Assembly: GCF_000150275.1 (NCBI RefSeq) | Contig: NW_002060965.1 | Coordinates: forward strand, 434,001 to 498,000 | Reading direction: 5' to 3' | DNA length: 64,000 nt | Source of the DNA: Trichoplax adhaerens | Taxonomy: Eukaryota; Animalia; Placozoa | Part shown: piece by piece, positions 1 to 64,000 of the stretch | Position numbering within the stretch: the first letter of the stretch is position 1 | Layout: every line of letters begins with the position of its first letter | The notes under the pieces: generated by a model | Database searches by the model: none | Told to the model about the DNA's origin: nothing | What the model saw: only the letters and a program-made list of their open reading frames with translations | Position numbers and translations under genes: made by a program

Positions 1-149
1 ATTTAAATTGTCGCGGCAAATTTAAATTTAAATGGCCGACCGAAATTTTGGAGAAAAATATTTTCGCGTGGTTGTAGGACTGCTTGCAGCGCTTGACAAT
101 AGGCGATCGATGGGTGGGTGTGGTTGAGCTTTTGTGGGCAGTATTACTG

Positions 150-1940
150 AGCCGGTACAGTACAGTGTACTGTACAGTACAATGGTACAATCGTACAGTA
201 CAGTGATAGAGGATACAGTACTTTGCTGTCGAAGTGTAGACTATACTGTACGATACAGTACGGTTTAGTACTGCAGTTACTACTCGTTGCTACAGTGCAC
301 TTGCAGGCCTTTGTTGCACTCATGACAGACTGAGACTGCTCTGATTGCTGACGTCCTTGCGGATTCGGATTTCACGGATATTCGCCATTCGGATAATAGG
401 CAGTAGCCGCACTTGTAGCGTGGTAAAATCAATACAGTAAATGAATCAATCAATCAACGACCAGACTGGCGATGTAAGACAATCCATTGCAGACTGTGCA
501 ATGCTATGATCTATCCTAATGACAACCATTCTCTTACTACCAGTGATATAGGGGAAGCCAACATTGACTTGAAATCCCAGTACGAGTATCGGTTGAGCAT
601 CCATTTTGCATATGGCATGGTGTATTGGGCAACAATAGTATACCGTACCTGGAACTAGTGGCTAACGCAGTCAAGCTTGATAGAACTACCACTACAGTTA
701 TACGCAACTACAGTACTCAACTAGATCAGGTAATCGATGACTGGACAGACGGAAACAGTTCTTCCTCTATAGTCTACTGTACATTTAGTTCAGTGAGTTG
801 GATGCAATCTGTTGGGGGCTACAGTACTGTACAACTATACTGTACTGTACACTGTAATAAATTCACTACTCTACTGTAGAGTAGAGTAGTGAATTGCAGT
901 ACTGTACTGTACAGTACAGCAACTGCATGCTAGAGTACTGTAGCATGTTCCATTCGGGTTTAGTAGTGTGCAGTACAGTATCATTTCAGTCATCGTGTAC
1001 AGTGTACAGTGTACAGTACAGTACTGTATACTGTAGTACTCTACTCAACTGTCATGCAACATCGTCCGTATATTGTACAGTGTACAGTACAGTACTGTTC
1101 GATGCAATCTGGTTTGTTACAGTACTTTTCACTGTAATAACCCAGTAATATAGTACTGTACAGTACAGTACAGTAGCGTGCAGTATTACAGTATTTCAGT
1201 CATAGTGTACTGTACAGTATACAGTACAGTACTCTACTAAACAGCCATGTAACATGGTGCTGTACAGTGTACAGTGTACAGTAGTCTCCGGCATCTTGTA
1301 ATTCTATTTTACTACCTACTGTACTGTACAGTACAGTACTGTACAGTATTAAAGCAGTTTCAGCAATGCTGTAGGTAGTAAAATAGAATTACAAGATGCC
1401 GGAGACTAGTGTACAGTACAGTACAGTACTGCTGGATGCAATCTGTTTGGGATTACAGTACTGTGCACTGTAATAAAACAGTCATACTGTACTGTACTGT
1501 ACTTCACTCTACCAAACTGTCATGTAACATGGTGCAGAACTGAACTGACCTGCAGTTGCGTACTGTACCATGTTCCATTACAGTTTAGTAGAGTACTGTA
1601 CACTGTACAGTAATGTTATTAGTTCAGTAATGCAGTACAGTACTGTACACTACTGTACAGTGTACAGTACCAACCGTCATACAGTGTACTGCACTGTGGA
1701 CTGTCATAAAAGAGTCATACTGTACAGTACAGCTTGCTACAGTACTGAACTGAACGAAGACTGTACAGTACAGTACTGTAAACGACCACAGTGGAATGTA
1801 CTGTATGGTTCAGTACTCAACTGCGGCGGTCAGCAATACTGCAGTTTTGCATCATGCTACAGTTGCGCAGTCGAGCCAACCTCGATGAGAATAGTGTGCT
1901 TGGTACTGCAGCGCTGGATTGATACTGTACTCTACTGACA
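150..1940. repeat. Low-complexity ACAGT/TACAGTACTGTA tract
   Basis: Dense TACAG, CAGTACTG and GTACAGTAC words on both strands. The C/T/V/Y/S-rich ORFs 625-879, 894-1148 and 1570-1938 are translations of this tract. Confidence 0.9.
1282..1408. repeat. Perfect 38-bp inverted repeat with 51-bp spacer
   Basis: 1282-1319 TAGTCTCCGGCATCTTGTAATTCTATTTTACTACCTAC is the exact reverse complement of 1371-1408. Confidence 0.95.
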
Positions 1941-1980
1941 TGGAGACGCTGTCCTATACTCAACTTATACCTGCTGTTTT

Positions 1981-1990
1981 TGCGCATGCG
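1981..1990. promoter_or_regulatory. NRF1-like site upstream of ATP5ME
   Basis: TGCGCATGCG about 50 bp upstream of the ATP5ME ATG; matches the NRF-1 core YGCGCAYGCG. Confidence 0.5.
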
Positions 1991-2037
1991 GTCGACATCA
2001 GACTCATCACTTGCCGATCGTGGTGGCCATATTGGTA

Positions 2038-2545
2038 ATGGAAGTCGCTCCAGTAATTCGAGTAAGTGAAAATGATTTCCTAGACCGATGTGATCTTTCC
2101 ACTTTAATATCAAACACATCATTTTCAATCTTTACATTTCTATTTTTACTGTAGTTTTCCCGTTATGCGGCATTGCTCGTTGGCATAGCTTATGGTGTGA
2201 ACAGAAACGGTAAATTTTTTTCTATTGTATCCAAGGCTACTACAGTCGCTTTTTTTTGAGTCAATCCAGCAGTCATCAATGGCTATCAAATCCATCCATT
2301 GAGCATCAGTGAAATGGATGGATAGATGTGTAGTGATAAAAGTCCATTATTCAAGTGTGTAGAAATGATAGAGTCGACAGGAATGAATTGGATATCATGT
2401 TAACTAGTGTTATTAATGTCCATCATCAATATGCTACTTAGCCAAATTAACACGATACGAAGAAGAGCAGAAAAAGGCTGCTGAAATCTTTAAAAAAGCC
2501 AAGGAGAAGAAAGCCAATGAAAAGGAGACAACATCCATTTCCTAG
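2038..2545 (+). CDS. ATP5ME: Mitochondrial ATP synthase subunit e (60 aa, 3 coding exons)
   Basis: Exons 2038-2061, 2155-2209 and 2442-2545 join through phase-compatible GT-AG introns to give MEVAPVIRFSRYAALLVGIAYGVNRNAKLTRYEEEQKKAAEIFKKAKEKKANEKETTSIS*. This matches the subunit e signature (human VSPLIKLGRYSALFLGVAYG, GxxxG helix) followed by a charged coiled coil. Confidence 0.9.
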
Positions 2546-3759
2546 TGACTATTGTAAGTGAGTGGATAGCCATTGCAATGGATGCATACTTTTCACTTGT
2601 CACCTTCTTTCAAGATGTTTCAACTATACTCTACTTTGCTTGTCTTATATTGCAATGGATTGTAGCCAATTTACAAGCTGCAAATCATCGACCTGATCAT
2701 GAAATCCCATTTATCTGACCCTCTCATCATGACTGGATGGATAAAATAGTGGCTTCAAGGATGGTCTTTTGGAAAAGGCTATTAACTTGTATTCATAAAT
2801 GTTACCATCAGATATCTTTTGATAATATCTGTTCAAACCTTGCTATCCTTTACAAATGGTTCTTATTGCAATGATAACATTTGATGTAGTGACTATCACT
2901 GTTATTTCTTAGCGCTATTAAAAATTCAATCTAATCTTGCATTCGTTGTTTTCATTTTCTTTTACCCAACACTCTTTTACTAGCCCAATAGTTTACTAAA
3001 CATACTTATCCTTTCAAACATGCCTATTACTATTAATACAACTACAATGCAAGTAGGTGATAATCATACGCGCAAAACGACACAGCAGTCAGCTAATACG
3101 CGTAAAGGCATGGATAGCATCAAGCTCGGACGAGAACACTACGATAAAGGATGACCATAACTCCGTTTTAGTCAATGTGGGATATAACCGTCTTGCTAAC
3201 CATCTGGCAATACTCTTATCCAACCTGTAGACTATTCATTAGTTCAGGTAAAATACTTTCCAAATCAGTTGATTCTTTTATTTCCTTACATATGGTGAGT
3301 TATTATTAATCGTCTTTGACTATAGAATGACTACAAGTAATAATTCTTACTTTGCCTTAATATCAAAGTAGAGTCTAGGGCCTAGGGTTCAAAGACTGCT
3401 AGGCAGATAAAGACGCCTTTCTGAGCTCAATGTCAATATCAAAGTAGTTCCACATACTCGCATTATAAATGAAAATATACAGTACAATTGCATGCTTTCA
3501 GGTTTAACAGTTAACAATGACTACGGTCAATCCGATATAGTTTAATAGCGTACAGAATTTGATGCGTGTGCTGTCAATAAGCTCAAACCTCAACGAAATC
3601 CATTTTCAACAACTGAATCTAATATTAGCAATTTTACAGTAGTTTAACCGAAAAATTTTTAGAATGGAAGATTTGCAATTCACAATATTGTACTACTGTA
3701 TGCCCCGAACTTTTATGGTAGGATACGATCATATCAAATATCCATCCTAACTATGCATT

Positions 3760-3995
3760 AAAACGTAGTCTATAATTTATCTATCCTAAATTTGATAGCA
3801 CACCTGTACAGTAGCTAAGATGTAACGGTAAAAACCATTTTATTAGTCCAAGCATAATTGATCAATCATACAACATAAAAACGTAGTCTATAATTTATCT
3901 ATCCTAAATTCGATAGCACACCTGTACAGTAGCTAAGATGTAACGGCAAAAACCATTTTATTAGTCCAAGCATAATTGATCAATCATACAACATA
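3760..3995. repeat. Tandem duplication, 2 x 118 bp
   Basis: AAAACGTAGTCTATAATTTATC...CAATCATACAACATA starts at 3760 and again at 3878, with about 2 mismatches. Confidence 0.95.
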
Positions 3996-5501
3996 TCACT
4001 TTCATTTGCTTTCAAAATAGATAATCAATTAATATGCGTAAATAATATATACCTTATATACAACTACAGCATAACCGCCACTATGTAGGCGATGTTTTTC
4101 AACCTACACTTTTCACATTGGTATTGATTAGGTGATAGAAATAAGTTAATCTTACGTAAACTATTAATCGGCTCATAAAACAATCTAGCTTATAAGTTAT
4201 TCAATCACAGCGTAGCCGCTGCAAAGTAGGTAATATTTTTACACACGTTTCACATCAGCGTTGATCGGGCGATTTATTGGGTTTCTGAAAAGGTTGATAT
4301 AGCACGAATGATAACATGGTTACAAGCTTTCCATGTCAGAAATAGAGTTACCGAAATCAAAGTTATAGTATTAACCACAGTAAGGTGACTGCTGTCAATA
4401 GAATTATTTTACAATCCGCTAGATCAAATTTCTCTATTTTAGTAACTCCTTCGCTATCTACGTCGTATATTACAAAAACATTCGTAATCACCCGGCTGAC
4501 GCAAGAAGTAATACCTATAATTACAATTCACTTAATCGAAATGATTGTACTAAACTAAAATAGTACAAGATGCCATCAAATCATCACAGTGTTATTTGCT
4601 AACTTAACAAGTTTTCTCAATTTCTTAACCTCTTGCTTTGCAAAGAGCTACAATGAATATTAGTAATTTATTCAAATATTTTATTAACTTTCATATCAAC
4701 TCTACCATGACTGTTCATGAAACTATCGACGAAGTTAATCTCAACTATCAATTAAATAATTAGACATACATAATGAGATTAATTTGACAGGCAATAAAAT
4801 AATGAACATACAGCAGCTTGATCACTGGGCATAGATAGGGCTAAAGAATAATCGATTATTGTATATATGTGCATATCAAGCATAGCGGAAGAGATTATTG
4901 AGATATACAGCAATACTGCTATTAGCATATCATAATTAACAAATAGATTCATGGGCAGTGGCTACCTTCTCTCAGTAAGCTTCATGAAACAGCAATAAAT
5001 TACATTAACGTTACAATGTAAACAATATCGACGAAAAAATAATGATATAATATACGTATTGGTAATTTAGTTGGGTATCATCACATTACACTAAAGTTAA
5101 ATTTATACTTCACAATGTTTTTAACTAATGGAATGAGACATCTGTTTTTACTTGTTTATAGTATGGAATTTACGAGTATATCATTTTTAAACAGTAAATA
5201 AAATTTGAAAGGATAAAAAGTGCTAATGTTTACTGTAAGATATTACTGCCATAGAAATCAATACAATATAGTAGGATTTTGTAGCAGTGATAAGATTGGC
5301 GTATTAAATGTCCGATCAAATTGGCTATTGCTTAAAATGCTAGAATATCTACGAAAGTTAGCATGACTAATGGTCAATAAAGTATTGTAACACCATCCAT
5401 TAATATTTTACCTTTGCTAATTTAATATACATATTAGGATGCAATAACATCATTGTAGATCTCTAGAGGCCATAATCAATCCAATACTACTGCAGTAGAT
5501 A

Positions 5502-19702
<14,201 letters not shown>

Positions 19703-19715
19703 TTTCACTGCCAAC

Positions 19716-19728
19716 GTTGCCAATGAAC
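19716..19728. promoter_or_regulatory. X-box-like (RFX) motif at the DNAAF9 start
   Basis: GTTGCCAATGAAC just upstream of the ATG; a second X-box-like GTTGCTAAGGCAAT lies at 19109-19122 in intron 1. Confidence 0.35.
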
Positions 19729-20145
19729 GAGTCAAGTCAACCTACTAGGGATGACGTGCCTTGTTGATATTGACTTAACAGGCGATTGACACCACTATCG
19801 TACCCAGTTGGGGGTAGGTTCGGTCCGTTTAACGACTCTTTGAGCTGCGTGTCTTGCTGACAGGTGTCACTACAACAGTAGCTGCACTGGCAGGGTAGAG
19901 CATAATGCCGCAGTCAATATCTATGAGAACAGTATGGCGAGAGAGAGGCGCAATTTGAATACAATCCAGTTGTGTTGGTACCATAAGCGTGTTATGTGTT
20001 CTATTCAGTATCAAGCACTATACAAAGTCCACTCTCGACGTTGATTCCCATACTGTGCCTATCATCAGCGGTCACGATCCAACAAAATGACGCACGTTGA
20101 ATGCTTAGTTGACGTCAACTGGAGAGAGAATCCGAAAGGAGGATT

Positions 20146-21720
20146 GCGCCAATTTGCAATGGCCGTAGAAATCCAACATTCCTCCATCTACGGTCCTGCT
20201 TTGAAGGAAAATCGACTAGAAATTCCCTATATTATTGAGCAATGCACAATACGATAGCTTAAACATGCCCATGATATACTTGTACAATTTTCTCAGATGA
20301 CGGTGATTGACGATTTCATGCTGACCATTAATAAGGCAATCGCAGCTATGTTACTGCGATCCTATTTGCTGATCTTCTTGGTGTGTGCTAAGAATCATCA
20401 CAGCGCCAATTTGCAATGGCCATAGAATCCAACATTCCTCAATCTACCGTCCTACTTTGAAGGAAAATCGACTAGAAATTCCCTATATTATTGAGCAATG
20501 CACAATACAACAGCTTAAACATGCCCATGATATACTTGTACAATTTTCTCAGATGACGGTGATTGACGATTTCATGCTGACCATTAATAAGGCAATCGCA
20601 GCTATGTTACTGCGATCCTATTTGCTGATCTTCTTGGTGTGTGCTAAGAATCATCACAGCGCCAATTTGCAATGGCCATAGAATCCAACATTCCTCCATC
20701 TACCGTCCTACTTTGAAGGAAAATCGACTAGAAATTCGCTATATTATTGAGCAGTGCACAATACGACAGCTTAAACATGCCCATGATATACTTGTACAAT
20801 GTCAATGCATGTCTAATGTATTAGTAGGACAGCTTAAACGAAGTGTATAAAAAAATTTATGCAAAATGATCAGGCCTATTGTACAATTTTCTCAGATGAC
20901 GGTGATTGACGATTTCATGCTGACCATTAATAAGGTAATCGTAGCTATGTTACTCCGATCCTATTTGCTGATCTTCTTGGTGTGTGCTAAGAATCATCAC
21001 AGCGCCAATTTGCAATGGCCATAGAATCCAACATTCCTCAATCTACCGTCCTACTTTGAAGGAAAATCGACTAGAAATTCCCTATATTATTGAGCAATGC
21101 ACAATACAACAGCTTAAACATGCCCATGATATACTCGTACAATTTTCTCAGATGACAGTGATTGACTATTTTATGCTGACTATTCAATGAAAAGTAGACG
21201 CTAACTAAAGCAACACTGCGCCAATTTGCAATGGCCGTAGAATCTCAATCTACCGTCCTACTTTGAAGGAAAACTGACTAGAAAATTAGCTATACTGTAC
21301 TGTTGAGCAGTGCACAAGACGACAGCTTAATAAACATGCCCATGATATACTTGATATGGATTATAGAAACTTGTTTGCGCCGTATATCCGATATGATATA
21401 CTTGACACTTGCACAATTTTCTCAGATGACGGTGATTGACGATTTCATGCTGACCATTAATAAGGCAATCGTAGCTATGTTACTGCGATCCTATCTGCTG
21501 ATCTTCTTGGTGTGTGCTAAGAATCATCACGGCGCCAATTTGCAATGGCCGTAGAATCCAACATTCTTCAATCTACCGTCTTATTTGAAGGAAAATCGAC
21601 TAGAAATTCCCTATATTATTGAGCAGTGCACAATACGTCAGCCTAAATATACCCATGATGTACTTGATACTTGTATAATTTTCTCAGATGACGGTGATTG
21701 ATGATTTCATGTTGACCATT
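20146..21720. repeat. Tandem array of ~256-bp units (6 copies, some interrupted or truncated)
   Basis: Unit start GCGCCAATTTGCAATGGCC at 20146, 20403, 20659, 21002, 21218 and 21532; copies are highly similar. Confidence 0.95.
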
Positions 21721-23450
21721 GGAGAGTCGACATAACCTGGCCATACTTTAAGTGATAGTATACTCGGCACGGACTCGATAGGATTGTAATAGGGAAATGA
21801 TCAGCATCTATTTGAAATGTTTTAGTGTCTTTCTATTGATTTATAAAACTACGACATTCTTAAAGACAGACCTGCTGTGTATACCATTTCGTGTGTAGTT
21901 CTTACCTTTGCGGATGATCTGGTAGCTGCCAACAATCCGCAACATTACGGATGCTGCGGTTACTTAGTGTATAAATGTACATTGTACATACTCTCGTACA
22001 ATAGTCTTGCTCATGTATCATCGACTAGAACAAGAATTGGACGGGGCATGTTTTTCTTTATAAACAAAACACTGTACAGTACTTGGTCATGGCCTACTAG
22101 ATTTTTGTGCTGGCGGATAGGTGGTGGACAAAATAATTGGGTAAAAATTTCGAAAGGGCAAAATATTTAGTCAAATGCAGGACACTGCTAGGTATACAAT
22201 CTCGTAGTCCATGATTTAGTACAGTACAAGAATTTAAAACCTTCCCACTTACCGCGTTATGACAGATATGCACGAACGTCGTTGTGCAGGAATAATGATA
22301 GTATAATTATAAGCGTATACGAGTATATAATGTTGAATAATTGCAATCATTAATTGAGATAATACAGTATACAGGACTATATTATAATCAGATTCAATTT
22401 GTTGCTAGTAGTAACTATAACTGCGCTACTTAAAGATGGAATTCATCGTTTACTTTTTATCTGTGCAAGTTTAAAGTTCGTAGTCTTCAAGCTATATCTG
22501 CTGCGGACTTGTAATGACATGCATAAATTCCACATGTGTCAATAAGCCGAAAATATCGTCGACATATCATGCTTAAAAGCTATTTCGATTAACTTCGTAC
22601 CACAATGACGGATATAAGTCATATGACATTGTAGCATTTGGACTGTTCGAAGGGATTTCTGATATGCCTACTAATATCGACTATTGCATGCTTATTTTCT
22701 ACAAGTCGGCGAGTTATTACAGTAAATTACACATTATTAATCAAAATAACAGTAGAAAATGATATTGTTCTAGTCGAGTAAGTCAATGCAACAATCTATT
22801 AGAATCCAGCTCGAAAATCGTGTACAAACACCCATTGAAAAAAGGAACAACCGATTCGAGATTATAGATTAATAATAATAAACACGTATAAACAACAAGG
22901 GTTTTAGGTATTCCCGAAGTTGCTTCCTGATACGTTGATTTTATTGTTTTCATAGCTATAATTACGAATATAAAAACTCTGATACCGCTAAAAGGAAACC
23001 TTTCATTAGCATACCAAGTAGATTAAAAGTGATGACTCATCTTTGAATAAAAATTCGAAAGTATTTTATACAGTTTGAGATTAACCGCTAAACGGATAGT
23101 ATTATACAATGGAGTTACAACAAATTCATCATTGTCAATTCAATATATAATATACAAACAAATAGAAGATGACCGAGAATAGATTCAATCTATCAAATCG
23201 CCATATGAACAACTCTGTTTATCAAATAGTGCAAATATCAGACATTAAACAACGTCTATATTGCTACTACACAAGTTTGATCATTGATAATTAAAAAGAG
23301 GTAAGACAGAAACATCTATCGAAACTTCTCTCCTCGCCTTTGATTTCAAGTACTCAACTCGTAACGATACGAAATTTTCCAAGCGAATCATAGCATATAA
23401 TGATAGTTAGTATTTTATACATAAAATGAAATTACTGCTGCCTTAGTTGA

Positions 23451-26400
23451 TTAGTTTCTTAAATAATTTTGGATACGATTGATTTTATTAAGCATAACAG
23501 CTTCACGGTCTCGTAATTTCTGGTTAACATCAACCTAATGAGAAAGATTTTAAAATGCATCAAGGATAACTTTTAAAAGTATCACTTGTCCCTACACAAG
23601 TATTATAATTAGCAGCTAGCACAATACCGAAATGCATCTAACGGTTAACATTTACATACTATACTATCTAATAACATAAGGGAAAGATCAGAAAGGCAAT
23701 AATTCTTACTTGTAATCCATCTAAAACGTCATTGGTTACTGTCTTAATTAAATCCTTCACGTCCTTTAGAGGCAAAGTAGATTCTTCTGGGACTAATTCA
23801 ACTTCGTCTTGCTTATTCTCTTCTACAGTCCCTATCATTCATTTAAATGTATTATTGCCATGATTCAACAAAATAATTTTTTATTTCATAAACAGAACAG
23901 ATGGAATCCTTCCATGTAGCAATACCTTCATCTTTGGCTTCTTCTATTTGAGCGGCTAGTAATTCAGCCTCTTCCCTTGCCTATTAATTAACGAAGCTGC
24001 ATAAGACTTTACTGGAATAATCTGAATAGCACATTCGCCGAGTAACACAATATATGATCCTATACCTTTTGTGCTTCAGCTTCTTCAGCTTTTGCTTGCT
24101 CATCAAGCTGTAGCACTTGTTCTGAGATACCTTCATCCATTGGAAGTGGATAGTCGATATTCAAAATAGGCGGATGTTCAATATCATACTGCCAGAAATA
24201 GGATGAGTTCAATAAAACGTAAATAATGATGATTTGAATTGTGAATGAAATTCATCTGCAGTCGATAAAGTAATTGGATGGTAGCTATGTGATCAAATTC
24301 TGATTTTTAACCAGATAAAGTGCAGTATACTTACCGCTAAATGTAAGTTCTCTTGCTCTTGATCTGTAGTAAAGAAATTCTTGTACAGCTTATAGTGCTG
24401 ATAAAGGCTAATTTACAATTGTAAGATATCGCAAGTTAGATTACATAAATTAAATCTCACTTCATTGAATATCATAAGTAGCATTTCTTTGTGACTACTT
24501 ACGATGTCATAAAGTAGTCGATAATTACTTTACTGTTTTGATTATCAAAGCAGCTTAATGGACTGTATATTTCTCCTATTGTTGACATTAACTGTCTAAA
24601 ATATTTCATATTTTCTTCAAAATTCATTTTTTTATCTAAACAGAATGTCAAGAGAAGATTGAACATTAATTCAAGATAGCATGAGGAGTAAATTACCAAT
24701 ATTCCTAAAATCTATTTGAAAGCTAAGCTTGATATAGTACCCGACATATCAAGCACTAATTTATAGTAGTAGTAAATGATAAATAATTAATTTCTTATCG
24801 ATCAGAATGAAAAATCAACTCCTAGAATACACGAAGATAGATTACAGCAAAAGCTTTGAAAATAGTTACCTTGAATATTTTCCAGTAATACTTTCAGCAA
24901 GGTAAAGAACCCTGATCCTTGCTGTGGAGAAAAGCCTTGCTCTTTAGCGAACGTAGCATTAGTTAAGGTAAACACTATTCAATATTTATTGATCATTAAA
25001 TGCATCCTTAGCCTAATAGTAATCACTCTTGTCATCATGAACTTCACCCTTTGCCCTAAATAATCGTTCTAGCGTATCTTAGAACTGACGCTAAATATTC
25101 TCATAAAAGTGTTTTGGCTACAACCGGTCGCGCTGTTATAACTGCATGTATTGTAAACTGAAATATTTTATCACCGTTTTAAACATCATTATCGCATAAC
25201 ATAGCCGATCCATAATGACATAAATGATAGTCTTTAATTCTTACGCTATTAATTTTGTGTCATATTTCAAATTATCAGTGCCTGAAATACAGCCTACATT
25301 TTTACACCAGAAGGAAGGAAGAATCAAAAGCTAGAGTCGAACATAGTACTATCCTAACATCCATCATAAGGCTTTGGCATCTAATTGTAAGCTATCTTAA
25401 AAATGGAACAATTTTCTTACTTTAAAAATTGACTATTGGCTTCGGCTTTCGGCATTTCTTATAATTTTCATCACTTTTTACGGTATACACATTCCAAGCC
25501 ATTACTGAAATTCTATTGCATTCGTGTCCCTGTTAAACTATCTTGATTAATTATTAATTATTATAATAACGGCCATCATTTTGGTACTGTAAAATCAATA
25601 TTACATTCTAGCTTAATTAATAGAATTAACTAGGTCTATGCGTATCTAATTGTCAAAATGTTGATAATAACCAATCAGTAATACTAAATTATAATGATTG
25701 TGCGGCAATAGATATAGCTTTAAAAGAATTTATCTTTTTAGCTACTGGTCATGAAGAGGATATCATAATCCGGCTACATAATAATCCAATACGATTACTT
25801 GTGATAGGGAAGTCTCGTAGCCATCGAGAAGTAAATATTCAGACATTTTCCTAGGCAAAATTTGGTAACACTCTCGTTAGTATCGCAAGAGATTGCTCAT
25901 TATTAGCATTATATAGGAATATTGGATCTTACTTATGACGATATAGATAGCAATCAATCATTTACTTACTCCTGTAACACATCAATATTTAGTTCAAGTA
26001 GTGCTTGAGTTTGCTCAAGCGTTAAATACTTAAACACAAATGATTCTGGCTTTTCGATGCCGGCACTTTCATCATCACGCTATAATAAGAACAAGTATAT
26101 ATCGTTATATTCAACGCCAGTCCTTATTCCAAGATATGTATTCATTAATCCATTTTACATCATCAGAGTATCTTGTTACTAATGTCAGTGTATAATCGAC
26201 AGGAATTTAATGGATGTCCCAATTTAAACATCTTCAATATTGTAACTAACATCACCTAAGTAACTTTTTCGAACGAGAATATCTCCCTTATCTGGTCTAA
26301 TAACTATCATTATCGTCATAATGGTCAAATTGCTTTAGCGATCAATAGTTAGAGCGTAATTTTGACAAAAGTCCTCAACTAAATATGAAATTCTCGATAT

Positions 26401-26751
26401 CCAGTTCATCTACTGATAGTAAATCTACCGTGCTTAAGTTATAGTCTGCATTAAATGTCGACAAACTTAGGACTATCGAGACTTTATTTAAATGGCAAAC
26501 CGATCGCTGACAGACAAGTACTATAGCGTGATCGATTAACATTTTGATAATCTTGAAGGACGAATCCAACATTGATTTTTAAATCTTCTATCAATCGAAA
26601 TATTTTCAAATTTACTTACTGATGAACGCCTAATTCTTGTCTCTTTTGTCGATGATGATCTTATTTTCGGCATTGGTACTTGGCCTAATAGAATTTTATG
26701 ACTTAGACCTTTAAGACTACCTCTCCTTTTCAAGTTAACGTTATTAGCCAT
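23451..26751 (-). CDS. CABCOCO1: Ciliary-associated calcium-binding coiled-coil protein 1 (C10orf107 family)
   Basis: Exons encode VIVLDYYVAGLW-FAKEQGFS, KVIIDYFMTSLYQHYKLY, PLPMDEGIS, LKDVKDLIKTVTNDVLDGLQ and VDVNQKLRDRE...RN* (stop 23451-23453). These match recalled human motifs LLDYYVSGFLWA, IIDYLKISLFQHYKLY, PLEEGIS and DVKSVLDQVTDDILIGIQ. Exon 1 (26751-26620, ending at a GTAAGT donor) is less certain. Confidence 0.82.
24953..25763 (-). other. AT-AC U12-type (minor spliceosome) intron, 811 bp
   Basis: 5' end ATATCCTCTT; 3' end TTACCTTAAC-TAATGCT-AC. Removal joins TG+G into the conserved Trp of VAGLWFAKEQGFS; unspliced, the frame hits TGA. Confidence 0.9.
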
Positions 26752-26813
26752 AAACCGAAATTAGTCACCTAATCGTTTTGTGATCAAGATATTATACGCA
26801 AGCGCATCGCGTT

Positions 26814-26827
26814 GTTGCCATGGATAC
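26814..26827. promoter_or_regulatory. RFX X-box
   Basis: GTTGCCATGGATAC, a near-consensus 14-bp X-box about 60 bp upstream of the CABCOCO1 ATG. Confidence 0.7.
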
Positions 26828-28744
26828 TTCTGTAACAGAAAAGTTTTCATTTGAAATGTATAAGCATTTAGCCCTAAGGTTATAAACAATATAATACTAT
26901 TATGATATAGTTGAATGTATTTTATGTTAGAATAATGCCCACTTTACATAACCGTATCTAATTTAAACAATGCAATAGATGAATGTAAGATATCCATCTG
27001 GAGCAAAATACGAAATAGTTAGCTAGATTGAGCTGTGTCAAGCTTCTTCAATTTTGTAGATAGAAGCATTTAGACGGGTTGACAGCGCAATCGATTTCAT
27101 GATAACACACCAGGAAAAATCTATTGCTTGATCTTGAGCATTTACCAATTTTAAGTTTCAAGGATCAGACAACAGTGAATAAATTTATGAAGCTTGTAGC
27201 AGAGCTACAATGCTGTCGTACGTTATAATACTTAGCAGGTTAACATAGCAGCTGATTCTTCGTAATGTATAAGCGAATTATAGCAAACACGATCCTGTTT
27301 TGATCAGACGTTCGGTAAAGATGATTGAAATTTGAAATTCGCTAAACTTTGTACAACTGTTATTTATAATTATACTCCAGCCCTATTATAAGGCATGAAT
27401 ATCGCCCAGACTTAAATGGAGGCAGTTGACATTTATTTGTGATATATCTGTGGTTTTACTATTCAAATAAGCTATTTTGAAAAGCGAAAATTATGGGCAC
27501 ATCGGAACTAACGCAGTTTTATAGTACTTAAATCCCGAAATATATTCAAGTAATCAACACTGCTTCACATCAAAAGGAATATTAATTCGTGGATAAATTA
27601 CAGACTTTGCATTATTTTCATTTAGACAGTTAATTAATAATATTAATAAATAATTACATAATTACCGACGTGAAGGTAATTATTAACAGTACCATTATAA
27701 TTACACACTCGTATACGAAATATAATTGTTATTTTCATGAAGGAAATGCCTGGATTAGTACAACGGTAGGAGGTCAAACTCTTAAAACCTCATAATAAAA
27801 CACTATAGAAGCAGCTGTAGGTATAATAGTTGTACTGTAGATATGATTTCTATATAGTCGAAAAATCTTTAAAATTTATCCTAGCAATCAATTATTTATT
27901 ACAAGTGAAAGTATGACCAATGCGTGAATAATCTCAAACTTTTTACTTCTTCGGGTAGCCGCAGTTGCTAGCTTAAGCAATTATTTTAGAAAAAACAGAC
28001 TCTAAGTATAACTGCAAACAACAAGGTCTGCATATGCGCCAAAGCTAGGATCTGTGTTTTCAGTAGCCATGATACCTGATTACAGGCAGTCATTATAGTT
28101 TCGTTCCAACAAAAGTAACTAACTGTGGAATTATCGGAAGTGAAGAATTTAATACTTATATCGGTGCACAGTTTACGATTTGGTTTCCATCATAAAGCTA
28201 TACATCTCTTTGCTTGATTATACTGTAATCTACAAGTTTAATGTTATTATTGTTGCAAATTTGACTAAGGTACTGCATAAACCCTTACAGTACAAGCATT
28301 TAAAATTGTAAAACGTAAAAATTGCACCCACTGACTGCACGAATCAGCCAGCAAACTGAAATTTTAAACTAAAGCACGATGGAACGATTCACAGCAGTCC
28401 TCGGTATAAGTATGATCATTTATTCCTTTAAGATTAAAAGTATAATACACTAGAATAACAATAATATACCTGAATATTAATGGTTATAATTATTTATAAA
28501 AGTAAGGTAGCAAGAAACGCTAATTCATGCGTGTATAAACGAGATTGTACTCTTAACACTTACTTAAATGCATTAGAAAACAACCGTTACATCAACATCG
28601 TATTCTAATTATAGAGCGATTTTTCAGTTATGCTAATCTACAGACAACCAGACGATTTATTTAGGTAGTAGATCATCTCGAAGATAAATGATATCAATGA
28701 TTTCTAATGTTACGATGACGTTGCATATCAATAAAACGCAAAAA

Positions 28745-31700
28745 TTAATCTGCCCCTTCTTCCGTGTTCTCCTGGTTTTCGTCGGTATTATTGGACAGTA
28801 GACATTGTTTAAATTTTTGTAAGGCTTTAAGGCATATTTTATCGTTTACAACTTCAAGCGCTTCCAATACCAAGTCAGTTAATATTTTAACATTTGGCGA
28901 ATTTAATTTATCAATTGAAAGCGAATTAAGCATTTTACACCACACGCGAAGTAAGGGTCCTTCGTGGTCAGATAAAATCTCGTTACAAATCTTAACAGCC
29001 AGATCGTCATGGACATTCACCAGATTTTCTATTGTCCGCTTTTCCTTTTGATGTTCCTGATTAGCTTGGAAAATGTGTAATGACGTCAAATGTGTCACTA
29101 ACTCTGCAACATTATTCGCATCAATATCTCGTAAAGCAGAATCATCAGGGGCATCAGCAATTGTGTGCAATGTAGGAAAGAATGCATCCAGTAGACATTG
29201 CTGATTTTCATTGCTATTTAGAGCGAAGGCTTGAAAGAAAACACCTAAGCAATGTCTTAGATGTAAGTCGTCCTCGGACGTTGGACTATACCACAGTAAC
29301 AGTAACCTTGAGATCAGCTTCGGACTAGATAATCGACCCGATAGAAGTAATTTGGCAAATCCCTCGGCTGCTACTTGTCTTATTTCGCCCAGTTCATTAT
29401 CTAAGAAACTTGTTAGAATCGCTAACAATTTACTGGAGGTATTGAGGTTATTCTCGTCTCCATTTTGTTGGTTACCGTCCGAAGTTTGTTCTGTGTCACT
29501 TTCGCTGCATATCTTAAATCCAAAAACATGTAGCAAGTCAAAGACAGCCTTCAGTGCCACTAGCCTCACTTCTAATTGATCTACTTGCATGATCTGTAGG
29601 AATAATATTAATTGAATGCGAGCCCGTTCCTTGTTAATGATGCTACACACACTAAGGCACTCAACAGCAACCTTGCGAATAACTGGATCTTCATTTTGTA
29701 CACTGGGCAATATCAAAGAATCCATTAGATCGTTAATAATTGGATGTACAGATGTCGATATTTCTGTTACATTTGCAAGCATTTCTTTAAATATCGACAG
29801 ACAACGATAGACAACTTCATTTTCATCTTGAGCTATAACTGTTTCAAACTCCGTAGCTTCGCAATCATCTTTCAATTGTGATTTCTGTTCCTCCAGTTCT
29901 TGTATCGATGATTTTATTTCACCTGCTGAGCTGAAATCTTCTTCAGCTACACATTCTTCTAATTTCTCTTTTAGTTCATTTATTTTAACTCGTAAACGTG
30001 CAATCTTGAGTTCCATTTGTCGGATTTCCTCTTTAGAATATTTCAATCTTGTAGAAACCAGAGGTTGACGAATATCAGATATGACTTCAGTAATTTCGGA
30101 AACATAATTTTTACAATCTGGTGATAGCTTCTGATATTGTTCCATCACAACAGGTAGTAGAGTTGGTAGTGAATTAAGTGCCATCATTTGCTCTTTTAAA
30201 AGTTTGCGAAAGTTCTTCCTGCCAACTTCATCAGTTAAATCCATTACTCCAGCAAGCATTAGTAACTGTTCCAATATGAATGCACGAGTTATAGTGGATT
30301 CTTCATCTTGCTTATCATACGGTAAAGCAATAAACCTTTTAATATATTCGCAAAATACCGATAATTCTGGTAGTATTTTATCTAAGTATTCCTCGCCATG
30401 ATTCTCGATACTATTTAAATGCTGTGTTAAACAGCGCCAATAAAGAACTATTTCACTAGTTACAGAGTCTTCTTTGGGGACCTTAGCTCTACCATAAACA
30501 ACGACATTAGCATCATTGCTGACAAGTGGAGCGATTAAATCTTCCAATGGAATATCCATAAAGAGCATATTTAACACAGATTGAATTGTCTTTGTGGCAT
30601 TTTCAACGTCTAAATGTTGTAATAGTACTAGGACATTACTGCCTAAACTCACTAACCAATTTGTCAATAGTTTACCCTTGCAGATGAGTTGGATACCTTT
30701 CGATCTATCTTTTAGGCCATTTTCTAATAAATCTAGTCGTTGATTAATTGTCAACGATTTAATACCCACTCTTTCAGCTAAGACTTGATAGGCGACACGT
30801 CGTACACTTTCCTTGATATCTTTAGTACGTTCAATAATTTCGGGTAAAGTAAGAGCATTGATTGCAATATTGGCAAGCACAGCACGGCGAACTTCGGCAC
30901 TGGAATCCTTGCTAATTAATTCAATATATTTTTTGATCACTATACAGTCTTCATCGGTTGGATCTTGTAGACGAGCAACTGCACGAACTGCTTGAATGCG
31001 TACAGCGGGTACTTTATCGTAAAGTCTTTCAAGCATGGCTTCGTATATTAAGTTATACAAATCATCATCAATTTGCGCATCTTCACTTAAATTATTGAGT
31101 AATTTGCAGACTAGTTGACAAGATCGATAGCGTATTCCACGATCCTGAGCTTGATTAATTGATAATAAAAACTGTAGTAAAAATATCATAAACTGATTGC
31201 TTCGCTCTTGTATTGCAGTTTGATCATCGTCATTTTCGTAGTCGCCGACTGTTTCAGTAGCAAATCTGGCAATAAAATCGATTAGTCTTTCAACAGCGGC
31301 TTCTTGCTTGAAAACGATTAAAATATGGCGTAAAGCAGCAACAAAATCTTGACAAAATTCTTCATATCCGTCGTCTCTTAGCTATAAAAGTATAGTAGTT
31401 TACAAAGTAAGTTAAAATTGTTAGTATAACAAGTTTTAATTTTAATTTATTTGTAAAGATGCCATCGTAAATCATTATCAAGGATAGAAGATCAAGTACG
31501 CTCTGGAATTTTTACGATTTATTCTTGCCGACTGGTTTACTAAGGTAATCAATGTTCTTTACTAATATTTAAATGTTATTCTTTCAATGATCAATGATGA
31601 GACAGTAATAGCAGGTAGAGTACTTTTAGTTGTATCTACTAGTAGATCTAAAACCAGTCACAATTCTTTCCAACCTGACTATTGCAAGAATTCTATATCT

Positions 31701-31796
31701 ACAACTTACTTCTCTCATTTGTTCCAGTAATCGAGGATGGCTATGAATACCACGTTGGGCTTCATTAAAACATTCCACTACGGTAGAACTTGCCAT
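28745..31796 (-). CDS. NCAPG: Condensin I complex subunit G (HEAT repeats, Cnd3 domain), 907 aa, two coding exons
   Basis: Exon 31796-31710 (MASSTVVECFNEAQRG...MRE) plus exon 31381-28745. Motifs include FKQEAAVERLIDFIARF, RLYDKVPAVRIQAVRAVARLQDP, DSSAEVRRAVL, AAEGFAKLLLSGR and LRHCLGVFF. Confidence 0.95.
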
Positions 31797-31909
31797 TTTT
31801 CTTTTCTTACTTTATTAATAATGTTTGTCCAATGAGGATGGATACACGTTTCCCTGCTCGTGGATGGAATATTCAATGAATGAGTAAAAGAATCAAGAAT
31901 AGAAGTTGC

Positions 31910-32323
31910 TTCAATGTATTTCAATATAACAGTACAGTAAGACTGTGAGTACAGCCAAATGTTGACCAACTTTTCTTCTATCTCAATAGTAACAACTAGG
32001 TACAATGTTCAATAGCAAACTACCTATACATGTTGTCTCCAACTGGCAAAGACAAATTTCTCTACTACCGTGTTAGACAGTGGTACAAACTTCAATGTAT
32101 TTCAATATAGCAGTACAGTAAGGCTGTGAGTACAGCCAAAATGTTGACCAACTTTTCTTCTATCTCAATGGTAACAACTAGGTACAAAGTTCAATAGCAC
32201 AATAGCAATACATGTTGTCTCCATATGGCAAAGATTGATTGCAAACTCTGATCTACTATAAACTGCGTTAGATTGATTTACAGACAAATTTCTCTACTAC
32301 CATGTTAGACAGTGGTGCAAACT
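31910..32323. repeat. Tandem duplication of ~180 bp (second copy carries a ~50-bp insertion)
   Basis: CTTCAATGTATTT...CAGTACAGTAAG...TCTCTACTACC...GTTAGACAGTGGT occurs from about 31910 and again from about 32090. Confidence 0.9.
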
Positions 32324-32747
32324 TGAGCGCTTTAGGATTATTCTACTCTTTAATCTTTAACATACTCGCATGGTAGGGCATGTAGTATAGAAGTAGCAAG
32401 AAACGACAAGATATGCAGGAACTACTCCGAGAAAAGACACAGGCGACACTGATACAGTTTGCATTTTCATTTTACAACGTGAATTTTACTGGCAGTGGAT
32501 TGACGCATGATGAAAGACGTTACCACTGCAACATCTACTCAATTACGATAGCAATGTCATGTTCTCATTTATTGTATCTTTCAACCTTACCTAGAACAAT
32601 TCTAATGGATGCTCGTCTATCTAAGAAGAAGAAGGAAATGATTTGGCGTTGCAAGGCAAAGGCTAATGGCGACGATGAACAGGCATAAACTGTAATGGAC
32701 GTTTTGGGTCAAGTGAAGTCAAGCGTCAACGTACGACTGCACACATC

Positions 32748-32795
32748 AACCGTTTTTCTATTGAAAAGAATTTCAGATTTAAACTGACCGCCAAT
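32748..32795 (-). promoter_or_regulatory. Putative NCAPG promoter (MYB-like AACGG, CHR-like TTTAAA, CCAAT)
   Basis: AACCGTT at 32748-32754, TTTAAA at 32778-32783 and CCAAT at 32791-32795; a candidate 5'UTR donor (minus-strand GTAAGG) at 32590. Confidence 0.35.
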
Positions 32796-32910
32796 AAACA
32801 ATAGGTAGACGAGACGCGTTTGCGCAGAACGTCCACTGGAGTAGGTTCAGTTGACTTGTCGTAGCGTCCAGCACAATATATAGTGCTGTAACCTACAGTA
32901 CTGTACTGTA

Positions 32911-33217
32911 CAGTAGACCCTTCAAATTTTGACTAAATGCTTTGAAATCCCTATGCTGAAACGTCTTAAGGTTAGGGTTAGGGGTTAGTAAGGGGGTCTT
33001 AAAACGATGGTATTCCCTTAATGTCAGGTCGAACTAGAACTCATCTACAAAATTGCAGCTAATTCTATCAAGATAAACACCCTAACTAACCACCCTAAAT
33101 CTTGATACAATTAGCTGCAATGTTGCAGATGAGTTCTAGTAAGGGAAAACCATCGTTTGAGATGTTTCACCATAGGGATGAATTCTAAACATTTAGTCCA
33201 AATCTGAAGGTCTACTG
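32911..33217. mobile_element. Foldback/MITE-like element (CAGTAGACC...GGTCTACTG) with telomere-like repeats
   Basis: The two arms are imperfect reverse complements along almost their whole length up to a 24-nt loop (33075-33098). The element is preceded by TA. A TTAGGG-like insert lies at 32966-32996 and the loop is CCCTAA-like. Confidence 0.8.
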
Positions 33218-33778
33218 TGCATGTCTAATGAACCGGAATTTACTCAAGAAATAAAAATTAAAACCATTCAAATCATGGAGTATTATACAAATAATTTTCT
33301 AAATATTATTTCTACTAGTAAATTTGTAAGTTGAACTGCACCTAAGCTGCACTGCTTGCCAGTTTGTATTTTCAATTTTATCGACTGTAGTAGTGTCATA
33401 TCAGGTAGGATAAATTCCATATTAATGTTATAAAAGGAAAGGATGGAAAATACTCGTCGTATGCAAGGCTGCTGATCTCTGTCTCCTAGCAGCACTTCAT
33501 CTAGGCTGTTTTCAATTTTGCCTACTGCAGTTTAATAATGTCATATTCATACTCTAAAAATAAAAAGGATGAAAATAGTATGCAAAAGTGCTGATATCAG
33601 CCACATTATTATACTACGTACAGTACATTGTGATCCGAATTGAATACGGTCATATTGATATACAGTATGAGCACACTGAATTTTACTTCAGTATGGTGCT
33701 GTTTACATTAGGCTAGCATCAGTATCAGGAAGCTGTCAAGGGAAACAGTTTCAAACGGTTCTATTGACCCATTATTAG

Positions 33779-33858
33779 CTAACTCTACGCTACTCATTCT
33801 CTAAATTATACTTGTTTCAAGAGCACTTCTGAGTAGGCATGGCGTAGCGTAGAGTTAG
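33779..33858. repeat. 15-bp perfect inverted repeat
   Basis: CTAACTCTACGCTAC (33779-33793) pairs with GTAGCGTAGAGTTAG (33844-33858). Confidence 0.75.
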
Positions 33859-34219
33859 TTACTTAATTGCGCTGCAGTGGATTCTACTGCGCTGTAGTCG
33901 AGGCCCTCAATTCGAGCCTATAAGGATCATTTTAAGGTCTCTACTGCACTGTACTGTGTTGTATCATTGACAGTAAAGTCATTGATCTTATTTTAAAGTA
34001 TCTGGGATCGCAACGTCGTCAAGTTTTGCACACGGTGTTCAATCACTGTTCCTAGTTCATTGAGGCGAAAACTACAGCCAAATTTCGTTTGGTATTCTCT
34101 ACTACAAGCATGCACTACTCTATCGTGCCCTTCCATAGCTAGTTTGGCTTGATAACGGCTCCAATAGCTTACATCCCTGTCATAACGTTTCAAATGATCA
34201 ACATAACAAATAACAGGTA

Positions 34220-34256
34220 GTAAACAAACGGATAACTTATTCTTCACCATGACAAC
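34220..34256. promoter_or_regulatory. Forkhead (FOXJ1-like) plus X-box composite upstream of CCDC33
   Basis: GTAAACAAAC at 34220-34229 and TTCACCATGACAAC (reverse complement GTTGTCATGGTGAA) at 34243-34256. Confidence 0.45.
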
Positions 34257-35015
34257 CGCGACAGCAATGGGTAGGGCATCTACTATACTACCTATGGCTA
34301 GTAACTACTGCTGCGGATCTCTATTAAGTTAAAATATAGTTCCACGGCAGAGATTGAATCATAAAAATAGAGTGGATGATGATAGAATTCATTGTCTGTC
34401 AATAATGGAATACTATCAATGCACAATATCAACTTGGGTAATCACAATCAGGCTGAAGAATCTTGCTTGATACACTTATACTGTATTACTACTCCAAGTA
34501 GTCAAATTGTTATACAGTTAATAATCATGCTATCATTTATTCAACATGTTAAAAAATCACTTGTGTACTGTATAGAATATAGAGGTAACAAAGTAGAGAT
34601 TGCATTACCATTACAATACACTGATTTGGATCGAATATTATCGTCATCTCATCCAATCTCGAAGCAATCTCATCGGCTTTAGTAACGAGGACATTTAGTT
34701 CAAGTTTGCAGATTATATCATTTATCTAGTGATTTTCCGCCATTATGATCATATTGATCCATATCTGATATCGACAGCCCTGATACACTAGATTAATTAA
34801 ACTCTATGTAAAATAAATACGTACGACGCACTACTTTATTAACTCACCGGATGACGAGTTCAAACGCCCACTATTATTACCAACAGACTAGGGACGATTC
34901 TAACATAATGTGGCCATAGATTATCGTTGTATCGATTGATTTAGATAAAGATTTAAATCTAGAATTTTAAAAATATTGACCGATAAAGCTATAATAATAC
35001 AAGCAGTGTAGAAAG

Positions 35016-38000
35016 ATGGAATTTGGTGCCGTTCAAGCCTTTGCTAATTCAATTGATTTCAACATTCAAATACAACAAGTTCAACTTAGCGATTCTGGTA
35101 ATTACAATGTAACATTTACTCTAGATGGACAAGGTTCAGATACTGTTATCATCACCAGCGATTCCGGTGGATCTAAAGCATTTGGAAAAGTTACTACCGA
35201 TACTCAGCAACTTGATACTCAAGGAATCGCCAAGTTTACCAATTGTAGTTTTAATTTTGCTATCCCTCAAGGTAAATCAACTTTTATAAAAATCTTGATC
35301 TAACTGAGAATTAGCTTTTGTGTATCAAGAAGCCTATCATCTTACTTATGACTACTAATACCTCAATATCTGTTAGCTAATAGTATAAATTTTTCTTCTA
35401 TCTCCTTCAATCTACTAATCACTATGTCCTAATTCTTATACTATAGATTTTACAAAACGGCAAGAAATAAAACTTGTTATTACCGTTAATCGAGAACTTA
35501 ACCAAGACGAACACGATACATCAGAAACACTGTACGCCCAAGGCGATTTTAAAATTTATCCACGCCAGAGAAATGATGTTGATGCTGATAAATATTATCA
35601 AATACAAGAGTAAGATAATTAACTCAAATGACTTAAATGAACACTTAAAATAATTACTTGACAGCTATATAATGTCATTTATACTTACTATACAAGTATT
35701 GTTCTGCTTGGTCTATGTTAATATGTACAGTATTTCACTGATTTATTACCTACAGCTAATCTTTATTCTTAAAATAGTAACAATATTACAGTACTTTATT
35801 CAACCGAGAGAAACCGCAAATAAAACATTTATCGGTAGACTCATCTTCTAGCAATCAAATACTGTAAATTAAAGTCTAATGACTCTATCAAAGGATATAC
35901 TTTAATTAATCACTGCATCGTGCCAATTTAAATCAATGAAGTAGGTTAAAGTAATTTCTAGTTTCACTCAATAATTTCATAGAAATTTTTAATTATTTTA
36001 AAGCATCCGTAATATCTACAACTGCTTAAATCCTCTTATCTTGCTTTAACTAATTTTTATCCATTTAATACACGTTAAATGCAAGTAAACCTTCAGCTTT
36101 CAACTTAAAATGTATAAAGTACTTTATTTTCATCGTCTGCATCAGTGACCACAAAATATTTATAATAATTCATAGGGAAATTCAACTATACAGTACCGCT
36201 GCTGCAAGTAGTAACAGTACACCACAAAATGTAGGTAAACTCAGTATGATGGCCTCGCTAAAAGGTGAACTTCCAAAAGTTGAAGACCAATCGAAACAAT
36301 CATCACCTATACCCGACACTGTACCCGATACTGTCCAGGATGAACATAAAGCAGAACCTTCACAAAATGCAACGACTCCGGTACCTCATCAAGCGAGAAA
36401 GGTTGTATCTTAAACATTACACTAGGAAAAACCAACTATATCATTCTATAGTCTTAATCTGTGTTAAATATCTTCATATTTAGTAATATATTTAAAGTCC
36501 ATATTTACATCTTCATCCATCCATGCTAGCTCTTTCTTAACTTTTGATAACTCAATTGTAGGTTTCAGAAAGTCCTCTACCTCTAAATCAAAGTAGTATT
36601 CTACACCTAGCTAGCCAAAAGGTAGTAGACAGCAAGAAAGAGTATATACTGGCTCGCATTTATTGTGCCACAAATGTTTCAAATGCATCAACTGGTCAGC
36701 CCCAGCCTTATGTATTAGGGTATGTACTATATCTCATTCATGTTTTCTTTACACGTATTGATTGATTTTTTTAATTTTGTGTTTTCTGTACTAATAATAT
36801 AGAAAATACGGACATCAAAGTGCAGTTACCAAAGCTACTATGACAACAACAAATACCCCATTTTGGAATGAAGTTTTGGTGATTGAAGAGAACTTACAAT
36901 CACAAGAAGATGAAGGTTAGTATATACCACTACTCGTTAACTATACTATAATGAATTATCCAATATTTTAATCTTCAGTTCATTCTCTTTTATCTAAAGA
37001 TAAAAGTTAGCATATACTCGTCTACTATACTATAAATAACTATTTATTACTTTAATCTACACTACTTTGCTTATCTGATATAGCCCACTATGCTATTATA
37101 TAGTAATAGCATTAAAAAATTGAAGAATGAGCTGAACAATATCACTTATGTGTATGAATTCAAGATCAAAATGATCGTTAATTCTGACCAAATTTCATTC
37201 ATTTCCTCTATCTGTATAGTTTTAAATTTGAGTATCATCGACGGTAATTCCAAAGAATTATTGGATGAATATCTCATACCCATGGTGCATTTCTCTCCCA
37301 TGCGATCCTATCATTTAGAACTTGTACAAGTAAATCTAATATATTACTAAAATATGGTTTTAATAGCCAATACGAAATAGAGTAGGATTTGTACTGTTGT
37401 TATTTACTAATGTACGTACATTTGTCCTCGCTCTTGATGCAATATTTATAGCCGTCTGAGGTATCCTCTTCTGAAACACGTTTTTATGTCACTTTAATCA
37501 AGAAACCTGCTGATTTACCTCAGCAATTATTTCAACACAATAATTACGGACTAGAGGTAAAACAATAGTAATCTACTAATACTATCACAATCGATAATGC
37601 TAGATATTATTTTAAGTGAAATTTCCGGCGTGATCATTCTAAATTGCTATAAACTTCCTTTTTTAGATCCAGTTAAACGGTTTTGACAGCGATCCAAGTC
37701 ATCCAGTATTCTCTGTCGTTAGGCTTTTACCAGACTGCCAAAACTACCTGTATGGACTTGCCTGCTAATTATAATTATAATCATTGGTGTAAAGTATTAG
37801 AAAATTATAGTATTGATATATTTTATTTATTCACATGTTAGGGATTCTACGTTAAAGAGCAAACCACGACAAGCGTATTTTTCGTTTACAACCCTTCAAT
37901 TTCCATCACCTCATCCTTCATCTTTAGCTTCTATAATCCCCCAACACAATATACCACCACAAGTAAACTGCGCAAAAACTGTCGATTACTTCATCTTAAA

Positions 38001-41000
38001 GATATAGCTCTGTTCCAATAATACTTTAACAAAATCGATATATAGATTTATATGGTAGTACTTTGGGCTCGATCACATCTTCTATTAAAAAAAGATAGGA
38101 TTATTTCATATCTAAGATCTAGCTACGATTGTAGTATTCTCTGAATTTCGAATGAATTTGATATCTAATTTTATTTACACCTATTTTATGACTTAGATTT
38201 CCTCATCTATTAAGGAAGAAGGGAAAATGTCGGAAAATGAAATACCCCAAGTTACATTCTACTCCGAAACTGAAGAAATATCATCAGACTCTACAGGAGT
38301 TATAATAGAGTTTTATTCTGTTGCTGAAAGTAAGTTTTTACCACGATGAAACGTAAAAGAAATGCACTTTGATCAATCTAATGACGTACGTATACAATAA
38401 CCTAACAAACAAATTTTATCCAACTGTGCTTCACTTCTATAGCATTAAAAGAAACTTGTTTCGATGTTAGCCAACCTTTCGCTTACTGCTTTCTTGACGT
38501 AAATCAAGATTTACTGAAGTTATCACAGTCCGATACTGTAACTAAAACTTTACCTATTCAAGTAAGTTATTGTAACAATCAATTTCTTAACAATTCAACT
38601 CGTATATCATCCGTTTATGAGATGATTGAATATTTTCTGGCAAAGGGAGCTGAAAGTGAACTAAGTTTCGGACCATATCCCCCGCAACAAATTAAAATTA
38701 CAGCGAAGTTATTTTCGAAACAGGTACGATTTTTATATTTAATTTACTCGAAAAAGGCTTACACTTATGCTTTACATAATATTCAAAGGTAGGAACTCTA
38801 CCATAATGTATAAATAATTAGTTTACAATATCATGTTACAGCTACTCTAAACGGTATAAAATTTTAGTGTAATGCACAAAGAAGTAATTGGCATAAATCA
38901 TGCAGTAGACTGAAAGAGAATTTAGTGGACTATGATCATATTATAATAATGTTTATCTATAATAATTTTATTTATAATCGCAAACGGAAAATGCTGCTAA
39001 AACTCCTGCTCAGGATACTCAACCATCGCCAATAGTATCGTCTTCACCTTCTCAACAACCACAAAGAGATGACGGAAATGACCAAGAAGCTAGACCGTTA
39101 AGTTCAGCTAATAGAAGCCACAGTCGTGAAAGATCGCCTGCGGGAAATAGGAATTTCTTTCCTTCATCCGCTAAACAAGAAAGACCAGTACAATCTCCAG
39201 CAAGAAGTGATAGGCTTTCACCTTTACCAATAACGCCATATGTTAGATCAAGCATCCAGGTATAGCCAGCGTAGTAGTATCGTTCAGGAATAGTATTTTC
39301 CCCTGTGAATTACGGATGTTTGCTAAATGAATATAATTATAAATGGAAAAATAGATAATGTAGCTAGTTGTAATAATGTAGTGTGTGAGCAAATATTACA
39401 AGAATTACGCATATATGTAAATGATTCAATTATTGACGATAAGGACCCTACCAAAAAGGAAGTTGACGAATTAAAAGAGCAGCTTAATGCCTTGAAAGAT
39501 GAATTAAATGATGTAAAGGTTAGCCTTTGAACAGATTTAGAGATGGATTATTACTCTTTAATTTTAGAAACCAGTTCTTTCTACATTATTCACAAACATT
39601 AGAACATTCACTTGGCAGAATCTATCTTGATCCAATTAAATCTTACTAATATATGGTTTTATATAAATGATCTTAAATCATTCCTATTCTAGATTTTAAA
39701 TCTGTATTTACGGTATTAGCGTAAAGTAACAATATGTCTTGCAATATTTCAGGATGAGAATAAAAAATTACGTCGGAAATTAGCTAATAATCATGATGGC
39801 TCCGGCCTTATCGACGAGGACTATGTAGGTGATGTGCCACATGACGAACTTGTACAAGAATATGGTAAATTGTTAGCGTTAAGTTCAATATTTAACGTCC
39901 TGAATATAGCAAAATACAGTAGCCTGACCCTATGTTTACTTAAACAGTTGCATTACAACAAAAGTATATGGTGGAAGGGATTCAATGTCGTGAATTTCAA
40001 GCAAAAGTGCAAGATTTACAAAATACATTAATCAAGGTAATATTCGTACATGTTGGTGTTTTAACCTACAAAAATTGGTTAATACTGTCTACAGAATCAT
40101 AAATCCAACTCAAGGATATTAATTCATTCTCTTTTTTCTTGCCTATTGATAGAAAAATGATAATGAAAAACATTATATTCTTATGGAAAAGTCCTATCAA
40201 CTTCAGCAGAAAGAATTACAGAAATTACAAGTACTTACTACTTTAAATTAAATCTTCTGTACTCTCATTAGTTGATCACTCTATTATTAAACTATACGTA
40301 CTAGGACAAAGTCAGAATTGTTCAAAAATGGAAGGATACATGCCGAAATCAGGAAAAGGTAATTGTAGCTACAGTTCCTATCGACAGACAAGGATATTTC
40401 AGTATTCAGCATGACTCTTCAAGCGTAATATGAGATAAATCTAGTACTTTTATTAGTGTGATGGATATGTTTGATAGGAAATATTATGTAATAGTAAATT
40501 TATTATATACTGCATACGTTGTTCTACTCCGTTCTTGTAGTCCCTAAATTTTCATTAAGGCAATTATATGATCATCAACATACTTTATATGCTCTAGTAA
40601 AGTAATATAAACATGGATAAATACTACAATAGTAATTGAACTTCTATAGGAAATAGAGTAATTAAACTTTGGAACCTTAAACTCTATATACAAGTGCTAA
40701 CTGAATGAATGTAAATTATAGGACACTGTCTCAAACGAATCCGCTAAAAATCTTGCCACACTTTTATTTTACATTTGAGCTCTTTTTTCTGCATAACTAT
40801 GCGTATTATATATAATAATTTAATTATTAGACACTTAATCCTTTTAAATGCCCGAAAAACCTTCACTAACTCGGAATTTGTGCAGAAATCCCTTAATTTA
40901 TTCGTTCCTAAATTATGTGTTGCATGAAAAGTTCCTGTAAACATCAATCGAATTTGTTACATAAGAATTTAAACTACTATAGCTAGCATATAAAGACATA

Positions 41001-42014
41001 GATAGTCAGAAAATGTTCTGATACTATTTTTACTTTATTCTTGGATAATAGGTTATACGAAAGATGGAACTGATGATTAATGCCGATGAACCTAGTCAAA
41101 GCGGTTTGTAATAGGCTTTATTCATTTTAGTCTACTTTATTCCACTACAATCTTTTTGAACATTTATTTTAAAGCGAATGTTTTCCATTGACTAGGTTCT
41201 AACGAAATTCAAGTACTTCGAATCGAAAATAGGAAATTATTAATTGCCCTTGAAAAAGAGGTATGCCAGGCTTGAAAATGAAAGAGACCATTAAACTGCA
41301 TTTCCCTAATCTTTACTCCCCATACGTAAATATGAATTTAAAGGAAAATAACATCTTGCTAAGTGAATTAACATAAATTCTGCTATTCCATACGAACAGA
41401 AGGAAAAAAATAACAGCGATTCTAAATTTAATCAAGAAAGACTAGAACTATATCAAAAGCTCGATCGAGCAGAGGCAAGAAATAAAACACTAGAAGCTCA
41501 GGTAATGACGTCATATTTAAAGTTCTGTCGTTATCGTCAATAGTGCGTTTGTTAAAAGACCTTCTAAATTTGTTATACAGATGATAGAAGATGCACGTCG
41601 ATGGGCAAAAGAAAAAAGTGACTTTCAGGTATCTTATATCTAATGCTTAGTCCTTCTATCTTGTCATGACTTGAGCTTAAATTCTCAACTAAAATTTCAT
41701 TTTTTTCTCTAATTTTCCCATAGATTCGACTAAGCGAAAAAAATGCGGCTGCCTACGCCAAAAATACAGGCCCAACGGAACGAAATCGTAAAGTAATATT
41801 TTTCTCTTTCTGATTAATTTACAATATGTACCTAAAAATGATGATAAATCTTAATCAGCTCATGATCTATAATATAGAAATGTAATAGATATGAGGACTT
41901 TAAAGATTAATAATGTTATATGAACTCCAACATTTTCTGTAGAATGGAAAAAAAGCAGTGTCGCCAGCTCCTCGTTCCAGGATTAATCCTAAATTGGATC
42001 CTTACGAATTGTAA
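35016..42014 (+). CDS. CCDC33: Coiled-coil domain-containing protein 33 (C2 domains plus C-terminal coiled coil), multi-exon
   Basis: Exons encode FTNCSFNFAIPQ, GDFKIYPR, CATNVSNASTGQPQPYVLG, TNTPFWNE, LSIIDGNSKELLDEYLIPMVHFSPMRSYHLELVQ, TTLQFPSP, VQDLQNTLIKKNDNEK and LYQKLDRAEARIKTLEAQMIEDARRWAKEKSDFQIRLSE, ending PKLDPYEL* at 42014. These are colinear with recalled human CCDC33 (IYPR, HPYHFELV, LQNELIRKNDREK, SARRWGREK). Confidence 0.85.
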
Positions 42015-43398
42015 CTTTGCCAAAATATCGAGTTAACTGGCATCGCTACGGGCTTTCTGTCCTTGATCCTGACTTAGAGTTTTTCGAATAGTAATCTTAT
42101 TGAAGTTCATAGTTTGCGACATCAATTATTCGATCTAGGATATTTAACTTGGATCTTTTTAAATACCGATTTGTACAAAATAGTAATAGATTATCCTAAA
42201 TCTTCGTTCTAGTTGTAGATCCCTTCAGATGCAATAGATGATCTATTACACAGTTTTAATGGTAGCGGCCGAGAGTATTTATGAAGAGGAATAGAGTAAC
42301 GATTTAGACGTGATAAATGTACATAATGTAATAGAATGAAATACTGTATATCGCGACCTCTGACAACAAGCTCCATGTCTATATTATCCGTGTTATGTCA
42401 TCAAATCTAGTAAAGGCAAACTGAAATTGAGATATTTTTACGTTGCTAGCATATATAGTAAGGCAGTAAAATTATGGTCAAAATAATTTCATAGTTATAT
42501 AATTATTAATATGGTACGTATCGTGTAAGCAAACAAAATCCTTCTGCAAATAAATCTGCAAAAATTAATTAATTTCTTGTGCTCAATATAAGGTATGTTT
42601 CGATCAAATAGAATAGGATATTGATAACAGTATTCTATACTATAGAATTTATTGCTATCGATTACAACAACTCAGAGTATGTAAGCAAGGTCTCAAATGG
42701 AGAAATTGGGCTTGTTAAATCTCAATAACAAAGACGCTTCTATTACGTAGGATCAAATAATGTTTATTATTGTAAATGCATCTAAATCACCTATGCAAGT
42801 AATCGCTAAGGTGACTGACACAGTGCGCTTACATTAAATGTATTGATTCCTTATTTGTATTTCATCATTCTGTAGCAATGTCGATATACTAAGAGAACCA
42901 TATATCACAGGGTTTGACACAAAGTTGTTCTTAAAAGCAATGGATAGTTTTGTTGTCATGTTAACACACCAACCATAACATTTATAAAAGTAAACAATAT
43001 CCACTAGGCATCTCAGAATCCACATAATGATATCTATAAACTGGCAAATTATGAAGTGATATATCTTAAAATATACCATAAGGTTAAATTGAAATTAAAA
43101 CTTTAGAAAAACTTTCCTAAAATTTAAGAAAGGCTACTTATTACTTTGGCTATTAATTAATGTATGAAGTATCATTTATTTTACCGTAAAATACGTATAC
43201 ATGAATGCATAATATAACGTTAGTTCAATAAGATGGAGCCAATTAGATAAAAAAAGGAGATATAAACTAATAATATGATACATTAGAGCATGGTCTTATA
43301 CAACCATAAAATAAGATCTGTTATATCTACCATCCAGTATACAATACTGTGATATAATTGGCCATATTATTTATTTACAATCAGTATCTAATGTCCCA

Positions 43399-46300
43399 TC
43401 AATTTAAAGGAACAGACTTATTCGCCAATCGCCGAGATCGTCGAGATTGGACTGGTTGGCTGTCTGCACTATCTATATTACTAGATTTACTGTCATTATC
43501 CATGGATGATGACTCTTTTGTCGCAGTCAATAATTTTTTAACTTTCCGGGTTGCCTTAAGAACAGGTTTCCCTTCTTCACTACTGTCGTGGGTAGTATCA
43601 GATGTTCTTAAATTATCTTTTTTTTGCGTACGTCTTGATTTTCGTCCAGTAGTAGAAGCAGGAATTACATCCACAGTTACATTGTCACTACTAGAATCAT
43701 TAGGAGCTGCAGAACGAGTAGATGATCTAGTTTCACGTTTGATTACAGTTGACGATCTTGTTGATGTGCGGTTCTGACGTTCATCTTGACTATCATCACA
43801 GCTCTTACTATCCTTTCGACTCTTGCGTTTTGGCAGCACAAAGGCAGTAACCTTATCTTCTTCTTTTGCGATAGTACTGATGGCATGTGAGGTAACTGTA
43901 TTTACAGGAGCCTCTTCATTTACTTCAACTTGTTTATCAACGTCCTTACATAAATTTATTTTTTCATCATTACCAGCATTTGCTTCGTCAGCATTAGTTT
44001 CGCTTGCCAATTCACTTATATTTTCATTTATCTTACGGGCAGAACGACTTCTTTTTGACACTACTTTTTCAGATTGAATGCTTTCCTTACTTGTAGTTTC
44101 AGTGGTAGTTTTACATCCTTCTTCAGTTGCATTTTCATCTTTCCTACGTGCTAAACGAGTCTTTTTTGGCAAAATCTGATCAGATTGGATACTTTTGTTA
44201 ATTGTTTGTTGCTCAAGAATTTTACTTTTTGTACGAGTTGCTCTTGCATTACTCCTTTTAACGGGCTCTGGCTCCTTTTCGACTAACTTTTTCTGTCGCA
44301 AATTTCTTGTACTTGTTGGATGATCGCTCACGCCTTCTTTAACAGCTTCTCGCTTTGGAGTAAGTTTGGTAGTTTTATTTTCTAACCTTACCTCTAAATC
44401 AATTACATTCTTTCCATCAGGTGTAACTGAGCACTCAGAATCCGCTTTCTTTGTTGATACAATTTTTCGTTTCCTACTAATTCTAGTAGGCTTGCCGTTT
44501 TCTACAACTGCTGCTGCCGTATTATCAGAATCTAGGGTCATATTTTTATGATTTGCGTCTATAATATTGGTTGAAGATGTATGGTCTACTTCTCCCAAAT
44601 CATAAATCAAATTAGTTTTATTCTCTTTGTTAGTATCGCGAATAACCTTTTTACTTTTCCTTCCTTTTGCAACGATATCCGGTGATGACAAATCATTTTT
44701 CTTACAACTTGACGTTTCACTTTCAGATAATTCAGTTATAGGTGTCATCAAAACTACGTTATTCCATAGTTTTTGTTCAACTTGTTCGCTTTTGTAAAGA
44801 CGTTTCGTAGCCTTATGATTGTTTTTCTTTAATTTTTTCATTCTTGGTTCTTCAGTAACTGCATCGTTTATTTTACGCTTACCACCAGTGCGTATTAACG
44901 TTGAGGTTGAATCTTCACTGCTAATGACATTATTTGTAATATCAGGGTTAGTTGACTTGACCTTACGTGAACTTGTTCGCCTTGAGTTAGTCGCTTTACT
45001 TCTGGTGCTTTTGGGTGCACGCTTGCATCGCAATGTGGAATTCTTAAGAGTAGTGGCTGTCTCAACGTTCTTTGGTGATGTATTGATTTGCTTACTTTCA
45101 GAAAGTACTATTTCATCTCTTTTAGTGTCAAGGCTAACATGCCCTTTGTGAGTCTCGGTATCTATAAAATCTGCAGTTGTTGATGTTTTAGAAGTCGGAC
45201 TTGTATTTTCAACCGTATTTTGTTGATCATGCTCACTAATATAAGTAGAGCTGTTAAATAAATCCGCCAATTCAGTCATAAATTCATTAGTAGTCTCATT
45301 GGAGTCTTTAGGTAATTGAAATAGTTCTTTTAATCCTTTGTAGATAGTTTCTTGTTGACTTGCTGATGTATGTACTCCAGATGGTAATGTAAATAATCGC
45401 GGTAATAAACCAACTTCAACACTGTAACGAGCACTTTTCTTATTACTACGTGGCGTTTTTAAGAGTCTTTTCAACCCTTTCAAGCATTGATCTTTACTCA
45501 CATCTCCTTTACCTTGCTTAGAAAGTGGCGTATTTGCTATTTCCTTCAATGCAAACAAAATATTATCCCGTTCAGCTATACTTTGTGCACTCAATTTGGC
45601 GCGAGGAGTTTTCAGCAAATATCCCAAAGATTTCAAGGCTTCATCTTGATTATTCATTTCTTGTTCATTTACCTTAGGGCTGTGTTCGCAAGTCATTTCT
45701 GCCATTAATGGCTCGCTAATCGCAGCAGCATGTTCGCAAATTTCAGAACTTTTATCTGAAATTGGTTCAAGGTGATCTTGTAAGTTGTAGATTGTAATCT
45801 CGCCATCGTTTAATGCATCTGCATTCACACTATTTATTGACTCATTCTTATCCTGTTGCATAATAGGTACAGTTTCTATCTCGGGAGAATTAGCTATTTT
45901 ATGTGAGCTGGGCATCTCAAACATTTGTTGAAGACCATCAAAAACTGGTTCAAGTGATGTATTCTTGGCACGTTTGGGTGTTTTAAACCATTGTTCAAGA
46001 ACAGATAAATATTCATCTGAAAATTGACTTTTCAATTTAGGTGTTTTAAGCAGTCTCTGTAATCCATCATATGCGGGTTCTAACGACGGATCCCTCTTAC
46101 TTTTAGGTGTTTTCAACCATTGCTTCAAAGCTAGCAAGTTCTCACTACACGAATTATTTTTAAGCCTTGGTGTTGTAAAGATATCTTGTAGACCCTCAAT
46201 GTTACTTTCTTCGAGAGATACTTTAGCTGGTGTTTGCATGATATTATTTTCTTCTGAATTGGATACATCCATTGCAGTTATCTCACTAGTAGATATAGTT

Positions 46301-49300
46301 TTGATATTTCTCTTAGGAGAATTCATGACTTGTAGACCTTCAATGTTACTTTCTTCGAGAGATACTTTAGCTGGTGTTTGCATGATGTTATTTTCTTCTG
46401 AATTGGATACATCCATTACAGTTATCTCACTAGTAGGCGTAGTTATGATATTTCTCTCAGAAGAATTAATGACCTTTAGTGAGCTAGGTGTCTCAAATAA
46501 TTGTTGAAGATCATCGAAAACTGGTTCCAGTGATGTATTTTTGGTACGTTTTGGTGTTTTAAACCATTGTTTAAGAACAGACAAATATTCATCTGAAAAT
46601 TGATTTTTCAATTTAGGTGTTTTAAGCAATCTTTGTAATTCATTATATACTGGTTCTAGTGATGGATCCCTCTTACTTTTGGGTGTTTTCAACCACTGTT
46701 TTAAAACTAGCAAGTTCTCATCGGACGAATTATTTTTAAATCTTGGTGTTTTAAAAAGATCTTGTAGACCGTCGATGTCACCCTCTTCAAACGATACTTT
46801 AGCTGGTGTTTGCATTACATAAGAATTTTCTTCAAAATTGGATAAGTTCATGGAAGTCTCGTTATTAGTGAGTATAGTATTATTATCCATCTCAAGAGAA
46901 TCAGCAAATTTTACCGGGCTAGGTGTTCTAAATAATTGCTGAAGGCCGTCGAAAATAGGTTCAAGTGACGTATTTTCAGCACGCTTTGGTGATTTAAACC
47001 ATTGCTTAACAGTAGATAGATATTCATCTGAAAACTGGTTTTTGAACTTAGGTGTTTTAAGCAGTCTTTTCAGTCCATCATACATCGGCTCTACTGCTGG
47101 ATCTCGTTTACTCTTTGGAGTTTTCAACCATTGCTTTAGTACCTGCAAATTCTCCTTACACAAATTATTGTTTAATTTTGGTGTTTCATTGGGATCTTGC
47201 AGACCTTTAATGTAACTTTCGTTGAGAGACACCTTAGCTGGTGTTTGCATGATATCATTACTTTCTTCTGAATAAGTTGTATCTATTGGAGTTATCACTT
47301 TGGTCAGTACAACTTTGCCTTCCATTTCGGGAGAATCGGCAATTTTAAGTAAGCTGGGTGTCTCGAATAACTTCTGAAGACCATCAAAAACTGGTTCAAG
47401 TGGTGTACATTTTGAGCCTTTTGGTGTTTTAAACCATTGTTTCAGAACAGATAAACATTCATCTGAAAATTGACTTTTCAATTTAGGTGTTTTAAGCAGT
47501 CTTTGTAATTCATCAAATACTGGCTTTAGCGATGGATCTCTCTTACTTTTAGGTGTTTTCAACCATTGTTTTAGAGTTGACAAGTTCTCATTACGCGAAC
47601 TATTATTAAATGCTGGTGTTTTAAAAAGATCTTGTAAACCTTCAATATTGCTTTCTTCGAGAGATACTTTAGCTGGTGTTTGCCTAAGATGAATACTTTC
47701 TTCCAAATTAGATGTATCCATTGCCGTCATCTCACTATCGAGTGTAGTTTTAATTTCTGTCTCTGCAGAGTCAGCGACTTTTAGTGAGCTAGGTGTCTCA
47801 AATAATTGTTGGAGACCATCAAAAACTGGCTCAAGCGATTTATTTCTGACACTTCTTGGTGTTTTAAACCATTGCTTAAGAGTAGATAAATACTCATCTG
47901 AAAATCGGCTTTTCAATTTAGGCGTTTTCAGCAGTCTTTGTAATCCATCATACACTGGCTCCATTGCGGGATCTCTTTTACTCTTTGGTGTTTTTAACCA
48001 CTGCTTTAAAACTAATAAATTCTCATTACCGGAATTATGCTTCAAGCTTGGCGTCTTAAAGAGATTTTGTAAACCTTCAACATCATTCTCGTTAAAACTT
48101 GTTTTCGCTGGCGTTTGCATTTGATATGAAGTTTCTTCAGAATTGGATATTTCTAATGAGGTTACCTCATTCATTGGAGAGGCAATATTCTTAGAAAAAA
48201 TAGGTGTCTGGAATAATTCTCGAATTCCATCTACTACGGGTTCCAGCGGAGGATTTTTAGCACCTTTGGGAGTTTTATACCAATGCTTTAATACATGCAA
48301 ATATTCATCTGAAATTTTTCGGTCTATCTTAGAGGATTTTAGTAACTTTTGTAAACCATCGTAAGCAGGTTCCATAGTAATATCTCTTTGATTTTTGGGT
48401 GTCTTAAGCCATTCTTTTAAAACAAGCAAATTCTCATCAGAAGATTTACCTCTAAACTTTGGCGTTTTAAAGAGATTTTGCAATCCTTCCAAATCATAAT
48501 CTGAAGGCAAAGTTTTAACAGGAGTTTGATTATAAATCGAATTCCTTAGTAGATTATTAGACTTTATTGCTTCACTTGTTGTTTGCACTTTGCTTTCATC
48601 AACAGCAATTGTTGTCTTGTCAGCATTATCTAATTGCTCAGTAATGGCTTGATCATTATTATTAATAGGAACCGATTCCTGTAACGAATCAACGCTAACT
48701 GATTCATATTCTGATCCATTTTGATACTTGTCTTGATTAATGGAATTTACCGATGATGACCTAAAACTGCTTCTTTTAGCTGTATTAGCTCTAAATGTTC
48801 CTGCTATTAAGTTATCATCACCACGTCTACCACCTATGGTGGGTATCCAATGATTACTATCACGCCTTGGTTTAATAAGTGGCTGATCACTATCAACAGT
48901 AGTAAACTGGCATTCTTTCTTATTGAGATTGCTAATACTGCCTAATTGCAAATCGTCTTGAACAGAGACTATGTCCCCTTGAACTTTCGTAGGTATATCA
49001 ACTATTAAAAAAGATACATTTCCAGCATTAGACTTTATTTTATTTGTCCATCGAATTATATATTATACATCTAAAGTAGCTCTGTACTATTTCTATCGTT
49101 TATGTGAATAGCCTTACCTCTTTCTTGATTTTGGGACTGAGATGTATTGCCTTCATATTCATCTTCATTCGTATCATGAACGCTGCTCAGATTTGATTGA
49201 TTAATGGACCTTGCTTCAATAATAAGGCCATTTGGTGTTACGAAAGTTGGAGTTGACATTAATAAATTGATTGGATTTTGTTGCGCTTTACCAATCTCAT

Positions 49301-52138
49301 ATGCTGGAGTCATGCATTGTTGCTGATTGACTTCAATAGGAGTATTTTTTTCATCTGTTGAGCTGCTGCTACTACTACTATTTAGCAATGTTGATAAGGA
49401 AGATTCATATAATGTCTTACTGTTTTTTTTCATTGAGCTTTTCGATCGACGTTTATTTGTTGGAGTGTTTATTGGTGTTTTACAAACATTGTTGGTTTCA
49501 GTGGTAGAATTAGGTTGAATCATTTTTTCAGTTGAAGTAGCAACATTATTATTAATAATAAGCTGGTGATTCAGTTTATCGGTGTTTGGCGTGGCGAAGA
49601 GATCTTTAATCAAGTGATGAGCTTCTGCAAAGCACCTATCTGGTGTTGAGTTTTCCATCTCCTGGAATGCGAATTAAATATCAATATGACATTCCCATAT
49701 CATGACTGTTTCGTTTATAATAATATAATTAATTAATATAAGGTTAAACTGCTATAATAGAAAGACTTACCGATGGTACAGATTGAGGAACGTCATTATC
49801 TTGATTATTATCATTACAGATATCTTGACTAGCTTTGTTTTGCTGAGATGAACGCCTCTTTCGAGTATCTTTCTTCCACAATCCAGTAATCATTATATCA
49901 TCGCTTCTTTTATCACACAAAGTAGGTACCCAGGCGTTGCTACGTCGTTTAACACTACTTTTATCGCAAATTTTCTGCCGTCTTGAAGTTTCAGCTGAAT
50001 GTCGTCTCGTTATTATATTGGTTCGAAATGACCTGCGTTTAGTAATACACGGGTCATCATTTTGAGATACCGCTGTAAATTTCAATTCCGGATCCAAAGA
50101 ATTAGCCATAGAGATTTGACTTGAGTTATTATCGTTTGGATGATTTGTTGTTGCTGAAGATCTAGTTTCTATATTATCTTCCGCTTTATCTTGATGATTT
50201 GATTCTTGCAAGGAAACTAGGTCATTACTATCGAAAGTTAGCGTAGAAACGATATCAACTAAACTATTGCTTTCCTTTTCATCTTCATCGAGAGCAATTA
50301 CAGAGGGAGTTTTAAGTATCGATCTACGTTTGCTATGACTCTTTACTTTACCAGCAGAAGGCATTGGAGTATAAACTGGTTTTCTACCTCGCTTTACAGG
50401 AGTATCAGTCGGATTTTTCTTACTATATAATTCAGGACTTAAATGCGGTCCAAATGTTACACTTTTTCGATTCCTTTTCGGTGCAAAGAATTCATCAACC
50501 GTCTTCATTAGACTATCAACAGAAGTAATATCATTCAGAATCCTCTTTTCTGGAGTTTTCGAACGAACATTTGCAGATCCATCATTATTTTGGCTATTGC
50601 TCTGTTCAGTCTTTTTTTCAGCAGTAGTATTATTAGCTGGAAAGGATGTTGATGAGCGTCTTCCTCTAGATCGGCGATTTTTAATTTTACCATCTAATCG
50701 AAAGCTATCATCCATGCTTTGATCTGAAGTGGACACCTTGCTATCACCGTGATCTTTCATTAATTGGTCATTGCTAAGAAGTGTGTTAATCTCAGAGATC
50801 AATATTTGCTTGCTGCTTACACTCCGATGTTAACGAATCATTTCGTAGGGTAAGGACAATATCAATTTGATCTTGCTTCTTACTGTCCGTATCGTCTACG
50901 AAGCTTTCTTCTAACTTAAAACTTCTTCTCCTAATTTGTTTGAGTTTCTTAGCTGAAAGCTGTTGTTGACATTCCAAGCCAGGTATTAAGATGCCAGTAT
51001 TTCTGTCTCCTTGACCTGAGATATTCTCCTTGTCATCGATGGCATCCTAGACGTATAGCACAATCAGTCATAATGCATTACATTAGTTGGCTCAATTTTT
51101 AGCAAAACTTGATATAAATATCTATATGCTATGAGTACATTAATTTGTTTATTTCTATCAGATAGTCAAAAAAGAACATACGCAATACAGTACAATCACG
51201 TTCAATCTGAATGGTCCAGAATAAGAGCGTACGTATATTACTTGATTTGACGAAAGATGATCACTATTTTGTTATTTGTTTATAAAATGATGGCTACGAA
51301 TCAATATATATTTATCCAATCATCTTATATATTTACCTGCTTGTTAGGTGTATCTATTATGATGTCACTTTTTTTGTATAGAAAGGTTTTATTGCCAATT
51401 TTAATCTTAGTACCATCTTTTATTCGACATTGCCTCTGTAAGAGGGCTTCACCGGCTACATGGATCTGTGCTGAAGGTTGTAAACGCTCTATCCAAGCCT
51501 GCATGTGTTTGACATTGATAAAAATAAATTAAAGGTAAAGAATTAGAAAATATTTTGTGATACGCGTATATATCGATTCTACAGTTACTTTATCTTAACT
51601 ACAGTAATAATGATTGTCTATTTATGATAAGCCACTTTTATAACATGTTGAATTCAAAATTGATTTTACTGTGCATACGTCTATGATGATATCAAGGCGA
51701 CGAACATTTATATTTTTATCATTCTGTCGTAGCACTGTACAATACTGTACATTAGTAGCCTTACAATTGACTATTTAGCATCATGGTGTATTTGACATGG
51801 TACATCACCTTGTTGTTGGTGTCGATGAATACTCTCGCATGTTGATTCTGAACACTGGCATTACGAATACGAATATCGCAGTTGTCGTCGCTACAATGTG
51901 GATATATTTAATAAATGATTATATAATTATTAATTGTACGCGTATATATTTAAGCTTGATTTTATTCGAGGTTATTAAGATGCAAATAAAGCTGTTTCCA
52001 AGAAATAATTGACTGAACATACCTGCCAAAAATGCTTTGCTTATCAATTAATGGCACTTTAGATCCCTCAGTTCCGTTTCTTCGAATCAAGACAACGTTA
52101 CCATATTTACCTGCACTATTGAATGAGGACTGTTCCAT
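43399..52138 (-). CDS. MKI67: Ki-67-like protein (~2561 aa): FHA domain, PP1-binding motif, KTP repeats, basic disordered tail
   Basis: Seven phase-compatible exons: 52138-52023, 51890-51809, 51498-51337, 51046-50821, 50723-49771, 49661-49118 and 49001-43399 (7686 nt). N-terminal FHA (VVLIRRNGTEG...IFG...CDIRI...QHARV), a KEN box (DKENI), PP1 motif RKSVTFGPHLSPELY...TPVKRG (50386-50469) and repeated GLQxLFKTP/ELFQTP motifs. Confidence 0.85.
45900..48530 (-). repeat. Coding higher-order repeat, 6 units of ~145 aa (~435 bp), plus a 144-bp internal duplication
   Basis: QTP(A/V)K unit starts near 48525, 48120, 47682, 47250, 46815 and 46383/46239. Confidence 0.92.
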
Positions 52139-52725
52139 AGTTTCTGCGTCCAGTGAAGAAAAGAACAATACTGTACTTTAACCAAATGATTAGGATTGTT
52201 TGTAAAATGGTGATCAATAGAACCATCGGATACATATCCGTATCGAGTAAAAATACTGGCACTAGTACAATATAAAGCAGTTGCTAAACTAGGACTGTTG
52301 TAGCTGATAATTAATAAGAGAAACTGGTCAAATTTTATTTAAAAGTTTTAAATTTCAATTTCCTTAAGCCTCAACGTGGATAGAATGAATTTCAATTTGG
52401 CCATTTTTCTTACCCGTTAAACGATGATTAATCAAGGGATGAGCGATTGGATGGATTAATGAAGTTGACAAGGACGAGTTGTCTGCTTTGCACGACTATT
52501 TGGTTAACTTTAGTATTCAAATAATGGCACTGCAGGTCGCTAAACTATAAAATCAACTAACCGCTAGCAAAGCTATCTTGACTAGAAGTGGTTTATTAAC
52601 CTTGCGTCGACAAGATCAATCTGACTAACAGTAATTATGATTGCCCCACGATGGTTGTTTTAGGTTATATAGCTTACCGGTCAGATTCGGTTCAGCCCCC
52701 TTGGCAGCAGTTGCATTCCATCGAT

Positions 52726-52801
52726 CAACGGCCGATCAGTTGCGTATTTGAAAATTTAAATTTTTAGTATCCAATGAAAGTGCAGTATCTCAATGACGTC
52801 A
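52726..52801 (-). promoter_or_regulatory. Putative promoter of the Ki-67-like gene (MYB-like, CHR, CCAAT, CRE)
   Basis: CAACGG at 52726, TTTGAA at 52747, TTTAAA at 52755, CCAAT at 52771 and TGACGTCA at 52794. A candidate 5'UTR intron 52677-52144 has a GTAAGC donor and a pyrimidine-rich CAG acceptor 5 nt before the ATG. Confidence 0.5.
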
Positions 52802-53531
52802 AGAGATGACTGCCTGACTTGTTGCAGTGCGTCCAGATGTCATTCTGTCACTGTCCAGGAGACTGGACTGCGAAAAAGAAAATCTCGCTAGTACCATAGT
52901 ACGGTACCGGTACTCGTGTACTAGGCTATAATAATCGACCATTATTATTATTATTATTATTAGTCTACAGTCTACACTCAGTCTACAGTAGTGTACTGTA
53001 CAGTACTGTACAGTATAAGAAATTTTCAAAGAAAAAAATGACTTAATAATGTGGTTAAAAGTAAGCAAAACATCATGGACCTTTTAATGAACTCAACTTA
53101 TGCTGAGGACTATCTTTAAGCAGAAATCTTTCCAAAAAATAAGCGATTTCATTCATACCTTTTTAGACTAATGAATAGTGCTAGAACTGTTGGATAATGT
53201 CCATCTTGTGCGTCAATCAAGGACGGTTCGTTCGGGACCAGTTCCACACCGAGCAAAATTGACTGCATAGTTCATAATAATTAATTAATTAATTAATTAA
53301 ATTAAGGAGCTTAAGGTTATGATAATCGATTGATGAGGAACTGGAGCCAATTTGAAAGTAAAGGCCTGAAAAATTAAATGGATGATCTAATTAAAGGCAG
53401 CACTATATAGCTGAACACACAGAATTTGAGCTTTCAACCAGCATAGAGAGCTCGCAACATTCCTGAAATAGTGGTCCGATACTATAATATTTTTGATATT
53501 TCTATGGGTCCGATAGAAGGAAAAGTCTGTT

Positions 53532-53744
53532 CAGTAGACTCCAACATTTCTCTATGATATTATCTAAAAATGCCAATGAAACGGCTCTATCCTTCATGAT
53601 GCTTGTCTAAGCAAATTTACCAAGTTTTAACCAAATGAACTACTGGCAGATATGTTTGCATAAATGTGCAGTATTGAAGATGTGTAGCCGTTTCAGTGGC
53701 ATTTCTAGATACAGTTTATCGTAGAGAAATGGCTGGGTCTACTG
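53532..53744. mobile_element. MITE with ~65-bp imperfect TIRs (CAGTAGAC...GTCTACTG)
   Basis: The left end CAGTAGACTCCAACATTTCTCTATGATA..AAATGCCAATGAAACGGCT matches the reverse complement of the right end; TA follows the right end. Confidence 0.75.
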
Positions 53745-54000
53745 TAATGTTCAGTACATTGTGGGTCAAAGTCAGTCATTATATCTTAAAATGCCAATGA
53801 AATGGCTCTATCCTTTATGATACTTGTCTAAGCAAATTTATCAAGTTTTAACCAAATAAACTGCTGGCAGATATGTTTGGACAACTGTGCGGTATTGAAG
53901 ATGTACAGACGTTTTAGTGGCATTTCTAGATACAGTTTATCATAGAGAAATATCTGGGTCTACGTAATGTCCAGTACATAGTGGGTCCAAGTTAGTCATT
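53561..54000. repeat. Tandem duplication, 2 x ~220 bp, covering most of the MITE and its right flank
   Basis: AAAATGCCAATGAAA...GTGGGTC..AGT.AGTCATT is repeated from about 53561 and about 53782. Confidence 0.9.
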
Positions 54001-56779
54001 GACTATGGCTTTTAACAGCAACACGTAAAGCATTTTTACATCATTTACAGTTTTATGAATTATTTTTTTTTAGTGAAGACAGTACGTCATGTTGATTATG
54101 AAGCATTAGAAGATAATAATTCCGGCCAAGTCCCCTAATATGGTCAACTTGCTCAGCTCAAGTTTTGTAATGATGAGAATTAATAATCTTAAATTTTTGT
54201 GATGATTGATGACTAATTAATTTTAATTATTATTGACGCCTGTAATAATTCTAGCGTTTTAACTTGAAGGGAAGTATTTAATAAACACCGTACGTATATA
54301 GGAACAATCATTCATTCAAGTTTTGTTATCCTAGTGTCATAAAAGCATATAGACTACAAATTAACAAAAATTATGAAATTTCAGTAACTTTACAAAATAA
54401 AGTATTGCTGTAAGTAGATCACTGTGCAATGTGCATGTACTAACCTGATGGAGAAAAGTGGGAGTTGCTAAGAAATCTAGTAAATGAATTAATCTAATAG
54501 AGAACCTAAAACCTCTATTTATTCATTCATGAAATAATATTACCTTGAAGATAATCACACATGGCTTCAACTCTCTTCCTTTAAAAATATTCACACATAG
54601 TCAAATTAATTTTTTCGTCGCCATGATTTTTTAGATAAAAGCCTGTAGTAATTGACTCGAATATCAATACCGTACTCAGTACTTTTTGTTATTTAAAACT
54701 TTTTCACTTACAAAATACGCTTTGCCAATAATCTCCTCAAATTGCAATAGCTATCACTCCAATACTAGAAGAGAGAGAACTGAGAAGTGAAAATTTAGTG
54801 CAAAAGAATGTCAAAGCCTACTAGTTAGGGTTACTCTACACTACTACTGAAACTCTATACAACACTGTACAAAACCAATCAAGCAGCTCATTTGAATAGC
54901 AATTTGTGGACAGTATAGTGTATATCGACATTTTAGTTAAATGACCAGCAAATTAGTCGGCCTGTCTATTTTGAGTAGAGTATACTAAAGAGTTCTTTCC
55001 TGTCCCTCTCTTTTAATTACAGTACAGTAATAACGTGCTTTGATAGTGCAATAATAAAATCAATGAAGCAAAGTACTATGGGAAGTAGAATAGTCGAAAG
55101 CTTTTTAAAGCCTACGTCGATTAAGGGAAAATTATCAACATAGAAGATAACTTTGTCAAATTTATTAAGGCTGGCAGGATGAAAGGGTGGATTTGTACTA
55201 TATTCGTCCTATGTACTGCAAAGGCTATAGCTGACGGCTATATAAAGCTTTGTTTTGGAGTGATGTGCTAATGTAATTCTTGTCTTAAGAGAAGTTAAGG
55301 ATTTCAAACCCATTCATGATATTACCATGTAGTGATTCACCCTATGGTTGATTGCCTTGATAGGCATATATTTGATAGAATTGGATTTAGATGATTGCTA
55401 ATGACTATATTATACCCATCTATATGATACGGTAATTTTATCTTATTAATTGATAATTGAAATTATGGGCCCGTTGATCAGTTATGGAATTCAAAGACAA
55501 TTTTAATACATCGATAATATAATAATGCAAAAATGGATTACCCTACAAAAATAGTCTGATTTTAGTACCTGCCAAAATAAATGATGCTTAAAAACTCAAA
55601 CTTATCTGAGTGTTGATCGTGATAGATAATTAATATAACTGTTCGTTTGATGTGTTCTCGTAATTGCAAATTGGAAGGCGACAATCTCGAAAATAATTAC
55701 CACGCCATCAATTTGCGTCCAAAGTTCAAAAATAACTTTTAGTTTGTCATTTCTGATCTGGTGACAAGGAACTAGCGTAAAGGACGTGGTAAGAAGTTAC
55801 TACTTCTACCTATTAGTGAGTAATTTCTTTCGAAAACTTGACACTCTCAGGCGCTTGAGGGACAAGTTTTACAGCTGTTCCCATATTATTTCTAATCCAG
55901 CATATGAAATTATAATTTAGGCTACTATGAAATTAAACGAGACATCTCCGGATGAAACAACCTCCATACACACTATTGGCTAATAAAATTGATAGCCAGT
56001 AATTGGTAGTAATCTTAGATCTCCATTATATACGATTATAAGATGTCAGAAAACAATTTAGCCAGTAACAACTGCCATAATTAATTATATCGAAACTAGT
56101 TCAAACCTTTAATATTGAAAAACCTATCACTGTATTGTATGGTAAGAGTATATTGCACGTAAATGTATATAAACTGAAATTTGACACTACAAGTAGATCT
56201 TTACCGAACGTTACAAAATTGCAATTTTATAGTAGTATTTGCTGAAATTATTTTAAATGTTTTAATAAATGCGTCGATTTAATAATTTCTACGATAAAGG
56301 TTATTTATATTTGACATCCTAAGAGATACTTTAGAGAATTTTAAAATCAACAGCTGCAGCTCTTGTCATTATTCTTAATAAATACGTTAGGAAAATAACT
56401 ATAACCATGAAATGTTCGCGTTTGGCATGTGCTATTCAATTAATAATGTAGTTCACAAAAATTGCTACTATATGACAATCAGTAAATAAGAATATGTGGG
56501 TGGGAAGTTAAATATATTTTTTAACAGTAACAATTAAAAAAATCAACATTATTGTGAATTGAAATGCTTAAAAACTGACCATTTAAAGCAATAATTCCTT
56601 GAGCGTATTAAGTCTAGTGCAATAGTAAAATTTACTATCAGATTTTTTGCTGATATTGTGTGAATTCGATTATATGAGTAATAACTAATTGCTCTGATGA
56701 TAATCTCTAGCTTGTTCGTTGATATATTTCAAAGTGCAAGGTTTTATATCAATAAATCTATGAATTACTTGATCATTGA

Positions 56780-57120
56780 TATTACTTCTAATTTAGGAAT
56801 ATTAGTAAGACCTAGTTCAAGAGATTTTATATCAGTTAAAACTATTAGCTATTTGATCAATTACTTTACCTCTGCGTAAGGAATATTAGTAAAACTTAGT
56901 AAAAGAGATTTAATATTGACTAATCTACTATATTTAATTAGCTATTTGATCATTTGTACCACTCCTACATTAGGAAAATTAGTAAGACTTAGTACAAGAG
57001 GTTCAATACCAACTAATCTATCAGCTGCTGAATGAATTACATATTATTCTTGTATTATGAATATTAATACGACTGTGTACAGGAGATTTAACATCAACCA
57101 ATTTATTAGTTGATTAATTG
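56780..57120. repeat. Degenerate ~84-93-bp tandem repeat, about 4 copies
   Basis: AGGAATATTAGTAAGAC.TAGT.CAAGAGAT-like core near 56795, 56879, 56972 and 57057. Confidence 0.75.
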
Positions 57121-58562
57121 ATTCAGTACCGGTAATTAATTGTGAAGATTAATCAAACATTAATTCTGCGACTACAATTCCAGTTAAACTACTCGCAGCT
57201 CCTCTGTAATGTGACTGGTCATTCCACCATGAAGACTTGATTTGCTCTAGTATTAAATAGAGCAATAATTAAAAAAATAAACAATGACCACGCCAAATGT
57301 ACTACACGCAGAAAAATTATAACTTTTTATTACGGTTATTACTAAAGATTAACTTTTATAAACAACGGAAATGCTACTGCGCCAAGCGGTAATATTTTCA
57401 TAACTTTAAATAACCAGAATTCTTATTCCTTTGGATTATAAACTCTCTAAAAATTATCTAGATATAAAAAAATAACTAAAAGTATTTAAATTACAGCATG
57501 TTTCAATCTTGTTAAACAAATTTTATATTACCAGTTTTAGGAAAGCAACATTTTGCGTTAAAGCTAGATACTATATATGGCTTATTACGCCAGCATCTGA
57601 ATGAGGAAATAATATCTAAGAAATAATGGTATTTCAAAAATATCTATTTCCGATCTGTAACGAAAATAGGTCTATTTTAAAAAAAAACTTTGAAGGATCA
57701 TTACATAAAAATTCCCTATCAACACTAAGTTAATGAGCTTTCTAAAATACAGAACAGTAAAGGATTTTATTGAAAGTCTATGCGTTTTGTGCCGGAAATA
57801 AATGACTTTTTTTAAATAGAAAAATTAAAGGAAATGGAATTCAGCGACTGATTTCAATATTAAAAGACACGGAAATGGTTCCTTCAACCTTATCTATTTA
57901 CACTGATGCATCTATGTAAATCTTTGCTTTTACTAAACTCATAAACTATTCTTTAAATCGTAAAATTTAATTACTAATGACCTCCTTTATAGTATAGTAA
58001 ATTTAGAGCTCATTCTGAATAAAAGCTGACACATATACATATAACAAAAGGTAAAAGAGTAAAATTTGTGATGACTTCCTCTAGGTTTATCTACTGTATA
58101 AGAATCATTCGCAAATAATCACAACAATTTATCAGAATCTCTTGGCTTTAGCTCTATTTCGAAATTAAATAAACACACACACAGGAAAAGCGCAAAAAAT
58201 TTCATCACGATAGCAGTAAATCGGTTGTCAAAATGGCCAAAATTAATACAGATTGTAGTCACATATTTCACAGTAATACAGCATTTGGATGATTATTTCC
58301 GGTGAATTTATTTTGTCTACGCTCATGTCATGATAGATGAAGAGGAAATACAAGATAGAAAGACGGCGACTATGGAGGATCATTGATAATGGTGTCAATA
58401 TAGAGTAAATTTTAATATGCCTTGTTAAGGGAAATGAGGATATATTCCTGACCCTTTCAAACTATGGGCTGAAAAGGTAGAACTGCGTCTATCTCCAACT
58501 GTGGGTACTGTAGAAATGGCTATTGCATACAATTTTTGGTTTATTATTATTTAAAACTTAAT

Positions 58563-58682
58563 AAATCACTACATTTATTGGGGAGAAATAATAGTAAATC
58601 ACTACTATGTTTACTCTAGGGGCATTATACTAAATCATTTCTATACTTACTCAAGGGGCATAATATTAAATCACTACTATGC
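58563..58682. repeat. ~35-bp minisatellite, 3-4 degenerate copies
   Basis: Recurring AAATCACTACTAT...TTACTC.AGGGGCAT.ATA.T. Confidence 0.65.
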
Positions 58683-59944
58683 ATACAGAAGTAACGATAT
58701 TAGATTTAGCCAGCATCGTTTTCCTAAATATAATGTTAGAATATATGGAAAAGTGAATAGTTTTAAATTGAATATGCTCTTATAGTCGAAATGGTTATTG
58801 TCCCCGAAGATCGCTATTCATTGACTTATAGCAAGTTACAGTATAAAGCGTTGATGTTGTTGTAAATTTTTCATTCTTATATTACAGCATATGCTAATTA
58901 AATTTATAAGATATAGAAGCAAGCTTAATACAATAGTTGATCATACGCGTACATCATCATGCGTTATCATAATCATTTACTGCTGTTAGTGAAGCCAGTT
59001 TGCTGCAGTGTCACAAACCCACCATATTTTCTAGTAAGTTCCATTGTTGGAAAAATGGAGCAACAATCATTACTTGTGACCGTCTTGATAATACGGAAAA
59101 TCAAAGGTTAAGTTGTAAATATTATTCGACTCTGCAAGATCAAAGGAATTGACAATAGACTTCGTTCTTGCCACGCATCATAAGTTAGATCAACCATAAA
59201 AGTATACAGTAGCACCCACATATAAACGAAGGCGCCGAAAAATATTAATAATTTTTATAAGTAGTGTTGACAGTCACTGTAATTGATCTCGGATAAAATA
59301 TTAAGGACAGATAAATAAAATACCCTAAATATCTTGTAAAACGTATAAAAAATAGATAGTTATAATGTATTATCCAAGGAAACAGTAACTTATAGATGGT
59401 GCTAGGTAATCTACTTTCTTGCCGTAGAAATAAAAAATTGTACACGTATGGATGAACATCTAAATCTGGAGATATGATTCGTCGCATATAACATCAATCC
59501 ATACGAAATAAAAATGCCTGAATTAAATTTTTCAAAATTCTAAGTATACACAGTATACCTAAAACAACTAAGAATATGCGTACTATAATCTCAGTAAGAA
59601 ATCATCCTTCTTTTTGGCCTCTTAGAACGGAAAGAATTTATGCATATTGTGAAATTTGCGTAGCATTTTATGCAAAGAAATAGAATTTTTTTGCAATATC
59701 CATCTATTCGTTCATATCGCTCTGAGATGTTATTAAAGGTAACTACTTCATTGATGCACATAATCTACTAATTAATATTAAATTCATTAAATATTGATCA
59801 ACCTATTAACTTGACCATTGGAATCCGAGCAGCCAGTAACATACGCTTAATTTATCTTAGGAGCATCATTACTTGCAAGTTAATCTAGTTATTGACACAA
59901 TATTCTTTAAATATTCATTAATCAATTATATATAATTATCTTCG

Positions 59945-61068
59945 CTATTGCAATAAAATGGAGGCAACATCATCAGCTTCAGTTGTTTGAAACTGGCAAT
60001 TACAACTAATAATAGATACAAAGATTGTTACAAGGGCTTTCCTGGTCTGTATGACGATCGATAGGCCTAGAATATCTCTTGGCAAACGTCTTGTTCTAAG
60101 CTGTATCCAATGACATATCGTTACTGATCCTTTGGTCTCAGCGTATTCTACAATAGAATGTGCTGAAACGCTTTATTGGCACTCATTTTCTATTTCAACA
60201 CCCATTAAAATCGAATGATTATCGAAATTACTGCCATTCCAATTTTATAATGGTAGGAAATGTCAAAAATTGCTTTCTTAATAAGAACAGAGCTGGCGTC
60301 GAAATGTCTGCAAATCTGGAACAACTTTTGTTTTACAATAGAATAGCATATCCATTTCTCATAGAAATGGAAGACAACATAGCATAACACAAGAAAAACA
60401 GAAGCAGGTATTGTACGCTTAAAACCGATTGGAACTTCAAATGAAAGAATCCTATAGAAAAGTGAATGCAATTTCAATATTGTTTTAATGAAAAGCAACA
60501 AAAATGACGTCAACTTAGAATGGCCAAATGCTGATAGCCTTAATCTGGTGCGATAGTCTATGGTATTAATTTCTAGAATAAAATAGAAGTTTACAAACCC
60601 ATAGTAATATGACTATAAATACCTTGCAGCTGCATATCATCACTGCCATTTCTCCCTTTCCTTCCTGCTAAAGTGTCAAAAGCATCTTGGAATAGTCTAA
60701 AAACCAAAATTAACTGGATACAGTACTGAATTTTTACACATACAGCTTAAAAAAAATCGATTCCGTCCAATTAGTATCATTATTAAGTCATGATTCCTTA
60801 AATTATCATTTAATTTCTACCTTTCTAGGCTACTTATTCCTAACGGAAATACTGTTGATCGATTTTTCATCTTAACAGCTAGGTTATTTTTACTATCGGA
60901 TTGGTCCTTTCCGTATGCAAATATATTATCTTGCTAATAGGATTATCAAGCGTTAGGAGACAACTTCACCAAGACTCGCCTGTATGCAACACCCAAATCA
61001 TTCTTACCTTTGCAAAATGATGGATTTTTACGTAAGTTGAAAATAAAACTATAACGATCATTTTTTTC
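59945..61068 (-). CDS. 3' exons of an unidentified (orphan or decaying) gene
   Basis: Phase-compatible GT-AG exons at about 61068-61008, 60929-60821, 60696-60623 and 60147-59945 give ...EKNDRYSFIFNLRKNPSFCKDNIFAYGKD...LGISSLERLFQDAFDTLAGRKGRNGSDDMQLQEYAETKGSVTICHW...SILLQ*. No family recognised and no 5' end found. Confidence 0.4.
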
Positions 61069-62049
61069 CTTGAATATTATCATTATAACTTAGTTTGACA
61101 AGATCATTTCAACTGCTTAGATAAATCAGGCAGATCATAGTAATTAGTTGGAAGTAGCCAAGTTTTGTTCATTAATTTCGGTAAAAGTAGGGTAAGTAAC
61201 ATATTGCTAAGATAGCATTGCTCAGGTAAATATAATATTTGTTGCCTTGTAATCGTTAATTAATAATCTTTGTAACAGCTTTACTAAATTCAAAATCGTT
61301 CAATTTTTATTTTAGTTTATTGATCATAATTCTATCAAAAAAAAACAATTACACTTTGATCATGGAAAAACATTTTTTCATTTATTTGTTATTCTGGTCT
61401 TGATATATCTCATCTATGGTAATGTATTGTCCCATTTTCTATTTGTTTGAAATATAACATTCATCAATAATGAGTCAATCCAATTGAATGATTTTTCCCG
61501 ACATAGAAATTAGAGCTGATCATCATAGTTTATCTTCTATATCCTCACAATCCACAATATTCAAACTCCAAAGAGAATTGCGTAACAAGACTACTTTACT
61601 TACTAGAAAAAATTTGCATTGTTATTATTTATTGAAGATGACATTGGACAATTTGTTTCCGTATCCTCTTACTTTAGGAGGTTATATAAAAAACTATTAA
61701 TAATAATATTCATTTTCTTTTTTTCTTGCCAACATGGCTTGACTATACGGGCAAAAGTGATCGTTATTTCCTGTAAATTAAAATTTTCTTTCAACACTTC
61801 GTTTTAGTTTTGAGTCATAGTATTACATTATGCTTTACGTCTATGGAATATAACTATTGAGCGAATATTTAACGCAATACCAGTAAAATTATAATTTTAA
61901 GGAGAAATTCTAAAATTTTATATTTGACATTTTTGATAATATCGATCGGATAACAGTAGTGGCAACACAAATCGTTATTCCCGAACTGAAATCATCATCG
62001 TTTTATAATATATAATCAGCGATCAATCTATACCTGATCTAAGTTTGCC

Positions 62050-63380
62050 AAAATCTCTTCTGTATCTATCATGATAATATACTGTACTTAATACATCCTT
62101 AAACTATAAGTTTTGCTTAAAGTTTATCAATTACTCTTGAATACAGTTAATAGTAGTAGATAAACTATTCTTAAAATTTTGTGATACTTTAAAAAGAATA
62201 AGTAAAAGCGTTTTCGAAATTACTCTTTAAATACTTCATCGTATTGACAACATGAAGCACTGTTAATCAAAAAGTCATTCTGTTACTGCCTTGACATTAT
62301 AGTTAACACCTGCCAAATATACTTAAATAATGAGTGCTCAAAGATTTATCAGTTTTTACTTTTGAACGCAGCTGATAGCAGCAGATAAAGTATTCTCGAG
62401 TACTGTGTTGTAATACTTTAAAAAGAATGAATTAGGTATTTTTCTAAATTACTCTTTTGATAATTAATTAATCGTAGCAATCATGCTGAACACTAAATTG
62501 GCTTCGAAATTTCTTCAGTGATTTCCTTATTAGTGCAGTTAATCCTTGCTGCATCTATTAAATAAATTAACCTTCAAAATTGATTTATTACTTTGGAACA
62601 CAGCTGATAATAGTAGATAAAATATATTAGAGTAATTTTAACACTTTAAAAGGAATAAACGAAGCATTTTGTGATTTGCTCTTGAAATAATAAATCGCAT
62701 CAACTATATTGAATTACTCGATTGGCAATATATCTCTTCCATAACTGCTTAATGATATACTGTAGTTAAGACAAGCTAAAATTATCAAAGTAATGATACC
62801 TAAAAATGTTTATAAGTTACTCGTGAATACTGTCGATAGTAATAGATAAAACATTCTTAAATACTTGTGATGCTTGAAAGGAATGAGTTAAAAGTACTTT
62901 CTAAATTACACTTCCAATAGATAATTATATCAGCAAAGTTGAGAACTAATTTGAACAAAAATCTCTTCCGTTAACGACATGATAATAGGTGCTCATAGTT
63001 AATACATATTAAATTTACTGAATAAAAGGATGCTTTAGTAAAATTGATCAGTTATTTTTGAACACAGCTGATAGTAGTAGATAAAATAGAATTGACTATT
63101 TGTAGTAGTTTAAAAATTAAATTAGGATTTCTGAATTACTCTCGATCCATTTATTTACATTCATAATCTTATCTTAAAGTTGACCAAAAAGTCTTTCCGT
63201 ATCTGGCTTGATAATAGAGTTAATACAGGCTATAATTAATTACTAAAATAAATAAGCTTAAATGTCTCATCAATGACTTTTAAATACAATTAATTAGAGT
63301 AGATAAAAATAGAATTAAATGCTGATAATGCTTATAATACTTTAAAAAATCGAGTTTTAGCATTTTGTAAATTATTTTTT
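62050..63380. repeat. Old degenerate tandem repeat, ~228-bp period, about 6 copies
   Basis: Core TTGAA.ACAG.TGATAGTAGTAGATAAA...TACTTTAAAAAGAAT recurs near 62155, 62380, 62612, 62841, 63075 and 63298. Confidence 0.8.
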
Positions 63381-64000
63381 TGATTTTTAATGTTTTCATC
63401 TCCAGTAATTCTTGATACCTCTAAATTAGAGACTTCAAGGCCATCAAAATTTTTATTTCCCTACTTCTTTGATTCACATGAGAACAATAATGGGATGATT
63501 AAGCTAATTGAAATCGTTAGAGCAGAATTTTTTCCTTAGCAACTTTATAATGGCGGTGATAGTAAATAGTGTATTAAAAATGAATTGATCCAAGCTAATT
63601 ATGAACATCTATTTCTTTGAACACTGAAAGAGTATCTCTCGCCAGCAATAAAAAGTGATACAATTGGTCAGTCCCGCTTTAGTAATCTGCATGCATAGTC
63701 AAATTATGCTCCTATCTTTAATGGTTAACAATGTACAAAAAACAACCAGTGCAGACAATCTTTCAATGAATAATTTCTCACTAACTGATGACTGATTTTA
63801 AAAAATTAAACTGATCAATAACTTCTTAATTCAGCAACTTTTTTGAGCTCCGATATAATGTCTATTGCCTATAGCAGACAAGTAGAATTTGTTAACTTTT
63901 AATTAGCTTTCTAGATGATTTTATGATTTTACAGTTTTCTCTTTTGCCTATATCGATTTCTTTTCAGGCTAAAATAGACTTTTCCAACTATCTAGAGGCT

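What the first reader, a model, noticed from the sequence alone, without database searches (positions are those of the whole stretch)
43399..52138. Complete Ki-67 architecture in an apparently non-vertebrate, possibly placozoan genome
Seen: an FHA domain, a KEN box, a Ki-67/Repo-Man-type PP1 motif (SVTFG.HLSPELY...TPVKRG), many FKTP/LFQTP repeats and a basic tail, in human MKI67 domain order. The repeats sit in one giant 5.6-kb exon and the ATG follows a candidate non-coding first exon. The first two FHA introns (phase 2 after FG-x, phase 0 after the next exon) appear to match my recollection of human MKI67. Established: Ki-67 is often described as vertebrate- or chordate-restricted. Inference: the perichromosomal-layer and PP1-recruiting system may date to early animals.
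Basis: partly seen in the sequence, partly recalled or inferred. Interest (0 to 1): 0.8.

Follow-up and report, generated by a model that had tools for sequence, protein, structure and literature searches.

The report
Trichoplax Ki-67 gene, already published
This is the Ki-67 gene of the simple marine animal Trichoplax, with the same parts in the same order as vertebrate Ki-67, but a Trichoplax Ki-67 was already listed in a 2014 paper and a 2026 preprint, so it is a sound re-discovery rather than a new find.

Summary
On the minus strand, 52138 to 43399, six coding exons encode about 2,593 residues. In order they give an N-terminal FHA domain, a Ki-67/Repo-Man PP1-binding motif (Pfam PP1_bind, 34.9 bits against a cut-off of 27), six units of about 145 residues built from 21-22-residue "KTP" sub-motifs, and a basic tail (pI 9.9).

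The repeats and tail lie in one 5,603-base exon. The genome is Trichoplax, 99.2% identical to Trichoplax sp. H2, whose annotated protein joins the same exons.

The Ki-67 reading is supported:
- The only significant FHA structure match is human Ki-67.
- All 47 non-self hits to the FHA-PP1 region are vertebrate Ki-67.
- The repeats match fish Ki-67 repeats at 127 bits, against 27 bits at most for shuffled sequence.
- Two FHA introns share position and phase with a teleost MKI67.

It is not new. Booth et al. 2014 aligned a Trichoplax Ki-67 (UniProt B3SB24), and a June 2026 preprint includes Trichoplax among its candidates.

Caveats I add:
- The window has one extra base at 50797 that breaks the frame relative to H2.
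- The canonical phosphothreonine-contacting residues of the FHA are replaced.
- The tail shows no sequence similarity to the vertebrate LR domain.
- The KEN box is no more than chance.

The scan also noted this repeat in another finding (s1-746146).

The parts
52023..52138 (-). Coding exon 1: ATG at 52138 and the first FHA strands. It ends FG + AG|GT, a phase-2 intron.
   Evidence: Sequence read. Identical to the H2 exon. Same intron position and phase as the teleost MKI67.
51809..51890 (-). Coding exon 2: FHA middle part with the CDIRI motif, ending in a phase-0 intron.
   Evidence: Its only PDB hit is the human Ki-67 FHA, 2AFF, at E 1.6, which is not significant alone. The intron position equals the teleost one.
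51337..51498 (-). Coding exon 3: C-terminal half of the FHA.
   Evidence: In the H2 protein P0001, whose three FHA exons are identical in nucleotide sequence, Pfam FHA scores 34.1 bits against a cut-off of 20.7. Human Ki-67 FHA is the best PDB match at E 2e-5.
49771..51046 (-). Coding exon 4: a KEN tripeptide near its start and the PP1-binding module (RVxF-type KSVTF plus the downstream Ki-67/Repo-Man motif). The frame is broken in this assembly by an extra C at 50797.
   Evidence: PP1_bind 34.9 bits. PDB matches to Repo-Man and Ki-67 PP1 peptides. One continuous exon in H2. The indel is listed.
49118..49661 (-). Coding exon 5: a disordered Ser/Thr/Asn-rich linker with 8 S/T-P sites.
43399..49001 (-). 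Coding exon 6, 5,603 bases including the stop: the repeat region and the basic tail.
45856..48531 (-). Six Ki-67-type repeat units of about 145 residues, plus a 48-residue partial duplicate at 46240-46383. Each unit is built from 21-22-residue sub-motifs that end in K/E-T-P.
   Evidence: TRF period 435. Motif spacing. Units and alignment A1. 127 bits to fish Ki-67 repeats against 27 at most for shuffles. phmmer E 1.2e-29.
43399..45051 (-). Basic Lys/Arg/Ser/Thr-rich C-terminal tail, the last 550 residues plus the stop codon.
   Evidence: pI 9.90 and net charge +39. No similarity to the vertebrate C-terminus beyond shuffles: 25.8 bits against a shuffled maximum of 29.3.
52139..52860 (-). Upstream region that should hold the promoter and a non-coding first exon. 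The splice acceptor lies 5 bases before the ATG, and a candidate donor CCG|GTAAGC lies near 52689.
   Evidence: Sequence. The H2 model uses the same acceptor. No transcript data were available, so this is unverified.

Best explanation
This is the single-copy Ki-67 (MKI67) orthologue of Trichoplax, either T. adhaerens or a genome 99% identical to Trichoplax sp. H2.

By homology it most likely works as vertebrate Ki-67 does. The basic C-terminal tail would anchor it on chromatin. The long disordered middle is rich in CDK-type T-P sites (66 S/T-P in all, 43 of them in the repeats) and would form the phospho-regulated brush, or surfactant layer, on mitotic chromosomes. The N-terminal KSVTF...LSPEL...TPVKRG module would recruit PP1 at mitotic exit, switched by the flanking S-P and T-P sites.

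What is shown: the gene structure, the domains, their order, and the similarity to vertebrate Ki-67. What is inferred: PP1 binding, chromosome coating and cell-cycle regulation.

The FHA keeps the Ki-67-type sequence signature, but the residues that normally hold phosphothreonine are replaced, so it may not bind phospho-NIFK in the canonical way.

The existence of this gene is already in the literature.
For: Organism and gene model:
- The region is 99.17% identical over 13 kb to Trichoplax sp. H2.
- The genome is 105.6 Mb in 1,414 contigs.
- The H2 protein TrispH2_003568 (P0001, 2,651 aa) joins the same exons.

Domains:
- Pfam FHA scores 34.1 bits and PP1_bind 30.5 bits on P0001.
- PP1_bind scores 34.9 bits on the window's own exon.

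Ki-67 specificity:
- Human Ki-67 FHA (2AFF, 1R21) is the best structure hit at 24.8 bits; the next FHA scores 11.6 bits.
- All 47 non-self hits to residues 62-420 are vertebrate Ki-67 with FHA, KI67R and PP1_bind.
- The repeat exon hits fish Ki-67 at E 1.2e-29, BLASTP 1e-31, and 127 bits against a shuffled maximum of 27.

Gene structure:
- FHA introns 1 (phase 2, in the codon after FG) and 2 (phase 0) are at the same places as in Prochilodus MKI67.
- The repeats lie in one giant exon, as the review PMC8354752 says is always the case.

Selection and copy number:
- pN/pS between this genome and H2 is 0.34.
- There is only one PP1_bind locus in the genome, so no separate Repo-Man.

Prior publication:
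- Booth et al. 2014 list Ki_Triad, UniProt B3SB24.
- The 2026 preprint lists Trichoplax adhaerens among its candidates.
Against: - Pfam KI67R (PF08065) does not hit the repeats.
- The FHA alone finds nothing at E <= 1 in the 5.8-billion-protein set. Exon by exon, only exon 2 touches Ki-67, at E 1.6.
- The canonical FHA residues GR..SxxH..N..N read GS..QxxH..A..A here.
- No hNIFK_binding motif (PF12196) was found in the genome.
- The tail has no sequence similarity to the LR domain.
- The window has a frame-breaking extra base at 50797.
- I had no transcript or protein data.
Confidence: 0.9

Rival explanations
1. In this particular genome the gene is a recently inactivated pseudogene. The extra C at 50797 truncates the protein after the FHA, at about 200 residues.
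For: Relative to H2 the window has a one-base insertion that gives a stop at 50794-50792. I found no short intron with a compatible phase that would skip it; the GTAAGC..TAG candidate is 47 bases with the wrong phase (sequence). The genome holds only one copy of the region.
Against: The remaining 7.4 kb of coding sequence downstream is fully open. It differs from H2 by only 23 substitutions, and pN/pS over the whole coding sequence is 0.34. A single-base error in a draft assembly is the simpler explanation.
Confidence: 0.12
2. The locus holds two genes, a small FHA protein and a separate PP1-binding repeat protein, which gene models fuse by mistake.
For: No transcript evidence was available here. 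The frame break at 50797 lies between the FHA and the PP1 motif. The preprint describes just such a split annotation for Ciona in UniProt.
Against: All junctions are canonical and in phase. H2 has one continuous exon across the break. The order FHA, PP1 motif, repeats equals that of vertebrate Ki-67. There is no start context or promoter-sized gap between the parts.
Confidence: 0.04
3. It is a convergent look-alike: a disordered TP-rich repeat protein with an unrelated FHA and a generic RVxF motif, not a Ki-67 orthologue.
For: The FHA is weakly similar (24.8 bits) and lacks the canonical binding residues. Pfam KI67R does not hit. RVxF motifs are short.
Against: Three independent modules each have Ki-67 or its paralogue Repo-Man as best match. 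The PP1 match extends about 35 residues beyond RVxF. Two intron positions and phases are shared with a teleost MKI67. The single giant repeat exon is shared too.
Confidence: 0.03

Closest known systems
Vertebrate Ki-67 (MKI67; human P46013, teleost and bird orthologues)
   Same: - An N-terminal Ki-67-type FHA with the CDIRI motif.
- A PP1-binding module downstream of the FHA.
- Tandem repeats with a TP-to-TP sub-motif about 22 residues long, like the human 'Ki-67 motif'.
- Repeats in one giant exon.
- Many S/T-P sites, overall pI about 9, and a basic C-terminus.
- Two FHA introns at the same position and phase as in a teleost.
   Different: - Six units of about 145 residues, against 16 of 122 in human.
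- Pfam KI67R does not recognise them.
- FHA residues R, S, N and N of the GRSHNN set are replaced by S, Q, A and A.
- The tail is Lys/Ser/Thr-rich with no detectable similarity to the Leu/Arg-rich LR domain.
- The third FHA intron is displaced.
- About 2,593 residues, against 3,256 in human.
Repo-Man (CDCA2)
   Same: The PP1-binding module. The best PDB match of the motif is in fact Repo-Man (26.7 bits, against 22.4 for Ki-67). It includes the LSPE and TP sites that act as a mitotic phospho-switch in Repo-Man.
   Different: Repo-Man has no FHA and no Ki-67 repeats. Booth et al. 2014 call Ki-67 'ancestral to' Repo-Man and mark the vertebrate branches in their Figure 1A3 tree; that Repo-Man is a vertebrate-only offshoot is my reading. 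This genome has a single PP1_bind locus, so the gene would be the pro-orthologue of both as far as this module goes.
Non-vertebrate Ki-67 homologues (Booth et al. 2014: Ciona, Saccoglossus, Hydra, Trichoplax B3SB24; preprint 10.64898/2026.06.18.733134: Ciona, Drosophila CG42232, sponges, molluscs and others)
   Same: This is the Trichoplax member of that published set: large, disordered and basic, with an N-terminal FHA, a PP1 motif, repeats and S/T-P sites.
   Different: The preprint states that non-vertebrate homology would be unidentifiable without the FHA. Here it is the repeats that give the strongest match to vertebrate Ki-67 (E 1e-29), and the FHA alone is weak. Neither paper's text mentions introns or exons.

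Membership tests
Ki-67 (MKI67) | N-terminal FHA domain of the Ki-67 type | tested here: met
   Pfam FHA scores 34.1 bits (cut-off 20.7) on H2 protein P0001, whose FHA exons are identical in nucleotide sequence to the window's. Human Ki-67 FHA is the top PDB hit at 24.8 bits; the next FHA scores 11.6. Exon by exon the pieces are too short to score.
Ki-67 (MKI67) | Canonical phosphothreonine-binding residues of the FHA (GR, SxxH, N, N) used to bind NIFK | tested here: not met
   An alignment with 11 vertebrate Ki-67 FHAs shows GR>GS, SKEH>QNQH, NPT>AQI and VNG>VAG. PF12196 hNIFK_binding was not found in the genome, which is weak evidence.
Ki-67 (MKI67) | PP1-binding RVxF plus the extended Ki-67/Repo-Man motif (Pfam PF15276) downstream of the FHA | tested here: met
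   34.9 bits against a cut-off of 27 on the window's exon. 37.3 bits in the genome scan, the only locus found. The alignment to the 5INB and 5J28 peptides covers about 35 residues.
Ki-67 (MKI67) | Tandem Ki-67 repeats containing the Ki-67 motif | tested here: inconclusive
   Pfam KI67R PF08065 gives no hit. Direct comparison with fish Ki-67 repeat regions gives E 1.2e-29 and 1e-31, and 127 bits against 27 for shuffles. The 21-22-residue TP-to-TP periodicity resembles the 22-residue human motif quoted in PMC8354752. I read this as homologous, though it fails the curated model.
Ki-67 (MKI67) | Repeat region encoded in one very large exon | tested here: met
   Exon 49001-43399, 5,603 bases. The review states that the region is always in a single exon.
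Ki-67 (MKI67) | C-terminal LR (Leu/Arg-rich) chromatin-binding domain | tested here: inconclusive
   The tail is strongly basic (pI 9.9, net +39). It scores 25.8 bits to vertebrate Ki-67, no better than shuffles.
Ki-67 (MKI67) | Shared intron positions with vertebrate MKI67 | tested here: met
   Introns 1 and 2 of the FHA are at the same codon and phase as in Prochilodus MKI67 locus L002; intron 3 differs. The human gene was not fetched.
Ki-67 (MKI67) | Proliferation-linked expression and perichromosomal localisation in mitosis | not testable with these tools
   No expression or imaging data. A CCAAT plus CHR-like pair upstream is no more frequent than chance.
Repo-Man (CDCA2) | PP1_bind motif in a protein without an FHA and without Ki-67 repeats | tested here: not met
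   The motif is present, but the protein also has an FHA and repeats, so it is not a Repo-Man-type protein.

The most novel reading that the evidence does not exclude
The placozoan Ki-67 keeps the PP1 module and the TP-repeat brush but carries an FHA that has lost all three ligand-contacting residues of the phosphothreonine pocket, and the genome shows no NIFK Ki-67-binding motif. If so, the conserved core of Ki-67 function in early animals is PP1 recruitment plus the phospho-regulated disordered brush. The FHA-NIFK link would then be either a later addition or dispensable. A further point runs against the 2026 preprint's statement: the repeats, not the FHA, are the best-conserved sequence between placozoan and vertebrate Ki-67.
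Probability: 0.45. Interest if true: 0.3.

Novelty: already known. Interest (0 to 1): 0.18.

Why it matters
Ki-67 is often called vertebrate-specific. A placozoan orthologue shows that the FHA, PP1-motif and repeat protein dates to early animals. That conclusion was already drawn by Booth et al. 2014 and is extended by a 2026 preprint.

This check adds detail only:
- an exon map;
- two intron positions shared with a teleost;
- clear sequence homology of the repeats;
- a degenerate FHA pocket;
- two annotation problems: a frame break in this assembly, and a doubtful 58-residue N-terminal extension in the H2 model.

Tried and rejected
- **Pfam, exon by exon.** The FHA exons gave nothing because they are too short. 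PDB searches of the three exons gave only Ki-67 at E 1.6 for exon 2.
- **Joining exons.** Whole-protein statements rest on the database protein P0001 from Trichoplax sp. H2.
- **FHA-only word search.** It found no relative at E <= 1.
- **Large representative search and complex prediction.** Not used, because the family was not in doubt.
- **Short intron to bypass the frame break at 50797.** The only good donor and acceptor pair gives 47 bases with the wrong phase. Rejected.
- **The H2 model's upstream start.** Its ATG is GTG in this genome, so I reject it as the conserved start.
- **CCAAT plus CHR-like promoter pair.** 4 found against 3.4 expected. Rejected as evidence.
- **KEN box.** 3 found against 1.43 expected. 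Rejected as evidence.
- **Human MKI67 gene structure.** Not fetched or compared. A teleost stood in for it.
Full report
**What is there.** The window is AT-rich eukaryotic DNA of about 32% GC. It corresponds to G000 contig C1392:434001-498000, in a genome of 105.6 Mb in 1,414 contigs. The 13 kb around the finding are 99.17% identical to a contig of Trichoplax sp. H2, GCA_003344405.1. The organism is therefore Trichoplax, most likely T. adhaerens.

**Gene structure.** I mapped the H2 protein TrispH2_003568 (P0001, 2,651 aa) onto its own locus and onto the window. The coding exons on the minus strand of the window are:

| Exon | Coordinates | Content |
|---|---|---|
| E1 | 52138-52023 | ATG, start of the FHA |
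| E2 | 51890-51809 | FHA, middle part |
| E3 | 51498-51337 | FHA, C-terminal half |
| E4 | 51046-49771 | KEN tripeptide, PP1 motif |
| E5 | 49661-49118 | disordered linker |
| E6 | 49001-43399 | repeats, tail, stop codon (5,603 bases) |

All borders are GT..AG and the phases agree. Statements about the whole protein rest on P0001, whose E1-E3 are identical to the window's in nucleotide sequence.

**Two annotation problems.**
- The window has an extra C at 50797 that H2 lacks. In H2, E4 is one open exon of 1,275 bases. In the window the frame shifts and meets a stop at 50794-50792. The rest of the gene is open, and it differs from H2 by 11 synonymous and 14 non-synonymous changes (pN/pS 0.34). 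The genome holds only one copy of the region. A base error in one assembly is the simplest reading; a very recent inactivation cannot be excluded.
- The H2 model adds 58 residues from two upstream exons, but its ATG reads GTG in this genome. It aligns with the N-terminus of vertebrate Ki-67. The acceptor 5 bases before it implies an upstream, probably non-coding, exon, which I could not verify.

**Domains.** Pfam finds PP1_bind on the window's own exon at 34.9 bits, cut-off 27. On P0001 it finds FHA at 34.1 bits (cut-off 20.7) and PP1_bind at 30.5 bits.
- The PP1 motif aligns over about 35 residues with the solved PP1-bound peptides of Repo-Man (5INB, E 4.5e-5) and Ki-67 (5J28, E 9e-4). The alignment includes the S-P and T-P sites next to the RVxF-type KSVTF.
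- The genome has only this one PP1_bind locus, so there is no separate Repo-Man. The T. adhaerens protein B3SB24 that Booth et al. aligned by this motif should therefore be this gene. That is an inference, because I could not retrieve the accession.

**Is the FHA of the Ki-67 type?** In the PDB, the human Ki-67 FHA (2AFF, 1R21) is the only significant FHA hit, at 24.8 bits and E 2e-5. The next FHA scores 11.6 bits. All 47 non-self hits to residues 62-420 of P0001 are fish or bird Ki-67.
- The FHA alone is weak. It finds nothing at E <= 1 in the 5.8-billion-protein set, and the single exons do not score.
- The alignment with 11 vertebrate Ki-67 FHAs shows that the conserved set GR, SxxH, N, N reads GS, QxxH, A, A. 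From established FHA knowledge, the Arg, Ser and first Asn contact the phosphopeptide, while Gly and His are structural. The fold signature is kept but the canonical pocket is not.
- The NIFK motif that binds the Ki-67 FHA (PF12196) was not found in the genome. This is weak evidence.

**Repeats.** TRF finds a 435-base period. I delimited six units of 128-145 residues, plus a 48-residue partial duplicate. They align with 75% mean column identity.
- Each unit holds a QTP motif at its start and five further sub-motifs of the form hydrophobic-x-x-L-hydrophobic-K/E-T-P, spaced 20-22 residues apart.
- [KEQ]TP occurs 37 times against 2.4 expected.
- Pfam KI67R does not hit.
- The region nevertheless matches fish Ki-67 repeat regions: phmmer E 1.2e-29, BLASTP 1e-31, and 127 bits against a maximum of 27 bits for shuffled queries.
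- The TP-to-TP spacing recalls the 22-residue human Ki-67 motif quoted in the review PMC8354752. The same review says the repeat region is always in a single exon, as it is here.

**Tail and composition.** The last 550 residues have pI 9.9 and a net charge of +39. The protein from Met59 of P0001 has pI 9.0 and 66 S/T-P sites, 17 of them with K/R at +3. The tail has no sequence similarity to vertebrate Ki-67 beyond shuffles. 'LR domain' is therefore an analogy by charge only. KEN occurs three times against 1.43 expected (p = 0.17).

**Introns.** I did not fetch the human gene. In the teleost Prochilodus MKI67 locus (L002), reading the DNA shows two things:
- Intron 1 splits the codon after FG in phase 2 (GGA AG|GT ... 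AG|G).
- Intron 2 follows the eleventh residue after the conserved His, in phase 0.

Both are exactly as in Trichoplax. The third FHA intron is at a different place. The deposited fish model mis-splices intron 1, and I read the canonical sites from the sequence.

**How it probably works.** The architecture and the homology are shown. The mechanism is inferred from vertebrate Ki-67 (PMC4032110, PMC8354752):
- The basic tail sits on chromatin.
- The disordered repeat region is phosphorylated at its many T-P sites by mitotic CDK and acts as a repulsive brush on mitotic chromosomes.
- The KSVTF module recruits PP1 at mitotic exit, gated by the neighbouring S-P and T-P sites.
- The role of the FHA is open, given its altered pocket.

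**Novelty.** Booth et al. 2014 (PMC4032110, Figure 1A3) aligned Ki-67 family members from Trichoplax adhaerens (B3SB24), Hydra, Saccoglossus and Ciona, and called Ki-67 ancestral to Repo-Man. The preprint 10.64898/2026.06.18.733134 reports Ki-67 homologues across animal phyla and lists Trichoplax among its candidates. Its text contains neither 'intron' nor 'exon'. The finding is a correct re-discovery. The scan also noted the higher-order repeat separately (s1-746146).

**Not done.**
- No spliced joining of the window's exons.
- No structure or complex prediction and no large representative search.
- No comparison with the human gene.

Noticed in passing
window 50797 (minus-strand gene, exon 4): An extra C relative to Trichoplax sp. 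H2 breaks the Ki-67 reading frame and gives a stop at 50794-50792. It is probably an assembly error in one of the two genomes, or otherwise a very recent frameshift.
   Followed up: partly
window 53247; L003:10001: The start codon of the H2 gene model TrispH2_003568 is ATG in H2 but GTG here. The 58-residue N-terminal extension of that model is probably spurious, and the ATG at 52138 is the real start.
   Followed up: partly
window 28745-31189 (-): A single 814-residue open exon encodes a condensin I subunit of the NCAPG/Cnd3 type (Pfam Cnd3, 264 bits, plus HEAT repeats). It lies about 12 kb from the Ki-67 gene on the same strand. Two mitotic-chromosome genes are therefore neighbours.
   Followed up: partly
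window 52957-53011 and 53293-53300: Upstream of the gene, ACAGT/TACTG-type short repeats and an AT-rich stretch carry the only larger indels between this genome and H2 (15, 13 and 8 bases). Everything else is 99% identical.
   Followed up: no
window 52747-52775 (-), with TGACGTCA near 52800: An inverted CCAAT box, a TTCAAA (CHR-like) element and a CRE-like palindrome sit just upstream of the candidate first exon. The CCAAT-CHR pairing is not more frequent than chance in this window (4 against 3.4 expected).
   Followed up: yes
window 46185-46473: A 144-base segment is tandemly duplicated at 93% identity, which adds a 48-residue partial repeat unit. The H2-window alignment shows no gap at this place, so H2 appears to carry it too.
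   Followed up: partly
L002:3001-4760 (Prochilodus magdalenae MKI67): The deposited fish gene model mis-splices FHA intron 1, using non-canonical sites that add about 20 spurious residues. The canonical GT..AG sites restore the usual FGR-KLDCDIRIQ junction.
   Followed up: yes
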